Made by a program: the position numbers and the translations under genes. The notes beneath the pieces are model-generated. The model was not told the DNA's origin, did not search any database, and saw only the letters and a program-made list of their open reading frames with translations. Positions 1 through 64,000 of a DNA stretch of 64,000 bases are shown here, one piece after another; position 1 is the first letter of the stretch, and each line of letters opens with the position of its first letter. The stretch spans positions 4,221 through 68,220 of the forward strand of contig JBKHXB010000001.1 in the NCBI GenBank assembly GCA_046566245.1, given 5' to 3'. The DNA is from Alphaproteobacteria bacterium (GTDB lineage: Bacteria > Pseudomonadota > Alphaproteobacteria > Sphingomonadales > Sphingomonadaceae).

Positions 1-363
1 GTCACTGTCCAGCCCGCATCCGATGGCAACGGGCCACAAACCGCCCGGCCGGGCCGCGGGACCGTGGCCTGGCCCGACACCGGCGAAAGTCCCGGTCAAA
101 TGCTCGCTGAAGGCCTCGTGCTCGAGCCGCGATTCATCGACGGGCGCGTGGCCGGCTATCTGGTTTCCCCAAAAAGCAGCCCGCCAATCCTTGCGGCAGC
201 CAAGCTTCGCCCCGGGGATCTTGTGATCGAGGTGGACAGCCGGCCACTCCATGCGGCAACGATCGGCGAGCTTCGGCGCGATCTCCCCCAAGCCGACTCA
301 GTCGAATTCACGTTCCAGCGCGACGGTCACATTCGCAAGCGCGTCATCAACCTGCGCGGCTGA
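1..363 (+). CDS. GspC-like/PDZ-domain protein, 5' partial
   Basis: Frame is open from base 1 to TGA at 361-363. C-terminus (GYLVSP...AAAKLRPGDLVIEVD) resembles the PDZ domain of GspC at 21789-22601. Confidence 0.55.
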   Translation, partial: VTVQPASDGNGPQTARPGRGTVAWPDTGESPGQMLAEGLVLEPRFIDGRVAGYLVSPKSSPPILAAAKLRPGDLVIEVDSRPLHAATIGELRRDLPQADSVEFTFQRDGHIRKRVINLRG

Positions 364-525
364 CGTCGCATTTCCTGGGCCGGCGAAAGCCCCTGCGTCG
401 ATCCGCGGGCTCGACTGACCTTAGACCTCGCCGTAAGGCGGAGCCTAATCGGATTTTGTTACATGCGTGTTGCAGTATCCTGAATAAGAGCGTAGATTTT
501 GCCATTCCCCCTGAGGGAGGCGGCA

Positions 526-891
526 ATGAAGAACACAGTTTTTTTGACAATGGCGGGAGCGGCCGCGATTGCTGCAGCCGGACCGGGCGCAGCGAAAGAG
601 CGCGAAATCGGCTATCCGGAGGGTTCCCTTGGCGCCCAGGCGATCCTTAGCGCTGATTACGCGACCGCCGAGCGGCAACTCGACGATTTCCGGGTGTACG
701 AGCGCGACCCTGGCAGACTGATCAACCTTGGCGTCGTTCTCGCGAAGACTGGCCGAACCGAGGCTGCCGTTCGCCACTTCGAGCAGGTTCTCGAAGAGGA
801 TGACGTTGAGCTGATCCTCGCTGACGGCCGGACGATGCGGTCCCACGACATTGCCCGCACGGCGCTCCAGAACCTTGGGACGTCGCGGTAA
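526..891 (+). CDS. Small secreted TPR-like protein
   Basis: GGAGG SD before ATG 526, signal-peptide-like N-terminus, TPR-like helix pair (LINLGVVLAKTGRTEAAVRHFEQVL). Confidence 0.7.
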   Translation: MKNTVFLTMAGAAAIAAAGPGAAKEREIGYPEGSLGAQAILSADYATAERQLDDFRVYERDPGRLINLGVVLAKTGRTEAAVRHFEQVLEEDDVELILADGRTMRSHDIARTALQNLGTSR

Positions 892-980
892 CACGCGACA
901 CGTCTCGAACTTATAGTCCTGGTTATGGCTGTTTCTCGGCGGGTCCCGGCAGCTCGAAAGCGGTTGGATCCGACGAGAAC

Positions 981-1253
981 CTAATTCTGCACTGTCTCTC
1001 CGGAGGCAGCTTCGAAGCCTTCGAAAAACATGTCGCGGATATGGAGCACCGTTTCCTCCAGCGCCTCTGCTTCCCCGGCGAGCTCCCGAGCCCTGTCCTC
1101 CAGAACTTTCCTTGCGTCAGGAGTCAGGCAATCGGCAGCCAACTCCGCGCATTCGCGTGATCGCTCCCGGAGCATTTCGGCCCGCTCTCGAATCTGCGCC
1201 GGCCGAAACTGCGGCAAGCGCTTCATCGACTCGGTTTCGATGTCGAGTGTCAT
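981..1253 (-). CDS. Hypothetical helical protein
   Basis: 90-aa charged helical ORF whose start overlaps the stop of the upstream ORF at 1250-1253. Confidence 0.55.
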   Translation of the reverse strand: MTLDIETESMKRLPQFRPAQIRERAEMLRERSRECAELAADCLTPDARKVLEDRARELAGEAEALEETVLHIRDMFFEGFEAASGETVQN

Positions 1254-1678
1254 TTTTTCCGCTTTGAGGTCTTGGGCAACGCGCCGGTTTCGTCGTCAGC
1301 GCCTAGCGCCTCTAGGCTTCGGCGAGCGACGTCGAGAGCCAGGGCCCAGAAGGCATCAGCCTTCCGCGAGACCTTTCCCTGTGCGCGCTCCAGCTCTTCG
1401 CCCGCATCCGCCGCGAGTCGTCTCGCTTTTCGCGGATCCTTGAGCGCGGCAGCCGTCGCCACCAGTGCCGCGGCCACGACCTCGCTGACAAGGGGGTTTT
1501 CTTTAAGCTTCGAAGCGGCGGATTTCGCCTTCTTGAGGGCCTTACCGATCTTCGGTTCTCGCGCCGCCTGCGGCTGCGCGAGACCAGTCTGCGCCCTACC
1601 AGCAACAGAATCGGAAGCCGTGGACCGGGCCTTTTTCTTTTTCTTTTTCGATTTCTTCTTCTCTGGTTGCTTCGCCAC
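1250..1678 (-). CDS. Lys/Ala-rich hypothetical protein
   Basis: 142-aa ORF with poly-Lys N-terminus (KKKSKKKKKK) and basic C-terminus, divergent from ppk1. Confidence 0.65.
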   Translation of the reverse strand: MAKQPEKKKSKKKKKKARSTASDSVAGRAQTGLAQPQAAREPKIGKALKKAKSAASKLKENPLVSEVVAAALVATAAALKDPRKARRLAADAGEELERAQGKVSRKADAFWALALDVARRSLEALGADDETGALPKTSKRKK

Positions 1679-1702
1679 GAGCTTTCCCCAATCGGCCGCC
1701 GT

Positions 1703-1720
1703 CTGTCACAACCCCGTCAC
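1703..1720 (+). promoter_or_regulatory. Pho-box-like direct repeat upstream of ppk1
   Basis: CTGTCAC-AACC-CCGTCAC, 11-bp period. Confidence 0.6.
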
Positions 1721-1866
1721 GATTCGTCCGATAACCTCCGATCAGTGCAGCTACTATGTTACAGGTCGATGACAAAGGGTGGATTAAACTCGGCCCGGCG
1801 TCATGCTTGAGCAGCTCCAAAAGCCGGTGCGATGCGATCGCGATCGGTGGACGGGATAGGCGGCTC

Positions 1867-4029
1867 GTGAACGACGAAGCCGCGCCGGCCCTGCCGGAGG
1901 AACAGGCCTGCATGCTGCAGAAGCCGGAAAGCAGGTATTTCAATCGCGAGCTGAGCTGGCTTGCGTTCAACCGGCGCGTGCTCGAGGAATCGTGCAACAT
2001 TGCTCATCCGCTTCTCGAGCGTCTGAAATTCCTGTCGATCTCGGGAAGCAACCTCGACGAATTCTTCATGGTCCGAGTCGCGGGCCTCAAGGCGCACCAG
2101 CTTCTTGGCGTCGAGGAGCTGTCCAGTGACGGTCTTACGCCGTCACAGCAACTGGCGCTGATCATGACTGAAGCCGATGCGCTCGTCGCGCGGCAACAGG
2201 AGGTTCTGCAGCACCTTCTGTCGGCATTGGATGAGTCCGGGATGCGTGTGCTCCAGGACCACGATATCGATCCGGCCGCCGACGCCTGGCTCGACCAATA
2301 TTTCCGAGAACAGATTTTCCCGGTGCTGACGCCCCAGGCGATCGACCCGGCTCATCCGTTTCCATTCATTCCCAACCGTGGCGTCTCACTCATCTTCGAG
2401 CTGAAGCGGAAGGGCAAGGCGCCATCAATCCGCGAGATCCTGACGCTTCCATCCGGAGTTCCGCGGTTTGTCCGCCTTCCGGGAGATGGCGGTACGTATG
2501 TTTCGCTAGAGTGGCTCATCCGGCGGAAGACCGACGTTCTGTTTCCGCGGTACGATATCGTCGGCGGGGGCGCCTTCAGGGTCATCCGGGACAGCGACAT
2601 CGAGATCGAGGAAGAAGCCGAAGACCTCGTTCGATATTTCAGAACCGCGATCAAGCGGCGGCGGCGCGGCCGGGTCGTCCGGCTGGAATTCGAGCCTGAG
2701 ATGTCCGAAGCGCTCGTCGAACTCGTCACTCTTGGATTGGACGCGAGCGAGGCGATCATTTCCGAAACCCGCGGGTTCCTCGGGATCGAGGACCTCGCGC
2801 TATTGGTCGAAGAGGACCGCCCGGACCTTAAATTCCCGCCGTTCGACGCCCGCTTTCCCGAACGAATCCGCGAGCATGGCGGCGATTGTTTCGCGGCGAT
2901 AAGCGACAAGGATATCCTGGTTCATCACCCGTATGAATCCTTTGAGGTGGTCGTCGAATTCCTTCAGCAGGCGGCCGCCGATCCGAATGTCGTGGCGATC
3001 AAGCAGACCTTGTATCGGGCCGGCAAGCAGTCGGCGATCATGCGGGCTCTTATCGACGCTGCCGAGGCGGGCAAGTCAGTGACCGCCGCGGTCGAATTGA
3101 AGGCTAGATTCGACGAGGAGCAAAATCTATTGTGGGCGAGCGCCCTCGAACGCGCCGGGGTGCAGGTGGTGTACGGGTTCGTCGAGTGGAAGACCCATGC
3201 GAAAGTCTCCATGGTTGTCCGCCGGGAGGAGCGCGGCTTTCGCACCTATTGCCACTTCGGGACCGGCAATTATCATCCGGTCACCGCTAGGTTTTACACC
3301 GATTTCAGCTATTTCACTGCGGATCCGAAAGCAGGGCGCGACGCCGCACAGCTATTCAATTATATCACCGGCTACGTCGAGCCTCGCCACCTCAAGCTGC
3401 TGGTGATCTCGCCTCACCAGATGCGCGACGAACTGCTTCGGCTAGTCGATCAGGAAATCGTCGCCGCGAAGGCGGGAAAGCCGTGTGGCATTTGGGCGAA
3501 AATGAACTCGCTCGTCGATCCGCAATTGATCGACAAGCTTTATGAAGCGAGCCAGGCTGGTGTCGACATCAACCTGGTGGTGCGTGGCATTTGTTGTCTT
3601 CGTCCGCGCGTGCCGGGAATGTCCGAACGAATCCATGTCAAATCGATCGTCGGCCGCTTTCTCGAACATGCGAGGATGTGGAGCTTCGCCAACGGGGAGG
3701 AGCTGCCGCACCGCGACGCACTCGTCTACATCAGCTCGGCGGACGGGATGCCGCGGAACTTTGACCGGCGGATTGAATATATGTTGCCGATCACCAATCC
3801 CACGGTGCACGCGCAATTGCTGGATCAGGTCATGTTGGCGAACCTGCTCGACAATCAGCAGAGCTGGCGGCTCGAGCCGACCGGTGCCTATACTCGCCTC
3901 CACCCAAAGGCGGACGAGGCCTTCAACTTGCACAGTTACTTCATGAACAATCCCTCGCTGTCAGGTCGCGGGCGGGCGCTCCGGAGCGGACGGAGGGTCC
4001 CGAAGCTGCGTTTGCGAAGCGGCCGTTAG
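1867..4029 (+). CDS. ppk1: Polyphosphate kinase 1
   Basis: YFNRELSWLAFNRRVLEE, HHPYESF, ELKARFDEEQN, SIVGRFLEH motifs. Start is uncertain (GTG 1867 chosen; ORF is open from 1756). Confidence 0.97.
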   Translation: MNDEAAPALPEEQACMLQKPESRYFNRELSWLAFNRRVLEESCNIAHPLLERLKFLSISGSNLDEFFMVRVAGLKAHQLLGVEELSSDGLTPSQQLALIMTEADALVARQQEVLQHLLSALDESGMRVLQDHDIDPAADAWLDQYFREQIFPVLTPQAIDPAHPFPFIPNRGVSLIFELKRKGKAPSIREILTLPSGVPRFVRLPGDGGTYVSLEWLIRRKTDVLFPRYDIVGGGAFRVIRDSDIEIEEEAEDLVRYFRTAIKRRRRGRVVRLEFEPEMSEALVELVTLGLDASEAIISETRGFLGIEDLALLVEEDRPDLKFPPFDARFPERIREHGGDCFAAISDKDILVHHPYESFEVVVEFLQQAAADPNVVAIKQTLYRAGKQSAIMRALIDAAEAGKSVTAAVELKARFDEEQNLLWASALERAGVQVVYGFVEWKTHAKVSMVVRREERGFRTYCHFGTGNYHPVTARFYTDFSYFTADPKAGRDAAQLFNYITGYVEPRHLKLLVISPHQMRDELLRLVDQEIVAAKAGKPCGIWAKMNSLVDPQLIDKLYEASQAGVDINLVVRGICCLRPRVPGMSERIHVKSIVGRFLEHARMWSFANGEELPHRDALVYISSADGMPRNFDRRIEYMLPITNPTVHAQLLDQVMLANLLDNQQSWRLEPTGAYTRLHPKADEAFNLHSYFMNNPSLSGRGRALRSGRRVPKLRLRSGR

Positions 4030-4037
4030 TCCTTTCC

Positions 4038-5495
4038 GTGTCAGCGCCCGGTACCACTGCGGTCATCGACATTGGTTCAAATTCGATCCGGCTGGTCGTC
4101 TATTCGGGAAGTCGCCGGGCGCCTGTCATCATTTTCAATGAAAAGGTGCTCGCCGGGCTCGGATCAAAACTGACCGAGACGGGACGGCTTTCGAGCAAGG
4201 GGCAGAGCCGGGCGCTTGCCGCACTCGAGCGCTTTTCCCTGCTTGTCGATGAGATCGGCGTTGGCCAGGTCCGTACCTTCGCGACAGCAGCGGTGCGCGA
4301 AGCAGCGAACGGCGCCGAGTTCATGAGAGAGATCCGGCGAATCGGGCTTACCGGCGACGTGCTTTCCGCCCGCGAGGAAGCGCAGCTCGCCGGCGCGGGA
4401 GTCTTATCCGCCATTCCAAATGCGCATGGTGTTGTCGGCGATCTCGGCGGCGGAAGCCTCGAACTGGTGGAGGTCGCAGGTGGCGAGGTCGGCAAGTCGA
4501 TATCGCTGCCGGTCGGCATCCTTCGGGTCCCCGATTCAAGCAAGGGCGAGGCGCTGGTTGCCAAGGTCCTGAAAAACGAATTGGCCAAGACCGGCCTGAA
4601 GAAGTTCGCGAAGGGCGAGACCTTCTATATGGTCGGCGGTTCCTGGCGATCGCTTGCCCGGCTCGACATTGCCGCGACCGACTACCCGTTGTCGATTCCG
4701 CATCAGTACCGGATGGACCCGTCACGGCCGAAGCAGCTGCGTAAGTTGGCGATGGACCTTGGCAAGCTGGTGAAGGCCGTTCCGCTGCTCTCGCCCGCGC
4801 GCGTTCCGACCATGCCCGTGGCCGCGATGATTCTCTCTTGCGTGACCCATGAGCTCAAGCCCCGAGGCCTCGTCGTCTCGAGCTTCGGAATTCGCGAGGG
4901 GCTGCTTTATTCCTCTCTCACCAAGCGGGAGCGAGCGCTGGACCCGCTGATCGAAGCCGCCCGCGAGGCGAGCGTCGCCACTCGGCGCTTCGAGGAACAT
5001 GGTGACGCGCTCGACGCCTGGATTAAGCCGATCTTCAATGATCGGCCGTACCTCAAGCGCCTGAGGCTCGCCTCATGCATCCTCGCCGATGCCGCCTGGC
5101 AGGCCCACCCGGATTTCCGCGCCGAGCGCGGCGTCGATCTGGCGCTGCACGGAAACTGGGTCGCAGTGGACGCATCTGCACGCATACTCATGGCGCAGGC
5201 GCTCTATTCAAACTTTGGCGCACAGGAGCTTCTTCCAAACACACAGCTTCTCGACCTGTGCAAGCCCGAAGACGTGGAGCGCGCCCACCACTGGGGGCTT
5301 GCCATGCGGCTTGGTCAAAGGCTCTGCGGCGGGGTCGCCGGAGCGCTCGCCGGAACCAGACTTCGAGTCGTTCGCGATAGGCTTGAGCTTTGCCTCCATC
5401 GAAATCGGGCAGCACTCGCCGGAGAAGCTGTTGAACGGCGGCTGGCGAGGCTCGCCGAGGGGATGAAACTGAAACCGGCTGTCTTTATCGACTAG
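4038..5495 (+). CDS. ppx: Exopolyphosphatase, Ppx/GppA family
   Basis: AVIDIGSNSIRLVVY, FATAAVREAANG, GDLGGGSLE, GIREG motifs; directly follows ppk1. Confidence 0.95.
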   Translation: MSAPGTTAVIDIGSNSIRLVVYSGSRRAPVIIFNEKVLAGLGSKLTETGRLSSKGQSRALAALERFSLLVDEIGVGQVRTFATAAVREAANGAEFMREIRRIGLTGDVLSAREEAQLAGAGVLSAIPNAHGVVGDLGGGSLELVEVAGGEVGKSISLPVGILRVPDSSKGEALVAKVLKNELAKTGLKKFAKGETFYMVGGSWRSLARLDIAATDYPLSIPHQYRMDPSRPKQLRKLAMDLGKLVKAVPLLSPARVPTMPVAAMILSCVTHELKPRGLVVSSFGIREGLLYSSLTKRERALDPLIEAAREASVATRRFEEHGDALDAWIKPIFNDRPYLKRLRLASCILADAAWQAHPDFRAERGVDLALHGNWVAVDASARILMAQALYSNFGAQELLPNTQLLDLCKPEDVERAHHWGLAMRLGQRLCGGVAGALAGTRLRVVRDRLELCLHRNRAALAGEAVERRLARLAEGMKLKPAVFID

Positions 5496-6961
5496 CGGCG
5501 ACGAGCCTCAGCCCAGAAGCCGCCAGTTCGATCGAGCCGTGCGAAGGCCTTGACCGTTTTTGAAAGCTCCTTTGGTCTAGTGGGTCGATCGCCAAGATCG
5601 AAATCGAGCGAGTGAACTTCGATCAGTTGCCGCGCTGTCACCAGGTCATTGAGGTCGCCCAGACATTCTTGCATCGCCTCGAGCGTTTTCACGAAGGTCT
5701 GGACTTTGCCCGGATCGAACAGGGAGCTGAGAAACTCCGTCGCGTAGCGCATTTTCTTCACTTCGATGCGGAAGCGATGCTGTTGTTCCTCATCCAGCGA
5801 CGTTAACGCGAGCCCGCCCGCTTGCACCTTCCTCCATTGTCGCTCGAGCCGGCGCGCGGCGAACGGCTTCACCGCCGAGCGCGCCTTTCGGCTCCGGCGC
5901 CACGATCCGGTCTCGACCCACTTAAGGAAACTCAGAACGAACGTTCGAAACCGGTCGGAATCGATCGAGCGGTGGGCGGCAGCGTATGCCGCCACGCGCG
6001 CCGAAAGAAGCTTCCTTCGATCGCTCCTTGAAAGTCGGTCGTTGTACCGTTTTAGGAAAACGTCGATGTCACGACCATCGCTAAGCGAAGACGTGAACCA
6101 GCGCAGCTCTCGCTTCAGGTCCGGCAACCGCGAATCGGCAATCGCCTTTCCAAACACCGACAAGGCAGCCCGCAACCGGCGCATCGAAACGCGGCCCTGA
6201 TGAAGCGCAGCCGCGTCGCAGCGCTCGACGATCAGCTCCTCGTTCAGGCGGAAATGGAGCACGCAGGAATGCGCTATCAGCGAGAATGCCCGGGCGACAT
6301 TGGACTCGGGATCGAGCACGATCTTGCCCGCTTTGATCGCCTGACCGCCCTTGGCGCGTGCAAGGATTTCGACTCGCTGCGCCTTGCTCAACACGCCGAT
6401 GCGTAACGGGACGCACTCCGCGAGTTGCTCGGCAAGCTCAAACAGGAATGCAGTGTCGCCGTCCTTGAGCTCAAGCTCGAGCTCAGCGATCGATTCGTGA
6501 CGGCGCCCAGCCTCTATGCGGCCCAAATCAAGTGCGACCTCCACGGCGCAACGATCGCGCTCCAGGTTCCAGCTTGTCCGTTCGATCGCGGAGCGGCCAA
6601 CCAGCTCAACATGGCGGAGCAGCTTGCGACGATGGCGCAGAGGGGTATGCTGCAGAGATTCGAAGTTCGGCCAAAATCCGTCAACATTCGATTCCCATTC
6701 GTTCCTGTCGAAAATACCTGCCATTCCGGCGGTCTGCTTCATGGTCTGGACGAAACGGTCGCCATCGCTCCGCACCCGAAGCGAAAAACCGCTCCTGGAA
6801 AGATCGAAGGACGGCGTATCGAAATAACGCGCTTCCATTTTACGCTTTCGGCAGCGAAGGCCCCGCAACAGCGGATGTTTGCGAATCCTATCGGCCCGTG
6901 CCGAGGGCAGCTCGAGTTTTAGCTCGACTTCTCGCGGTCGCTTCTGCTGCTTACCCATCAA
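5492..6961 (-). CDS. CYTH and CHAD domain protein
   Basis: N-terminal ExELK CYTH motif (REVELKL) and ELELELK; C-terminal CHAD (LHQGRVSMRRLRAAL, HRFRIEVKKMRYATEF, LQECLGDLND-like). Confidence 0.9.
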   Translation of the reverse strand: MMGKQQKRPREVELKLELPSARADRIRKHPLLRGLRCRKRKMEARYFDTPSFDLSRSGFSLRVRSDGDRFVQTMKQTAGMAGIFDRNEWESNVDGFWPNFESLQHTPLRHRRKLLRHVELVGRSAIERTSWNLERDRCAVEVALDLGRIEAGRRHESIAELELELKDGDTAFLFELAEQLAECVPLRIGVLSKAQRVEILARAKGGQAIKAGKIVLDPESNVARAFSLIAHSCVLHFRLNEELIVERCDAAALHQGRVSMRRLRAALSVFGKAIADSRLPDLKRELRWFTSSLSDGRDIDVFLKRYNDRLSRSDRRKLLSARVAAYAAAHRSIDSDRFRTFVLSFLKWVETGSWRRSRKARSAVKPFAARRLERQWRKVQAGGLALTSLDEEQQHRFRIEVKKMRYATEFLSSLFDPGKVQTFVKTLEAMQECLGDLNDLVTARQLIEVHSLDFDLGDRPTRPKELSKTVKAFARLDRTGGFWAEARRR

Positions 6962-7530
6962 TGGTGATTTCGGATCCTGGCGAGCCAGAACGGATAACCG
7001 CCTGCCTTGGCCGCGGAAAAGATTCCTTCGGGCAGCCCAACCAAACGGTCCTGCAGAGCGCGCTGAAGCATAGTGTGCACATTTTCAACCGGGCCGGCCG
7101 CTTCGAAGCCGAGAGTCCACCAGTGCGTTCCATCGCCTTCGCATGCTATTTCGGCAAGTTCGATATGACAGGGCGCGTAATCAGCTCGCCCTGCGGACGC
7201 GCCGCCATCTCCGAAATCCTTGAGCTGGCGCGCCTTGTGGACGGCGATTGCCGGCTGCTCGGAGATGGACAGCGCCGGCGAATCCGACTTGACCCACAGT
7301 TCCAGCGGCTTCCCACGATAATTCCCAATCATTGCAACAAGGTGCTTGATCTCGACCCCCGGTCTTTTCGCATCCCGGCACTTGATCCCGATTTCCGTCT
7401 GATCGAGATCCCGGAGATAAATGTCCGTTCGCTCCTCGATCCGTGCCGGCTGGGGAAGACCGGCCCACCAGCTTTTCAGTTCGGCGTGGCAGCACGGCCA
7501 CCAGAGCCGCAATTCTGCAGTTACATGCAT
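6958..7530 (-). CDS. Divergent CYTH/triphosphate-tunnel-like hypothetical protein
   Basis: From ATG 7530: TAELRLWW, EERTDIYL, GIKCR, GVEIK, HIELAEI, TLGFEA. Pattern resembles CYTH strands; stop overlaps the start of the CYTH-CHAD gene. Confidence 0.6.
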   Translation of the reverse strand: MHVTAELRLWWPCCHAELKSWWAGLPQPARIEERTDIYLRDLDQTEIGIKCRDAKRPGVEIKHLVAMIGNYRGKPLELWVKSDSPALSISEQPAIAVHKARQLKDFGDGGASAGRADYAPCHIELAEIACEGDGTHWWTLGFEAAGPVENVHTMLQRALQDRLVGLPEGIFSAAKAGGYPFWLARIRNHH

Positions 7531-7816
7531 GGCGTGAAGGCCCTCGTCGAATTGCAAACCAAGTCGCATTGAGACGAGTTCCCTTCTCCACCGGGCCGCG
7601 CTGCAACATGTGTGTAGCGCTGACGTCCCAAAACTGACTCTGCAACAGCGTACATTGGGCCAACGAAGTTGCGGGGAGGGATCGGTGCCGGCCAGACACA
7701 TACGCCTGCCGCTAACTCGGGCCTTTCGTCACACTGGTGAAGGGCCAAAGCCAGAGGGCGAGAAGACTGCCGATTGGCAGGCGGAACCTGTTCACTTCGA
7801 GCCGGAGCGGCCACGA

Positions 7817-8605
7817 ATGGCCGTCCGCACCGTCTGGATATCGGATACCCACCTGGGCACCGCCGGGTGTAATGCCGAGCTGCTCCTCGACTTCCTGCGT
7901 TCGGTCGATTGCGAAATGTTGTATCTCGTCGGTGACATTGTCGACGGCTGGCAATTGAAGAAAGGATGGTACTGGCCGCCGCGGCATAATGATGTCGTCC
8001 GCTGCGTTCTCAAGAAAGCGAAACACGGCACGCGCGTCGTCTACGTGCCCGGCAATCACGACGAGGCTTTTCGCGACTACGTAGGGCTCAACTTCGGCGG
8101 AGTGGAGGTGAAGGCCGAGGCGCTGCACGTCACCGCCGACGGGCGGCGGCTGCTGATACTTCATGGTGACGAATTCGACGGAGTCGTTATCTATGCGAGG
8201 TGGCTCGCCCTGCTTGGCGACCATGCCTATACCTTGCTTCTGAAGCTGAACCGCCTGGTCAATGGCACAAGGCGGATGTTTGGCCTTCCCTATTGGTCTC
8301 TTTCATCCCAAATCAAACGGCGCGTGAAGAACGCGGTTCAATACATATCCCGTTTCGAGCAGGCAGTCGCCTACGCCGCTTACGAGCGAGGCGTCGAGGG
8401 AGTCGTTTGCGGCCACATCCACACGGCCGAGGTGCGCCAGATCGGCGAAGTGACCTATTACAACGATGGTGACTGGGTCGAGAGCTGCACCGCGCTCGTC
8501 GAACATGGCGACGGTCGAATGGAAATAATCGATTGGGCCGCGCTGAAGCGTGACGAAACCCGCGCTCCCAGTCTTCGAGTGCCTGAGGTTGCCGCAATCG
8601 CTTGA
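7817..8605 (+). CDS. Metallophosphoesterase, PlcP/LpxH-like
   Basis: SDTHLG, LVGDIVDGW, PGNHD, LHGDEFD, CGHIH calcineurin-like motifs. Confidence 0.88.
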   Translation: MAVRTVWISDTHLGTAGCNAELLLDFLRSVDCEMLYLVGDIVDGWQLKKGWYWPPRHNDVVRCVLKKAKHGTRVVYVPGNHDEAFRDYVGLNFGGVEVKAEALHVTADGRRLLILHGDEFDGVVIYARWLALLGDHAYTLLLKLNRLVNGTRRMFGLPYWSLSSQIKRRVKNAVQYISRFEQAVAYAAYERGVEGVVCGHIHTAEVRQIGEVTYYNDGDWVESCTALVEHGDGRMEIIDWAALKRDETRAPSLRVPEVAAIA

Positions 8606-8692
8606 CCCCCATTGTCACTACAGACGCTGGCACAAAGCTTCGGACTGGCGGGTTCGCTCCCAAGTGACCCGCTTGTGGTAGAGTCGCGGCCG

Positions 8693-9226
8693 ATGAAAAT
8701 TCTGGCGCTGCTACGGCACGGAAAATCGAGCAGGGACGACGCTACTCTGCGCGATTTTGATCGCCCACTGAAGCGGCGCGGCAGACTGGCTTCGGAGTTG
8801 GTAGGTAAAGAGCTACGACGCCGCGGCATCGAGTTCGATCTGGTGGCCGCCAGTCCCGCGCGCCGTGTCGTCGAGACAGTGGAGCTGCTACAGAAAGGCT
8901 TTGGCGAACCGCTGAAGGTTCAGTTCATCAACGACATCTACGGCCAATCATCCGAAGGTCTGATGGAAATCCTCCGGAATCTTGGAGACAAATCGGGACG
9001 GATCCTGCTTGTGGGCCATAATCCCGGCCTGCAGGATCTCGCCCTGGCCCTGGCAGAAGACACTGACCCGCTACGGATCGCGGTCGCCGAGCATTATCCC
9101 ACTGCGACGCTGGCTCTACTCGAGCTACCACTGGCGAGCTGGAGCAGGCTGCGACCGGAAACAGGGCGCATCGCAGACTTCCTGAAGCCGCGCGACATCG
9201 GGAAAACCGGGGAACAGCCGAAGTGA
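8693..9226 (+). CDS. SixA-like histidine phosphatase
   Basis: LLRHGKS, DFDRPL, ASPARRVVET, LVGHNPG motifs. Confidence 0.9.
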   Translation: MKILALLRHGKSSRDDATLRDFDRPLKRRGRLASELVGKELRRRGIEFDLVAASPARRVVETVELLQKGFGEPLKVQFINDIYGQSSEGLMEILRNLGDKSGRILLVGHNPGLQDLALALAEDTDPLRIAVAEHYPTATLALLELPLASWSRLRPETGRIADFLKPRDIGKTGEQPK

Positions 9227-9234
9227 GAGGTACG

Positions 9235-9459
9235 CTATCCCGCCTGGCGACCCGCGGGCGCTCGGTCCAGTATAACCGCGATCAGCGGATCGCCGTCCCC
9301 CAACGGCAGCAGATATTCGACTCTTCGTACCTCCGCGTAGACTCGCCGGTTCCCGAAGCAAATTCGCTCGCCGATCCTGGGGATCGTGTCCAGTTCGTCG
9401 CCTCCGTCGACCGGCTGGAGCCGGCCCGATTCGTCTTCGACTGCCAGGTCAATATTCAC
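9235..9459 (-). CDS. Small hypothetical protein (74 aa)
   Basis: GTG at 9459 with GGAGG 7 nt upstream; globular-looking sequence (DTIPRIGERICF...EVRRVEY). Confidence 0.5.
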   Translation of the reverse strand: MNIDLAVEDESGRLQPVDGGDELDTIPRIGERICFGNRRVYAEVRRVEYLLPLGDGDPLIAVILDRAPAGRQAG

Positions 9460-9533
9460 TGCGATCCTCCCTCCCAGCTGGAAAGAACGAAATAACCGAC
9501 ATGAGCGGCTTCGTCGCTGAAATTCGGCACTTG

Positions 9534-9551
9534 CTGTCACACGCGCGTCAC
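9534..9551 (+). promoter_or_regulatory. Pho-box-like direct repeat upstream of the M23 peptidase gene
   Basis: CTGTCAC-ACGC-GCGTCAC, 11-bp period. Confidence 0.55.
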
Positions 9552-9633
9552 AGGGATCTGCCAACCCAATCGGAGCCGCGGGGAGAGGGGCCCCGACGAC
9601 GGTGATTTTTTTCGCATGGTCCCGGCGGGTGGG

Positions 9634-10932
9634 ATGTATCAGAACCAGAATTGGTCAACCGATGTAAGTCTCGCGCGATTTGGCGGTATTCGCGAGTTTC
9701 GTTTCGCCTGGCGCTCGCTCGGAGCTGGCCTGCTCGTCTCAGCGCTGGTCGCCGCATATGCGCTGCAGCACTCGGCCGCGCCCGCCACGCCGGCAGCCAA
9801 ACCAGCCGTGGCTGAGCCGATGAAGAAGCCCGCCCCGGTTCCGGATGAGACGTTCGTTACTCCGCCGGGCGCGACGGCCGAGCTGTTCGTTGCTTGGACC
9901 GCTGGTGACTCGCTCAGCGAACTGCTCGAGCGCGCCGGTGTGGGGAAAAGCGACGCAACCAGGGCAGCCCAGCTCGTGGCCCGCGCCTTGCCCGCCGGCG
10001 TTCCGGAAGGAACGGAAATCGCAATTCTTGTCGGCGAAACGATCGCGAACGATGAGCGGCAGCTCTCTCGGCTGTCGTTCACCCCGAGCCCTGCATTCAA
10101 GATTACGATTGGGCGGACGCCGTCCGGGGAGCTGAAGCTGGCGCGGGACGCTCTAGTCGTCGACGCCAAGCCGCGGAAGTTTAGCGGCCGGGCCGGATCC
10201 GATCTGTTCTGGTCGATGCGAGCTGCCGGAGTCCCAGCAGGATCGGCGCGCGAGTTTCTCGAAGCGCTCGCACGCCGCATGAACCCTCGCTCAATCGCAC
10301 CAAACGACCGGTTCGAGCTGGTCGTCGACCATATGCGCACAAGCAATGGCGAGAGCCGCGCCGGGCCGTTACTCTATGCCTCGCTGAACCGGAACGGCCG
10401 CGGAGGCCTGACACTCGTCCGCTGGACCGTGGCTGGACAGACGGCTCTCTTTGAGCCCGGAAAGCCAGTTCAGGATGTCGGCGGGCTTGCAAAGCCGGTC
10501 AACGGCAGCATCAGCTCCCGCTTCGGTCACAGAATTCACCCGATCCTGCGTTTCATGCGGCTTCATTCTGGCGTCGATTTCCGTGCCGGCTGGGGCACTC
10601 CGGTGATCGCCGCAGCTGACGGGATCGTCGGTGCCGCGGGTTGGGCGGGCGGATACGGTCAGCAAGTTCGAGTGACGCATTTGAATGGTGTCGCGACCAG
10701 CTACTCCCACCTCAGCGGCGTAGCTGTCGAGCGGGGCATGCGGGTACGCCGCGGCGATGTCATTGGCTTCGTCGGATCAAGTGGCTTGTCGACCGGCTCC
10801 CACCTTCACTTCGAAGTCCGGCAATACGGCCGCCCGGTCGATCCGCTAAGCTTTAAGTTCGAGCCACCGCCGATCAGCGCCAGCGAACTCGCGGCGCTAA
10901 GCGCGCGAGCCGATCAGCTTCGTGGAGTCTAG
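9634..10932 (+). CDS. M23 family metallopeptidase
   Basis: RLHSGVDF (HxxxD) and STGSHLHFEV (HxH) motifs, N-terminal TM segment. Start is 9616 or 9634. Confidence 0.9.
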   Translation: MYQNQNWSTDVSLARFGGIREFRFAWRSLGAGLLVSALVAAYALQHSAAPATPAAKPAVAEPMKKPAPVPDETFVTPPGATAELFVAWTAGDSLSELLERAGVGKSDATRAAQLVARALPAGVPEGTEIAILVGETIANDERQLSRLSFTPSPAFKITIGRTPSGELKLARDALVVDAKPRKFSGRAGSDLFWSMRAAGVPAGSAREFLEALARRMNPRSIAPNDRFELVVDHMRTSNGESRAGPLLYASLNRNGRGGLTLVRWTVAGQTALFEPGKPVQDVGGLAKPVNGSISSRFGHRIHPILRFMRLHSGVDFRAGWGTPVIAAADGIVGAAGWAGGYGQQVRVTHLNGVATSYSHLSGVAVERGMRVRRGDVIGFVGSSGLSTGSHLHFEVRQYGRPVDPLSFKFEPPPISASELAALSARADQLRGV

Positions 10933-11673
10933 CTAGAAGCCGGCAGCGCGCGCCGCCGCAATCGCAGTCCAAAGGATCGCAGCAACGGCAAGCAACGCTC
11001 CGAACGGCATCCTCTCGCTCGCGGACCGCTGCTGAACGAGCGCGATCGCGAGGCCAGTCAGGGATGCCAGGATAAGAATCGCCGGAAGCGGTGCCCATCC
11101 GGTCCACAAGCCGATGGCCCCCAACATCTTGGGATCCCCGGCACCCAGACCATCGCGACCGCGAAGCCGCGAGTAGGCCAGCGCGATCAGTGCAAGCGCG
11201 AGAAAGCCGGAGCCTCCCCCGATCAGCCGATCGGCAAGCGTTGCGCCGGTCGCAAGCCCTCCGAGCAGCAGTCCGGCAACTGCGAGGACTGCATTCAGCG
11301 TGTCGGGCAACCAGAAATGCCTGGCGTCGAGCACTGCCAGGGCAATCAGAAGCAGCCATAACAGCGCCAGCGCAACACCTGTCAGATTCGGCTGCAGCAG
11401 CAGCGCAATGCCAGCGAGAGCCCCCGCCCCGGCCTCGAGGGCGAAATGGAGCGGAGCGATCCGCCCGCCACAGCTCCGGCACTTTTCGCCGGAAATGGCG
11501 CCGGACAGGACCGGCACCAATTCCCAAACGCGCAAAGCCCGTCCGCAATGGTCACAGCTGGATCGGCCCGTCATGGCCTGCCGGCCCTCTGGCCACCGGA
11601 TGCAAAGTGTCGCCAGAAAGCTGCCTACAATTGCTCCACCGACGGCGCCGAGGGCTGGCATAAGGACGGTCAC
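10933..11673 (-). CDS. gspO: Prepilin peptidase (A24)
   Basis: GSFLAT, CDHC and CRSC Cys pairs, GLGAGDPKM, PFG motifs. Confidence 0.9.
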   Translation of the reverse strand: MTVLMPALGAVGGAIVGSFLATLCIRWPEGRQAMTGRSSCDHCGRALRVWELVPVLSGAISGEKCRSCGGRIAPLHFALEAGAGALAGIALLLQPNLTGVALALLWLLLIALAVLDARHFWLPDTLNAVLAVAGLLLGGLATGATLADRLIGGGSGFLALALIALAYSRLRGRDGLGAGDPKMLGAIGLWTGWAPLPAILILASLTGLAIALVQQRSASERMPFGALLAVAAILWTAIAAARAAGF

Positions 11674-12374
11674 AGCCGCCCATCCACCGAAAGCCTGAGT
11701 CCGTCCGCGGACGGGCGGAAACCGAATAGTGCCAGGCCGGAGTTCATGACGGGATCGCTGCTGCGGATGGTCATCCAGGCACGATAGTCGCCGGAATCCC
11801 GCACGTAGAATTCGATCCTCTCGGCCCCCGACGCGCTTTCCATCCTCACTCGCGCCCGTTCTCCCTCACACTCGACAGCGCCGGACAATCCCGGGTTGAT
11901 CTGCAAACCGGGAATTGGCGCTGCAAGGATGGGGGCGATTCGGCCGCCCGCTTCGGCGCACTGACCGTTGCGGAACAGCACCGTCACGTCAGTAAGCTCA
12001 ACTGCGCCGACGGGAATCGGCGTGAAAATTTCGCCGACCGGGATTCGGCCGCTGGTCGAGCGGATACCCCTTTTCCTTCCAACCACGAGCTGACCGGTGA
12101 GCGGTCCCTCCGGGCTATCGAGCCGACTGAACTTCATGCTGATACTTCCCACCAGCAGCGCTACGGGATCGAGAGTCACTTCAAGCGTTCCGACCGGCTG
12201 CGAGCGCAGCTGGAGATCACCGATTCGCCCGTACCAGATCGTCCCGGCGACCTGGCGCGCTGCGAATCCGATGCGCTCGAAATCGGACCAGGCAAGGGCG
12301 AGGCGAAGTGGAAACAACGCGACCAGGGCCAGCGCGGCAATGCCGATCGTCCAGATCGCCCAGCGGACGTTCAT
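11670..12374 (-). CDS. gspN: Type II secretion protein N
   Basis: Position in operon; N-terminal TM then GTIWYG motif. Confidence 0.8.
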   Translation of the reverse strand: MNVRWAIWTIGIAALALVALFPLRLALAWSDFERIGFAARQVAGTIWYGRIGDLQLRSQPVGTLEVTLDPVALLVGSISMKFSRLDSPEGPLTGQLVVGRKRGIRSTSGRIPVGEIFTPIPVGAVELTDVTVLFRNGQCAEAGGRIAPILAAPIPGLQINPGLSGAVECEGERARVRMESASGAERIEFYVRDSGDYRAWMTIRSSDPVMNSGLALFGFRPSADGLRLSVDGRL

Positions 12375-12375
12375 C

Positions 12376-12849
12376 CTAGCGCCTTGCAAGACGTGCGGAA
12401 ACATTCACCACCCCCTCTCCAGCGGGGGTGATCCGCAATTCCTGAATTGAAAGCCCGCGCGCTTCGAGGCCTCGAAGCCATTCCGTTGCTGCGGGCGCCG
12501 CCGTATTCGCAATGGTCAGCGAGATGCTTTCAGCACCCGATGGATTAACGTCCCCAAGCGCAATTCCGGCGGCGCCCGCCGCCTCGGTGACCAGTAGCTG
12601 AAGATCGATATTCCGGTTGAGTCGTGCTCGCGAGGGCTCCGCTTCGATGGCCTTTGCAAGAGTGAGAATTCGCCCATGGCGATCGATGGCCTGAAGGTGT
12701 CGCTCGTGCGCGGCCTGGTACGCGTTCGCCAGCGGCAGCACGATCGCAAGCCAGATGAACAGCGGCAAGGCGATGCCGACCATTGCCACAATCAGCCATT
12801 GCTCGCGTCTCGTGCGAGCCCGATACCATTCGCGAACTCTGATGATCAC
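12376..12849 (-). CDS. gspM: Type II secretion protein M
   Basis: WYRARTRREQWLI N-terminus, single TM, WLRGLEARG; operon position. Confidence 0.85.
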   Translation of the reverse strand: MIIRVREWYRARTRREQWLIVAMVGIALPLFIWLAIVLPLANAYQAAHERHLQAIDRHGRILTLAKAIEAEPSRARLNRNIDLQLLVTEAAGAAGIALGDVNPSGAESISLTIANTAAPAATEWLRGLEARGLSIQELRITPAGEGVVNVSARLARR

Positions 12850-13961
12850 GGTCCTGTCCTAACGGTCACGTCGACCATCGACCGGCCATCCGGAGCCTGT
12901 CTTGGCACCGCCGTGATGCGATATCCATCGCGCTGAACCGCGACCAACACACGATTGATCGCATCAAGAGTCGGCGCTGCAAGCGTAGCCGCCAGCGTTC
13001 CATCCGGGCGATAGGACAATTCCGTCGCGCTTACGCTCTGTTCCGCCTGAAGCGCCGAATAGAGGCCGGTCAACGGCGTCATGACGCCCCCGTACGATCC
13101 GCCACCGAGGCGCTGGGAAAGATCAGATTCCGCGTTTTCCAAGGCAAGGGGACGGCCGAGCACCCGGCCGGCCACCGCGAGGCTTTCCCCGTTGAGGCGG
13201 TCGGTTGCAGCGTTCAATTTCATGATCGCGACCAACACATAAATCAATGCGAGGAGCGGGATCATCAATGCGATTAGCGCCATTTTTCTAATGCGGTCCC
13301 TGTCGACAACTATCCGGCGCCGGCGAGCCATCCTGCCGGTGCGAAGGTCAAGCGGCGGCTGGCTTGCGGCAGCGACAATGGCAGCCTCGACTTCCTGTTG
13401 CGAAAGTACCGCTGCTTCTCGATTCCCGACGATGTGCGCGGCCAGCTCCGGCTCGAATGCCAGAACTGTTCCGGCTCGACCGATCACCTCTTCTGTCCCG
13501 ATCGTCGCCACCGTCCAATCTTCGCTTGAGGGCAGCAGAGCACCGACCGGAACCACGTGGTCCGGATCGACCGCGACGGCTCGGGTCCAGTCCAGCCAAG
13601 CGAGCATCAAACCGTTGTCGACGACCGCGGTAAGCACCTTGTCGCCGTCCACGGTGCTGACAGCGTGAAGCGCCGGGGATTCGCCGAGGCTCATGTCGAT
13701 CGCGGCCAGACGTGCAACGGAGGACGCCTGACGCTCGGATGCCGATGGAGGCCGGTCAGTGAATTCGGTTCGGACGCTCGCCGCAGGAGCAAGCGCGACA
13801 AGCTTGCGGCGCCCCGGCTCGCCGCCACCGGCGAGCGCAATCCAGTCTATGCCCGTGCCCGAGTCCAGCACGCGCCTATCGTCCACCAGCCACCAGCTCG
13901 CCTCGAGCTGCTGCGAGTCCGGAACCTGGGGGAGGATGAAGACGACTGCGCCGGTCATCAT
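12846..13961 (-). CDS. gspL: Type II secretion protein L
   Basis: Actin-like N-terminal region, LDLRTG, TM, periplasmic C-terminus; operon position. Confidence 0.85.
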   Translation of the reverse strand: MMTGAVVFILPQVPDSQQLEASWWLVDDRRVLDSGTGIDWIALAGGGEPGRRKLVALAPAASVRTEFTDRPPSASERQASSVARLAAIDMSLGESPALHAVSTVDGDKVLTAVVDNGLMLAWLDWTRAVAVDPDHVVPVGALLPSSEDWTVATIGTEEVIGRAGTVLAFEPELAAHIVGNREAAVLSQQEVEAAIVAAASQPPLDLRTGRMARRRRIVVDRDRIRKMALIALMIPLLALIYVLVAIMKLNAATDRLNGESLAVAGRVLGRPLALENAESDLSQRLGGGSYGGVMTPLTGLYSALQAEQSVSATELSYRPDGTLAATLAAPTLDAINRVLVAVQRDGYRITAVPRQAPDGRSMVDVTVRTGP

Positions 13962-14932
13962 TGTGCAGCCTGGCCGAAGGAGCGGCTGACAACCCGAGCC
14001 GGCGGACGGCTGGCGTCGATAAGAGCCGTTTCATTGACCTGCACGCCGGCGGACTCGACGCGCGCTTGAATCCTGAAGAAGGTTGTGCGCACCTTTAGTT
14101 GCGCGCTTGCTTCCGATGATGGGTCGAGCCCGGCCATGACCGGCGACTCCCAGAATTTGAGAATGCTCCCGTAACCGCCATCTGGACGCGCGGCGATTTG
14201 TGCCTTGGCGCGCGCAGCGTCGAGCTTGCCTGGAAGGATCATCGCCAGCAACGGTGCCTGCTCGGGGGCCAGCGTGTTGACGTTTAGCGGCGAGAGATCC
14301 GTCGTCGGAAGCGCGCAGATCCATGGCCTGAGCAGGTTGTAGTGGCTGTCGGAAACGCCCGCAACCGCGCGAATCTCGCTGGCGTGCGCGATCATCCTGT
14401 TGGCAGCAAGGACCGCGCCGGAGCGGTCTTCTGCTCCCGAAGCCAGGGGGAGAGAATCACTGTCGATGTAATCCGTCGCGGACGCCGCAATCTGGACCGC
14501 CTCACTCTCGGGGATCCCGACGAGGGTCATCAGGGCCTTGAACTGTCCTTGTGCGAGCGGCCGCGCCACGAGCTTCCCGTCCGGCCGCCGTTCGACCAGA
14601 CTGTTGAGGTTGAAGCAATTGCCACCGTCCTCGACGCGGACGCGCGCGGCAGCACCGTCGGGAAGCGTGATGGACCGCTCGGTGCCCATCCAACCGCCGG
14701 CAAGCGTCGTCTGGACCTGGTCAGCGGCAAGTAAATCCTCGATCCGGCTGGCCGCAAGGAGTTCGGCGGTTTCGAGCCAGGCCCGCGCCTGCCCGATCGT
14801 CGCCGCGTTTGCGATCAGGCGAGCGCCGACGGAAATGCGGTCGAGAGCCGTGGCTGCGATCGTCGCCATCACCGCGACAAGCAGAAGCACAGTGAGAAGC
14901 GCAGCGCCCCTTTCCCCCGGGCGGACGGTCAT
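13958..14932 (-). CDS. gspK: Type II secretion minor pseudopilin K
   Basis: ERGAALLTVLL prepilin-like site, CFNLNSL, LNVNT motifs. Confidence 0.9.
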   Translation of the reverse strand: MTVRPGERGAALLTVLLLVAVMATIAATALDRISVGARLIANAATIGQARAWLETAELLAASRIEDLLAADQVQTTLAGGWMGTERSITLPDGAAARVRVEDGGNCFNLNSLVERRPDGKLVARPLAQGQFKALMTLVGIPESEAVQIAASATDYIDSDSLPLASGAEDRSGAVLAANRMIAHASEIRAVAGVSDSHYNLLRPWICALPTTDLSPLNVNTLAPEQAPLLAMILPGKLDAARAKAQIAARPDGGYGSILKFWESPVMAGLDPSSEASAQLKVRTTFFRIQARVESAGVQVNETALIDASRPPARVVSRSFGQAAQ

Positions 14933-15546
14933 GACACCGCCCCCGGATTGGAAGGCGCAGCGCCTTGCGGGAGCGAAAATACCATCACCACCGGCGCACC
15001 TTGCACCGGCGTGATCGTTAGCTCGACTGCGGCGGGAAACGTCGTCTGATCCGTAGACCGGAATGAGCCCGCCCAGCTGCCGTCGGGCATGCGATAGCGG
15101 AGCGTTGCCGCCGCGAGGTTGCGGGCGATCGGCGCGGCCCGCGCGCCTGCGTTGCCGCCGTCCAGAATTTTGAACCCGGTGCGCGCCAGCGTTCGATCCT
15201 CGAACTGCCACTCGACGCGTTGCAGGTCGGAACGGGCTTCCTGGTCGATATTTGCCCAGCCCAGCCGGACAAATCGCATTCCCCGAGCGTCTCCCTCGAA
15301 TGCGGGACGGTCCCCCGATGGCGAACGCGTCGGACGGTCGACCGCCTGGCCGAGATCGCTCGACAGCAATGCATAGAGGCGCCCTAGCCCCCCGATCTGG
15401 CCCAGCCGTTCTTCCACCGCAGCTTGCGTGTCCACGCTTGCCCTGAGGATTCCCACGCCCGCGGTCGACAGAAGCGCGAAGATGACGAGCGCGACGAGCA
15501 TCTCGACCAGAGTGAAGCCGCTGGTGGATGGTTGAGCCGGCATCAT
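14929..15546 (-). CDS. gspJ: Type II secretion minor pseudopilin J
   Basis: GFTLVEMLVAL methylation motif. Confidence 0.9.
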   Translation of the reverse strand: MMPAQPSTSGFTLVEMLVALVIFALLSTAGVGILRASVDTQAAVEERLGQIGGLGRLYALLSSDLGQAVDRPTRSPSGDRPAFEGDARGMRFVRLGWANIDQEARSDLQRVEWQFEDRTLARTGFKILDGGNAGARAAPIARNLAAATLRYRMPDGSWAGSFRSTDQTTFPAAVELTITPVQGAPVVMVFSLPQGAAPSNPGAVS

Positions 15547-15911
15547 TGCACCCGCTTCACGATGGTGGTCGCAGCGCGCGCTCCCGATGCGGGCTCGAAC
15601 ACGATTATGTCGATCCGGACGAGCCGCTGATCATCGGTTGGAGTGACGATACGCCGGACGCCAAACCTTCGGCCTCCGTTGGCGACCGCGGAATTTGTCG
15701 AGCCACGAACGATCGAGCCGCGATCGGTCGCAGCAAGCGCCGCCTCATTGCGCGCCACAAGCGTCGCCATCGCGCGCGAATCGAGGTCGGCCGTAGTGGT
15801 AATGGCGAACGTATCGAGGCGCATCAAAGCGAGCGCCGCGATCGCGAACACCGACAGCGCGACCAACAATTCGATGAGCGTGAAGCCGGTTGCCGGGGGC
15901 GCACCCTTCAT
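15543..15911 (-). CDS. gspI: Type II secretion minor pseudopilin I
   Basis: GFTLIELLVAL motif. Confidence 0.9.
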   Translation of the reverse strand: MKGAPPATGFTLIELLVALSVFAIAALALMRLDTFAITTTADLDSRAMATLVARNEAALAATDRGSIVRGSTNSAVANGGRRFGVRRIVTPTDDQRLVRIDIIVFEPASGARAATTIVKRVQ

Positions 15912-15917
15912 TGGGTT

Positions 15918-16361
15918 CTACTCCACCGACACGTCGCCATTCGCATCCACCCGGACACGCGCGGCCTGCCCTCCCCGCGAGACTCGGACCTCGAACGGCT
16001 GGTCCGCCATGCCTAAGCTGTCGAATCGAACCCTGGCCCGTCCGCCGGGCGGCGCGGCGGCTGCAACGTCGGTTCCCTTGGCCCAGTTTTCGGTATCGAA
16101 CGGCTTGTCCGACATCGCCTCCCAATGACCATCCCGGAAGCGATCGAAGCCATAGCCCGACGGACTGGTCCACGCGCTGATTGGCTGCCCCGTAAGGATT
16201 GCCTGGTCGCGGGCCGCAGCAAGTCTTCCGGCGAAGCGCGCCGCGCTCTCGCCGGGTCCGCCGCCGGGCGGGCCGACAGTGAAGATGACCGCTCCGGACA
16301 GCAGGCCAATGACCGCAATCACGATCATCAGCTCGACAAGGGTGAAGCCATTACGCGACAT
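15918..16361 (-). CDS. gspH: Type II secretion minor pseudopilin H
   Basis: GFTLVELMIV motif; position after gspG. Confidence 0.88.
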   Translation of the reverse strand: MSRNGFTLVELMIVIAVIGLLSGAVIFTVGPPGGGPGESAARFAGRLAAARDQAILTGQPISAWTSPSGYGFDRFRDGHWEAMSDKPFDTENWAKGTDVAAAAPPGGRARVRFDSLGMADQPFEVRVSRGGQAARVRVDANGDVSVE

Positions 16362-16370
16362 CGGCGGGCC

Positions 16371-16826
16371 TCAGCCCTCTCCGCCATAAATATCGGCATT
16401 CTCGCCTTCACCGCCCGGAGCCCCGTCGGCGCCAAGCGAATATATCTCGAACGGACCGCTTCGTCCGGGCACGGCCAGCTGGTACGGGCGGCCCCACGGG
16501 TCCTTCGGCAGGCTCTTGATGTAGCCGCCCCGGCGATAGCGACCGCCCTGCGAACCGGCAGGAGGGTTGACCAGCACGTTGAGGTCGCCGCTCGTCGGAT
16601 AGGAAAGGTTGTCTAGCCGGTACATCTCGAGCGCCTGTTCGAGGGTCGCGATATCCGCGCGAGCCTTGGTCGCCATTGCCTTGTCCTGGCTCGGCAGCAC
16701 GTTGATCATCACGACTGTCGCCAAAAGACCGATGATCACAATGACGACCATCAGCTCGACGAGAGTGAACCCGTCTTCTGAAATGCCGGGGGCACGCTTT
16801 GGCACCGGCCGCGGCGGACGGCTCAT
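16371..16826 (-). CDS. gspG: Type II secretion major pseudopilin G
   Basis: GFTLVELMVVIVIIGLL, LEMYRLDN, LPKDPWGRPY, SLGADG motifs. Confidence 0.95.
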   Translation of the reverse strand: MSRPPRPVPKRAPGISEDGFTLVELMVVIVIIGLLATVVMINVLPSQDKAMATKARADIATLEQALEMYRLDNLSYPTSGDLNVLVNPPAGSQGGRYRRGGYIKSLPKDPWGRPYQLAVPGRSGPFEIYSLGADGAPGGEGENADIYGGEG

Positions 16827-16863
16827 GTCGAGGAACAGGTTGAGTAGAAGGCGCGCAATCACA

Positions 16864-18090
16864 TTAGCCTCCGACAAGGTTTTCGAGTTGAAGAATCGGC
16901 AGCAGGATCGACAGCACGATGACCGCGACGATCGCGCCCATGACGACGATGATCGCGGGCTCCAGCATCGACAGCGCGGTGGCGGTGAAATTGTCGAATT
17001 CGCGCTCGAGATACTCGGCGGCCTGCGCGAGCATTACATCGAGACGGCCCACGCTCTCGCCGCTGGCGGCGAGATAGACCAGGAGCGGCGGGAATACGCC
17101 TGCCCGACCAAGCGCGCCGGAAAGACTGCCGCCACCCCGGATTGCGCTAACCAGTTCTGCGGTCGCCTTGCGCAGCGCCCGGTTCTGAACCGTGCCGGCG
17201 GTCAGCTTCAGGCCTTCGACAAGCGGTAGCCGGCTTTCGATCATCGTCGCCAGCGTGCGCGCCATGCGGGCCCCGTGCAGATCGCGGATGATTCGCCCGA
17301 TCAGCGGCAGGCGGAGAAGCATCCGGTCGAAGGAGAGGCGTACGCGCTCGTTGCGAAGCGCGCGCGCCCCGCCGAGCGCGGCGGCTGCAAGCACGGCCAG
17401 CAATGCCCACCAATAGCCTGCAAGGAAGCTGCTGATCGCGATGACGACCCGGGTGAGCAGGGGAAGCTGCTGGCCGACGTCGTTGAACTGTTCGACGACC
17501 TGGGGAACGACCCCGATCATGAGGGCTGCGACGACACCGACCGCGACCAGCGTCAAAACCACCGGATAGGCAAGCGCCGACACGATCTTGCCGCGCATCT
17601 CCGCCTGCCGCTCGAGCAATCGCGAAAGCCGGTCGAGGAGGTCGGGCAGTGAGCCAGAGCTTTCGCCGGCCGCCACCATCGCCCGGTAGAGCGGAGGAAA
17701 ACTCCTGGGTTCACGACCGAGAGCATCGGCGAGCCGACGCCCTTCCACGACACCATCGGCGACGCGCGAAACGATCGCCCGGACATGCTCCTGCTCGCTC
17801 TGGCGGGCGATGGTCCGAAGCGATTCCTCGAGCGGACTCACCTGGTTCAAGGTCGACAGCTGACGCGTGAAGAGCGTTAGCTGTTTGGCCGAAAGCCTGT
17901 CACGGCGGCCCAGGCGAAGTCCGCTGGCCGCACTCTCTGTCGAGCCGGGCCCGGCCTTGGGCTTCACTTTGACGACGTAGAGCTTGCGCGCTTCGAGGCC
18001 CGCGCGGGCGTCGGCATCGTTCGCCGCCTTGACGGTCCCGCGCCTTTCCTTGCCGCGTGGATCGACGGCTATGTAGGCAAATTCAGGCAT
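16864..18090 (-). CDS. gspF: Type II secretion inner-membrane protein F
   Basis: FTRQLSTL, AGESSGSL, ALAYP, GESVGRLD, LEPAII motifs. Confidence 0.95.
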   Translation of the reverse strand: MPEFAYIAVDPRGKERRGTVKAANDADARAGLEARKLYVVKVKPKAGPGSTESAASGLRLGRRDRLSAKQLTLFTRQLSTLNQVSPLEESLRTIARQSEQEHVRAIVSRVADGVVEGRRLADALGREPRSFPPLYRAMVAAGESSGSLPDLLDRLSRLLERQAEMRGKIVSALAYPVVLTLVAVGVVAALMIGVVPQVVEQFNDVGQQLPLLTRVVIAISSFLAGYWWALLAVLAAAALGGARALRNERVRLSFDRMLLRLPLIGRIIRDLHGARMARTLATMIESRLPLVEGLKLTAGTVQNRALRKATAELVSAIRGGGSLSGALGRAGVFPPLLVYLAASGESVGRLDVMLAQAAEYLEREFDNFTATALSMLEPAIIVVMGAIVAVIVLSILLPILQLENLVGG

Positions 18091-19666
18091 TGGCCGAAGT
18101 GTCCTCGCCGCGCGAGACACGGATGGCTTCCTCAGGCGTGGTCTCGCCGGCCGCAACCAAGGCACGCACCGCCGTCGACAGGTTCGGCGCTGAAGCGAAG
18201 GCGTGCCGGGCAATGGCGGCTTCGTCCGCGCCTTCGTTGATCATACGCCTTATGGTCTGGTCGATGCGAACGGCCTCGAACACGCCGGTGCGGCCCCGGA
18301 ACCCCGTTTGCGCGCAGCGGTCGCATCCCACCGCGCGATAGACGCTTGCGCCCACTTCGAAGCCAAGCAAGGCCGCCAGGCCCGTTTCAGCGGGCACCGC
18401 TTGCCGGCAGGCGCTGCAAAGTCGCCGGACAAGCCGCTGCGCAACGACCGCGCGCAGGCTCGATGCGAGCAGAAATGGCTCCACCTTCATGTCACGCAAC
18501 CGGGTGATTGCGCCAAGGGCGTCGTTGGTGTGGACGGTCGAGAGCACGAGATGCCCGGTCAGCGACGCCTGGACCGCGATGTCGGCTGTCTCTCGGTCGC
18601 GGATTTCGCCGACCATGACCACGTCGGGGTCCTGGCGCAGGATTGCCCTGAGGCCGGCGGCGAAGCTCATGCCTACCTTCGGGTTCACCTGCGTCTGGCC
18701 AATTCCGTCGATCGCATATTCGACCGGGTCCTCGACGGTGAGGATATTGCGGCTCCCGTCATTGAGCTGCTGGAGGCAGGCGTAGAGCGTCGTCGTCTTT
18801 CCCGAGCCGGTCGGGCCGGTGACGAGAACGATCCCGTTCGGCTCTTCGAGCGCTCCGCGAAGGATGGTGTCGGCCGCGCCCGATACTCCGAGGTCGTCGA
18901 GCGTGAGGCCGGCAGAATCCTTATCGAGGATTCGAAGCACGACCCGCTCGCCGGCGCGGCTCGGAAGCGTCGAAACGCGCACGTCCAGGACCTTCCCGCC
19001 AAGCGTTAGCCCGATCCGGCCGTCCTGCGGGACCCGCCGCTCGGCGATATCGAGTCGAGCCATGACCTTGATCCGGCTGACGACAACGGGCGCCACGTGC
19101 GGCGGCATGCGCAGGCTTTCCCGGAGCACCCCGTCAACGCGCATGCGCACCACGAGCCCATTCTCGTACGGCTCCACGTGGATGTCGCTGACTCCACGGC
19201 GAACGGCCTCGGCGATGATCCCGTTGATGAGACGGATTGCGGGCGCATCGTCGGCGCTGTCGAGCAGATCTTCGGCCGTCGGCAAGCCCGTGGCCAGCGC
19301 GTCAAGCTCGTCACCGCTGTCGATCGCGCCGACCAGTCCTGCAGCGCTCTGGTTGACCGCGTATCGAGAGTGAAGATAGCGATCGAAATCCGCCAGGGCC
19401 GCGGCTTGCACCTCGAACCTCAGGCCCAGGTGTCTGCGCACTTCGATCAGCACCCTGGGGTCGGCGCCCTCGCGGAGCGCGACGATAACTTTGTCGTCCT
19501 CGGTGGGCACGATGACGACGCCATTGGCCTTCGCGAAAGCATAGGGGATGTCGAGGACGGCGGAGACGACGAAGCGCTCGACCTCGACGGCCGGTGGCAT
19601 CTCGGCAGCGACCGCATGTGCTTCTTCGCCCAGAACCGACTTCTCGACCACCATGACGCCGGTCAT
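18083..19666 (-). CDS. gspE: Type II secretion ATPase E
   Basis: SDIHVEP, Walker A GPTGSGKTT, TVEDPVEY, LRQDPD, STVHTND, Cys pairs. Confidence 0.96.
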   Translation of the reverse strand: MTGVMVVEKSVLGEEAHAVAAEMPPAVEVERFVVSAVLDIPYAFAKANGVVIVPTEDDKVIVALREGADPRVLIEVRRHLGLRFEVQAAALADFDRYLHSRYAVNQSAAGLVGAIDSGDELDALATGLPTAEDLLDSADDAPAIRLINGIIAEAVRRGVSDIHVEPYENGLVVRMRVDGVLRESLRMPPHVAPVVVSRIKVMARLDIAERRVPQDGRIGLTLGGKVLDVRVSTLPSRAGERVVLRILDKDSAGLTLDDLGVSGAADTILRGALEEPNGIVLVTGPTGSGKTTTLYACLQQLNDGSRNILTVEDPVEYAIDGIGQTQVNPKVGMSFAAGLRAILRQDPDVVMVGEIRDRETADIAVQASLTGHLVLSTVHTNDALGAITRLRDMKVEPFLLASSLRAVVAQRLVRRLCSACRQAVPAETGLAALLGFEVGASVYRAVGCDRCAQTGFRGRTGVFEAVRIDQTIRRMINEGADEAAIARHAFASAPNLSTAVRALVAAGETTPEEAIRVSRGEDTSANA

Positions 19667-21789
19667 TGCTGGGGTTCCTGGGGGGCAGCCGGTGGAGCAG
19701 CCGGCGGCTGGTTCACGGTGTCGTTCGGGCCTGGTACAAGCACCGTCGGCGGAACCGTTGCCATGTAATCCCGCACGAGGCTGTCAAGCGACGGTTCGAC
19801 ATTCGGATTGGCGCGCCACTGCTCGTTGCGGATGTAGCCGTAGCGCTGTGCGCTCAGTCGGCGCGCGTCCTCGCGTGTCCGAACGATTGTCGGGCGGATA
19901 AAGACCATCAAATTGGTCTTCGCCTTGCTGCGCGAGCGCGACTTGAACAGCTCGCCGAGAAGCGGGATGTCGCCGAGCAGCGGTATCTTCTCGAGCGTCT
20001 TGCGCTCGTTCTCGTCGAGCAAGCCGCCGATCGCCAGTATCTCTCCATCATCGACGGTCAGCACGGTCTTGAACTCGCGCTTGTTGATGATGAGGTCGCT
20101 CGAGCGCACCGCGACCGGCCCCGCGACGCTCGATACTTCCTGACGAATGAACAGCTTGATCGAGCCGGACGAGTTCACCTGCGGCTTTACGTCCAGCTGA
20201 ATGCCTACGTTCTGCCGCTGGACGGTGCGGAAGACATTGTCGAAATTGTTCGACAGCGCCTCGCCCGTGGTGACCGGCACCTCCTGTCCGACGAGAAGCT
20301 TCGCTTCCTGGTTGTCGAGCGTCATGATCGAGGGCGTCGACAGGATGTTCGAATCATTGTCACGCTGGACCGCGTTAATGATCGAGCCGAACCACACGTT
20401 CTTCGAGATTTCCCACAGGCCGCCGCCAAAGCCGCCGGTCGCCGTGAGCACCGACGCCACGGCGGCGTCGGTGACGGCCTGTCCGAGGAGCGGGTTGCGC
20501 GTAGTCGTTGTCACGCCCTCGTCGGTCGTCGTTGTCGTCGTCCCCAGCGCTTCGCTCGCAACTGCGGCCCCGACCGTCAGGATGTTAGGCTGCGCATTCG
20601 ACCAATTGGTTGCAGCGAACGGTGCATTCTTCCCGGCAAGCAGGAATTGCACCCCGAGCTCCCGCGCGGCGCCGTTGCCGATTTCGACGATGATCGCTTC
20701 AACCAGTACCTGCTCGCGCCGGGTATCGAGCTGCCGGATGACCTCGCCGAGCTGGCGCTGCGCGTCGGGGTTGGCGGCTATGATGACGGCATTCGTGCCG
20801 GGATAGCGCGTGACCACTGCCGGGCCCCAGCGCACGATTCCGGTTCCCACCGAAGCCTGCTGAACTGGCGGCCGCGCCTGCCCCTCAGCTGGCCCAGCGC
20901 CTGTTCCTTCGCCTTGCTGAGTCCTGATGAACGCCGGCGCCGCGGCGGGCTGGGTGACGGGTTGCCCGACCAGCTGCTGGAGAACTGGAAGGAGCTGCTC
21001 GGCATCAGCGTGCTCGAGCCAATAGACGCGAATCTCGGTGCCTCCAGCGGCGCGTTCGTCGAGTTCCCGAGCAAGCGCTGCCAGGCGCGCGACCGTCGAT
21101 GGCTCGCCCCGGATCGCGACCGCGTTCGAAGAATCGATCGACGAGATCGCGACCTGCGCCACCCCTCCACCGCCGCTCGGGATCAGGCCCTGAAGCGAAG
21201 TCGCGATCTCGCGCGGGCCCATGTTGCGCAGGTAGACGATCTCCGTCCGGGACTGGTCCTGCGCGTTATCGATCTGCCTCAACAGGCTTCGAATCCGCGC
21301 GATATTGTCGGCGAAATCGGCAATGACGAGGCTGTTGGCATTCTTATTCGCGGTTACCGACCCCTGCGGGCTAACGAGCGGCCGGATCGTTTCCAAGGCG
21401 CCTGTTGCATCGACCGAGCGCAGGCGGACGATCTCGGTCACGAACTCACTTCCGGCGCGGCTCCGGCTCGTTGTCCGGATCGGCTGGGTCGCCGCCCCTT
21501 CGATCGGCTGGATTCGGTAACCTCCGCGGATCGGGATCGCGACGAGGCCATTGGCCCGCAGTGTAGACAGGAAAACTTCAAAATATTCCGAACGGCTCAG
21601 CGGCCTTTGCGTGACGACCGAGACCTTCTGGTTGACGCGGCTGTCGACGACCAGGGTGAGGCCGGTGACCCGCGCGGCATCCTCGACAAATGCGCGCACG
21701 TCCACATTGCGCATGTTGATTGTATATTGCGCCGCTAGCGGGTTCGCGATCGCCAGCAACAGGGCTGCAATGAATAGTCTGTGCTTCAT
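19663..21789 (-). CDS. gspD: Type II secretion secretin D
   Basis: N domains, QVLVEAIIVE, NILSTPSIMTLDNQEA, EKIPLLGDIPLLGELF, NLMVFIRPTI. Confidence 0.96.
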   Translation of the reverse strand: MKHRLFIAALLLAIANPLAAQYTINMRNVDVRAFVEDAARVTGLTLVVDSRVNQKVSVVTQRPLSRSEYFEVFLSTLRANGLVAIPIRGGYRIQPIEGAATQPIRTTSRSRAGSEFVTEIVRLRSVDATGALETIRPLVSPQGSVTANKNANSLVIADFADNIARIRSLLRQIDNAQDQSRTEIVYLRNMGPREIATSLQGLIPSGGGGVAQVAISSIDSSNAVAIRGEPSTVARLAALARELDERAAGGTEIRVYWLEHADAEQLLPVLQQLVGQPVTQPAAAPAFIRTQQGEGTGAGPAEGQARPPVQQASVGTGIVRWGPAVVTRYPGTNAVIIAANPDAQRQLGEVIRQLDTRREQVLVEAIIVEIGNGAARELGVQFLLAGKNAPFAATNWSNAQPNILTVGAAVASEALGTTTTTTDEGVTTTTRNPLLGQAVTDAAVASVLTATGGFGGGLWEISKNVWFGSIINAVQRDNDSNILSTPSIMTLDNQEAKLLVGQEVPVTTGEALSNNFDNVFRTVQRQNVGIQLDVKPQVNSSGSIKLFIRQEVSSVAGPVAVRSSDLIINKREFKTVLTVDDGEILAIGGLLDENERKTLEKIPLLGDIPLLGELFKSRSRSKAKTNLMVFIRPTIVRTREDARRLSAQRYGYIRNEQWRANPNVEPSLDSLVRDYMATVPPTVLVPGPNDTVNQPPAAPPAAPQEPQQ

Positions 21790-22601
21790 CAATTACTCGG
21801 CAGGTTGAGGGCTATCGGGACCTTTGCGGCCCCGCGTTCCACAGTGAGGAGCAACCGCGCGCCCGGTGCGATGCTCGATTGCAGCTGCTGCACGTCGATC
21901 ATCGACGTGATCTGCGCGCCATTGACTGCGACGATAACGTCGCCCTCACGAAAACCCGCCGCTGCGAAAAGACGCTGGTCGGCCCCCGGGCTGACGAGGG
22001 CTCCGGTCACTCGCTCGCCCTGCTTCCGGGGCTTGAGCTGGAAGGCGTTGCCTACTGCCGACGCCGCGGCCGCGCCGGCCGCTCCGTGCCCAGCCGACGC
22101 GGCGCCTTCCGTCTGAGGCATGTAGATAGTCTGGGTCGCGCCACCGCGCTTGAGTACGACGTGGTCGAAAAAGACGTCCGCCAGCTTCACCCCAGGGGCA
22201 ACCTCCTCGCCGACGAGGTAGCTCTTCTGCTCACCGTCAGCGGATCCGAGTATGGCGGAGCCCGGCAAACTGCCTTCGCCCGCGCGGGTCCCCAACAGTT
22301 GCAGGTCAATGGCTGGCGCCGAGGTGGCCTGCTGCATTGCTCCGGGCCGGAAAAACGGATCGACCGACGCCACGATTGCTGCCTGCGCCTCGGGGGAGAG
22401 CAGGCGCGGCGGCGCCGGCCGCCACTCTCCGAACGGACCGACAGGAACGACGACCACCCAGAACAGCCGCGCAGCCTGAATCGCGACCAGCGCAAGCAGG
22501 ACCGCCTTCAGCCAGAAATAGATGTCGTTCGGCAGCCAGCGGCCGAACGCGGCCAGGCGTCTTACCGTCAATGTCCTGATCACGTGCGATTCGCCCTTCA
22601 C
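21789..22601 (-). CDS. gspC: Type II secretion protein C (with PDZ)
   Basis: TM, HR domain (LLGTR...SAILG...GEEV), C-terminal PDZ. Start is uncertain. Confidence 0.85.
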   Translation of the reverse strand: MKGESHVIRTLTVRRLAAFGRWLPNDIYFWLKAVLLALVAIQAARLFWVVVVPVGPFGEWRPAPPRLLSPEAQAAIVASVDPFFRPGAMQQATSAPAIDLQLLGTRAGEGSLPGSAILGSADGEQKSYLVGEEVAPGVKLADVFFDHVVLKRGGATQTIYMPQTEGAASAGHGAAGAAAASAVGNAFQLKPRKQGERVTGALVSPGADQRLFAAAGFREGDVIVAVNGAQITSMIDVQQLQSSIAPGARLLLTVERGAAKVPIALNLPSN

Positions 22602-22620
22602 GCACGGAGTGGACGTTCAG

Positions 22621-22660
22621 AGTGACACCAGAATGACGACATTCTGACATTTCGGTTACT
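22621..22660 (-). promoter_or_regulatory. Tandem Pho-box-like array upstream of gspC
   Basis: Minus strand AGTAAC-N5-TGTCAG-N5-CGTCAT-N5-TGTCAC: four units at 11-bp period. Confidence 0.65.
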
Positions 22661-22690
22661 GCGCGGCTTTTCCGCGCCGGCCGACCTCCG

Positions 22691-25477
22691 CTAAAAGTGC
22701 ACGGTCGCGGACAATGCGAATGTGCGGCCGATCTTGTACTTGTTGATGATCAGCTCGCTGTCGTTGAGCCGCTGGCGCTCGACATAGCCGGTTCCAAGCA
22801 GATTGCGGGCCTCCGCCTTGATCTCCACCTCGCGCCCGACATAGGGAAGCGTGATCCCCTCGCGAAGCACCACGTCGAGCTGCACGCCCGGCTTTTCGAT
22901 GAAGTCGGGCGTCAGGTTCGGACCGCGCGCCGTTGCCCGCGGGCTGGCGTAGCTGAGCAGGATGGTCTGCTGAGACAAGCGGCCGGGATGCTCGAGGCTC
23001 AGCTGCGCGTTCACCAGGTGCTTCGATTGACCGGTCAGGCGAAGCTTGTTGCGGGTGTCGAAGACCAGCGTCGCGTCGATTGGGTTCGGCTGGCTTGTGA
23101 AGGTGATCGTCGTATCGCCCTCCTTCACCTTTATTTCGGAATCGGTGAAGGTGTAGTTGCCGATCGTCACCAGCCGCCGGCCGGCAAACGCCCCGCCTAG
23201 CGGCCAGTATTTTCGCCCTTCAAACTCGAACCCATAGAGGGTCGCCTTGGGCGCGTTGGCGAACGAGGTTATCAGGGAGCTGCCAAGGTTGACCGCGACG
23301 GCTTCGATCGGCTTGTCGATGTCCTTGTAGAAGCCCGCGACGGACAGGATCTGGTCGCGACCGAAATACCATTCGTAGCGCGCGTCAAGGTTCAGGATTT
23401 CGCTGTCGACGAGAAACTGGTTGCCGAAAAACGTGCGCTGGGATTCGGTATCGCGATAGGGCTGTGGCGCGAGTTCGCGGAACTGCGGCCGGGCAATGGT
23501 CTTCGAGGCTGCTAGGCGCAGCTGCATGTCGTCGGCGAAATTCCAGGTGATGGTACCGGCCGGCAACCAATAGGATTTGTTCAGCTGGGTCGCCAGTGCC
23601 GGCTCTTCTCCGAACAGGGTGAGCGGAGTGACGAACTGCTCGCCCTTTTCGTAGCGAACGCCCAGATTGACCGTGACTGTCGGCGTAGCCGTGACTTCGG
23701 CCATTACATAGCCGGCATTGACCTTTAGTCCAGCGTCATAGGCCGCCGAGCCGAGGCCGCCCGTCGTTTCCCGCAAAAGCACGCTCCACAGGTAAACGTT
23801 GGCGTCGCTGAGCAGGTAATCGATCCGCTCTTGGGCGACGCTAATCGGAAGCGCGATTGTCGGGAACCACTCGAAATCCCGACGGATCGCGTTTCGGGTG
23901 TTGTCGGTATAGGCATAGCCGGCCGAAAGCGTCGTCGGGATCGAGATGTTGCGCAGCCGATACGCGACGTCGATCGCGCCATACCACAATTCGTCGTCCA
24001 GCTTGCTGAACGAGATTCCGGCGAATTGCCCCGGCGAGCGCAGGTCGTTCACATAGTCGCCGATTTCATCGTTGAAGACGTAGCTGTAGTTGCGTTCGTA
24101 CGGCGCGTCGCGCTTCGTCTTTGCCCAGCTGCCGCGGAGGTCGAGCGAAAAGTCGCCGAACTTCATTTCGGCGACCGCCTGGTTGTCGAACAGCTCGCGT
24201 TCGTACCAACTCGTCAGGCCGTTATTGATCGTCGCGTCGGGACGATCGGTACTCGGGGAAACCGTATCGAAACTGTTGCCCGAAGAAATCCGAGCTTCCT
24301 TGAGCGTATCGCGGATATAAACAGTTGTAAGCCGCAGCTTGTGGCGGTCGAGGCCGAACGTCAGGCTCCCCATCCCGTTCGTCACCGCCCGGTTGATGGT
24401 GCTCAGAAAATCGAAGTCCGAAGAGGCAATAAGCTGCGAGTCCGGGGAATCCGGCGCGCCGGTGCGGGTTCCGGCCTGCTGGACACCGCCCCGCGTGCGC
24501 CAGCTGTTCGACAAGCCGCCAATGGCGATGATGCCGGCGTCTATCTGACCGAGGGAGAAGCGATGACCGACACCAAGGTCAAACGAGCCGTTGAGCGGAA
24601 TTTCCCGGTTGCGCTGAATGAGCGCGGTCGGGGCATTGACCAGGCTCGCCGTGATCGCCTGGATTTGCTCTGTCGTGAAGTTGGCCCCCTCGACCACGCG
24701 ATTGCCCGTGCGGATTGCGTCCGCGAGCGGTCCCGGCACCTCACGGGTCCCGTCATCGTAGCCGGCCCAGTCCCAATCGCCGCCGTCATACACGTAGCCA
24801 AGTTCGAGCGAGGTGACCGTGTCGCCGCCGACGCCAACTCCAACGTCGAGAAACGGCTCGTCGGGCGCGGATCGTGTCGTAATGTTGATGACGCCGCCGC
24901 CGAACTCGCCCGGATAGTTTGCCGAATAGCTTTTCTGGACCACGGTCGAGGCGATGATCGAGGTCGGGAAGAGGTCGAGCGGGACCACGCGCCGAAGCGG
25001 TTCTGGCGAGGGCAGCGGCGCGCCGTTGAGAAGCGCCAGCGAATAGCGCTCCCCGAGACCGCGCACATAGACGTACCGGCCGCCGACGACCGACAGGCCG
25101 GTCACGCGCTGAAGCGCCCCGGCGATGTCGCCTTCTCCGGTCCTGGCAATATCCTGAGCCGACAACACAGACACCACTTCTGGCGTCGCCCTGACGGGGT
25201 TGGGGATGTTCCGGCCGATAACCACGATGTCTCCGCCTTCGCCCGCAGTCGCTCCCGGCCCGGAGATTTCCACTTCTTCTTCCGGCGGCTGTTCGGCCGC
25301 TCCAGGCTGCACCGCCTCCAAGGTATCTTCCTGAGCGGCGGCATCCTCGGCCGGTTGGTCGCCGATCGTCGAAGCGGAGGGCGACGAGGGCGGGGTCGGC
25401 GCCGGCTGCGCCAAAGCGGGAGCGCCAACGAACGCGGCGGTTGCAAGCAGGCTTGCGGCGACTCTTGTGATTGTCAT
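22691..25477 (-). CDS. TonB-dependent receptor
   Basis: Signal peptide, plug motif (ALQRVTGLSV...YVRGLGERYS), RPQFRELAP, C-terminal aromatic residue (GRTFALSATVHF). Confidence 0.93.
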   Translation of the reverse strand: MTITRVAASLLATAAFVGAPALAQPAPTPPSSPSASTIGDQPAEDAAAQEDTLEAVQPGAAEQPPEEEVEISGPGATAGEGGDIVVIGRNIPNPVRATPEVVSVLSAQDIARTGEGDIAGALQRVTGLSVVGGRYVYVRGLGERYSLALLNGAPLPSPEPLRRVVPLDLFPTSIIASTVVQKSYSANYPGEFGGGVINITTRSAPDEPFLDVGVGVGGDTVTSLELGYVYDGGDWDWAGYDDGTREVPGPLADAIRTGNRVVEGANFTTEQIQAITASLVNAPTALIQRNREIPLNGSFDLGVGHRFSLGQIDAGIIAIGGLSNSWRTRGGVQQAGTRTGAPDSPDSQLIASSDFDFLSTINRAVTNGMGSLTFGLDRHKLRLTTVYIRDTLKEARISSGNSFDTVSPSTDRPDATINNGLTSWYERELFDNQAVAEMKFGDFSLDLRGSWAKTKRDAPYERNYSYVFNDEIGDYVNDLRSPGQFAGISFSKLDDELWYGAIDVAYRLRNISIPTTLSAGYAYTDNTRNAIRRDFEWFPTIALPISVAQERIDYLLSDANVYLWSVLLRETTGGLGSAAYDAGLKVNAGYVMAEVTATPTVTVNLGVRYEKGEQFVTPLTLFGEEPALATQLNKSYWLPAGTITWNFADDMQLRLAASKTIARPQFRELAPQPYRDTESQRTFFGNQFLVDSEILNLDARYEWYFGRDQILSVAGFYKDIDKPIEAVAVNLGSSLITSFANAPKATLYGFEFEGRKYWPLGGAFAGRRLVTIGNYTFTDSEIKVKEGDTTITFTSQPNPIDATLVFDTRNKLRLTGQSKHLVNAQLSLEHPGRLSQQTILLSYASPRATARGPNLTPDFIEKPGVQLDVVLREGITLPYVGREVEIKAEARNLLGTGYVERQRLNDSELIINKYKIGRTFALSATVHF

Positions 25478-25553
25478 TGCGATCTTCCCCGCGAAGTAAT
25501 CAGGCGGGAGCGGCGACCGTGGGCCGCCGCTCCCCAGTTCATTCTTGGTCTCG

Positions 25554-27092
25554 TCAACCTGCAGCCGGAATGGCGAGGCACGACATTTCGTTGGAGGCGA
25601 GACCGCAGGTCCAGCCGCGCCACCAATTGTCGTTCGCGTCACGGACAGCGCCGATGTAGGTCACAGGCGTGAAGAACGACGACAGCGTGGTGGGGTCCGT
25701 CGCGGGTACGGCATTCTCGTTCGCACCGTTGATGAAGAACGCGGTCAGCGTCGACGTTCCCGTGCTGTTGTTCGGACCGGCTTCGAAGATCGCCTGGATC
25801 TGCGCGGCAGTGACGTCGTCGTCCGAGACGAACGGTGTCGGACAGGCCAGGAACACCGACGCGAACTTCGGCGGGCCATCTTCGTCCGGGCCGCTGGTCT
25901 GAACCGTCGCCGCGGTGTCAATGTCGAGACACTCCTGCCCCGCTACCGTGCCGTTGTAGATGTCGGCGTCCATGCCACCGCGAAGGTGCATGTAATGGCC
26001 GGTGCCGGCACGCTGCACCATCGTGAAGTTGGAGATCATCCAGTCGGTGCGTGGGGTGGCGTCGACCGGCTTGTCGGTCGAGTCGCCTTCAACGACCTTG
26101 TCGCCGCCGTTCGCCCGCTGGAGGGCGATCACGAACTGGGTCGCGCCCTTGTAGCCCGAGTCGATATCCAGCGAGTCATCATCGTTGCCGGTCAGGACCA
26201 GATACTTGTGGTTGACCGTTCCGCCGAACCATTCGATGCCATCGTCGGAGCTGTTGTGCACCTGGACGTGGTCGACCACCGTTCCGGCGCCGACTCCGGC
26301 GAACGTGATTCCGTTCAGTTCGTTGTTGGTGTCGACCTTGAAGCCCGAGTAGCGGACCTGAAGGAACTGGAGCCGCCCGGAACTGTCGTTGGCGCTTGCG
26401 CCGCCGTAGATCGATCCCGAGGTTCCTTCGACAGGTGCCTGGCACTGGATAGTGCCGCCGGTCGCTCCCGGATCGGCGCAGTCGGCGATCGGTCCACGGC
26501 CGAGGACGACGAGGCCGCCCCACTGGCCGATGGAGTCGGCGTTCACATTGCCGACGACGTTGTCGCGGCTGGTCATCACCACCGGTTTCGATGCGTTGCC
26601 GTCGGCGATCAGCTGCGAGCCGCGATTGACGACCAGGAAGTCGGCACCCGAGGCGCCAAACAAGACGACCCCGGCGTCGAGCGTCAGGACCCCCGACTCG
26701 CCAGCGCTCGGGCTATTCGGATCGGGGCCGCGATCGTCGCCGACCTGGACCTTGCCCGAAAGCGCGTAGATGGTTCCGGCAAGGTTCTGGAGGCGCAGAC
26801 TGCCGCGGATCGTGCCGGAGATCTGGCAGATTCGACGCACGTCGGTCGTGCTGCCGCCAACGCCAATCGTGCCAACGTCAGCCGTTCCGGTCGGACAGTT
26901 CGGGGCAGGGCCTGGAGTCGGTGTTGGGGTCGGCGTCGGCGTGGGTGTCGGCGTCGGGGTTGGAGTGGGCGTCGGAACGACTATTACGCCTTCGCCGGGC
27001 GATGCAACGTCATCGGCACCGGTGCACGCCGCAAGCGCTGCGCTCGCAACGCCAACCATCAACAACTTTCTTGTGAGCTTAATGGTGATCAT
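25554..27092 (-). CDS. ElpS-like extracellular lipoprotein
   Basis: Lipobox AALAAC, GADDVASPGEG, beta-helix-like repeats (GQWGGLVVLG, DDGIEWFGG, DDSLDIDSG). Synteny lipoprotein-TBDR-gsp matches the Caulobacter elpS locus as I recall it. Confidence 0.75.
   Translation of the reverse strand: MITIKLTRKLLMVGVASAALAACTGADDVASPGEGVIVVPTPTPTPTPTPTPTPTPTPTPGPAPNCPTGTADVGTIGVGGSTTDVRRICQISGTIRGSLRLQNLAGTIYALSGKVQVGDDRGPDPNSPSAGESGVLTLDAGVVLFGASGADFLVVNRGSQLIADGNASKPVVMTSRDNVVGNVNADSIGQWGGLVVLGRGPIADCADPGATGGTIQCQAPVEGTSGSIYGGASANDSSGRLQFLQVRYSGFKVDTNNELNGITFAGVGAGTVVDHVQVHNSSDDGIEWFGGTVNHKYLVLTGNDDDSLDIDSGYKGATQFVIALQRANGGDKVVEGDSTDKPVDATPRTDWMISNFTMVQRAGTGHYMHLRGGMDADIYNGTVAGQECLDIDTAATVQTSGPDEDGPPKFASVFLACPTPFVSDDDVTAAQIQAIFEAGPNNSTGTSTLTAFFINGANENAVPATDPTTLSSFFTPVTYIGAVRDANDNWWRGWTCGLASNEMSCLAIPAAG
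26913..26975 (-). repeat. Pro-Thr coding repeat (PT)x10
   Basis: Imperfect 6-nt repeats with synonymous variation, encoding a PT linker after the lipobox. Confidence 0.9.
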
Positions 27093-27184
27093 GGAATCCA
27101 CTCCGATCTCGAGCCGTTGTCAGGAAGAAGGCGACCCGGATCGCGAGCTCGCCCCCTGCTCGACTCACCGATTAGCCACGCACT

Positions 27185-27213
27185 GTGACAGGCCGATGTT
27201 TAGCCCATGACAC
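27185..27213 (-). promoter_or_regulatory. Pho-box-like site upstream of the ElpS-like gene
   Basis: Minus strand TGTCAT-N5-AAACAT-N5-TGTCAC, 11-bp period. Confidence 0.55.
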
Positions 27214-27237
27214 TTTGGTGAATTGCCGCTCGGCCGA

Positions 27238-27939
27238 TTAGTTGGCGGTCTGGCGCGCTCGTTGCGGGTTGAAGGCATAGCCCCCGCCACGCACGGTCTC
27301 GATTATTTCGGGCGCACCCTTTGCGGCGGTCAGTGCGCGCCGAAGCCGGACTATGCAGGCTCTGACCATGCGCTCGTCACCGTGCGGATTGCCCCACACT
27401 TCTTCGAGCAATCGTTGGTAGGAGAAGACCATTCCCGGGTTGGATATTAGGTGAGCAAGCAGCTTGAGCTGCATCGCCGTGAGCTTTGCGGTATGGCCTG
27501 AGTAGCTCACCGTGTACCGATCCGGATCGACCACGACATCTCCACACCTGAGCACACGCGGAAGATCGCGGAGGGGAGCTCGCACGAGTTCCCTTGCCCG
27601 CTCGACAAGCTCGTGGTTCTCAGCCGACATCACCCAGCAATCGTCAGCTCCCGCCTCATACAGGCGAAGACGCTCCTGGGGCCTGCCGGGGTTCGTGATT
27701 GCGATCACACGCGCGCGGGCCAATGCTTCAACTGCCCTGAGGCTCACGCACAGTTGAACTGCGCGCGCCAGGTCGGAGCGCGCATCGACGAAAACCGCCG
27801 AAGGGCGGGACTCAAGCGCCGCCACCAGCGAGAAGCGGCCGAGGCCGCAGCGGTGTACCTGGATGCCCACTTCCTCAAGGGCCGATTCGATCGGATTGCA
27901 TTGATCGTCGGTTGATATCATGAGCGCGCTAGCACCCAT
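27238..27939 (-). CDS. Atypical OmpR/PhoB-family response regulator
   Basis: Receiver-like N-terminus (VFVD, IAIT, GADD) and winged-helix C-terminus (LLEEVWG...IVRLRRAL...ETVRGGGY). Confidence 0.85.
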   Translation of the reverse strand: MGASALMISTDDQCNPIESALEEVGIQVHRCGLGRFSLVAALESRPSAVFVDARSDLARAVQLCVSLRAVEALARARVIAITNPGRPQERLRLYEAGADDCWVMSAENHELVERARELVRAPLRDLPRVLRCGDVVVDPDRYTVSYSGHTAKLTAMQLKLLAHLISNPGMVFSYQRLLEEVWGNPHGDERMVRACIVRLRRALTAAKGAPEIIETVRGGGYAFNPQRARQTAN

Positions 27940-28035
27940 TATGCTGCCATTCTTCTGTCTTGGAGATCATGATTGGCATCCCGCCCCGGCAGACTTGTCG
28001 CCTGCAGGTCTTTGGCCGGTTAGCTTTGCAGGTGC

Positions 28036-28064
28036 GTGTCGCGAACGTGACGCTTCAATGACGA
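28036..28064 (-). promoter_or_regulatory. Pho-box-like site upstream of the PhoB-like regulator
   Basis: Minus strand CGTCAT-N5-CGTCAC-N5-CGACAC, 11-bp period, ~100 nt before the start. Confidence 0.55.
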
Positions 28065-28307
28065 ATGGCGCAGAGATCCTCGCTCGGATCAGGGTGCGGT
28101 AAACGTCGCACCTCGAAATTGGTGCATTCCGAATGTGGCAGGTTTGCTAGTTTCGGGCGTGATTGGGTTCGACCGCACCACAATGCGCCGCCGCGGCGCG
28201 GCAAGGGAACTTATGTGAAGGAAGGGTTCGAGTGCGCGCGCTGACGACCAGCCGCGAACCTGCTATCAGCGATACCGCCGGATCGCCCCGCTTCACGGGA
28301 GACGACG

Positions 28308-28574
28308 ATGGTGGACTATCACATCACCTGCATCCGGCGCGATAGCAGCGACTTTGACCGGCGAATTGACGCCGTCGGGGTCAGCGGCCACCTCTATCCG
28401 ATCGATCAGGTCATCAATTGGATCCGGACGGGCGCGCACCGATTCTGGATAATCGCACAGGGGAAGAGTGTCTGGGTTGTGGTCCGGCGACACCCGACCT
28501 CCGGGCGCGATTATCTCGCTACCAAGAACGACGGCTTTCCGCCCAACAACCTGCTCAGCTTGCCCGAGTGCTAG
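28308..28574 (+). CDS. DUF3892-like small protein
   Basis: YHITCIRR...IDAVG...QVINWI...YLAT..D....NNLLSLPEC, the family's typical C-terminus. Confidence 0.8.
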   Translation: MVDYHITCIRRDSSDFDRRIDAVGVSGHLYPIDQVINWIRTGAHRFWIIAQGKSVWVVVRRHPTSGRDYLATKNDGFPPNNLLSLPEC

Positions 28575-28587
28575 ACGCCATTCGCTG

Positions 28588-29742
28588 TCAGTCGCGGTAG
28601 GTCCAGGCGTTGACCTGTGCGACGTCAGCGAAGATCGCTTGCGTCCCCTGCTCGGCCGGGTCGAGCGCCGCCGCCTTCGCCTCGGCCCAGTCGAGCCACT
28701 CGGCGAGGCTCCTGCCATCGATCGGGTCCGTCTCGGGCAGTTCGCTCTCGCGCAGCCTGGCAAGGAACGCACGCGCAAGCTCGACCCGTTTCCAGCCGTC
28801 GGCGATCTCGCAAAGGCGGCGGAAGCGGTTGTCGTCCTGCTGCCTGCGCTGGCGCTCGAGTTCAGCGATTCGATGGCGCTCGGCGGCAATCCGCGCCTCT
28901 TCCTCCCGCCTGCGGCTGCGCTCGGCAAGCACGGGACCAAGCACCAAAAAGATCGCGACGATCTCGGGCAGCATCGCCTCGATCGGCTTGCTCTCGCTCT
29001 CGCGCCACGTCTTTCGAAGGGGCTCGTCCAGCCGGGCGTGAATCTGAAGCTCCATCATCCCGGTCGGCTCGAGATCCTTCTTCACGCCCGAGCTGTTCGA
29101 CGTCTCCCACCGTTTCTCGTCGTCGGTCAGCGGGCGCGTCACCTGGCGCAGTTTCTCGCGGCATGTGAAGGCGATTGCCTCGCCCTCAATCGTTGCGACA
29201 AGCTGCCGCCGATCATTCTCGCTGATGGTTGCGCCGTGCTTCACTAGGCTGCGGAACAGCGCGTGGAGAACACGGTGCCGCCGACGCTCGCCCGCTGTGA
29301 AATCCGGCACGGCGAAGCGGCTGCCCGGCCAGCGATCCCGATGAGTGCGCGCCTCCTGCTGGCGCTGGCGGTGGTCGGCAATCCACCCTGAAATCAGCGG
29401 GTGCGGCCGGGCGAGACGCTCGGGGACGCTGATCTCCCCCAAGCTCGCCGCCCGCTCGCGAACGGCATCGCGCAATCCTCCCTCCTGGTCGGGCGTCGGC
29501 GCGATCGTGACCTGCTTGGGAACGCCGGGACGCCACTCGGGCAGCGGCTTCACCTTCACTGTCTTTCGAGCCGTCTTCTTCGCCCACCAGCCGACCGGCG
29601 GCGTCGGCACGTCGAGCTTACGGCAGATCTTCTTGAGGCCAACGTCGCTGATCCCGAACCGCTCGGCGAGCCGGCGCATCGGCGTCTCCCAAACAAGGTC
29701 GTGAAGCTCCTCGTGCGTGAGCGACTGCGGCGTCTCGGCCAT
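28588..29742 (-). CDS. Hypothetical protein with N-terminal HTH (mobile-element associated)
   Basis: LTHEELHDLVWETPMRRLAERFGISDVGLKKICRKLDVPTPPVGWW HTH-like start; coiled-coil C-terminus. Confidence 0.8.
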   Translation of the reverse strand: MAETPQSLTHEELHDLVWETPMRRLAERFGISDVGLKKICRKLDVPTPPVGWWAKKTARKTVKVKPLPEWRPGVPKQVTIAPTPDQEGGLRDAVRERAASLGEISVPERLARPHPLISGWIADHRQRQQEARTHRDRWPGSRFAVPDFTAGERRRHRVLHALFRSLVKHGATISENDRRQLVATIEGEAIAFTCREKLRQVTRPLTDDEKRWETSNSSGVKKDLEPTGMMELQIHARLDEPLRKTWRESESKPIEAMLPEIVAIFLVLGPVLAERSRRREEEARIAAERHRIAELERQRRQQDDNRFRRLCEIADGWKRVELARAFLARLRESELPETDPIDGRSLAEWLDWAEAKAAALDPAEQGTQAIFADVAQVNAWTYRD

Positions 29743-29744
29743 GC

Positions 29745-30653
29745 TCAGGCAAGACTGGTACGAAGCTGCGAACAGAGTCGGTCCAGCAGCTCCAGCTGCT
29801 GCGGATCGGGCTCGATCCCGGCCATACGCCAGCGCCTGTGCTCGAGGAACAGCGACGCCCACAGCTCGGCAGGTCCGCCCGGCCAATTGCCGGTCGTCGT
29901 TGCGATCCCGAGGCGCACCTCGGCAAAGCGGAACGGATCGCCCCAACCTGCCTGCTTCACCAGCTCATAGCCCTCGATCAGATGCGCCAGTTCGACCGAG
30001 CTCTCCCACGCCAGGTCCTCGGGGATTGCGGTGAAGTCGCCGGCTCTGACCGGCTCCAGGCCCTCAGGACTCGCGGCTGCTCGTCGAGCGTGCAGATGCT
30101 CCCGGAGAAGCGCGATCTGCGCTTCTCTTGTCGCGGCGCCGCTGCCCTGGACAAGGCCAAAGAGCCGGTCGCCAAGCTCCCCGATGGTATCGAGACGAAG
30201 GAATTGGCTGCGCGGGATCAGCCGCACCGACGAACGCTGAGCCTTCACGCCTTCCGAATCGCCCTTCGTATGACGGCCCAGCCGCTCGCCCAGTGGCGGC
30301 AGCGGCTCGCCCGGGGCCGCTCCGAACCACAGGAAAGGACCGAGCTCCAGCGTCAGCGGATCGTAGAGCATCCAGATGACGCAGCCCGACGGACGGCGAG
30401 CCAGGGAGATCGAGACTCCCACGTCGCGGCGCTTTCCCTCGCGCACCATCGCCTTGAGCTGGATGTGGCGGATCACGCCTTGGCACTCGAGGACGATATC
30501 ATGGCCGAACGCATCAACCTCGGAGTGAAGCACGTCGAACTCGCGCGTTCCGCGGCACCACAGGTGGGTCGCCAGTGCCGCAATGAACCGGTGCTCGAGC
30601 AATTTCTCGAGGGTCGAGGAGGCAAGCCAGGGGGCTTCGGAGTGAGCGTTCAT
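29745..30653 (-). CDS. PD-(D/E)XK restriction-endonuclease-like protein with extra C-terminal domain
   Basis: EVDAFGHDIVLE...RHIQLKA active-site-like pattern; GGAG SD before ATG 30653. Confidence 0.65.
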   Translation of the reverse strand: MNAHSEAPWLASSTLEKLLEHRFIAALATHLWCRGTREFDVLHSEVDAFGHDIVLECQGVIRHIQLKAMVREGKRRDVGVSISLARRPSGCVIWMLYDPLTLELGPFLWFGAAPGEPLPPLGERLGRHTKGDSEGVKAQRSSVRLIPRSQFLRLDTIGELGDRLFGLVQGSGAATREAQIALLREHLHARRAAASPEGLEPVRAGDFTAIPEDLAWESSVELAHLIEGYELVKQAGWGDPFRFAEVRLGIATTTGNWPGGPAELWASLFLEHRRWRMAGIEPDPQQLELLDRLCSQLRTSLA

Positions 30654-30747
30654 CTCCGCCCAGTTGCTTGGCGCGCCGCACAAGTCGAGCAAATTGTGAC
30701 TCATCGTCCGTGGACCGATCGGCAGCGGCTCTGGCCTGCTCGGCGGC

Positions 30748-30975
30748 ATGGACGTGCGCAAACGCTTCGGCGCCAATGTGCGGCGGCTGCGCAAGCGGCG
30801 GGGGCTGTCGCAGGAGGCGTTCGCGCTCGAGGCGGGAATAGACCGTACCTATGTTTCGGGGGTCGAGCGGGGCGCCCGCAATCCCAGCCTTACCGTCGCG
30901 CAGAAGTTGGCCGAGGGACTTGGCGTGCCGCTGAGCCTGCTGTTCACTGATGAGCCTGAGCTGCCCGACGGCTGA
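30748..30975 (+). CDS. XRE-family HTH regulator
   Basis: VRRLRKRRGLSQEAFALEAGIDRTYVSGVERGARNPSL. Confidence 0.92.
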   Translation: MDVRKRFGANVRRLRKRRGLSQEAFALEAGIDRTYVSGVERGARNPSLTVAQKLAEGLGVPLSLLFTDEPELPDG

Positions 30976-31020
30976 ATCGTCACTGGACTTCGTCGCGCCG
31001 GCAAGCCTGTGTGCGTGCCC

Positions 31021-31221
31021 ATGAGCAAGCCCGGTCTTGGCAGTGATCTGGTGGATCCGGCGGTGAAGCTGCTTTCGACGGCGATCGGCATCATCTTCGA
31101 GGACCACGCTGACGAGGCGCTGACCGGCAGTGCGCCTGAGCGGTTTGCGGCGCTGAGGTCCGCGGGCGAGGACGTTGCGACGCTCTCGCGCGCAGCAGAG
31201 GTCCTGCTCAACCGCCGGTGA
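31021..31221 (+). CDS. Small hypothetical protein
   Basis: 66-aa helical ORF downstream of the XRE gene. Confidence 0.5.
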   Translation: MSKPGLGSDLVDPAVKLLSTAIGIIFEDHADEALTGSAPERFAALRSAGEDVATLSRAAEVLLNRR

Positions 31222-31299
31222 TTGACTGCACGAAAACGTTGGTCGACGCGGCGGTCAGTCTTGTGTCTCTGGAGAGCCCCGATTCGCGAAGGATTTGAA

Positions 31300-31731
31300 A
31301 TGGCCGAGGAAGGCACCCATGGGTTCGTGCACAGCGGCGAGTGGCTGCGGTACAAGGCAGAACACGGGCAGTCCGTGACCGCGGATGATGTGGTTCGGAT
31401 CATCACTGAGAACCCCGAACTGATACCCGACGCGGTTCTGCGCAATTACATCGTGAAGGGTCTGCGAGGCGAGCTCAGAGGAATCGCCGGCCGGCCAGGC
31501 AGGACCACGACGCAGAAGCTGAAACTGCATCTGGCTGCTCACCAGGTCGATGTGCTGACGCGCTGGTACAAGCGGGCGAAGAACCGCGGCTATGACTATG
31601 CGCGCGAGCACAAGCGCGAAGGGCTTAGCCTTTCGCAATACATTCATGAGAGAGTTGCCCGAAGGCTCAAGCTGGGAGCTGGGCCATCGCTCGCAAACGC
31701 GATCTCGTCACTTAAAGATGGGCTGTATTGA
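31300..31731 (+). CDS. Hypothetical basic protein
   Basis: 143-aa ORF with AAGGA SD, upstream of the MTase gene. Confidence 0.55.
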   Translation: MAEEGTHGFVHSGEWLRYKAEHGQSVTADDVVRIITENPELIPDAVLRNYIVKGLRGELRGIAGRPGRTTTQKLKLHLAAHQVDVLTRWYKRAKNRGYDYAREHKREGLSLSQYIHERVARRLKLGAGPSLANAISSLKDGLY

Positions 31732-31794
31732 AGTGACTGAAGCGTCACCTGCGCCCTGACATGTGCGTGCCTCCTGCAACCATGGAGGTAACGC

Positions 31795-33129
31795 ATGAAA
31801 CAGAAGCCACCTCTCCCGCCCCGGGAGGGGCTGGAGCGGATCAAGGTCAATGATCTGAAGCCGCACGAGCGCAACGCGCGCACTCACTCGAAGAAGCAGA
31901 TCCGGCAGATCGCCGACAGTATCGAGCGGTTCGGGTTCACCAACCCAGTCCTGGCGGACGCCAGGAACCGGATCATCGCCGGCCACGGCCGGATCGAGGC
32001 AGCGAAGCTGCTGAAGATGGCCGATGTGCCGGTGATCCGGATCGAGCGCTTCACCGAGGCCGAACGGCGGGCCTACATCATCGCGGACAACCGGCTTGCA
32101 GAGCTTGCCGGCTGGGACGACGAGCTGCTCGCTCTCGAGCTCGGGGAGATACTCAAGCTCGAGCCGGAGTTCGACACAAAGCTGATCGGGTTCGATACGG
32201 CCGAAGTCGAGAAGCTGCTGAACGCGCTCGACGGCACCGACGTTGTCGATGCCGAGGTCGAGATCGACGAAACCGGCCCGCCGGTGAGCCGCATCGGAGA
32301 CCTGTGGCAGCTCGGGCGCCATCGCCTCATCTGCGGCGATGCGCTCGATGCGAGGGTGTACCAGAGGCTGCTCGACGGAAAGCGGGCGCAGATGGTGTTC
32401 ACCGATCCGCCCTACAACGTGCCGATCGACGGCAATGTCTGCGGGCTGGGAAAGGTGAAGCACGAGGAGTTCGTGATGGCCTCGGGCGAGATGTCGGAGG
32501 CCGAGTTCACCGAGTTCCTCACAGGCTCGATGCGCAACCTCGCGGATTTCAGCGAGGACGGGTCGATCCACTTCATCTGCATGGACTGGCGGCATCTCCA
32601 GGAAATGCTCGCGGCCGGCCGAACAGCCTACGAGGAGCTCAAGAACCTCATAGTCTGGAACAAGGACAACGGGGGCATGGGCGCCTTCTACCGCTCCAAG
32701 CACGAGCTGATCTTTGCGTTCAAGAAGGGCACGGCTCCGCACATCAACAACTTCGGGCTCGGCCAGCATGGCCGCTACCGGACCAACGTGTGGGACTATG
32801 CCGGAGTGAACTCGCTCAAGGCCGAACGCGACGAGGAGCTGGCGATGCACCCGACGGTCAAACCCGTCGCGATGGTTGCCGATGCGATCCGCGACTGCTC
32901 GAAGCGCAAGGGGATCATCCTCGATGCGTTCTGCGGATCGGGAACGACGATCATCGCTGCGGAGCAGACCGGGCGGATCGGCTGCGGAATCGAGCTCGAC
33001 CCGCGCTATGTCGATGTCGCGATCAGGCGATGGCAGAAGCTGACCGACGGCCAAGCCCTGCTCGCTGGCTCTGACCTGAAGTTCGACGACGCGCACGAGC
33101 GCGACCACGGGCTCAACAAGGCTGCCTGA
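31795..33129 (+). CDS. ParB-N-terminal domain fused to amino-DNA methyltransferase
   Basis: LKPHERNARTHS/IIAGHGR ParB-like motifs; DPPY motif IV before the FCGSGTT SAM motif (beta-class order); HPTVKP. Confidence 0.92.
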   Translation: MKQKPPLPPREGLERIKVNDLKPHERNARTHSKKQIRQIADSIERFGFTNPVLADARNRIIAGHGRIEAAKLLKMADVPVIRIERFTEAERRAYIIADNRLAELAGWDDELLALELGEILKLEPEFDTKLIGFDTAEVEKLLNALDGTDVVDAEVEIDETGPPVSRIGDLWQLGRHRLICGDALDARVYQRLLDGKRAQMVFTDPPYNVPIDGNVCGLGKVKHEEFVMASGEMSEAEFTEFLTGSMRNLADFSEDGSIHFICMDWRHLQEMLAAGRTAYEELKNLIVWNKDNGGMGAFYRSKHELIFAFKKGTAPHINNFGLGQHGRYRTNVWDYAGVNSLKAERDEELAMHPTVKPVAMVADAIRDCSKRKGIILDAFCGSGTTIIAAEQTGRIGCGIELDPRYVDVAIRRWQKLTDGQALLAGSDLKFDDAHERDHGLNKAA

Positions 33130-33132
33130 CTA

Positions 33133-33175
33133 GGAACTGCGGCGTTCACGTCTTTTCGCGAGCGCCGCAGTTTCC
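33133..33175 (+). terminator. Stem-loop after the MTase gene
   Basis: GGAACTGCGGCG ... CGCCGCAGTTTCC inverted repeat immediately after the stop codon. Confidence 0.4.
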
Positions 33176-33261
33176 TCATACAAATCGATCCTGATTTTCC
33201 GTGAGGGATTTTCGCTGTTCCAAGGCGCAATCGGATCGCTCCGCAACAGAGGAGCACGTGC

Positions 33262-33708
33262 ATGAGCGACTATGAAGTCGGCTACAAGAAGCCGCCGAAG
33301 AAACACCGGTTCAAGAAAGGACAGTCGGGAAATCCGAATGGCCGGCCAAGAAAAACGCCGCCCCAGCCGCGGGACGACAGCCCGGCTGCCGTTCTCAAGA
33401 GAGCTGACGAGCGGACGATTCCCGTGAACGGATCCGAATATACTCCGTTCGCCCTTGAGGTGATGGCGCTGCAGGCGAAGGCGGCAAAGGGCGACGTCGC
33501 AGCCAGTCGTCAGCTTACGCGCATCCGCAAGGAGCTGGGTCTGCTCACAAGTGCGCCGATACAGGTCGGCGGGGTTCTCGTCGTTCCCGGGCCGATGGAC
33601 GAGGCAGATTTCGAGAAGCTCGCTTTCAAACAACAGGCGCCGTTCCGGGAACGGACAACTGATTACGACGAAAAAGGCAAAAAAGAGCCGGACGACGATC
33701 TCGGATAA
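33262..33708 (+). CDS. DUF5681-like protein
   Basis: YEVGYKKPPKKHRFKKGQSGNPNGRP N-terminus. Confidence 0.85.
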   Translation: MSDYEVGYKKPPKKHRFKKGQSGNPNGRPRKTPPQPRDDSPAAVLKRADERTIPVNGSEYTPFALEVMALQAKAAKGDVAASRQLTRIRKELGLLTSAPIQVGGVLVVPGPMDEADFEKLAFKQQAPFRERTTDYDEKGKKEPDDDLG

Positions 33709-33919
33709 AGCGCCTTCCCACGCTGTTGACGACAAAGTCCGGTACGCGTCTCGCACGCTTGGCGCGTACCGAATTTCCACTCGACTTCGGCCGGACGCCA
33801 AGCATTGCTGATCCCGTGAATCGCAGCCGCCGATAGGCGGCTGCCGCCCCGACCGGCCGCCGGCGGGGCTGTGGGTGGTGGGACGGCAATCACGCCGGTC
33901 CCGACCGAGGACCACGCAC

Positions 33920-34177
33920 ATGAAAAAGGCCAATCCGAAAAAGAACGCCGCCGAAGCAGCGACCTCAAAGCCCCTTATGACGAAAATGCAGCGCGTCGTT
34001 GCCCTGCTCCAGCGCGAAGGCGGCGCGACAGTCGACGAGCTCGTGAACGCCACTGGCTGGCAGCCGCATTCCGCACGTGCCGCGCTTACAGGGCTGCGCA
34101 AGAAGGGCTTCACGCTTGACCGCGTCCGCGCCGATGGCGTGACGCGCTACGTCGTCACTGCAGAACCAGCGGCGTGA
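33920..34177 (+). CDS. DUF3489-like HTH protein
   Basis: VVALLQREGGATVDELVNATGWQPHSARAALTG. Confidence 0.85.
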   Translation: MKKANPKKNAAEAATSKPLMTKMQRVVALLQREGGATVDELVNATGWQPHSARAALTGLRKKGFTLDRVRADGVTRYVVTAEPAA

Positions 34178-34583
34178 AGAAGGTCGAACGGATTGCGCAG
34201 GACGTCCGGGCGCTCGAGCGCCTGGACCTCCACGGCCTAAGGGAAGAATGGCGCCGTCGTTACGGCGGGCCCCCGAAGATGCGTTCCACTGAGCTGCTGG
34301 CGCGGCTGCTCGCCTGGCGCATCCAGGCGGATGCGTTCGGCGGACTCGATGCGACCACGATACGCCTGCTGAAGGCGGACTCACTGCCGCCGCCGAGACC
34401 TGTTCTGGAGCCGGGGATGCGGCTCGCCCGCGAATGGCAGGGGCGCCGGTATGAAGTTGACGTGCTGGACAAGGGATTTCGCTACGACGGTGCCAACTAC
34501 CGGAGCCTGTCGGAAGTCGCGCGGGCGATCACCGGCACACGCTGGAACGGACTGCGATTCTTCGGACTCCGGAAGCCGTCAAA

Positions 34584-34587
<4 letters not shown>
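34174..34587 (+). CDS. DUF2924-like protein
   Basis: LAWRIQADAFGGL, PGMRLAREWQG, SLSEVARAITGTRWNGLRFFGL. Confidence 0.88.
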
Positions 34588-36190
<1,603 letters not shown>

Positions 36191-36194
<4 letters not shown>

Positions 36195-36215
36195 CAAAAG
36201 CGTGAAAATGTCATG
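36191..36215 (+). repeat. 25-bp imperfect palindrome, copy 1
   Basis: GTGACAAAAGCGTGAAAATGTCATG; 21/25 identical to the reverse complement of 42676-42700. Confidence 0.7.
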
Positions 36216-36319
36216 AGTTTCCGAGGCGCTAATTCGCTCCAGTTTGTCTTCCTTTACCCGAGCGACTGGAAGGTCTGCACTGCCAGTTGCCGCGCGCGCA
36301 GGACTCCTGCCGAGCCGTC

Positions 36320-37021
36320 TCAGTCGTCACTCGGCAACAGCTCGTCCGGCGCATCGGCGACGGTCGAATTTTGAGTTGGCTCCCCCTCGCCGTCAAGCTC
36401 GGCTTCGGCCGACATGTCCGAAATGGCTATGCCATTTGCATCATCCACCACCTCGATCGGGCGGGGCGGCGTCTGTAGCTCGCTTATTTTTGCTAAGGCA
36501 GCAGTTTGGATTGCCTCTAAGTGCGTCGGGAAGCTTTCCGAAGCTGCACCAGACTTCTGCGCCGCAGCAGCAAAGCGTTGCTCGGCAGCAGCCTGGTTGA
36601 AATAGGCTCCTTCAGGGCCAATCAATCCCTCTTCCGTGGCCGCCAACCCAATCAGTGTGTCGAAAGCGGTGCACTGGTCTAGTTTGGACCAACTGAACTG
36701 TCGTTCGATCGAACCGAAGCAGTTCTGACTGTAGATCATCGCGCCTGGGAAACCTTCAGAATCCAGCGCGAGCCGAACATGGGCGGCCGCGCGACTGACT
36801 GAAGGTGGATTGGGTGCCGGTGGCAACACCGGAAGCGAAGGCACGACCTCACCGCTGCCAGCAACGGCTGGTTCGGACGTGGACGTTTGGATTGAATCCG
36901 TTTCAGAGTCGCAAGTAGATGCCAGAAGCACGAGGCCGATTACGCCACCGATCGCCCAAAACAGAGCGGTGCTTACATTGCTCCCGGCCGGCGCCCCGTG
37001 TGGACGGTTCATTGCTCTCAA
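36320..37021 (-). CDS. Hypothetical membrane-anchored protein
   Basis: N-terminal hydrophobic segment, two Cys (YSQNC...DQCTAFD), acidic disordered tail. Confidence 0.65.
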   Translation of the reverse strand: MRAMNRPHGAPAGSNVSTALFWAIGGVIGLVLLASTCDSETDSIQTSTSEPAVAGSGEVVPSLPVLPPAPNPPSVSRAAAHVRLALDSEGFPGAMIYSQNCFGSIERQFSWSKLDQCTAFDTLIGLAATEEGLIGPEGAYFNQAAAEQRFAAAAQKSGAASESFPTHLEAIQTAALAKISELQTPPRPIEVVDDANGIAISDMSAEAELDGEGEPTQNSTVADAPDELLPSDD

Positions 37022-37126
37022 CTCCCCCGTGAACCGAGCCTTCAGATGCTAAGCCCTTGCGCAACAAGAAAACAGCCTTGTTCGACAGCGGTGACCAACC
37101 TAATCTGCTTCTGGGGAGCAGGGGCG

Positions 37127-37384
37127 CTGAACGAGACGAACAACAGCGTTGTAGTAGACATCGGCGCGGATAGGCGCGGTCTGGCTCAGACCGCTGTTCG
37201 TTCTTTGCGTCTGTTCTATCCACAGCTCGAAGTGCGCTTGTGTCATGGCGAGGTTCACCTCCGCTCGCACTGCATGTCTAACGCCCACATTAGAGCGGCT
37301 TGGACCGCCGAGCTGCACGTAGCGCGGTTCGCGAAAGAGGATAAGCAGCAGCGAGAGCAGCTCTTTCGGGAGCTGTTCCAGTGA
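37127..37384 (+). CDS. HxsD-like small protein
   Basis: ~85 aa whose stop overlaps the hxsB start; C-terminal R..LFRELF. Start is probably non-canonical (CTG 37127 after GGAG). Confidence 0.5.
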   Translation: MNETNNSVVVDIGADRRGLAQTAVRSLRLFYPQLEVRLCHGEVHLRSHCMSNAHIRAAWTAELHVARFAKEDKQQREQLFRELFQ

Positions 37385-38793
37385 CTCTGTTTTCGCTGCG
37401 ACCACGCGCGATGCGCGATGGCAGCGTCCTTTGCACGAGCGATGCGGGGCGCTTCTTTGCAGCCCCAGCCGACTTCTTGGAACGCGTTGGCGTGGATGAG
37501 CTCACTGCCGAAGACAACGCCTTCCTGCAGCAGCAAGGCCTCATGTACGATGATGAGGCGGAGCTTGAGTACCACGCGCACCGATACGCGTTCGCGCAGC
37601 GGTTCGCGCAAGCTGCGGAGCTTGATTACCTCATCCTCGTTCCGACGCTCCGCTGCAATTTGAGCTGCAGCTATTGTCAGGTGTCGCGCGCCAACGTTGA
37701 TCGGAGCGGATTCGATTGGACCGACGACACGCTCGAGGCGGTCTACGGCATCCTCGATGGTCTCACAGCCCCGTCCGTCAAGATTGAGTTCCAAGGAGGC
37801 GAGCCGACGCTTCGCCCCGATCTCATCCAAAAGGTGATCGAACGGTGCAGCGCCGTGCGCGACGCTGAATATGTAGTCTGCACGAACCTTAGCCGAATTG
37901 ACGAAGAGGTCCTCAGCATCTTCGATCGGGAGGACGTCTATATTAGCACGTCGCTCGACGGTGATTTTGCAACCCACCAGCGCAATCGCACCCGCTCAGG
38001 TGAAGTCACGCGCGAGTTTCACGAAAACCTCGATTTCGTTGTCGAGCGTTACGGCTCGGCGAAAGTCTCGGCCCTGCCGACCATCGACCCCGCCAATCCG
38101 CCAAAACCGAAGGAGCTGATCAACAGCTTTATGAGCCGAGGCCTCAACAGCATCTATCTACGGCCGATTAACTACCAAGGATTCGCACGCAAACGGCACA
38201 AGGATGCTCGCGAGCAGGACGCAGATTGGCGGCGATATTATGAAGCTTTCATCCGCGAGCTCATAAGTCGAAATTGGACGGATCAAAGCCGTGTCGTCGA
38301 TGAAACCTATTTCACGCTTTGTCTGAATCGCATCTTCCGTGCAGGATTCGATCGACACGTTGACCTGCGGAACCCCAATCCAGTCGGCGTCGATTATGTC
38401 GTAATCGACTATGATGGGAAGGTGTATCCCACCGACGAGGCGAGGATGCTCACCCGCTCCCATGTCATCGATCTGGCGATTGGCGACGTGCGAAATGGCT
38501 GGGACACTCCCGAGCGGCAAATGCTCAATACCCATGCCACAAATCTGCTTGATCCAGCCTGCTCACGATGTGCGTATCAGCCCTATTGCGGGCGCGACGT
38601 CATCGACGACCTCTCTCGGTACGGTCGAATTGATTTGCCGCGAACCGAGACCGCTTTTTGCAAGCGACACATGCACCTGTTCGATTTCGCGTTTGAGCTT
38701 CTGTACTCGGATGATGAGCCCACTCAATACTCGCTAAGAAAATGGCTGCGCATTCCAGGCGGCAGGACGCAACTCGGAGTCCGCCACCCATGA
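37381..38793 (+). CDS. hxsB: His-Xaa-Ser system radical SAM maturase HxsB
   Basis: CNLSCSYC motif, KIEFQGGEP, ISTSLDG, YPTDEARML, SPASM-like CSRCAYQPYCG. Confidence 0.88.
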   Translation: MTLFSLRPRAMRDGSVLCTSDAGRFFAAPADFLERVGVDELTAEDNAFLQQQGLMYDDEAELEYHAHRYAFAQRFAQAAELDYLILVPTLRCNLSCSYCQVSRANVDRSGFDWTDDTLEAVYGILDGLTAPSVKIEFQGGEPTLRPDLIQKVIERCSAVRDAEYVVCTNLSRIDEEVLSIFDREDVYISTSLDGDFATHQRNRTRSGEVTREFHENLDFVVERYGSAKVSALPTIDPANPPKPKELINSFMSRGLNSIYLRPINYQGFARKRHKDAREQDADWRRYYEAFIRELISRNWTDQSRVVDETYFTLCLNRIFRAGFDRHVDLRNPNPVGVDYVVIDYDGKVYPTDEARMLTRSHVIDLAIGDVRNGWDTPERQMLNTHATNLLDPACSRCAYQPYCGRDVIDDLSRYGRIDLPRTETAFCKRHMHLFDFAFELLYSDDEPTQYSLRKWLRIPGGRTQLGVRHP

Positions 38794-39878
38794 TTCCGCT
38801 TCTTCTGCATGCACGAACCGAAGCCGAGCACCCGTTCGTAACACGCCTCACCGATCGTCAGCCCGATTCGTCGAACGGCGAAGCGCAAGGTGCCTGCTTG
38901 ATTGCTCAGGATGACGCCTGTGCGATTTTTGCGAGCGAATGGGGCCTCCTCGAGCTCAATGGCGCGGACGCACGGGATCTCTTCGGCGACGTCGTCTTAG
39001 TGGAACCTGAGGCTGGACGCGCGGAACGGCTCATCCGGGCGAGGTCCGATCATAACAGCCTGCTCGTGACGGAACGCTGTGACCAACTGTGTCAGATGTG
39101 CTCCCAGCCACCCAAGAAGACACATATCGATCGGTTTGAAGCCTTTGGGCAGGCTTGCCGCCTTGCTCCCAAAGGCGCTGTAATCGGTATCACCGGCGGG
39201 GAACCCACGCTGTACAAACATCAACTATTCGACCTTCTCGAAGGGACCCTTGAAGAGCGGCCGGATCTTGCCTTTCACGTGCTGACCAACGGCCAGCATT
39301 TTGAGGAGCGGGACGTCGAGCGCCTCCGCGGTTCTAAATATCGCGCAGTACAGTGGGGCATTCCGCTTTATGGGGCCGGGCCCGAGCTCCACGACGAAAT
39401 CGTAGGCAAGCAGGGCGCCTTCCAGCGGCTGAAGCATAGTTTCGGACAGCTGATGATGGCTGGTGCGAATGTCGAACTAAGAACCGTCGTGCTCAGTTCG
39501 AACTATTACCAGCTTCCGGACCTTGCTCGTTATGTCAGCACCAGGCTTGGCTTCATCGACGCGTGGTCTATCATGCAACTCGAAAACATCGGCTTTGCCC
39601 GCAATCGCTGGGGAACGCTGTACGTTAATCATCGCGCGGACTTCGAGCCTGTGGCATCGGCGATCAACATCTCACTTCTGAATGGAGTCAGTCCACGCCT
39701 TTTCAACTTTCCGCGCTGCACGATCCCACCAGAGTACCGCAACTTTGCTGCGGCTTCGATCTCAGATTGGAAGCGGCGCTACGCGAGGGCTTGCGATAGC
39801 TGCAGCCAGAAAGACCTATGCTCGGGATTTTTCGAGTGGCATCCGGAACGGGATATTGAGGGAGTAACCCCGTTATGA
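38790..39878 (+). CDS. hxsC: His-Xaa-Ser system radical SAM maturase HxsC
   Basis: NSLLVTERCDQLCQMCSQPP, GITGGEP, VLTNG, C-terminal CDSC...CSGFF. Confidence 0.88.
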   Translation: MIPLLLHARTEAEHPFVTRLTDRQPDSSNGEAQGACLIAQDDACAIFASEWGLLELNGADARDLFGDVVLVEPEAGRAERLIRARSDHNSLLVTERCDQLCQMCSQPPKKTHIDRFEAFGQACRLAPKGAVIGITGGEPTLYKHQLFDLLEGTLEERPDLAFHVLTNGQHFEERDVERLRGSKYRAVQWGIPLYGAGPELHDEIVGKQGAFQRLKHSFGQLMMAGANVELRTVVLSSNYYQLPDLARYVSTRLGFIDAWSIMQLENIGFARNRWGTLYVNHRADFEPVASAINISLLNGVSPRLFNFPRCTIPPEYRNFAAASISDWKRRYARACDSCSQKDLCSGFFEWHPERDIEGVTPL

Positions 39879-40492
39879 GGAAAGCACGTTTCTTCATTTC
39901 GAGCTTGGCAGCAGCTGGATTCGGAATGACCTTCCCAGTGCAGGAGGCGCTCGCCAAAGCCACCTCACCAAATGTTGGCGGCGATGATGATCCCAATGCT
40001 GGCAAGCTGTTCAAGCTGTTCAAGCAGGACCATCTATTCACTCTTGCCCAGCATCGTTCTCACAGCAGCCACCGGAGCCACAGCAGCCACCGAAGTCATA
40101 GTAGCCATCGATCGAGCTCAGGTGGCAGCTCTTATCCAGTCTACACGCCGCCTGTGTACACGCCGCCAGTTACGACACCACCTAGTACCGGCACGCCGTC
40201 CTATCCCTCTCCATCGACCAGCTCACCGTCGCTGCCTGCACCGGGCGTGGATCGCCCAAGTCCGGCGACGGAACCGCGGTCGCTGACCGGCAGAAGCGAG
40301 CTCTTCACTTCAATAGTTCGGCGCGTCCAGCTCGGGCTACTCGCCTATGGCTACTACGAAGGGACGATCGATGGCGTAGTCGGCCCCAAGATGAAGGATG
40401 CGCTTCGCCGCTTCCAGAAGGACTTTGGCCTTAATGTCACGGGCACGATTACGCCGCAGGTTCTCGATGCATTGAAGATCGTCGCCGGCTGA
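39875..40492 (+). CDS. hxsA: His-Xaa-Ser repeat protein HxsA with C-terminal peptidoglycan-binding domain
   Basis: Seven H-x-S units (HRSHSSHRSHSSHRSHSSHRS), P/S/T linker, VRRVQLGL...GYY.GTIDGVVGP...FQ...GL..TG. Confidence 0.88.
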   Translation: MRKARFFISSLAAAGFGMTFPVQEALAKATSPNVGGDDDPNAGKLFKLFKQDHLFTLAQHRSHSSHRSHSSHRSHSSHRSSSGGSSYPVYTPPVYTPPVTTPPSTGTPSYPSPSTSSPSLPAPGVDRPSPATEPRSLTGRSELFTSIVRRVQLGLLAYGYYEGTIDGVVGPKMKDALRRFQKDFGLNVTGTITPQVLDALKIVAG

Positions 40493-40580
40493 TCCCAGGC
40501 CGCTCACGTGCAGTGGCTCGGCGCCGATTATGTGGCGAGCACGCGGACGGCCCCACCGGTCAAATTACCGGCAGACGCTA

Positions 40581-40607
40581 CTCATGACAAAACTGTACTT
40601 TCGTTAT
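40581..40607 (+). repeat. Degenerate third copy of the palindrome
   Basis: CTCATGACAAAACTGTACTTTCGTTAT: intact CATGACA half-site, 12-nt spacer, 3/5 second half; lies between the convergent hxsA and OLD 3' ends. Confidence 0.4.
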
Positions 40608-40645
40608 CAGCAAGTCCTGCCGCGGCGCTCTAAGTAGATCACGTA

Positions 40646-42562
40646 CTATGCAGCCTTGGAAACCCTTCGTAGGATTTCCTCGAGTTCAAGCCGCGGATCT
40701 TCGTCCATAGCCGCCCAAAAGCTGTCGTCCGAGACGAACCTGATCAGCTTGTCTATGTCCTTGCCGGCAAAGCCGGGTGGCAAGTACGCCTCTAGAGATC
40801 CCCGCCGGAGCAGGAAAACCTGTTCAGCGGCCGCGGTCTGAATAAAACGATCTAGCTTCTTCTCTTGCTCGTCCGAGAGATCTTGCGAGAGTTGGCGCCG
40901 ACGACTTTTGATGTATTCCCAGGTTTGTTCCGCTCCGGCCCAGGATCCGGTAGAGATCGCCTTTTCAATCTCCGCTACCAAGGCAGCGGCATCCTTGCTC
41001 CTTATGTTCTCCAGAACATCTTCTTTGATCTCGCGATCATTGACCTTGAACAGCGACTGGAGCTCCGCGCTGCCGATCTGCTCAATGTAATCAAGGTCTG
41101 CCAGTATCGCATATGAAACCCGAGATGCCTGAAGCAGACTCTGATATGCACTGAACAAGCCTTTCCCACCGACACTGATGATCTCTAGGATCAACCCGGT
41201 GTCGGGCAAACCAAGCCGATTGAGAGCGGCTTCGAAGAAAATACGGTCTGACAGGCCCTCCACGAGAAGGACCTTGTCTGCGAAAAAGATGCGCTCATTG
41301 TTTTGACTGTTGACGATGTTGAAGAGGTGCTTCCCGTCCGGCAGTCCTCCCACTTCCAATCGGACGATTTGACTCTCTTGGTTCTCAGCGAAAACGCGAG
41401 AGACATATTGAATCGATTTTGGCGACACAAATGTCGGAGAATGGGTCGCCAACAGGAACTGGTTACCGGTTTTGTCAGTGAGTTCCTCGAACAGGTCGAG
41501 CAGTATGGCCTGCCATTTGGGGTGAAGATGCAGTTCGGGCTCATCGACAATGATGAGTGCATCACGAACGTTCAAAGCAAAAATCGTGAACAGATACGTA
41601 AGCAACTCTCGCTCGCCTGATGACGCGCGGCTGACAACGAAGCTCGTTCCCTGCTTTGAAAGCTGTACGTCATAGGCGTTCCGGAGCGGCGCCGTTGAGA
41701 CAAGGTCCCACTCATACCCCAGCCGAGTGAGGATCTTCGTAAGCTCTTGGAGGTTTTCATCAGCCCGAAACTCTTTGGCTGCTGTCCCCGTGTCTTTTTC
41801 TAACAAAAGCCGATACCGCTGTGCGAGACGGCCAATGGCGACCTGAACAAGGGAGAATTGTGTGCGGGATATAGTGGCGTCGCTTTGTCTCTTCGATTCA
41901 AAGGCGTTGTAGCCAGCGAGCTCGATGCTCGACGAGATCGCGTTAGCGGCGCGGTTGACGGGGAGATACACCATAGGCGTCGAAAGCGCGGCCAAGTCGT
42001 ATTCTTCCCTCAGCTGACTGTCGATTTCTGCCATCTGAAGAAACTGCAGGAATTGGGTTGATTCTGGTCCTGGAGTTCCGTGCTCGACCGAGCCATCGGC
42101 CAGCCGGTATGTGAAGCGCTGGCCCGAAACGATTTGATCGACATTCCATTCGGCAGCTTCCCGGTACCGAAGGTTTACATACTTTTTGCTCGCGAGCTCC
42201 AGGATGCGCTCGGAGTCATGCTTGATGGTCAACATGCTGTCCAAATCGCGGCGCGTGACCTCGACTTCTACCTCCAAAAGCTGAGGGAGGTCAGAAGCGG
42301 CACTATGTTTCTCTAAGATGAGCTGATTCAACGCATCATTGTACCGAAACTCGTGACGGTTTGGCTCCTCAGGAGTGGGGACGTTGACCGCATACATGGA
42401 GGCAAAGAGATGCCGCCTCAGCATGATCACGATCGCGTCAAGCAGGTTTGTTTTGCCGCCACCATTCGGGCCGATAAGGATACTGACGTTACCATCTAAA
42501 TTAAGCTCGGCCCGTTGGAGGAAGCTCCGAACGTTTTCGAGTGCAACTCGCCTCAGCAGCAT
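40646..42562 (-). CDS. OLD-family ATP-dependent nuclease (ABC ATPase + TOPRIM)
   Basis: Walker A GPNGGGKT, SSGE signature, DEPELHLHP, ATHSP, TOPRIM VEGLSD and ADLD. Confidence 0.88.
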   Translation of the reverse strand: MLLRRVALENVRSFLQRAELNLDGNVSILIGPNGGGKTNLLDAIVIMLRRHLFASMYAVNVPTPEEPNRHEFRYNDALNQLILEKHSAASDLPQLLEVEVEVTRRDLDSMLTIKHDSERILELASKKYVNLRYREAAEWNVDQIVSGQRFTYRLADGSVEHGTPGPESTQFLQFLQMAEIDSQLREEYDLAALSTPMVYLPVNRAANAISSSIELAGYNAFESKRQSDATISRTQFSLVQVAIGRLAQRYRLLLEKDTGTAAKEFRADENLQELTKILTRLGYEWDLVSTAPLRNAYDVQLSKQGTSFVVSRASSGERELLTYLFTIFALNVRDALIIVDEPELHLHPKWQAILLDLFEELTDKTGNQFLLATHSPTFVSPKSIQYVSRVFAENQESQIVRLEVGGLPDGKHLFNIVNSQNNERIFFADKVLLVEGLSDRIFFEAALNRLGLPDTGLILEIISVGGKGLFSAYQSLLQASRVSYAILADLDYIEQIGSAELQSLFKVNDREIKEDVLENIRSKDAAALVAEIEKAISTGSWAGAEQTWEYIKSRRRQLSQDLSDEQEKKLDRFIQTAAAEQVFLLRRGSLEAYLPPGFAGKDIDKLIRFVSDDSFWAAMDEDPRLELEEILRRVSKAA

Positions 42563-42675
42563 CGTCAGACCTCACGCACGTGGGACACGCGGTGCTGCTC
42601 GAATTTGATGATTTTGTATAGGTGACGCTTAGTATAGGCATCTGCCCGCGTATGCCTGAGACGAGCGCTCACATT

Positions 42676-42700
42676 CATGACATTTCCGTGTTTTTGTCAC
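42676..42700 (-). repeat. 25-bp imperfect palindrome, copy 2 (inverted relative to copy 1)
   Basis: CATGACATTTCCGTGTTTTTGTCAC on the + strand. Confidence 0.7.
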
Positions 42701-42751
42701 GAGTTGATAGCGGGTCGCCGAGCAACGCTCCAGCGACTGCGATGCGTCCAA

Positions 42752-43447
42752 TTATTTCGGCTTCCGACGAACTGCAGCCTGGAGAGTCTTGAAATTAAGC
42801 GAGTACGCATCGACGACCATCTTGCTGACCGGGATGTTCAACCGCCGTGCGGCTACGCAGACCCGCGCCTGATCCTGCTCGGAAACGCGAGAACCGAGAA
42901 AGATCTTCGTGACTGTTCTAAGCTTTTGGTATCTAGCCTGTCCATTCTCCTCGATAAAAATCCGCCATTCGCGCTCGCTCGCCCAGCGCACCGTCTTGCT
43001 CGATAGGCAGAGGCGCGCGCGATCGAGAGCGCTGCTCCCATCGTTTAGAAGTACCGGCTCTTTTTCCGAATACATCATCCGCGTGATTGCGACGCTGGAA
43101 TCGAGGCCAGTAATTAGCCGCTTCAAATTATATTCGACGCACATCCCCTCGAAGAAGTCGGCATAATGCGCCCACATCGGCTCGTGATCATACGTCTCTG
43201 AAAACGAAGCGATGCCCATAGCGTTGAAGGCGCGTCGGATCTGCACTTGCCGCTTCTCATGGTTCGGGTTTTTTTGAAACCTCAGTGACAGCCGATGCTT
43301 GCCTTCCATCGGATCATTGAGTTTCGAATAGGGCGAGCAGTGAATGTAGCCCTCGACCATCGCCTTGAGCTCGCGCTCGGCTTTCTCGCCGAGCGGCCGG
43401 TAACGGTAAAGACTGGGCGGCTTTGCGTAGATGTGGATGTCGGCCAT
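42752..43447 (-). CDS. DUF2971-like protein
   Basis: LYRYR, LNDPMEG, IASFSE...MWAHYAD...GMCVEY, K...WASEREWR. Confidence 0.8.
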   Translation of the reverse strand: MADIHIYAKPPSLYRYRPLGEKAERELKAMVEGYIHCSPYSKLNDPMEGKHRLSLRFQKNPNHEKRQVQIRRAFNAMGIASFSETYDHEPMWAHYADFFEGMCVEYNLKRLITGLDSSVAITRMMYSEKEPVLLNDGSSALDRARLCLSSKTVRWASEREWRIFIEENGQARYQKLRTVTKIFLGSRVSEQDQARVCVAARRLNIPVSKMVVDAYSLNFKTLQAAVRRKPK

Positions 43448-43677
43448 TTGTGCGTGTCATCCCTCAGCTTAACCTCGACAATAAGCGGTGGTCTCGCATT
43501 CGCAACGGTGCAGCAAACTGTCGTGAATAGCGTTCAGTCGATCCGGGTGTGACGTCCCGCCAATCAAGATGTGGCGGTCCGGCCTCCTTGGGCGATGAGC
43601 TTGCACTTGACAGTCAGCCAGCTGGTCAGCTCTGCGGCGCGCGTCTTGTCATCTGCCGCCGTCCACGCGATCGTACG

Positions 43678-44421
43678 TCATCGGCGCGGGTCTTCCTTCG
43701 CCGATCGGCTTTCGGACAGTGAGTCAAACTCGACGATGTATGGAAGCCGCCGCAGGAAGGCAGCGTCGATGTTCTGTTTGCGATTGGTAGTGAGGATGAC
43801 CGGCCCGTCATGGTCTTCCATCCGCTGCAGCAGATAGCTCACTTCAATGTTCGTGTAGTGGTCGTGGCCGTCCTTCACACCTGTACGCTTCCCGAACAGC
43901 GCATCAGCTTCATCAAACATCAGGACGGCTCCAGACGGCTCGGCTGCATCGAAGACACGCTGAAGATTTTCCTCGGTTTCACCGATGTACTTGCTGACGA
44001 CGGCGGGCGTATCGACACGGTACAGGTCGACCCCGCGGCCGGCTGCAAGGACCTGAGCCGCCATTGACTTGCCTGTGCCAGGCGGCCCGGCAAACAGCGC
44101 AGCGAGCGCTGTGTCATGCTGTCCTTCAGCGCCTCGCGCGTTTCGCTCTTCCACGTGTGATCTGCGCCTCGCGTCTTCAGCGAGCCTGCGAAGGCGCCCA
44201 ACCTGGTCGGGGGCCAGCTGAAGGTCATCCCACGTTGGAAGCGACTTCGCGTGATCCACACGAATGAGTCGCGAGTGAGCACCCCGCCGAGGCCCCCGTC
44301 CCTCTGGTCTGATCAGTGCCTTGCTGGCCAGATACGCCGCGATCCCCGCCACTGCCGCACCGAGCACCAACCGGAACTTGAAGTTCCTGTAGGGGTCGGT
44401 CCGGGTCTCGTTCGTCGCCAC
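43678..44421 (-). pseudogene. Truncated AAA+ ATPase (eCIS Afp15-like) with tail-tube-like N-terminal peptide
   Basis: GPPGTGKS, VVSKYIGETEENL, FDEADALFGKR, LLQRME, TTN...IDAAFLRR; ends right after the core and lacks the lid helices. GTG 44421 gives MATNETRTDPYRNFKFRL. Confidence 0.6.
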
Positions 44422-44559
44422 TGGCAACGTTCCTTCGATGTTGGGAAGAGGAGCTGCAATCATAGACTAACGTGTCGGCCGCTTGCACGGCCAATTCCGC
44501 CGGGACGTCCTCCACCAACAGGGGTGCGCCGTCGAGGCGTGAAGCGCGCACCAAGGGTT

Positions 44560-44574
44560 TGGCACAGCGCTTGC
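44560..44574 (+). promoter_or_regulatory. Sigma-54 -24/-12 consensus match
   Basis: TGGCAC-AGCGC-TTGC; no obvious downstream gene. Confidence 0.35.
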
Positions 44575-44738
44575 CGCGCTACGGATGATGACGTTTCAGG
44601 AAATCAGAAGCCGCATCCGCCGGAGCGGTCCCAGCTGCAGGCGGAGCTATACGTTTCCGGACAGGAGCTGTTCGGGAGCGGACATTCTACCGCAATCGGA
44701 TCAGGGACTTTGCCAAACCGTGCACCGGAATTTCGCGC

Positions 44739-44791
44739 CAGAGACTGAGGGTGAAAATCGGCCCTCGGCGCCCCCGATAGCCCAGTCTCTG
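44739..44791. repeat. Inverted repeat near the element end
   Basis: CAGAGACTG (44739-47) and CAGTCTCTG (44783-91); an extra CAGAGACT lies at 44849-56. Confidence 0.7.
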
Positions 44792-44874
44792 CACACGAAT
44801 TCTCCGGTCAGAAGGCGCAGAACTGCGCCACTCTTCCGCCAGCAAAAACAGAGACTTAACTCTCGAAATGTGCG

Positions 44875-44948
44875 TGGAGGCCCGAGCCGGAATCGAACCG
44901 GCGTGCAAGGATTTGCAGTCCTCTGCGTAACCACTCCGCCATCGGGCC
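44875..44948 (-). tRNA. tRNA-Cys (GCA)
   Basis: GGCCCGATGGCGGAGTGGTTACGCAGAGGACTGCAAATCCTTGCACGCCGGTTCGATTCCGGCTCGGGCCTCCA: cloverleaf, GCA anticodon, encoded CCA. Confidence 0.97.
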
Positions 44949-45133
44949 GGAGACGCGCATTTCGGGGGCTTTGCCTCTCTGGTCAAGGGGCATAGGTCCG
45001 GCATCTCAATCGGGCTGTGCCATTGGTCGATACGGGAAATTCGACAAACGGGGGCAGCTTCGCCTTGGCGACGAAAGCTGCTGCCGATAAAGCCGGCTTG
45101 CATCCCAACTGTATTAGCTGCATATAACACCAG

Positions 45134-45784
45134 ATGACGATTCACGCTCCTATTCCGGACTTCGCCGCTGCCCGCGCCGCAATGGTCGACAGCCAGCTTC
45201 GGCCCCAGGGCGTCATCTATCCGCCGGTGGTCGAGGCGATGGCGCGAGTGCCGCGCGAGACGTTCGTCGCCGAGGGATCTGAGGCCCTCGCCTATTCCGA
45301 CCGGCCCGTGGCGATCGGTGAGGGGCGGATGATGTCGCCGCCGATGGTGCTCGGCTTCCTCCTTACGGAGCTTGTCCCGGCGCCGGGCGAGCGTGCGCTC
45401 GTCGTTGGTTGCGGCACCGGCTATTCGGCAGCGGTGCTGGAAGCGATGGGCCTCAAGGTCATTGGGCTCGAGTGCTCTTCGCGGCTTGCCGCGCGCGCCC
45501 GCGCCGCGCGGATCCATGTCGTCGAGGGTCCGCTCGAGGACGGCTGGAAGAAGGGAGCGCCGTACGACCTCATCCTGATCGACGGCGCGATCGAGCATAT
45601 CCCGGACGCGATCGTCGATCAGCTGGCCGCGGATGGCCGCCTCGGAACGGCGTTGCTGGACCGCGGCGTCTGCAGGCTTGCGGTCGGGCGCAGGGCAGGC
45701 GACGGCTTCGGCATCCAGACCCTCGCTGACGCCGGCGCAGCGCCTCTCCCCGGCTTTTCCAGGCCGCGGACGTTCAGTTTTTGA
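45134..45784 (+). CDS. pcm: Protein-L-isoaspartate O-methyltransferase family
   Basis: ARAAMVDSQLRPQGV, VPRETFV, LVVGCGTGY, PYDLILIDGA. Confidence 0.88.
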   Translation: MTIHAPIPDFAAARAAMVDSQLRPQGVIYPPVVEAMARVPRETFVAEGSEALAYSDRPVAIGEGRMMSPPMVLGFLLTELVPAPGERALVVGCGTGYSAAVLEAMGLKVIGLECSSRLAARARAARIHVVEGPLEDGWKKGAPYDLILIDGAIEHIPDAIVDQLAADGRLGTALLDRGVCRLAVGRRAGDGFGIQTLADAGAAPLPGFSRPRTFSF

Positions 45785-47241
45785 AGGCGGTCGCAGACGT
45801 GTCTCGTTCGGGCCGATTCCTGATCGCGGCGATGGCGACGGCGCTGGCCGCGGGAACCGCCTCGGCGGATACGCTTCGCGAGGCCCTGGCATCCACGTAT
45901 CGCACCAATCCGACCCTGATGGCGCAGCGCGAGTCGCTGAAGGCGACCGACGCCGGAGTCGCGATCGCGCGCGCGCAGGGCCGGCCCCAGCTCAGCGCCA
46001 CGGCCGGGATCAACCGCGACCTCACCCGTTCGGGCATCCTGGCGATCGGGAGCAAAGGCACCGACCTGACGGTTGGGGCAGACCTCAGCTATCCGTTGTT
46101 CAGCGGCGGAAGCGTCCGCAATTCGATCAACGCGGCCAAGACCCGGGTCGAGGCCGGGCGGGCGCTGCTCGACGCGGTCGAGGGCGATGTCTTCACCGAG
46201 GCGGTTGCCGCCTACATGGACGTCATCCGCGACCGGGCGATCGTCGAGCTCAACCAGAACAACGTGCGGGTCCTTGACACCAACCTACAGGCGACCCGCG
46301 ACCGGTTCGAGATCGGCGACCTGACTCGGACCGACATCGCGCAGTCGGAAGCACGGCTCGAGGGCGCGCGGACCAACCTTGCTGCAGCAGAAGCCAGGCT
46401 CGCCTCCAGCATCGAAAACTACAAAAGAGTGGTGGGGACGCCGCCGGGAGAGCTGGCGCCGCCGCCGCCGCTGCCGCCGCTGCCGACATCCGCGGAAGAA
46501 GCGGTCCGGATCGCGCTCGCCAACAACCCCGACCTGGTCGCGGCGACGCGCCAGGCCGAAGCGGCCGGGTTCGACGTCCGGGTCGCGCGCGCGAGCCGGC
46601 TTCCAACGGTCTCCGCCGGGGTCAGCTCAACCTATTACAATGCGCTCGCGGGGGCCGAGAGCGGTTTCCCGTCGACCGGCACCGAGACTAGCGCGGGCCT
46701 CAACGCCCGGATCCCCCTCTACCAGGGCGGCGGCCCGTCGGCGCGAATCCGCCAGGCGCAGGCGCTCGAAGGCCAGCTTCTGGAGCAGGTCATCGCGAGC
46801 GAGCGGACGGTCGTCGCCAACACCCGCTCCGCCTTCGCGGCCTATCAGGCGGCGGAACGCGCGATCCGTTCGAGCCAGCTCGCGGTCAAGGCCAACGAGC
46901 TCGCCCTTGAAGGCACCCGTGCCGAGCAGGGAGTCGGAACGCGCAACGTGCTCGACGTCCTCAACGCGGAGCAGGAGCTCGTGAACTCTCAGGTCGCGCT
47001 CGTGACCGCGCGCCGCGACCATTATGTCGCGGGCTTCCAGCTCCTGAACGCGATGGGCCAGACGCAGGCCGAGGACCTCGGGCTCGACGGCGGCCCGCTC
47101 TACGACCCGCTCGGCAATTACCGGCGTGTCGCGGACAGCTGGAGCGACTGGGCGAGCGATCCGCGGCACGTGCCGGTTTCGACCCGCACGGTCACCCCGG
47201 CGGAAGAGCCGCAGCCGCTGCCGGTGCCGCACGACCAGTAA
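45781..47241 (+). CDS. tolC: TolC-family outer-membrane efflux protein
   Basis: Signal peptide, RFEIGDLTRTDIAQSEARL, GTRNVLDVLNAEQEL; pcm-tolC-popZ synteny. Confidence 0.92.
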   Translation: MKAVADVSRSGRFLIAAMATALAAGTASADTLREALASTYRTNPTLMAQRESLKATDAGVAIARAQGRPQLSATAGINRDLTRSGILAIGSKGTDLTVGADLSYPLFSGGSVRNSINAAKTRVEAGRALLDAVEGDVFTEAVAAYMDVIRDRAIVELNQNNVRVLDTNLQATRDRFEIGDLTRTDIAQSEARLEGARTNLAAAEARLASSIENYKRVVGTPPGELAPPPPLPPLPTSAEEAVRIALANNPDLVAATRQAEAAGFDVRVARASRLPTVSAGVSSTYYNALAGAESGFPSTGTETSAGLNARIPLYQGGGPSARIRQAQALEGQLLEQVIASERTVVANTRSAFAAYQAAERAIRSSQLAVKANELALEGTRAEQGVGTRNVLDVLNAEQELVNSQVALVTARRDHYVAGFQLLNAMGQTQAEDLGLDGGPLYDPLGNYRRVADSWSDWASDPRHVPVSTRTVTPAEEPQPLPVPHDQ

Positions 47242-47263
47242 TCTGCTTCACTTCGAAGCGCCG

Positions 47264-47704
47264 ATGAGCGATGATTGGGCCATGCAGTCCCCCGGCCGCG
47301 AACCCTCGATGGAAGACATACTCGCGTCGATCAAGAAAGTGATCGCCGAGGAAAAAGAGCTCCGCACCGCCGTCGAAGCGGCCGAAGCCGAGCATCCGGA
47401 AGAGCAGGCGCGGGAAAGCGACGAGGATGTGCTGGAGCTCGACCAGCCGATCGCGCCGGCCGTGGACCTCGGGCCCCCTCTGCTCGACAAGGACGCCGCG
47501 GAGACGACCCGGCATTCGCTCGAGGAGTTGAGCAGCCTGGCGGCGTCGGTGCCGCCGCAGCCGCAAGTGAATCCGCTCGAGGACATGGTCCGCGAGATGC
47601 TGCGGCCAATCCTGAAGGAATGGCTCGACGAGCATCTTCCCGGGATCGTCAACGAACATGTGAAGCGCGAAATCTCGCGGATCACCGGCCGCAAGCTGTC
47701 CTGA
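47264..47704 (+). CDS. popZ: Polar organizing protein PopZ (DUF2497)
   Basis: EPSMEDILASIKKVI N-helix, acidic linker, LEDMVREMLRPILKEWLDEHLP...VKREI C-terminus. Confidence 0.9.
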   Translation: MSDDWAMQSPGREPSMEDILASIKKVIAEEKELRTAVEAAEAEHPEEQARESDEDVLELDQPIAPAVDLGPPLLDKDAAETTRHSLEELSSLAASVPPQPQVNPLEDMVREMLRPILKEWLDEHLPGIVNEHVKREISRITGRKLS

Positions 47705-47710
47705 CCCGCG

Positions 47711-48190
47711 TTAGAGCGAGCGGGCGAGGATCTCCACGACCCTGCCGAGCCCCGCTTCGTCCTCCTCGGTGAAACGGGCGTGGCTGGGACTGTCGAGGTC
47801 AAGGACGCCGAGAAGCTCACCGTCGCGAAGGATCGGAAGCACGATCTCGCTGTTCGAAGCCGAATCGCAGGCGATATGGCCCGGGAAGGCATGGACGTCG
47901 TCCACGCGCTGAACCGCGCGGGTCTCCGCGGCGACCCCGCACACGCCTTCGCCAAAGCGGATTCGGACGCAGGCCGGCCGTCCCTGGAAAGGCCCGAGAA
48001 CGAGCTCCCCGCCGACGTTGCGGTAGAACCCTGCCCAATTCAGGTCGGGCAAGGATTCCCAGATCAGCGCCGCCGCATTGGCCATGTTGGCGATCGCATC
48101 GCTTTCGCCGTCGACGAGCGCTTCGAGCGCCTGGGCCAGGTCGCGGTAGAGCGTCGGCTTGTCCGTCGCTGCGATCTTGAAGTCGTACAT
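47711..48190 (-). CDS. msrC: GAF-domain protein, free methionine-(R)-sulfoxide reductase-like
   Basis: NWAGFY, LGPFQGRPAC, GEGVCG, HIACDSASNSEIVLP, LDLDSP. Confidence 0.88.
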   Translation of the reverse strand: MYDFKIAATDKPTLYRDLAQALEALVDGESDAIANMANAAALIWESLPDLNWAGFYRNVGGELVLGPFQGRPACVRIRFGEGVCGVAAETRAVQRVDDVHAFPGHIACDSASNSEIVLPILRDGELLGVLDLDSPSHARFTEEDEAGLGRVVEILARSL

Positions 48191-48600
48191 CAGTCGAAAT
48201 CCACCCTTCCCCGCGCCCTTTTCACGGCGCTTCGCTGCTTCTTCGCCTCGACCCGTTTGGCCTTGGCGGCACGGGACGGCCGCGTCGGCCGGCGCTTGGG
48301 CTGCACGATATGGGCCTCGGCGATCATTTGCGCCAGCCGCCTGCGCGCGTCCTCGCGGTTGGCCTCCTGCGTGCGGAACCGGCGTGCGGTGATCAGCAAC
48401 TCGTCAGACGCGGTGAGCCGCGACCCGGCAAGCCGCCGCAGCCGCTCAAGCGGGCCTTCGGCAAGCCCTAGCTTGTGAAGGTCGACGCGAAGCTGGACCG
48501 CGGTCGCGACCTTGTTGACGTTCTGCCCGCCGGGACCGGTCGCCGCGAGAAAGGTCTCGGACAGCGCGTCCTCCGCAATCCGGACCTCTTCAGGCCGCAT
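48190..48600 (-). CDS. arfB: Alternative ribosome rescue peptidyl-tRNA hydrolase
   Basis: GPGGQNVNKVATAV (GGQ), RTQEANREDA, basic tail. Confidence 0.93.
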   Translation of the reverse strand: MRPEEVRIAEDALSETFLAATGPGGQNVNKVATAVQLRVDLHKLGLAEGPLERLRRLAGSRLTASDELLITARRFRTQEANREDARRRLAQMIAEAHIVQPKRRPTRPSRAAKAKRVEAKKQRSAVKRARGRVDFD

Positions 48601-49249
48601 TCCAGTGCCCGAAATGAGGCGGAAGCGGAGCGGTCACGTCGATCGCCGGCTTGTTCTGCCGCGGGACGACCAGCCGCCAGGCATGGAGAAGCATCGGCTC
48701 GCCTCCACTGCCGTAAACCGGGTCGCCCGCGATCGGAAAGCCGAGCCCATGGCTGGCATGAACCCGGATCTGATGAGTCCGGCCGGTCTCCGGCATGAAT
48801 TCCACGAGAGTGCGCCCTTCGCGGCGCTCGATCGCCCGCCAGCGCGTCCGGGCCGGTTTTCCGCTCTCGTCCGGGACCATCCGCCAACCCTGCTCCCGGC
48901 TCGACCTCTTGGCCAGAGGAAGATCGATCGTGCCCTCGCCTGTCAGTTCGCCCTCGACGACCGCGAGATAGATTTTGTCGACCTCGCCCCTCTCGAACGC
49001 CACCCCGAACCTGGCACGCGCCTTCGGGTTGCGGGCGAGAAGCAGGCAGCCGGAAGTGTCGCGGTCGAGGCGGTGGACCGGAACCGGCGTCCGGTGAAAT
49101 CCGAACCGGAGCTCGTCTAGACGCGCGGCGAGGCTGTCACCGCCGCCTTTGGGCGTGTCCACCGGCAGGCCCGCGGGCTTGTCGAGGACCAGGGCCTCTG
49201 CGTCGATGAAGAGCACCTTCTGTTCCAGTTCGAAGCCAAGCCGGTTCAT
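48590..49249 (-). CDS. RluA-family pseudouridine synthase
   Basis: DKPAGL, VHRLDRDTSG, TGRTHQIRVH, GDPVYG, LHAW. Confidence 0.93.
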   Translation of the reverse strand: MNRLGFELEQKVLFIDAEALVLDKPAGLPVDTPKGGGDSLAARLDELRFGFHRTPVPVHRLDRDTSGCLLLARNPKARARFGVAFERGEVDKIYLAVVEGELTGEGTIDLPLAKRSSREQGWRMVPDESGKPARTRWRAIERREGRTLVEFMPETGRTHQIRVHASHGLGFPIAGDPVYGSGGEPMLLHAWRLVVPRQNKPAIDVTAPLPPHFGHWNAA

Positions 49250-49439
49250 TTCAGAGCGGGTGATCTGCGTCTCCTTTCGCTCCGGATTCGTTGAATGTGA
49301 TGCGTTGACGCCACGAATCAAAGGATTCCAGCCTGTTACAGTTTATTAACCTTTTGCCTCCATCCCTCTCATGGTTAATGGACGCTTCAAGGCCGTTAAA
49401 AGGGAATAACCTTTCCGGCCGGGAACGGGGGAGCCAGCA

Positions 49440-50153
49440 ATGCGCGTGCTGCTGATCGAAGACGAGCCGACGACCGCCAAGAGCATCGAGCTGATGCTCG
49501 GGACGGAGGGCTTCAACGTCTATACGACGGACCTTGGCGAGGAAGGCCTCGATCTCGGCAAGCTGTACGATTACGACATCATCCTCCTCGACCTGAACCT
49601 GCCCGACATGCACGGCTATGACGTGCTCAAGAAGCTGCGCACGGCCAAGGTCGGAACGCCGGTGCTCATCCTGTCGGGCATCGGCGAGATGGATTCCAAG
49701 GTCCGCGCACTCGGCTTCGGGGCCGACGATTATGTGACCAAGCCGTTTCACCGCGACGAGCTGGTGGCGCGAATCCACGCCATCGTCCGCCGCTCAAAAG
49801 GTCATTCGCAATCGGTCATCCGCACCGGCAAGCTGGCCGTGAACCTCGACGCCAAGACGGTCGAGGTCGATGGCGCCCGCGTGCACCTGACCGGCAAGGA
49901 ATATGCGATGCTGGAGCTGCTGTCGCTCCGCAAGGGCACGACTCTGACCAAGGAAATGTTCCTCAACCACCTTTACGGCGGGATGGACGAGCCCGAGCTC
50001 AAGATCATCGACGTCTTCATCTGCAAGCTGCGCAAGAAATTGAGCCTCGCCTGCGGCGGCGCCAACTATATCGAGACCGTCTGGGGACGCGGTTACGTGC
50101 TTCGCGATCCAGACGAGGCGGCCGAGCCGGTCCCTCAGACCGCGGTCGCCTAA
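49440..50153 (+). CDS. ctrA: Cell-cycle response regulator CtrA
   Basis: [20 protein letters not shown]...LLDLNLPD...[24 protein letters not shown]...IETVWGRGY, characteristic of CtrA. Confidence 0.96.
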
Positions 50154-50178
50154 GCCTGTTTCTCAGCTAACTGGGGGC

Positions 50179-50209
50179 GGGGCGGGGCCTGACGGCTCCG
50201 CCCCTTTTT
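50179..50209 (+). terminator. Rho-independent terminator after ctrA
   Basis: GGGGCGGGGC-loop-GCTCCGCCCC followed by TTTTT. Confidence 0.75.
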
Positions 50210-50215
50210 ATTGCG

Positions 50216-51595
50216 CTATGCGATTCCGCCGAGGCGCAAGGCCATGCCAGCGGCGGCGCCGAAAGCGATGACTGGCAGCACGCCGAGCCTGAACCGGAAC
50301 AGCATCAGGAAGGCCGCAGCGGTCAGCGCCAGCGCGGCGACGTTCGCCGTTTCAAGCAGTGGGACATCGACAACGAGCGGCCCTGCCCGGACCTCCCTGA
50401 CTTCGGCGAACAGGGCATAGAGCGAGAACCAGACGGCGAGGTTGGCGATCACCCCGACCACCGCGGCGGTGATTGCCGAGAGCGCGCCAGTGAGCGCCTT
50501 GTTGCCGCGCAGCCGCTCGACGAACGGCGCGCCAAGGAAAATCCAGAGGAAGCAGGGCGTGAACGTGACCCAGGTCGTGAGCACCGCGCCGAATGTCGCC
50601 GCGGCCAGCGGGTCGAGCGCACCCGAATTTCGGTAGGCCGCGAGGAAACCGACGAACTGGGTGACCATGATCAGGGGCCCCGGCGTGGTCTCAGCCATTC
50701 CGAGGCCGTCGAGCATTTCCTGCGCCGACAGCCAGCCGTAGGTTTCGACCGCCTGCTGCGCGACATAGGCAAGCACGGCATAGGCGCCGCCGAAGGTCAC
50801 CACCGCCATCTGGCTGAAGAAAAGGCCGATGCGGCTGAACACGTCGTCGGGGCCGAGCGCGGCCAGCAAGGCGGCGACCGGAACGAGCCAGAGCAGGAGG
50901 AACACGGCCGCGATCCGGGCGGACCAGCGCCAGTCCGGCCTGGCATGAGCGGGCAATTCGCTGCCGAGCACGGTGTCGCTGTCGGCGACATGGGACCCGC
51001 CGGCGGAATGCGGTTCTCCTCCGCCGAACCCCCCGGCGCCGGCCCGGGCGGCCACGAAGCCGATGAGGGCGGCCCCGACGACGATCGCCGGAAAAGGAAC
51101 GCCGAAAGCGAAGATCGCAAGGAAGGCGGCGGCCGCGATTCCCCAGCGCGCTCCGTTGCCGAGCGATCGCGACCCGATCCGGTACAGGGCCTGGAAAACG
51201 ATCGCGATCACGGCGGCTTTCAGCCCGAAGAACAGCCCCTCGATCGCCGGCAAGTCCCCGAGCAGGACATAGAGAAAGCTCAGCGCGAGGATCGCGACGA
51301 AGCCGGGAAGCACGAACAAGGTCCCGGCGACCAGGCCTCCGCGCGTCCTGTTGAGGAGCCAGCCGATGTAGATGGCAAGCTGTTGCGCCTCCGGGCCCGG
51401 GAGCAGCATGCAGTAGTTGAGCGCGTGGAGGAAACGCCGGTCGCCGATCCAGCGCTTCTCCTCCACAAGGATGCGGTGCATGACCGCGATCTGGCCGGCC
51501 GGCCCCCCGAAGCTGAGCGCGGCGACGCGCGCCCAGACCCGCACCGCTTCGCGGAAGGGGACGGGGTCGGACGCTCTGCTGGGCCTGGTTGTCAC
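50216..51595 (-). CDS. chrA: Chromate efflux transporter (CHR family)
   Basis: SFGGPAGQIAVM, LPGPEAQQ, TFGGAYAVL, ETTPGPLI. Start GTG 51595 is inferred. Confidence 0.92.
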   Translation of the reverse strand: MTTRPSRASDPVPFREAVRVWARVAALSFGGPAGQIAVMHRILVEEKRWIGDRRFLHALNYCMLLPGPEAQQLAIYIGWLLNRTRGGLVAGTLFVLPGFVAILALSFLYVLLGDLPAIEGLFFGLKAAVIAIVFQALYRIGSRSLGNGARWGIAAAAFLAIFAFGVPFPAIVVGAALIGFVAARAGAGGFGGGEPHSAGGSHVADSDTVLGSELPAHARPDWRWSARIAAVFLLLWLVPVAALLAALGPDDVFSRIGLFFSQMAVVTFGGAYAVLAYVAQQAVETYGWLSAQEMLDGLGMAETTPGPLIMVTQFVGFLAAYRNSGALDPLAAATFGAVLTTWVTFTPCFLWIFLGAPFVERLRGNKALTGALSAITAAVVGVIANLAVWFSLYALFAEVREVRAGPLVVDVPLLETANVAALALTAAAFLMLFRFRLGVLPVIAFGAAAGMALRLGGIA

Positions 51596-51642
51596 CGGCC
51601 ATGGATATTGCAGCGCGAAAGCCGCGCCTAGCTTTCCTTGAG

Positions 51643-52203
51643 CTAAGGCGTCCCGTGAGTCAGCGACGCCCGGCGGAAGAGTCCGCCGGACAAGGCCCAC
51701 AACGCCGCAAAGACCAGGTTCAGAGCGAGGATGCCCGCCGCGCCGGGCGGCTCCCACGCGCCCCAGCCCCAGGCCAGGGCGAGAATCGTGACCGCAACCT
51801 GCGCTGCCGCGGTCGCGAACATGGCGCTCGACAGTCCGCCGGGCTTGAAAGACGCGAGCAGCGCGCCGGTGACGGCCACCGCGAGCACAGCCGCGTAGAG
51901 CAGGTTCAGCGGATTATCCTCGCTGCCGATGATCCCGACGGCGAGATTGACCCACAGCAGCAGGAAGCCGGCGCCGGCGGCGACGATCGCGCCGAGACGA
52001 TAGGCGGCGTTTCCCGAAGCGCGAAGCGCAAGCTCGATGGTGCCGCAGGCTGCCGCCAGCATGATACCCATCGCAATGAAGTCGAATAGCGACCACGGCG
52101 CCTTGAGGACCAGCGGCAGGATCAGGACCAGCGCTGCGAAACTCCACATCGCCAGCCGCAGCCATCGCCACCAGTGTGGGCCGATCGTGTCCAGCGCCTT
52201 CAC
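51643..52203 (-). CDS. Hypothetical multi-TM membrane protein
   Basis: Five to six hydrophobic segments, [17 protein letters not shown]; start overlaps the upstream stop. Confidence 0.75.
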
Positions 52204-53003
52204 GCGTCGATGTAGAGCCGGCGTCGCTCCGGCCGCACCGGGAGCACGATGTCGGGCTTAGCTACCTCTTCCTCGTCCATCCGGCGCCAGCCATCGCGGC
52301 CGAGCCGCTCGAGCGGGCGGAAGCGGGTCTTGTAGTCCATCCGTCGGGACCCTTCGACCCAATAGCCGAGATAGACGTAAGGCAGGCCCGCGCGCGCCGC
52401 GCGGACGATATGGTCGAGAATGATGAAGGTGCCGAGCGCCTTGCGCCCCTCGTGGCCGGCGTCGAAGAAGCTGTAGATCATCGACAGGCCGTCGCTCTGG
52501 TGATCCGAGAGGCAGCAGCCGACGAGCCGCCCCGGACGGCCATCCTTCGAGGGCTCGCGATATTCGATCATGTAGGTCCGGACCGGCGTCTGCTCGACCA
52601 TGTCGGCAAAGTCGCTCTCGTCCATTTCCGCCATGCCGCCGCCCGGATGGCGGATCGCGAGATAGCGCCGCAGCAGCGCATATTGCTCCTCGGTCGTCCA
52701 CGGCTTGCAGGCGATGACCTCGAGGTCGGAGTGGCGGCGCAGGACCTTGCGCTGGGTCGCCGTCGGCTGGAATTCCGAGGCGAGCACGCGCACCGAGACG
52801 CAGGCGCTGCAATCGATGCAGCTCGGCCGGTAGGCGACCGATTGGCTTCTCCTGAAGCCGATGCGGCCGAGCGCCTCGTTCAGTTCGCTCGCGTTGCGCC
52901 CGTTAAGCTCGGTGAACACCTTCCGCTCGACCTTGCCTGGCAGATAGGGGCACGGCGAAGGGTTGGTGACGAAGAACTTGGGGAAGCGGAAGGGTGCGCT
53001 CAT
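52200..53003 (-). CDS. Aminoacyl-tRNA--protein transferase (Ate1/Bpt family)
   Basis: [36 protein letters not shown]...MDYK. Confidence 0.9.
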
Positions 53004-53100
53004 GGTTACGGCCGTATTTATGCGACCGGTAAACGCGCTTGAAAAGCCTCGGTCGCGGCTCCAGCGCGGGCCGGGGTGAATTCGTCCCGGAAAAGGACAG

Positions 53101-54318
53101 TCAATCGAGCGAGGCGCGCTCGACGTGGAAGCCCGCGTCCTTCAATTTCTGCTCGACCTGGTCGATCGCCGCCGCATCCCGGGCCTCGCATTCGACCTCG
53201 ATCACCGTGTCCTTGGCCGGAAGCGCGGTAAAGATCCGGCTGTGGCGGATCTCGATGATGTTGACCCCGGCCTCGAAGAATTTCTCGGTGATCCGGGCAA
53301 GCGCTCCCGGCTGGTCCTGGGCGGCGACTCGAAGCCGCGCGATGCGGCCCTGGCGGACGAGATCGCGGACAAGCACATTGGCGAGCAGGTGCGTGTCGAT
53401 ATTGCCGCCGCACAGTAGGGTCGCGACCTTGCGGCCCTTGAAGCGCGCGGGGTCGGCGAGCATCGCCGCAAGGCCCGCGGCCCCCGCCCCTTCGACGACC
53501 GTCTTTTCGATTCCCACCAGCATGGCGACCGCCCGCTCGAGGTCACGCTCCGAGACCAGAACGACGTCGTTCACCAGCTCGCCGATGATCCGCGAGGTGA
53601 GCTCGCCCGGCTGCTTGACGGCGATTCCCTCGGCAAGCGTGTCGCCGCCGAGGGGAAGATGGCAGCCCTCGATCGCGCACTTCATCGATGGGTAAAGCTC
53701 GGCCTCGACCCCGATCAGCTCGATCTCCGGCTTGATCGCGCGCGATGCGATCGCGACGCCCGACATGAGCCCGCCTCCGCCCACCGGAACGACGATGGAG
53801 TCGAGGTCCGGCGCGACCTCCAGCATCTCCAGCGCGACCGTCCCCGCGCCCGCGATGATCTGCGGATCGTCGAACGGGTGAACGAACACATAGCCCTTCT
53901 CGAGCGAGAGCTCGCGCGCCTTGGCATAGGCGTCGTCGAACATGTCGCCGTGGAGGATGACCGTGGCGCCGTGGCCTTCGGTCTGGCTCACCTTCACGCT
54001 GGGCGTCGGCGCGGGCATGACGATCGTCGCCGGGATGCCGAGCCGCCGCGCGTGATAGGCGACCGCCTGCGAATGGTTGCCGGCCGAGGCGGCGATCACC
54101 CCGCGCTCGCGCTCCTCCTCGGTCAGCTGGAGCAGCTTGTTGAGCGCGCCGCGCTCCTTGTAGGCGGCGGTGAACTGCAAATTCTCGAACTTCAGCCAGA
54201 CCTCCGCGCCGATGATCTCGGAAAGCGTCCGGCTGACCAGCATCGGCGTGCGGATGACGGCGCCCTCGATCCGCTTCGCGGCAGCGCGGATGTCGTCGAT
54301 CGTCGGCGGCTCAAGCAT
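53101..54318 (-). CDS. ilvA: Threonine ammonia-lyase with ACT domain
   Basis: [19 protein letters not shown]-Lys motif, ASAGNH, HPFD, VGGGGL, CGGNID, DQPGAL. Confidence 0.88.
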
Positions 54319-54372
54319 CGGCGCCGAGGCGTAGCGGTTCACTCGGGCGCGGACAATGCTATGCGGCAGGTC

Positions 54373-56055
54373 ATGAAAACCAAGCTCCTCGCGCTCGCGG
54401 CAGCGCTGCTCGCAACGCCCGCTTTCGCTGACACCTGGATCCGCGACGTCAACGGCATCCAGGTTGGCCCTGACGGCAAAATTCAGCGGTTCCGCGGCTT
54501 GCTTATCGGCGACGACGGCCGGGTGAAGCAGCTGAGCCCGGACCCCGAATCGATTCGTATCACCGGGACCGACCATGTGGGTGTGGTCGACGGCGGCGGC
54601 AGGACGCTGCTCCCCGGCATCATCGACGCGCACGGCCATGTAATGGGCCTCGGGCTCGCCGCGCTCCAGCTGGACCTGGTCGGCACGAATTCGCTTCAGG
54701 AGCTGCAGCAGCGGCTTCGCGATTATGCCGCCGCCAACCCGGACCTTCCCTGGATCATCGGGCGCGGCTGGAACCAGGAATTGTGGCCCGACAAGCGCTT
54801 CCCGTCCGCGGCCGATCTCGATTCGGTAGTGCGCGACCGGGCGGTGATGCTGGAGCGGGTCGATGGACATGCCGTGGTCGCCAACAGCGCGGCGCTCAAG
54901 GCGGCGGGCATCACCGCCGCAACGGCTGACCCCGCGGGCGGCAGGATCGAGCGGGACTCGAGGGGCAATCCCACGGGCCTGCTGATCGACTCGGCGAGCG
55001 AGCTGGTCGCTCGAAAGGTGCCACCGCCGACGAGCGCCCAGCTCGACTCGGCGCTGGCTGCAGCGCAGCAGGCGCTGCTCGCGGTCGGAATCACCGCGAC
55101 GGCGGACATGGGAACGAGCGTCGACGACTGGGAGACGTTGCGCCGGGCCGGCGAAGCGGGAGCGCTCAACGTTCGGGTCATGAGCTACGCTGCCGATGTT
55201 GGCCCAATGCGCGCCATCGCGCCCAACGGCCCGACGCCCTGGCTCTACGCTGACCGGCTGCGCATGGGCGGGATCAAGATCTACGGCGACGGCGCGCTCG
55301 GCTCGCGCGGGGCCTGGCTGAAGAAGCCCTATGCCGACAAGCCGGACACCAGCGGCCTGCGCTTCCTGAGCGACGAAGAACTTCGTTCGAAGATCGAGGA
55401 GGCCGCCAGGATCGGGATCCAGCCCGCAGTCCACGCGATCGGCGATGCGGCCAATGCCCAGGCGATCGCTGCCTTTGAATGGGCCAGGAATCGCCATTCC
55501 GGCGACCGGCGCTGGCGAATCGAGCATTTCCAGATCGCGGATCCGGCCGACATACCGCGCCTCGCGCCGGCCGGCATCATTGCCTCCATGCAGCCTGTCC
55601 ACCAGACCAGCGACCGGCTGATGGCAGAAAAGCGGCTGGGCCCCGACCGGCTCGCGGGCGCCTACGCCTGGCAGTCGGTGCTTAAGAGCGGAGCGAAGCT
55701 GGCTTTCGGCTCCGACTTCCCCGTAGAAAGTCCGAACCCGTTCCCGGGCCTTTCAGCCGCGATCAGCCGGCAGGACATGAACGGGCAGCCGCCGGGCGGC
55801 TGGATCCCTGCGGAACGGCTGAGCTTCGAGCAGGCGCTCACGGCCTTTACCCGCGATGCCGCGTTCGCGGGCTTTGCTGAAGGGAAGATCGGCGCGCTCG
55901 AGCCCGGCGCATGGGCCGATTTCATCCTTGTTGATCGAGACGTAAGCAGGGCCGACCCTCAGTCACTTGCGCGTACGCAGGTGCTGCAGACCTGGCTGGC
56001 GGGGAAGAAGGTGTGGGAGCGGCCTAGCGCCGCTCGCGGAGAGCGCGGCCGGTAA
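54373..56055 (+). CDS. Secreted amidohydrolase-3 (YtcJ-like)
   Basis: Signal peptide, PGIIDAHGH, KIYGDGALGSRGA, HAIGD, RIEH, FGSDFP. Confidence 0.88.
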   Translation: MKTKLLALAAALLATPAFADTWIRDVNGIQVGPDGKIQRFRGLLIGDDGRVKQLSPDPESIRITGTDHVGVVDGGGRTLLPGIIDAHGHVMGLGLAALQLDLVGTNSLQELQQRLRDYAAANPDLPWIIGRGWNQELWPDKRFPSAADLDSVVRDRAVMLERVDGHAVVANSAALKAAGITAATADPAGGRIERDSRGNPTGLLIDSASELVARKVPPPTSAQLDSALAAAQQALLAVGITATADMGTSVDDWETLRRAGEAGALNVRVMSYAADVGPMRAIAPNGPTPWLYADRLRMGGIKIYGDGALGSRGAWLKKPYADKPDTSGLRFLSDEELRSKIEEAARIGIQPAVHAIGDAANAQAIAAFEWARNRHSGDRRWRIEHFQIADPADIPRLAPAGIIASMQPVHQTSDRLMAEKRLGPDRLAGAYAWQSVLKSGAKLAFGSDFPVESPNPFPGLSAAISRQDMNGQPPGGWIPAERLSFEQALTAFTRDAAFAGFAEGKIGALEPGAWADFILVDRDVSRADPQSLARTQVLQTWLAGKKVWERPSAARGERGR

Positions 56056-58078
56056 GCATGGCCGGCGTGAGCACCTGCGGGAGTTCCTCTGGCTCGGCCG
56101 CGCCCGGCTCGTACCACAGATAGAGGGGAACGCCGGCGCGCCCACGCGCCTCCAGGAAGCGAGTGATCGCCGGATCGCCGTTGGTCCAGTCGCCCGCAAG
56201 GACCTTGATTCCGCGCGCCTTGAAAGCGTCGCGGACCGATTTGCGGTCGATCGCCGCGGCTTCGTTGACCTTGCACGTCAGGCACCAGTCGGCGGTGAAA
56301 TAGACGAAGACAGGCCGGCCGGCCGCCAGCTCGCGCCGGACGGCATCCTCGCTCCAGGCCGCTGCACCCGCCACTTTCACCGGTCCGCTCGCCTGCCTTA
56401 CGGGGGCGAGCGCGATCGCGCCGACGATCGCGGCCCCTGCGAGCGTGAGCCCGAAGAGCGGACTTGGCCCCCCCCGCCTCTGGGCAAGCCCGACGATGAA
56501 AAGCGCAATGGCGAGGATCGCGGCAGCGGCCAGCCCGATCCACAGTGCCTGTTGCCCGCCCTGCCGGTATAGCAGCCACAGCGCCGCGACTGCGCTTGCA
56601 CCCATTGGGATGGCGAGGAAACGCTGGAGCCGCGACATCCACCCGCCCGGCGCAGGGAGACGCCGTCTCAGCGCGGGGAAGAAGGCGATCGCCAGAAAGG
56701 GCAGAGCGATCCCAAACCCAAGCGCGGCGAACACCGCGACGGAGCCGTAAAGGGGAAGCAGGAGCGCGGTGCCGAGAGCAGCACCGAGGAATGGACCAGC
56801 GCAGGGCGTCGCGACGAAGGCGGCAAGCGCGCCCGTGCCGAAGCTGCCCGCCGGGCGGGCGCTTCCGCCGATTGCCGGGAGCTGGAATAGCCCGAGCAGG
56901 TTGGCGGTGATCGCCGTCGCCAGCAGCAGCAGGAGCATGATCGTCCTTGGGTCCTGGAGCTGGAACGCCCAGCCGGCCGCGGTCCCTCCCGCGCGTATCG
57001 CCACCAGCGCCACGCCGAGAGCGCCCGTTCCGAGGATAGCGCCGGCCGCATAGGCGAGCGCGTCGCGGCGCGCATGCCGCGCTTCGCCACCCGCCTTGGC
57101 CAGGTGCAGCGCTTTCAGGGCGAGGATCGGGAAGACGCAGGGCATGAGATTGAGTAGCAGCCCGCCGGCGATCGCACCGAGAACCGCCCAGAAAAGCGCG
57201 TCGGGGCCAGGCCCGCCGATGGGAGTTCCGCCGCTTCCGACCGGGCGGCGCACCGCCTTGAACTCGAGGCCTCGGCCGCCGCCGATCGCGAGCACGCCGC
57301 GGAACTCGCGCGGGTCACCCGGACGGCTTTTCAGGTGGACGATGATGCGGTCGCCGTCGCGGAAGAATTTCTGCGGCGCCGCATAATCGATCACGCCGTC
57401 GTCGATCGGAAACACATAAGGATTGTTGAGGCGGATGCTTTTCGGCAGCGGAATGGCGAGGCGGTAAATGTCTCCCGTCGACTGGAAGGCCGCGAGCGTG
57501 GTCAGCGGCTGCGGAAGGAAGCGCCGCCATTCATCGAACTGCGCCCGGTTGGGAGTGCCCACGCCCACCGGCAGATCGAGCGAGAACTCGCCCTTTTCGG
57601 GAACGCACACCTTGTCGGTGCAGGCGAGCCAGGTGGCCGCGGCCCTGACAGGAATCGTGCCGGCCGCTCCCGCCGGGACCTCGAGGCGTGTCAGGATCGC
57701 ATAGTCGCGCTCGTAGACATAGTTCATCAGCCCAGCGATCGTCAGGCGCGACGGCACGGGGTAGCGGAGCTCTGCGATCGAGAACCCGGCCGGGAGCTGC
57801 CATTTGACCTCCATCGGCAGGCCGGCGTCGCCGGGGTTGAGCCAATAGCCGTGCCAGCCGGGTTTCGTCCGCATGAGGATCGCGAGCTCGACCTCCCCGC
57901 CGGGGACCGCCGGGCCTTCGGCGACCAGCTGCGGCTGGATCGCGTTCTCGCGCGGCTGGGCGTGCGCGAGCGCAGGGACGAGCAACAGGGCAAGGAGAAG
58001 GAGCAACAGGAACCCTCCCCCTCGATGAGGGAGGGTTGGGAGGGGGTGAAACCCATTGCGGAGTCCCACGTCAAACAT
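56024..58078 (-). CDS. DsbD-family protein-disulfide reductase
   Basis: DsbD N domain (GWHGYWLNPGDAG, CTDKVC), TM domain (NLMPCVFP, ATPCAGP), thioredoxin WCLTC. Start is uncertain. Confidence 0.88.
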   Translation of the reverse strand: MFDVGLRNGFHPLPTLPHRGGGFLLLLLLALLLVPALAHAQPRENAIQPQLVAEGPAVPGGEVELAILMRTKPGWHGYWLNPGDAGLPMEVKWQLPAGFSIAELRYPVPSRLTIAGLMNYVYERDYAILTRLEVPAGAAGTIPVRAAATWLACTDKVCVPEKGEFSLDLPVGVGTPNRAQFDEWRRFLPQPLTTLAAFQSTGDIYRLAIPLPKSIRLNNPYVFPIDDGVIDYAAPQKFFRDGDRIIVHLKSRPGDPREFRGVLAIGGGRGLEFKAVRRPVGSGGTPIGGPGPDALFWAVLGAIAGGLLLNLMPCVFPILALKALHLAKAGGEARHARRDALAYAAGAILGTGALGVALVAIRAGGTAAGWAFQLQDPRTIMLLLLLATAITANLLGLFQLPAIGGSARPAGSFGTGALAAFVATPCAGPFLGAALGTALLLPLYGSVAVFAALGFGIALPFLAIAFFPALRRRLPAPGGWMSRLQRFLAIPMGASAVAALWLLYRQGGQQALWIGLAAAAILAIALFIVGLAQRRGGPSPLFGLTLAGAAIVGAIALAPVRQASGPVKVAGAAAWSEDAVRRELAAGRPVFVYFTADWCLTCKVNEAAAIDRKSVRDAFKARGIKVLAGDWTNGDPAITRFLEARGRAGVPLYLWYEPGAAEPEELPQVLTPAMLTGRALRERR

Positions 58079-58113
58079 CACCCCTCCCTAGCCCTCCCCA
58101 TGAAGGGGAGGGA
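58013..58113. repeat. REP/MITE-like pair of inverted palindromic units
   Basis: CCCTCCCCCTCGATGAGGGAGGGTTGGGAGGGGGTG (58013-48) and inverted CACCCCTCCCTAGCCCTCCCCATGAAGGGGAGGG (58079-58112); each unit holds a CCCTCCCC/GGGAGGG hairpin. Confidence 0.75.
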
Positions 58114-58127
58114 AGCGGTAGTTCTGC

Positions 58128-60745
<2,618 letters not shown>

Positions 60746-60746
<1 letters not shown>

Positions 60747-61792
60747 CAGGCCGCGATCACCATCGGCTCAAGCCCGGCGAGCAAAGTGTCCTGCCGTGGC
60801 GCGGGAACGCGGCGCGGCGCCTTGCCGAGCACGACCTCGGCAATCGCGCGGATGTGCTCCGGAGTGGTCCCGCAGCAACCCCCGACGACGTTCACCAGCC
60901 CGTCATGGACCCATTCGGCCACCTGCGCCGCGGTCTCGGCGGCGGCTTCGTCATATTCGCCGAGCTCGTTCGGCAGCCCGGCGTTCGGGTAGGCCATGAC
61001 CAGCGTGTCGGCGATCGCGGATAGCGCGGCGAGGTGCGGGCGCAGCTGCGCGGCCCCAAACGAGCAGTTGAGGCCGATCGTGAGCGGCTTGGCGTGCCGG
61101 ACGCTTGCCCAGAAGGCCTCGACCGTATGGCCGGACAGGTTGCGGCCCGACAGGTCGGTGAGGGTCATCGAGATCATCAGCGGAAGGGCGCGTCCAAGGT
61201 CCTGCTCCGCCTCCAGGGTCGCCATCACCGCGGCCTTGGCGTTCAGAGTGTCGAACACCGTCTCGACGAGGATGAAATCGACCCCGCCGTCGACCAGGCC
61301 GTCAACCTGTTCCCGGTAGACCTGCTTGACAGTGTCGAAATCGACTTCGCGATAGGCGGGGTCGTTGACGTCGGGCGAGAGCGACAGCGTCTTGTTGGTC
61401 GGGCCGATTGCTCCGGCCACCCAGCGCGGACGCCCGTCCCTGACCGTGAAAGCGTCGGCCACGGCGCGAGTGATCCCGGCGGCGGCGCGATTGATCTCGG
61501 CCGCCAGCGCCTCGGCGCCATAGTCCGAGAGGCTGATGCGGTTGGCGTTGAAGGTGTTGGTGGCGAGCACGTCCGCGCCCGCCGCGGCGAAACGCTCGCA
61601 AATCCCGCGGACGACGCCGGGCTGCGTCAGGTTCAGCAGGTCGTTGTTGCCGCGCTGGTCCTTCATCAGGTCCAGGCCCCCGCAATAGGCCTCCGACGGC
61701 AGCCGCTCCGCCTGGATCATGGTGCCATAGGCGCCGTCCTTGACGAGGATTCGCCTGGCGGCTTCGGCCCGGAAGGATTCGGCCGGGCTCAC
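60746..61792 (-). CDS. metH: Homocysteine S-methyltransferase domain (N-terminal part of split MetH)
   Basis: [39 protein letters not shown]; GTG 61792 overlaps the metF stop. Confidence 0.93.
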
Positions 61793-62694
61793 TTCGCGCG
61801 CACTCCGAGCAGGTGGCAGATGGCGTAGCTGAGCTCCGCCCGGTTCAACGTGTAGAAATGGAAGTGCCGGACCCCGCCCGCGTAGAGCTGGCCGCACAGC
61901 TCCGCCGCGACCGTCGCAGCGATCAGCTGCCGCGCCGCCGGCAGGTCGTCGAGCCCTTCGAACAGCCGGTCGAGCCAGTCCGGGATGGTCGCGCCGCAGC
62001 TTGCCGCGAAGCGCCGCGTGGTCGCCACGTTCGATACGGGCAGGATTCCCGGAACGATCTCGATGTCGATGCCGGCCGCGGCAGCCTCGTCGCGAAAGCG
62101 CAGGAAACATTCGGCCGAGAAGAAGAATTGCGTGATCGCCCGGTCGGCGCCGGCGTCGATCTTGCGCTTCAGATTTTCGAGGTCGAACGCGCGCGAGACG
62201 GATTCCGGATGGACTTCGGGATAGGCGGCGACCGAGATGTCGAACGGTGCGACGGCCTTGAGGCCGGCGACCAGCTCTGCCGCGTCCCGATAGCCTTCGG
62301 GGTGCGGCTGGTACTTTGCCCCCTGCTCGGGCGGATCGCCGCGCAGCGCGACGATGTGCCGGACGCCCATGTTCCAGTAATCGCGGGCGATTGCGTCGAT
62401 ATCGTCCTTGGAGGCTGCGACGCAGGTCAAATGCGCGGCCGGAGTCAGCTTGGTTTCCTTGAGGATCCGCTCGACGGTCGCATGCGTGCGCTCGCGCGTC
62501 GAGCCGCCGGCCCCGTAGGTGACGGAGACGAAGCGCGGATGAAGTGGCTGCAGAGTCTGGATCGACTCCCACAGGGTCTCGGCCATCTTTTCCGTCTTGG
62601 GCGGGAAGAATTCGAAGCTGACCTCGATGTCGCCGCGCGCCTGGGCGAACAGCGGCTCATGGTTCTTGAGCTCCTCGATCGGGTGGCGGTTCAT
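61789..62694 (-). CDS. metF: 5,10-methylenetetrahydrofolate reductase
   Basis: SFEFFPPKT, SVTYGAGG, ALRGDPP, AYPEVHP, AITQFFF, HFYTLN. Confidence 0.96.
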   Translation of the reverse strand: MNRHPIEELKNHEPLFAQARGDIEVSFEFFPPKTEKMAETLWESIQTLQPLHPRFVSVTYGAGGSTRERTHATVERILKETKLTPAAHLTCVAASKDDIDAIARDYWNMGVRHIVALRGDPPEQGAKYQPHPEGYRDAAELVAGLKAVAPFDISVAAYPEVHPESVSRAFDLENLKRKIDAGADRAITQFFFSAECFLRFRDEAAAAGIDIEIVPGILPVSNVATTRRFAASCGATIPDWLDRLFEGLDDLPAARQLIAATVAAELCGQLYAGGVRHFHFYTLNRAELSYAICHLLGVRAK

Positions 62695-63647
62695 GCCGCC
62701 CTCCGCCGGCGCTCGCCGCTCTTCGCTCCGCGCCAGAGCGTGACGGTCAGCTCCCCGCCCTCGAGGTGCTCGACATGGTCGACTTTCAATCCCGCCGCGG
62801 TGAACCAGCCCGCCATCACCTCGTCGGCGAATCCGAGGCGCAAGTGCGCGTCCCTGGCCCGAAGTTCCTCGCGGTCATGCGCCGCGAAGTCCACGACCAG
62901 CAGCGTCCCGCCCGGAGCGAGCACCCGCGCGGCCTCCCCGATCGCGGCCGCCGGGTCGTGCGCGTAATGGAGCACCTGGTGGATAATGACGCAGTCGGCG
63001 AACTCGTCGGCAAGCGGCAGCGCGTACATGTCGCCCTGGCGAAGGCTGGAGCGGACGCCGGCCGATTCCAGTTTTACTCGGGCGAGACGGAGCATCTCCG
63101 ATGAGCGGTCGATACCGATCGCCTGGTTCGCGCGCGGTCCGAACAGCTCGATCATTCGGCCCGTACCGGTACCGATGTCGACCAGCGTTCCAAAGCCGCG
63201 GCCGCCCAGCGCCCGGTCGATGGCGCGCTCCACCTCCGCCTCGGAAACGTGCAGCGACCGGATGGAATCCCACACTTCCGCCTGGGCCTGGAAATAGCGC
63301 TGCGCGGCCTCGGCGCGGTCGGCGCGGACTGCGTCGAGGCGGGCGGAATCCTCTTCGAACACAGCCCTGGTGTCCGGGTCGGTCCACGCCTCGATCAGCG
63401 CGAGCAGTGGACCAGTGCGTTCCGCCGAAGCGATCGCGAGGAACACCCAGCTGCCCTCCTTGCGCCGCTCAAGAATGCCGGCGTCGGCGAGGATCCGGAC
63501 GTGCCGCGAGACACGTGGCTGGCTCTGGTCGAGCAATTGCGCGAGCTCGCCCACCGACAATTCCATCCGCGCGAGGAGCGCCAGGATCCTCAGCCGGGTC
63601 GGGTCGGAAACGGCCTGGAACAGGTCGGCAAGAGGAAGCGTGCGCAC
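62691..63647 (-). CDS. sahR: ArsR-HTH plus SAM-binding domain regulator (SahR-like)
   Basis: DPTRLRIL...SQPRVSRH ArsR domain, DIGTGTGR class I MTase fold; heads the metF-metH operon. Confidence 0.8.
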   Translation of the reverse strand: MRTLPLADLFQAVSDPTRLRILALLARMELSVGELAQLLDQSQPRVSRHVRILADAGILERRKEGSWVFLAIASAERTGPLLALIEAWTDPDTRAVFEEDSARLDAVRADRAEAAQRYFQAQAEVWDSIRSLHVSEAEVERAIDRALGGRGFGTLVDIGTGTGRMIELFGPRANQAIGIDRSSEMLRLARVKLESAGVRSSLRQGDMYALPLADEFADCVIIHQVLHYAHDPAAAIGEAARVLAPGGTLLVVDFAAHDREELRARDAHLRLGFADEVMAGWFTAAGLKVDHVEHLEGGELTVTLWRGAKSGERRRRAA

Positions 63648-63660
63648 GATCCTGAAGAAG

Positions 63661-63680
63661 ATATAAAGAATTCTTTATAT
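63661..63680. promoter_or_regulatory. SahR-type operator palindrome
   Basis: Perfect 20-bp palindrome ATATAAAGAATTCTTTATAT, 14 nt upstream of the regulator start. Confidence 0.8.
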
Positions 63681-63868
63681 GGTCAAACCGGAAATCAGGG
63701 CCTGGCCCCGAAATCGGCGTCGGACCGGATCGCGCCGACCCGGGGCCTATCATCACCGGATTGCGTGCCCCATCGCGCGCCTGTAATGGCCCGCGCTGGC
63801 CTGCGCGATTCGCGCGCCAGGCCGAGCCCACGGCCCATAGAAGGGGCAGTAAAGGGAGTGGAACGATC

Positions 63869-64000
63869 ATGAAGAAGATTGCAGTGACCGTTGCGGTCCT
63901 CGCGCTCGGCCTTGCCGCCTGCGCGAAGAGCGAGGATGCGAACATGGCCGCCAACGAAGCGGCCGTCGAGAATGAGGCTGCCGCCGACCTGAATGCGTCG
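63869..64000 (+). CDS. Small lipoprotein, 3' partial
   Basis: MKKIAVTVAVLALGLAAC lipobox then Asn/Ala/Glu-rich repeats; open at the window end. Confidence 0.75.
   Translation, partial: MKKIAVTVAVLALGLAACAKSEDANMAANEAAVENEAAADLNAS

Follow-up and report, generated by a model that had tools for sequence, protein, structure and literature searches.

Defence genes are known to gather in the neighbourhood of recombinase genes, and searches for them that start from serine recombinases have been proposed. How the defence cargo is moved, by what reaction and at which DNA sites, is unknown for most bacteria. A locus in which recurring palindromic sites lie among cargo genes, downstream of the gene for a large serine recombinase, raises the question of whether these sites are the boundaries at which such cargo is exchanged. 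The locus is part of the window, by which is meant the whole 64,000-nucleotide stretch of DNA that was analysed.

The window contains three sites. Site 1 (36187..36218, + strand) is of the alpha type defined below and is formed from the halves ACCCGTGACAAAAGCG and TGAAAATGTCATGAGT, with a short core, TGACAAAAGCGTGAAAATGTCA, at 36192-36213. The serine recombinase ORF of 536 aa (34584-36194) stops at the TGA in the left arm of the site, an overlap that the preliminary description had correctly reported. Site 2 (42673..42704, + strand) is of the beta type, with the halves ATTCATGACATTTCCG and TGTTTTTGTCACGAGT and the short core TGACATTTCCGTGTTTTTGTCA at 42678-42699. Its arms are inverted relative to site 1. 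Both copies of the pattern TGACA-N12-TGTCA described earlier are therefore real: the reverse complement of site 2 matches site 1 at 21/25 positions, and a repeat search pairs 30-nt arms at 36187-36216 and 42675-42704 (83%). Site 3, of the gamma type (ACTCATGACAAAACTGTACTTTCGTTATCAGC, 40580..40611, + strand; halves ACTCATGACAAAACTG and TACTTTCGTTATCAGC), has a degenerate right arm and does not satisfy the short pattern, and it agrees with the extended consensus at 22/26 specified positions. All three sites carry GT at the dyad centre on the same (+) strand.

Two of the three copies had been placed between convergent 3' ends. This holds for site 3, which has the 3' end of hxsA on one side and that of the OLD gene on the other, whereas for site 1 it is true only if a doubtful minus-strand ORF of 233 aa (36320-37021) is real. 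Site 2 precedes the start of OLD by 116 nt, a possible promoter position.

Within their genome the sites are confined to this locus. The only TGACA-N12-TGTCA matches in the entire assembly of 2.07 Mb are sites 1 and 2, and none of the other TGACA/TGTCA spacers between 4 and 21 shows enrichment genome-wide. A scan of the window with one mismatch allowed gives three matches against 0.65 expected, with the exact pattern only at sites 1 and 2. The extended consensus, ACTCATGACA-W3-N6-W3-TGTCATGAGT, the flanks of which were derived from other genomes, retrieves only sites 1, 2 and 3 from the 2.07 Mb at up to 7 mismatches, all within 6.5 kb; the reversed-genome control gives 0 matches, and the background is a single occurrence in 1.33 Mb of other alphaproteobacterial DNA. 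The preliminary description had regarded a motif common throughout the genome as evidence against recombination sites; the genome holds three copies, all at the locus.

The recombinase (34584..36194, + strand) consists of 536 aa with Pfam Resolvase (1.9e-38) and Recombinase (1.1e-11) domains, and its NCBIfam matches to CcrB and XisF fall under their cut-offs. A PF00239 search of its own genome returns one match, the window recombinase itself, which is the sole serine recombinase there. A Phage_integrase search finds eight tyrosine recombinases in the genome, none of them on the 81-kb contig of the window. The gene is directly preceded by that of a DUF2924 protein (34174..34587, + strand; PF11149, 2e-41), which is upstream of the recombinase in every relative retrieved. 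The recombinase clade is alphaproteobacterial and always preceded by DUF3489 and DUF2924, and its conserved core also contains a terminase large subunit and a fusion of ParB_N with an N6_N4 DNA methylase. In the window this fusion is encoded at 31795..33129 (+ strand; PF01555, 4e-32, and PF02195), and the gene is also found in the loci L199, L235, L237, L239, L240 and L242-L247.

Downstream of the recombinase the sites bound two cargo units. The first gene of unit 1 would be the 233-aa ORF (36320..37021, - strand), which has a lipoprotein-like N-terminus, no match in Pfam, NCBIfam or PADLOC and an ambiguous codon-position GC (0.63/0.53/0.60); its reality as a gene is uncertain. A 128-aa ORF (36998..37384, + strand) occupies the HxsD position, with a coding-like codon-position GC (0.62/0.47/0.64) and no match to a Pfam, NCBIfam or PADLOC family model. 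The unit continues with hxsB (37381-38793; TIGR03978, 406.8 bits), hxsC (38742-39878; TIGR03977, 309.1 bits) and hxsA (39875-40492; TIGR03979, 140.3 bits), all on the + strand and over the NCBIfam cut-offs, which together (37381..40492) form a His-Xaa-Ser radical SAM system. Unit 2 is the gene of a 638-aa OLD-family ATPase/TOPRIM nuclease (40646..42562, - strand; Pfam AAA_15, AAA_21 and OLD-like_TOPRIM; PADLOC 'Old', 3.1e-34). The names HxsB, HxsC, HxsA and OLD had already been assigned, and these matches uphold them.

Just outside site 2 is the gene of a DUF2971 protein (42752..43447, - strand; PF11185) that matches the PADLOC candidate defence family PDC-S31 (6.9e-39), and beyond it that of an IetA/IteA-like AAA ATPase (43678..44463, - strand; Pfam AAA, 5.9e-26; PADLOC IetA, 1e-20; NCBIfam IteA under cut-off). 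ARAGORN identifies a tRNA-Cys at 44875-44948, which with its 160-nt downstream region spans 44712..44948 on the - strand. The downstream region is repeated at C1:249-416 (169-nt direct repeat by blastn, 77% identity), and therefore the whole stretch leftward may be an island at tRNA-Cys. The related contig L190 similarly carries tRNA-Cys, 195 nt, a beta site, an 89-aa ORF and a repeat fragment.

Judged from sequence, the site is a member of a widespread and previously undescribed family of about 32 bp, built from ACTCATGACA, an A/T tract, 4-6 variable bases, a second A/T tract and TGTCATGAGT. The 10-bp arms and the A/T tracts flank the dyad centre, and more than 100 copies support the consensus. 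Of 401 genomes of the same family, 11 contain the core pattern and 1 contains its reversed form. A metagenome scan gave at least 120 stretches with the site, each with unrelated flanks; among the matches listed both 5-nt flanks are perfect in about 40%, where only one flank was required. The six central bases define subtypes that are conserved across many contexts, namely alpha (GCGTGA), beta (CCGTGT) and gamma (CTGTAC), with at least 18 distinct flank contexts for the alpha core and at least 10 for the beta core. The identical 22-nt core of site 1 occurs in at least nine unrelated metagenome contexts. In one case an identical site is found with reshuffled flanks, in the combinations X-Y (L126, L222), X-W (L139, L155) and Z-Y (L150, L157, L162). 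The gamma spacer type recurs at the middle site of L240, a cargo junction, and in L109, and this recurrence lends weight to the degenerate third copy of the preliminary description. The core of site 2, identical or nearly so, marks the far end of the cargo frame in L235, L208 and L137/L118 and adjoins tRNA-Cys in L190. For the majority of copies, in metagenomes and genomes alike, the available flanking DNA contains no recombinase, and in ten motif-bearing genomes the nearest serine recombinase is far off.

Where a serine recombinase gene is close, its arrangement is constant, the site at its end being of the alpha type. In the window and in L235 (78% identical), L208 (64%), L136 (62%), L199 (60%) and L240 (66%) the recombinase gene ends at or just before a site, with the A-rich strand as its coding strand, and in L137/L106 an unrelated 234-aa serine recombinase gene does so in the same orientation. 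Five related large recombinases and one unrelated small one thus end at or within 150 nt of a site. The earlier association of the sites with the serine recombinase gains support from this position, from the fixed orientation and from the single serine recombinase of the genome. Among 11 recombinase relatives found by homology alone, the site is present in two (L235 and L240) and absent from nine, so it is not an obligatory partner of the clade. A tree of the recombinases places the site-bearing proteins in a basal grade and the site-less ones in a derived clade; L240, whose sites are decayed, falls inside that clade. The left arm in L235 differs from that in the window only by synonymous substitutions in the last codons of the recombinase, which suggests that its constraint as a binding site is weak.

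The same frame, from an alpha site to an inverted beta site, encloses different cargo in different elements: Hxs and OLD in the window (6.5 kb), a Type ISP restriction enzyme with AAA_15/HNH in L235 (5.3 kb), M78-HTH with DUF3800 in L208 (3.2 kb) and, beside the unrelated small recombinase, SIR2 with HerA/SIR2 in L137 (7.7 kb). L235, L208 and L137 have one frame each; the window, with three sites, has two cargo units, and in L240 a three-site array likewise divides two. The framed cargo matches PADLOC and Pfam defence families. A search of related elements for the motif at cargo junctions and for cargo swaps, as had been recommended, therefore finds both in L235, L208, L240 and L137. In the four frames the two cargo-side arms are alike (13-15 of 16 positions), at least as much as either is to an outer arm, as is expected of attL/attR. 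The dyad centres of the alpha and beta sites are GC and GT in L235, GC and GT in L208, and AT and GT in L137, and in the window all three sites have GT.

On this evidence the sites are, on balance, probably crossover sites of a serine recombinase that delimit exchangeable defence cassettes, for which excision and integration rather than inversion would be predicted. The geometry of the sites is that of a crossover site of a site-specific recombinase, with two inverted half-sites of a length within about 12-20 bp around a 2-bp centre. Most likely the adjacent large serine recombinase would bind and recombine the sites, the cassettes lying downstream of its gene. A dimer would occupy each site, contacting the outer arms through the major groove and the A/T tracts through the minor groove, and would cleave at the central dinucleotide. 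Since GT stands on the same strand at every dyad of the window, any pair of sites should recombine as direct repeats, with a predicted circle of 4.4 kb for Hxs, 2.1 kb for OLD or 6.5 kb for the two together. After excision ACCCGTGACAAAAGCGTGTTTTTGTCACGAGT would be left beside the recombinase stop codon and ATTCATGACATTTCCGTGAAAATGTCATGAGT would be found on the circle; run backwards, the reaction would bring in new cassettes. The inversion proposed in the preliminary description is thus not the expected outcome, and its 'integron-like acquisition' may be retained as an analogy only, as there is neither an IntI nor an attC structure.

Against a serine recombinase it may be argued that the alpha and beta centres of L235, L208 and L137 are one base apart, and such pairs should not be productively recombined by this type of enzyme. 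The att sites of large serine recombinases are typically about 40-50 bp, and 32 bp is short by comparison. We tentatively suggest, as a further and rather doubtful possibility, that alpha and beta are naturally heterospecific sites that differ at the centre, each recombining only with its own kind on another molecule, so that 'recombinase, alpha, cargo, beta' would form a natural platform for cassette exchange.

The central bases also bear on a different enzyme. The sites could be core sites, with 13-bp arms ACTCATGACAWWW and a 6-bp overlap, of a tyrosine recombinase acting in trans, such as an integrase encoded elsewhere in the genome, with the serine recombinase merely a frequent neighbour. 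A 13-6-13 geometry suits sites of the lox/FRT/dif type equally well, and the six central bases are kept as discrete types, which overlap identity would demand and a 2-bp serine crossover would not; the alpha, beta and gamma overlaps differ within one element, and each type is conserved between elements. There are eight candidate enzymes in the genome, and integrase genes lie 150-210 nt from a site in L172/L120 and L095. However, these two neighbours are set against seven independent serine recombinase genes that end at a site in fixed orientation, 0/8 of the tyrosine recombinases are on the 81-kb contig, and the A/T tracts switch freely between A and T, which suits minor-groove reading more than base-specific recognition of the arms. 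A tyrosine recombinase is accordingly considered unlikely.

It is similarly improbable that the sites are operators or other regulatory sites, at which the recombinase or another factor of the element would control nearby defence genes, for instance as a repressor, with no exchange of DNA. The reshuffled flanks on both sides of identical sites and the exact swapping of cargo between sites are left unexplained by a regulator, no gene family is common downstream of the sites, sites 1 and 3 are at gene 3' ends, and no sigma-70-like promoter overlaps any site. The position of site 2 upstream of OLD would suit an operator, as would the next gene in the A-rich orientation, which is often co-directional at 116-270 nt (OLD, SIR2/HerA, SIR2, integrase, ADH), and the site of L144, which is in a divergent intergenic region with metabolic genes on either side.

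The likeness of the cargo-side arms could also indicate that the cargo units are non-autonomous transposons, moved by a DDE transposase into a palindromic target with a 2-bp duplication, the inner half-sites (GRAAATGTCATGAGT) being 15-bp terminal inverted repeats, or else that the 32-bp unit is itself a tiny mobile palindrome. The inner arms are indeed mutual inverted repeats with GT at both ends in the window, and the unit is found in dozens of unrelated contexts, but no transposase is in or beside any frame, the presumed duplication is absent from L235, L208 and L137, and the outer arms are as conserved as the inner in most copies, which makes this explanation very unlikely. Single-strand hairpins, whether of DNA (integron attC-like) or RNA (terminator, processing site or REP-like element), are highly improbable: the sites can be drawn as a 10-nt stem enclosing a 12-nt loop, and a second palindrome family with other arms and a similar 12-nt spacer is found in arrays between small ORFs, but the folds predicted are weak and do not surpass those of shuffles (-0.3 to -4.6 kcal/mol, z +1.3 to -2.2), a T-run is absent, and arm changes are uncompensated in the window sites and in the alpha site of L235.

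The 32-bp family offers a searchable sequence with conserved subtypes and a fixed position at the end of a recombinase gene. The locus and its relatives amount to four or five natural 'experiments' in which one frame holds different defence systems, so that, given the site, its position and the swaps, the question can be put directly to cloned sites and recombinase. The site is also a sequence tag for cargo boundaries and for new defence candidates in metagenomes. If alpha and beta are indeed heterospecific, the platform would be a bacterial counterpart of engineered recombinase-mediated cassette exchange, in which whole defence operons are swapped between genomes and the frame is kept, and the 32-bp family would then supply the mechanism that is missing from the reported link between serine recombinases and defence islands. 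An active and orthogonal enzyme-site pair may add a compact recombination tool.

The closest comparison is with the SCC/SCCmec elements of staphylococci (CcrAB/CcrC), in which a large serine recombinase similarly lies beside a row of cassettes bounded by short att sites. SCC cassettes that lack a recombinase of their own contain genes for defence against phages, and their excision can be individual or joint (PMC11470126). The window and its relatives share the tandem cassettes, the recurring sites and the accessory or defence cargo, and CcrB is the best NCBIfam match of the window recombinase. It is not a Ccr protein, however, scoring 121 bits to CcrB (cut-off 900), 68 to CcrA (700) and 75.8 to CcrC (900). 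The site is a near-perfect 32-bp palindrome that does not resemble Ccr att sites, the first copy overlaps the recombinase stop codon, and the island adjoins tRNA-Cys, whereas SCC is in the 3' end of rlmH. The alphaproteobacterial clade also differs in its core of DUF3489, DUF2924, terminase large subunit and ParB-methylase, and its mobility is a prediction from sequence.

The order of recombinase gene, primary site and cassettes bounded by recurring sites is also that of integrons (IntI, attI, attC); these, too, have an extensive pool of environmental sites whose flanks are unrelated, and their cargo includes defence genes. In contrast, the window has no tyrosine IntI, the adjacent recombinase being of the Resolvase/Recombinase type; its sites are double-strand palindromes that lack R/L boxes (no GTTRRRY/RYYYAAC) and form poor hairpins; and its cassettes are multi-gene and in both orientations. 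With the DNA invertases (Hin/Gin/Cin/Pin and Bacteroides Mpi) it shares a recombinase gene adjoining a segment flanked by sites with inverted arms, and the half-site layout of specific outer block, A/T tract and 2-bp centre presumably parallels that of hix/gix. Invertase switches use a recombinase of about 190 aa with a C-terminal HTH, together with a recombinational enhancer; the enzyme of the window has 536 aa and a Recombinase domain and scores only 19.8 bits to NCBIfam Mpi; the dyad dinucleotide is direct rather than inverted (GT on the + strand in sites 1 and 2), and the segment comprises whole defence operons, not alternative gene ends or a promoter.

Finally, small serine recombinases have been put forward as defence markers (RADS) on the basis of a statistical linkage to defence genes; in that preprint the mechanism is left open and a term search finds no mention of recombination sites (bioRxiv 10.1101/2025.10.07.681051). 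The 234-aa serine recombinase of L137, directly before SIR2 and SIR2/HerA cargo, resembles the RADS arrangement, with the difference that here a concrete family of sites is mapped at the boundaries of the cargo.

The window carries three copies of a 32-bp palindromic site, the first at the 3' end of a 536-aa ORF (34584-36194) which, as it carries Resolvase and Recombinase domains, encodes a large serine recombinase. Site 1 (subtype alpha; 36192-36213, TGACAAAAGCGTGAAAATGTCA) opens with the TGA stop codon of this ORF. Site 2 (subtype beta; 42678-42699, TGACATTTCCGTGTTTTTGTCA) is its inverted copy, 21/25 identical once inverted, with 30-nt arms at 83% in the repeat search; sequence comparison and repeat search thus bear out both the stop-codon overlap and the inverted copy reported in the preliminary description. 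The first ORF after site 1 is a doubtful one of 233 aa on the minus strand, followed by a 128-aa ORF in the HxsD position and by the genes for HxsB, HxsC and HxsA, all exceeding the NCBIfam cut-offs, of a His-Xaa-Ser radical SAM (Hxs) system. Site 3 (subtype gamma; 40580-40611) lies between the HxsA gene and a minus-strand gene for an OLD-family nuclease, which extends the row towards site 2. Beyond site 2 are the gene for a DUF2971 protein (PADLOC PDC-S31), an AAA ATPase gene (43678-44463) that hits the PADLOC IetA model and, below its cut-off, NCBIfam IteA, and then tRNA-Cys; the DUF2971 and ATPase genes just outside site 2 may be an additional defence pair. G+C is 0.53-0.59 over 36-44 kb and about 0.65-0.69 to the right of it.

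The short pattern TGACA-N12-TGTCA occurs exactly twice in the 2.07-Mb assembly (195 contigs, 93% complete), both times in the window, and other spacer lengths are not enriched. The conserved unit, derived from copies in other genomes, is longer: ACTCATGACA-WWW-N6-WWW-TGTCATGAGT. A scan of the genome with this extended consensus (26 specified positions, at most 7 mismatches) finds three places, namely sites 1 and 2 with 2 mismatches each and site 3 with 4, compared with none in the reversed genome and one match in 1.33 Mb of other alphaproteobacterial DNA. This establishes all three copies as genuine and locus-specific, the third among them, which had been described as degenerate, and the motif is not common genome-wide. 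Genome-wide counts and reversed controls rule out a chance origin, and just three sites in the genome rule out those of a global regulator of the host.

Among genomes of the same family the core pattern occurs in 11/401 and the reversed pattern in 1/401. A metagenome scan for the core and one flank returned at least 120 stretches; among the copies listed, the other flank is also perfect in about 40%, and the spacers group into conserved types resembling site 1 (alpha, AAAGCGTGAAAA), site 2 (beta, TTTCCGTGTTTT) and site 3 (gamma, AAACTGTAC..). Flanks differ in every copy: at least 18 contexts are counted around the alpha core and at least 10 around the beta core. A site with spacer TATTGCCACAAA recurs unchanged with the flank pairs X-Y, X-W and Z-Y, each letter being a distinct flanking sequence (L126, L139, L150, L155 and L162, from soil metagenomes), a reshuffling that could not arise by simple divergence from a single locus. 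Genes beside the sites include TIR-TPR pairs, SIR2, RHS/Calx-beta operons, SNase, a PD-(D/E)XK protein and a LeoA-like GTPase, and ordinary metabolic genes adjoin a few copies. No single conserved neighbour family recurs across the 120 listed loci, and no homologues of window proteins were found near the motif in same-family genomes. A phage or plasmid element was rejected on the basis of one match in viral contigs, one weak match (84%) in PLSDB plasmids and a megablast of the 16-kb region against plasmids that matched about 500 nt of the recombinase gene and nothing else. A literature search by site sequence returned unrelated primers and nothing relevant.

Two arrangements in these other genomes are recorded separately. 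In genome G056, two direct-orientation sites (L094:9549 and 10987) stand 1.4 kb apart around one 329-aa ORF without a Pfam match, a single-gene cassette lacking any recombinase within 10 kb. The RHS/Calx-beta toxin operons of loci L120/L172 and L129/L166 are homologous (about 65-70% identity at the DNA level), and the alpha site upstream of them is 97% identical; beyond this site lies a tyrosine integrase in one and, in the other, a 392-aa protein whose N-terminus weakly resembles a resolvase.

The preliminary description had pointed to the cargo junctions of related elements as the place to look for the motif and for cargo swaps, and both are found there in four related loci. Between alpha site and inverted beta site the window holds the Hxs and OLD genes (6.5 kb), L235 a Type ISP restriction enzyme and AAA_15/HNH (5.3 kb), L208 M78-HTH, DUF3800 and one unknown (3.2 kb) and L137 SIR2 and HerA + SIR2 (7.7 kb). 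The order in L240 is recombinase, site, methylase and helicase, gamma-like site, three genes including an SMC-like ATPase, and a third site. Similarity between the window and L235 spans the recombinase gene and the entire alpha site, and ends at the outer edge of its right arm.

A catalytic-domain HMM run over all site-bearing loci places recombinase genes solely next to the site. Those of the window clade terminate at the site or a short way upstream of it, and their coding strand is the A-rich one. The stop codon lies inside the left arm in L235/L236 (78% identical to the window protein) and is the TGA of TGAGT in L208 (64%), where the ORF runs through the site; the distance from stop to site is 15 nt in L240 (66%), 96 nt in L136 (62%) and about 150 nt in L199/L224 (60%). 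In L137/L106 a small, unrelated serine recombinase (234 aa) has its stop inside the alpha spacer. The window's gene is the only serine recombinase of its genome. In the recombinase tree the site-bearing proteins form a basal grade and the site-less ones a derived clade with L240, whose sites are decayed, nested inside, a topology that fits an old recombinase-site association later lost. The site is absent in 9/11 relatives found purely by homology, where defence cargo also lies downstream, and many site copies have no recombinase within the available flanking DNA. At the recombinase 3' end, Gly-Asp-Pro-stop is kept between the window (36180-36196) and L235:6340-6357 via GAC/GAT, CCG/CCA and TGA/TAA. 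These synonymous changes convert the left arm from ACCCGTGACA to ATCCATAACA, so that protein constraint appears to outweigh site constraint there.

More distant recombinases (45-52% identical, L001-L080) have no copy of the 32-bp site after the stop codon. In the 100 nt past the stop (e.g. L011:11600-11700, L079, L016, L037), most of them have 3-5 copies of (T)CCCTGTT(A/C), about 20 nt apart and directly downstream of the stop, in some cases with the inverse AACAGGG among them. This array may correspond to the 32-bp site in a sister recombinase clade.

With its specific outer arms, its A/T tracts and the short, variable stretch at its centre, the site has a layout that, judged by sequence, is typical of a dimeric recombinase site; the free choice of A or T in the tracts suggests that these are read via the minor groove. 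In 4/4 frames the two cargo-side arms match each other at 13-15/16 positions, a likeness equal to or greater than that of either to an outer arm, and in L235 both start with an unusual GCCC; such a pattern is expected for attL and attR flanking an inserted segment. Since the dinucleotide at the dyad centre is GT on the + strand in sites 1, 2 and 3, these would act as direct repeats for a serine recombinase. The predicted outcome is deletion of the Hxs unit, of the OLD unit or of the two together, with formation of a circle; the inversion considered in the preliminary description is not predicted. Deletion between sites 1 and 2 would leave the joint ACCCGTGACAAAAGCGTGTTTTTGTCACGAGT between the 3' ends of the recombinase and DUF2971 genes, and the circle joint would read ATTCATGACATTTCCGTGAAAATGTCATGAGT. 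Four observations speak against so simple a picture: one-base differences between alpha and beta centres in L235, L208 and L137, the site-less relatives, the site copies without a nearby recombinase and the synonymous drift of the alpha left arm.

The same layout could be read as the 13-6-13 core site of a tyrosine recombinase, which would account for the conservation of the six central bases as types and for two integrase neighbours of the site; as a linked enzyme is missing here, with no tyrosine recombinase or integrase on the window's contig (the genome has eight elsewhere), this is unlikely. Operators or other regulatory binding sites would suit the position of site 2 and the often co-directional downstream gene, but are quite improbable given sites located at gene 3' ends, no target gene in common and reshuffled flanks; neither a sigma-70 promoter nor an intrinsic terminator is found at the sites. 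Transposon ends with a 2-bp duplication suit the window alone and are very improbable, and a hairpin function, to which the weak predicted folding gives no support, is scarcely credible.

The serine recombinase whose sites these probably are is part of a conserved core, about 7 kb long (ParB-methylase, DUF5681, terminase large subunit, DUF3489, DUF2924 and the large serine recombinase) seen in Sphingomicrobium/Sphingomonas-type genomes (L235, L237, L239, L240 and L242-L248 compared), with cargo varying on both sides. RHS, T6SS Tle1-like and amidase genes are observed upstream, and Thoeris-like TIR, E1/E2-like, KAP NTPase, kinase and restriction genes downstream. Core and variable cargo together look like a satellite-like mobile element family serving as a defence hotspot. 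A literature search on DUF2924, DUF3489 and DUF5681 brought up mentions from Wolbachia and phages only.

The tRNA-Cys gene with its 160-nt downstream region (44712-44948) has a 169-nt repeat at 77% identity at positions 249-416 of the window's contig (C1), 48.6 kb leftward and outside the window; possibly the entire left part of the window is a tRNA-Cys island. A left border near 28.2 kb, as placed previously, does not hold: the tRNA-derived repeat is absent there and its sole partner is C1:249-416. A long minus-strand ORF (44687-45892) overlaps tRNA-Cys, so its C-terminal third is not protein-coding. At the same tRNA-Cys in an organism of 70-80% protein identity, syntenic with contigs C30, C38, C1 and C35 of this genome, is a 0.7-kb mini-island (L190:5150-6020) with a beta-type site, one 89-aa ORF, a short repeat fragment and no recombinase. 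Another family of palindromes, CTAATGTCCGC-AATGGGTGGAAA-GCGGACATTAG, shares the 12-nt spacer geometry of the 32-bp site and has an alpha-like spacer. Ten copies lie between small ORFs, one an Hfx_Cass5 integron-cassette protein, in L243:17586-21331, and others beside the 32-bp site in L140, L144, L208 and L221. The copies in this genome (C9:8, C18:51, C88:118, C128:296, C135:475, C22:28219 and 29030, C13:18399 and 23575) are mostly at contig ends, hence a multi-copy repeat; the family could represent either a sister of the 32-bp site family or an attC/REP-like element.

An association of small serine recombinases with defence genes is reported in a recent preprint, in which a term search brought up no recombination sites (bioRxiv 10.1101/2025.10.07.681051). 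The locus supplies a concrete, testable site for the widely noted, unexplained association of serine recombinases with defence genes. The closest known system to the window element is the staphylococcal SCC composite island, in which Ccr recombinases excise defence cassettes arranged in tandem and delimited by att sites (PMC11470126), whereas the window recombinase is not a Ccr, and site, host and chromosomal location differ.

What the first reader, a model, noticed from the sequence alone, without database searches (positions are those of the whole stretch)
39875..40492. HxsA architecture: export-like leader, HxS core, Pro/Ser/Thr stalk, peptidoglycan-binding domain
MRKARFFISSLAAAGFG...EALA resembles a signal or RiPP leader, and the C-terminal PG-binding fold implies the modified His-rich core is tethered in the cell wall. 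That would allow metal binding or interference with phage DNA entry at the envelope. The core is encoded by imperfect 9-nt repeats (40052-40114) that could expand or contract.
Basis: partly seen in the sequence, partly recalled or inferred. Interest (0 to 1): 0.62.

Follow-up and report, generated by a model that had tools for sequence, protein, structure and literature searches.

The report
Known HxsA phage-defence effector precursor

Summary
ORF 39875-40492 (205 aa) scores above the curated cut-off of NCBIfam TIGR03979 (HxsA) over its full length. It follows intact hxsB and hxsC and overlaps the hxsC stop codon (ATGA).

- a signal-peptide-like N-terminus (aa 1-27, ALA|K)
- seven tandem HxS triplets (aa 60-80) ending in SHRSS
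- a disordered Pro/Ser/Thr/Tyr linker
- a confidently folded PG_binding_1 domain (aa ~141-205)

The interpretation matches published work on the E. coli homologue (Li et al., Nat Commun 2026, PMC13128918). There, HxsA is periplasmic, needs its signal peptide and PG-binding domain, carries a +8 Da modification on SHRSS, and blocks phage DNA entry. This is therefore not new.

The repeat tract is not a fast-changing locus. Copy number varies from 4 to 7 across the family but is invariant within seven clusters of ≥90% identity. The DNA copies differ only at synonymous sites.

Two modest additions:
- The small ORF in the HxsD position is too diverged for TIGR03976, as are all 19 alphaproteobacterial ORFs at this position that I scanned, this one included. 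It links to canonical HxsD only through a chain of profile matches.
- The N-terminal peptide is as conserved as the folded domain, which is unusual for a signal peptide.

Low interest.

The parts
37127..37384 (+). Small ORF in the HxsD position. It is 85 aa from the TTG at 37127; the open frame allows a start as early as 36998. Its stop overlaps the hxsB start. I read it as a diverged HxsD-like accessory protein.
   Evidence: No TIGR03976 match at E<=10. It is homologous to the ORF at the same position in metagenome locus L003 (32% identity, E 8e-8). Profile chain: sphingomonad-type to other alphaproteobacterial type 92.5% probability, E 4.9e-7; alphaproteobacterial type to canonical HxsD 90%, E 1.6e-6; the direct comparison is not significant.
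37381..38793 (+). hxsB, radical SAM/SPASM maturase
   Evidence: TIGR03978 at 406.8 bits (cut-off 370). CNLSCSYC at aa 92-99 and CSRCAYQPYC at aa 394-403 are intact.
38742..39878 (+). hxsC, radical SAM maturase. The start is uncertain, because the family match begins at residue 82 of the longest ORF. The stop codon TGA overlaps the hxsA ATG (ATGA).
   Evidence: TIGR03977 at 309.1 bits (cut-off 267.9). CDQLCQMC at aa 113-120 and CDSCSQKDLC at aa 351-360 are present. The overlap is read from the sequence.
39858..39864 (+). Shine-Dalgarno-like GAGGGAG, 10 nt before the hxsA ATG
   Evidence: Read from the sequence.
39875..40492 (+). hxsA, His-Xaa-Ser repeat effector precursor (205 aa plus stop)
   Evidence: TIGR03979 at 140.3 bits (cut-off 121.65), full length. 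There are 1158 homologues at E<=1e-3, the best at 65% identity.
39875..39955 (+). Signal-peptide-like N-terminus, aa 1-27: MRKARFFISSLAAAGFGMTFPVQEALA, with a predicted cleavage after ALA
   Evidence: Rule-based features. The E. coli homologue has a signal peptide at 1-22 that is needed for export (sequence). The n+h region is unusually conserved: mean top-residue frequency 0.70 against 0.69 for the PG-binding domain.
39956..40051 (+). Pre-core segment, aa 28-59, with the conserved motif DDPN..LF..F.QDH..TLAQ. It is the counterpart of E. coli residues 23-47, which are required for defence.
   Evidence: Alignments; paper.
40003..40025 (+). Perfect 9-nt tandem repeat CAAGCTGTT x2.6, encoding KLFKLFK inside the pre-core segment
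   Evidence: Tandem Repeats Finder, 100% matches. The same KLFKLFK occurs in homologue P0002.
40052..40114 (+). HxS core: seven tandem His-Xaa-Ser triplets (HRS HSS HRS HSS HRS HSS HRS), encoded as 3.5 imperfect 18-nt units
   Evidence: The three full units encode the same peptide and differ only at synonymous sites. The longest perfect direct repeat is 14 nt at an offset of 18 nt.
40103..40117 (+). SHRSS motif (aa 77-81) at the end of the array. This is the site of the +8 Da modification in E. coli HxsA.
   Evidence: Sequence. S77, H78 and R79 are nearly invariant, and S80 and G84 are invariant, in 36 homologues. Paper.
40115..40294 (+). Linker, aa 81-140. A Gly-Gly hinge is followed by a conserved Tyr/Pro-rich part (YPVYTPPVYTPP), then a variable Pro/Ser/Thr-rich part. 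It is modelled as disordered.
   Evidence: Composition and conservation. pLDDT is mostly below 65. The E. coli segment 114-139 is dispensable.
40295..40489 (+). C-terminal PG_binding_1 domain (aa 141-205; Pfam match aa 148-200)
   Evidence: PF01471 at E 4.6e-17. pLDDT 93-98. Foldseek and phmmer hits to SltB3, SleB and other PG-binding domains.

Best explanation
The ORF encodes the precursor of HxsA, the effector of an HXS (His-Xaa-Ser) anti-phage system. The system lies in a low-GC cargo stretch between a serine-recombinase gene and tRNA-Cys.

Shown here:
- family membership;
- the four-part architecture;
- adjacent hxsB and hxsC with intact Cys motifs;
- translational coupling of hxsC and hxsA.

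Inferred by homology to the E. coli system:
1. HxsA is made in the cytoplasm.
2. HxsB and HxsC, helped by the small upstream HxsD-like protein, install a covalent modification on the terminal SHRSS repeat and promote N-terminal processing.
3. The moderately hydrophobic signal peptide sends the protein across the inner membrane after translation.
4. The C-terminal PG_binding_1 domain holds it on the peptidoglycan.
5. The flexible Pro/Ser/Thr/Tyr linker presents the basic His/Arg-rich array in the periplasm. The array has 7 His, 4 Arg and no acidic residue, and the mature protein has pI about 9.8. It interferes with incoming phage DNA at the entry step, without killing the cell.
For: - TIGR03979, TIGR03978 and TIGR03977 all score above their curated cut-offs. 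There is a single hxsA in the genome.
- PF01471 matches at E 4.6e-17. The C-terminal domain is confidently folded and matches the PG-binding domains of SltB3 and SleB.
- The domain order matches annotated E. coli HxsA, which has a signal peptide, HRSHSSHRSHSSHRSSS, a Gly-Gly/Tyr-rich stretch, a Ser-rich linker and a PG-binding domain. The C-terminal half is 34% identical.
- The SHRSS motif is present, and S77, H78, R79, S80 and G84 are invariant or nearly so among relatives.
- The rSAM CxxxCxxC and C-terminal CxxCx5C motifs are intact in both enzymes.
- The gene order small ORF-hxsB-hxsC-hxsA matches the order reported for 99.6% of systems.
- Experimental basis in E. coli (PMC13128918): periplasmic localisation, dependence on the signal peptide and the PG domain, +8 Da on SHRSS, DNA binding, and a block of DNA entry.
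- The context fits a defence island. An OLD-family nuclease (PADLOC Old, 116.7 bits), a PDC-S31 (DUF2971) protein and an IetA-like AAA ATPase are neighbours. GC falls to 0.53-0.59 against 0.66-0.69 in the flanks. tRNA-Cys lies at 44875-44948, and a large serine recombinase at 34584-36194.
Against: - Nothing was measured in this organism. Export, PG binding, modification and defence are all inferred.
- The window protein and the tested E. coli protein align only over the core and the C-terminal half (34% identity). Their N-terminal regions are not alignable by BLASTP.
- The HxsD-position ORF fails TIGR03976 and lacks the LYW and LLNDYxLRE motifs. All four genes are required in E. coli, so maturation here depends on a very diverged accessory protein.
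- The h-region is only moderately hydrophobic, and no signal-peptide predictor was available.
- Even in E. coli the final step, DNA engagement, is described only as 'likely'.
Confidence: 0.85

Rival explanations
1. HxsA is mainly a periplasmic metal-binding or metal-buffering protein. Its His-rich array would chelate Ni, Zn or Cu at the cell wall, and any effect on phages would be secondary.
For: Seven His residues at a regular spacing of three resemble His-rich metal-binding tracts (sequence). No experiment in the paper excludes metal binding.
Against: - The E. coli homologue gave at least 1000-fold protection against most of the 110 of 113 phages it restricted, and each repeat was essential for this.
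- The locus lies among defence genes in low-GC cargo beside a serine-recombinase gene, not beside metal transport or regulation genes.
- The array always comes with two radical-SAM enzymes, which simple chelation would not need.
Confidence: 0.05
2. HxsA is a classical RiPP precursor. The N-terminus is a leader, and a small modified HxS peptide is cut out and released, for example as a bacteriocin or signal. The PG-binding domain would be a discarded follower.
For: HxsB is related to peptide-modifying radical SAM/SPASM maturases (PapB family 86.6 bits, CcpM, anSME). The pre-core segment is conserved, as a recognition sequence would be.
Against: - In E. coli the mature species keeps residues 48-214, including the PG-binding domain, and that domain is needed for function.
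- The PG-binding domain is among the best conserved parts of the family.
- No peptidase or exporter gene accompanies the locus here.
Confidence: 0.03
3. The locus is present but not functional as a defence system in this genome, because the HxsD partner has diverged beyond function or is effectively absent. HxsA would then be made but not matured.
For: No TIGR03976 match exists anywhere in the genome (best E 0.31, at an unrelated site inside an 810-aa frame). HxsD is essential in E. coli.
Against: - A small ORF of the right size is kept at the same position and coupled to hxsB in sphingomonad, rhizobial and rhodobacteral loci. These ORFs are mutually homologous and link to canonical HxsD by profile comparison.
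- All 19 alphaproteobacterial ORFs at this position miss TIGR03976. The miss is therefore a limit of the model, not a loss in this genome.
- hxsA, hxsB and hxsC are intact.
Confidence: 0.07

Closest known systems
HxsA of the E. coli HXS anti-phage system (Li et al., Nat Commun 2026;17:3910, PMC13128918). An annotated example is WP_001624497.1 in E. coli H6, NZ_CP010170.1.
   Same: - The order of parts is the same: signal peptide, pre-core segment, tandem HxS repeats ending in SHRSS, Gly-Gly plus a Tyr-rich stretch, a low-complexity linker, and a PG_binding_1 domain.
- The gene order is the same: small ORF, hxsB, hxsC, hxsA.
- The mature protein is similarly basic (pI 9.8 against 9.6).

   Different: - There are seven HxS repeats instead of five, that is, one extra HRSHSS unit.
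- Identity is only 34% over the core and C-terminal half, and the N-terminal 60 residues are not alignable by BLASTP.
- The linker is Pro/Thr/Tyr-rich here, not Ser/Asn-rich.
- The HxsD partner is not recognisable by TIGR03976.
- The host looks like a sphingomonad-type alphaproteobacterium, judged from the nearest named homologues.
NCBIfam TIGR03979 (His-Xaa-Ser repeat protein HxsA), with TIGR03978 (HxsB), TIGR03977 (HxsC) and TIGR03976 (HxsD)
   Same: HxsA, HxsB and HxsC score above the curated equivalog cut-offs over their full length.
   Different: The fourth family, TIGR03976, is not matched.
PG_binding_1 (PF01471) domains of cell-wall enzymes, such as P. aeruginosa SltB3 (5anz; 5ao8 with bound NAG-NAM-pentapeptide) and the B. 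cereus SleB N-terminal domain (6tci)
   Same: The three-helix fold is the same, with rmsd 1.1-1.2 A over 56-57 columns and 35-36% identity to SltB3.
   Different: Here the domain carries no enzyme. It anchors an unstructured, modified repeat array.
Anaerobic sulfatase-maturing enzymes and QhpD-type radical SAM/SPASM enzymes, which modify a protein in the cytoplasm before it is exported
   Same: HxsB is a weak relative of both (TIGR03942 60.5 bits; TIGR03906 52.8 bits). The logic is shared: a radical-SAM modification is made on a protein that ends up in the periplasm.
   Different: The substrate motif, the chemistry (+8 Da on SHRSS, structure unknown) and the biological role all differ.

Membership tests
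HxsA (TIGR03979) | Full-length match to the family model above the curated cut-off | tested here: met
   140.3 bits against 121.65, residues 5-203 on model positions 7-189 of 190. The six-frame genome search gives 139.6 bits.
HxsA (TIGR03979) | Tandem His-Xaa-Ser repeats (five in the tested E. coli protein) ending in an SHRSS-type motif | tested here: met
   Seven repeats at aa 60-80, with SHRSS at aa 77-81. The family range is 4-7 per run.
HxsA (TIGR03979) | N-terminal signal peptide that directs export to the periplasm | tested here: inconclusive
   The sequence has a positive n-region, a 15-residue h-region and an ALA|K site. No predictor was available, and export cannot be tested with these tools.
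HxsA (TIGR03979) | C-terminal peptidoglycan-binding domain | tested here: met
   PF01471 at E 4.6e-17. pLDDT 93-98 and Foldseek hits to SltB3 and SleB PG-binding domains. Actual PG binding is not testable here.
HXS anti-phage system (Li et al. 2026) | Adjacent twin radical-SAM genes hxsB and hxsC with intact cluster-binding cysteines | tested here: met
   TIGR03978 at 406.8 bits and TIGR03977 at 309.1 bits, both above cut-off. Both proteins have CxxxCxxC and CxxCx5C.
HXS anti-phage system (Li et al. 2026) | HxsD (TIGR03976, with LYW and LLNDYxLRE motifs) encoded upstream of hxsB | tested here: inconclusive
   There is no TIGR03976 match. A positionally conserved 85-aa ORF links to canonical HxsD only by a two-step profile chain (92.5% and 90% probability). 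The named motifs are absent.
HXS anti-phage system (Li et al. 2026) | Gene order D-B-C-A in one operon | tested here: met
   The coordinates are 37127-37384, 37381-38793, 38742-39878 and 39875-40492, all on the + strand and overlapping or abutting.
HXS anti-phage system (Li et al. 2026) | rSAM-dependent +8 Da modification and N-terminal processing of HxsA, periplasmic location, and a block of phage DNA entry | not testable with these tools
   Needs expression, fractionation, mass spectrometry and phage assays.
Classical RiPP precursor | A short precursor whose leader is removed and whose small modified core is released | tested here: not met
   This is a 205-aa protein with a conserved folded C-terminal domain. 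In E. coli the mature form keeps residues 48-214.
Tat-exported or lipoprotein precursor | Twin-arginine motif (S/T-R-R-x-F-L-K) or a lipobox Cys | tested here: not met
   MRKARFF has no adjacent RR, and the protein contains no Cys at all.
Contingency (phase-variable) repeat locus | Long perfect DNA repeats, and copy-number differences between very close relatives | tested here: not met
   The longest perfect direct repeat is 14 nt, and the units differ at synonymous sites. Repeat number is invariant within seven clusters of >=90% identity, 79 full-length members in all.

The most novel reading that the evidence does not exclude
The alphaproteobacterial HXS loci, including this one, may form an unrecognised subtype with two distinguishing features.

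1. Their HxsD partner has diverged beyond the TIGR03976 model.

2. The N-terminal 'signal peptide' of HxsA may not be a generic Sec signal. It carries a motif of the type [KR]-F-[IL]-x-x-L-x-x-x-A-G-(F), which recurs in alpha-, beta- and gammaproteobacterial loci whose HxsA otherwise aligns with this one mainly over the C-terminal third to half, at 33-52% identity in those segments. It may be a sequence-specific handle read by the HxsBCD machinery or by a dedicated export route. That would explain the 'non-canonical' HxsBCD-dependent processing reported in E. coli.
Probability: 0.25. Interest if true: 0.4.

Novelty: new member of a known kind. Interest (0 to 1): 0.13.

Why it matters
The finding adds little. 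The family was defined years ago, and its function and the role of each domain were published in 2026. The system is routinely annotated; for example, hxsA is named on most of the listed hits among 74 alphaproteobacterial plasmids.

It still has some practical value:
- It marks an HXS system in a sphingomonad-like genome, in low-GC defence cargo beside a serine-recombinase gene. The 2023 PADLOC models do not detect it.
- HxsD-based detection rules will under-call alphaproteobacterial HXS systems.
- It gives a natural seven-repeat variant for testing how repeat number affects defence.

Tried and rejected
- **HxsD by family model.** TIGR03976 gave nothing on the upstream ORF at E<=10. The whole genome gave only a chance-level hit at E 0.31. 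The L003 counterpart gave nothing.
- **HxsD by direct profile comparison.** Sphingomonad-type ORFs against canonical HxsD were not significant (0.4% probability). Only the two-step chain works.
- **PADLOC.** There is no HXS model. HxsA has no hit, and the two rSAM enzymes hit viperin models only weakly.
- **Tat signal.** Considered because the h-region is weakly hydrophobic and the substrate is modified in the cytoplasm. Rejected because there is no twin-arginine motif.
- **Lipoprotein.** Rejected because there is no Cys.
- **'This protein has the most repeats in the family.'** An early count of the 120 nearest representatives suggested this. It was rejected when genome loci showed other seven-repeat members and two-block arrays such as 4+3.
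- **Contingency locus.** Rejected.
- **Exact look-up of E. coli H6 HxsA.** The sequence is not in the cluster collection, so I made no within-E. coli repeat survey.
- **Phage collection.** There was only one weak hit, to the PG-binding domain.
Full report
**What is there.** The ORF listing gives an ATG-initiated ORF at 39875..40492 on the + strand, 205 aa, exactly as reported. The DNA shows that its ATG overlaps the TGA stop of the preceding gene (ATGA). A GAGGGAG Shine-Dalgarno-like element sits 10 nt upstream.

Against NCBIfam the protein matches TIGR03979, 'His-Xaa-Ser repeat protein HxsA', at 140.3 bits. The curated cut-off is 121.65, and the match runs over essentially the whole model. 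The two upstream genes match TIGR03978 (HxsB, 406.8 against 370) and TIGR03977 (HxsC, 309.1 against 267.9). A six-frame search of the window's own assembly (2.07 Mb, 195 contigs, 93% complete) finds this single hxsA.

1. *N-terminus.* MRKAR has a net charge of +3. It is followed by a 15-residue, moderately hydrophobic stretch, FFISSLAAAGFGMTF. Then come a proline and A-L-A|K, a classical -3/-1 signal-peptidase site. The protein has no cysteine and no adjacent twin arginines, so it is neither a lipoprotein nor a Tat substrate. No signal-peptide predictor was available, so this call is rule-based.
2. *Core.* HRSHSSHRSHSSHRSHSSHRS occupies residues 60-80, nt 40052-40114. Tandem Repeats Finder reports a 9-nt period at 40061-40092 and a better 18-nt period at 40061-40111 (84% matches).
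3. *Linker.* Residues 85-140 are 29% Pro, 20% Ser and 16% Thr and are modelled as disordered.
4. *C-terminus.* PF01471 PG_binding_1 matches residues 148-200 at E 4.6e-17. An AlphaFold2 model built on 36 homologues folds only this part, with pLDDT 93-98 as three helices. Foldseek's best PDB matches are the peptidoglycan-binding domains of P. aeruginosa SltB3 and of SleB. The SltB3 hits include the muropeptide complex 5ao8, with rmsd 1.1-1.2 Å and 35-36% identity. A sequence search of the PDB gives the same result.

**What it is.** A full-text search found Li et al., Nat Commun 2026 (PMC13128918). That paper characterises this four-gene system, HXS, in E. coli.
- The system restricts 110 of 113 coliphages, without abortive infection and without reducing adsorption, by blocking DNA entry.
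- HxsA has a signal peptide (1-22) and a PG-binding domain. Replacing the first or mutating the second abolishes defence, and only the wild-type protein reaches the periplasm.
- HxsB, HxsC and HxsD are all needed for an N-terminal cleavage that is not plain signal-peptide removal.
- A +8 Da modification maps to the SHRSS motif at the end of the array. Each of the five HxS repeats is essential.
- Residues 23-47 are required, and residues 114-139 of the linker are dispensable.
- Periplasmic HxsA binds DNA.

**Direct comparison with an E. coli protein.** I fetched an annotated E. coli hxsDBCA locus (strain H6). Its HxsA reads MKKFNFAALLPGFLALNNSVWA|SD…FYIAG-HRSHSSHRSHSSHRSSS-GGGYYGG…, followed by a Ser-rich linker and a PG-binding domain. 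The window protein has the same order of parts and the same SHRSS ending. It has one extra HRSHSS unit, so seven repeats instead of five. BLASTP aligns only the core and the C-terminal half, at 34% identity. Both mature proteins are basic, with pI 9.8 and 9.6. The window's array has 7 His, 4 Arg and no acidic residue.

Both radical-SAM enzymes in the window keep the CxxxCxxC motif and the C-terminal CxxCx5C motif. These are the cysteine clusters whose mutation blocks or reduces HxsA processing and abolishes defence in E. coli.

**Relatives and the repeat survey.** The protein database holds 1158 homologues at E<=1e-3. The best is 65% identical, and the nearest named ones come from sphingomonads. 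A scan of species-representative genomes returned 66 loci in Alpha-, Beta- and Gammaproteobacteria. Almost all have hxsB and hxsC upstream in the same order.
- Repeat number per uninterrupted run is 4 (29 proteins), 5 (78) or 6 (13) among the 120 nearest representatives.
- It is 4-7 among the genome loci, several of which have seven.
- Some proteins have two blocks split by a Gly-rich spacer, for example 4+3.
- So seven repeats is at the upper end of the range but not exceptional.

Within seven clusters of >=90% identity (79 full-length members), repeat number never varies. At the DNA level the window's three 18-nt units encode the same peptide but differ at 4-5 synonymous positions, including switches between the AGY and TCN serine codon families. 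The longest perfect direct repeat is 14 nt, against a family median of 8 nt.

The array is therefore conserved as a peptide. Its copy number changes only over long evolutionary distances, so it is not a slippage-prone contingency tract.

**Two things beyond the published description.**

*1. The HxsD-position ORF.*
- The small ORF before hxsB (85 aa from 37127, its stop overlapping the hxsB start) does not match TIGR03976, even at E<=10. The genome has no match elsewhere.
- It is homologous to the ORF at the same position in a metagenomic relative (32% identity, E 8e-8).
- Profile comparison links sphingomonad-type ORFs to rhizobial and rhodobacteral ones (92.5% probability, E 4.9e-7, full length). 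It links those in turn to canonical HxsD (90%, E 1.6e-6). The direct comparison fails.
- None of the 19 alphaproteobacterial ORFs at this position matches TIGR03976, whereas all five gammaproteobacterial controls do.
- The partner is therefore probably present but very diverged, and family-model rules will report alphaproteobacterial systems as lacking HxsD.

*2. The N-terminal peptide.*
- Its n+h region (residues 1-17) is as conserved across 121 homologues as the folded domain. The mean top-residue frequency is 0.70 against 0.69. The c-region and the next 13 residues score 0.45 and 0.40.
- A related pattern, [KR]-F-[IL]-x-x-L-x-x-x-A-G, recurs in beta- and gammaproteobacterial proteins.
- Signal peptides are usually among the least conserved parts of a secreted protein. 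This hints at a specific interaction and fits the paper's 'non-canonical' processing. It remains an inference.

The start of the 'stalk' is also not featureless. A Gly-Gly hinge and a Tyr/Pro-rich element (YPVYTPPVYTPP here, GGGYYGGSTPYYP in E. coli) are conserved family-wide.

**Context.** The hxs genes lie in a stretch whose GC falls to 0.53-0.59, against 0.66-0.69 in the flanks. The stretch runs between a large serine recombinase (34584-36194) and tRNA-Cys (44875-44948). It also holds an OLD-family ATPase-TOPRIM nuclease, a DUF2971/PDC-S31 protein and an IetA-like AAA ATPase. This fits mobile defence cargo. Homologues annotated as hxsA lie on 74 alphaproteobacterial plasmids, 58 of them conjugative.

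**Verdict.** This is an ordinary new member of a known family. Notes from earlier stages of this scan on other genomes reached the same identification. I did not rely on them.

Noticed in passing
window 37127-37384 (frame open from 36998): The ORF in the HxsD position is missed by TIGR03976, as are all 19 alphaproteobacterial ORFs at this position that were scanned. It links to canonical HxsD only through a two-step profile chain. Annotation and defence-finder rules that require HxsD will under-call alphaproteobacterial HXS systems.
   Followed up: yes
window 39875-39925 (HxsA aa 1-17) and loci L028, L041, L061, L065, L068, L070: The n+h region of the HxsA signal peptide is as conserved as the PG-binding domain. 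A motif of the type [KR]F[IL]..L...AG(F) recurs across proteobacterial classes, which is unusual for a signal peptide.
   Followed up: partly
window 40003-40025: A perfect 9-nt tandem repeat, CAAGCTGTT x2.6, encodes KLFKLFK in the pre-core segment. The same peptide occurs in one 62%-identical homologue (P0002).
   Followed up: partly
window 40646-42562 (-): A stand-alone OLD-family nuclease (AAA_15/AAA_21 plus OLD-like TOPRIM; PADLOC Old 116.7 bits) is convergent with hxsA. No GajB-like or reverse-transcriptase partner is adjacent.
   Followed up: no
window 42752-43447 (-) and 43678-44463 (-): A DUF2971 protein matches the PADLOC candidate system PDC-S31 (131.7 bits). Next to it is a 261-aa AAA ATPase with IetA/IteA-like similarity (72.5 bits), and no IetS-like partner was seen.
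   Followed up: no
window 34584-36194 (+), 36000-44000, 44875-44948 (-): A large serine recombinase and tRNA-Cys flank the roughly 8-kb stretch of lowered GC (0.53-0.59 against 0.66-0.69) that carries the defence genes. This looks like an integrative element.
   Followed up: partly
H17 (NZ_CP136707.1, Tritonibacter scottomollicae plasmid): A 'TIGR03982 family His-Xaa-Ser system protein' is annotated next to hxsA on this plasmid. This is an accessory HXS gene that the window does not have.
   Followed up: no
L006, L008; P0020, P0027, P0034, P0062 and others: Many sphingomonad HxsA proteins have two HxS blocks separated by a Gly-rich spacer (for example HRSHSSHSSHRS-GGGGGG-HYSHTSHRS). Each block ends in SHRS, so these proteins may carry two modification sites.
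   Followed up: no
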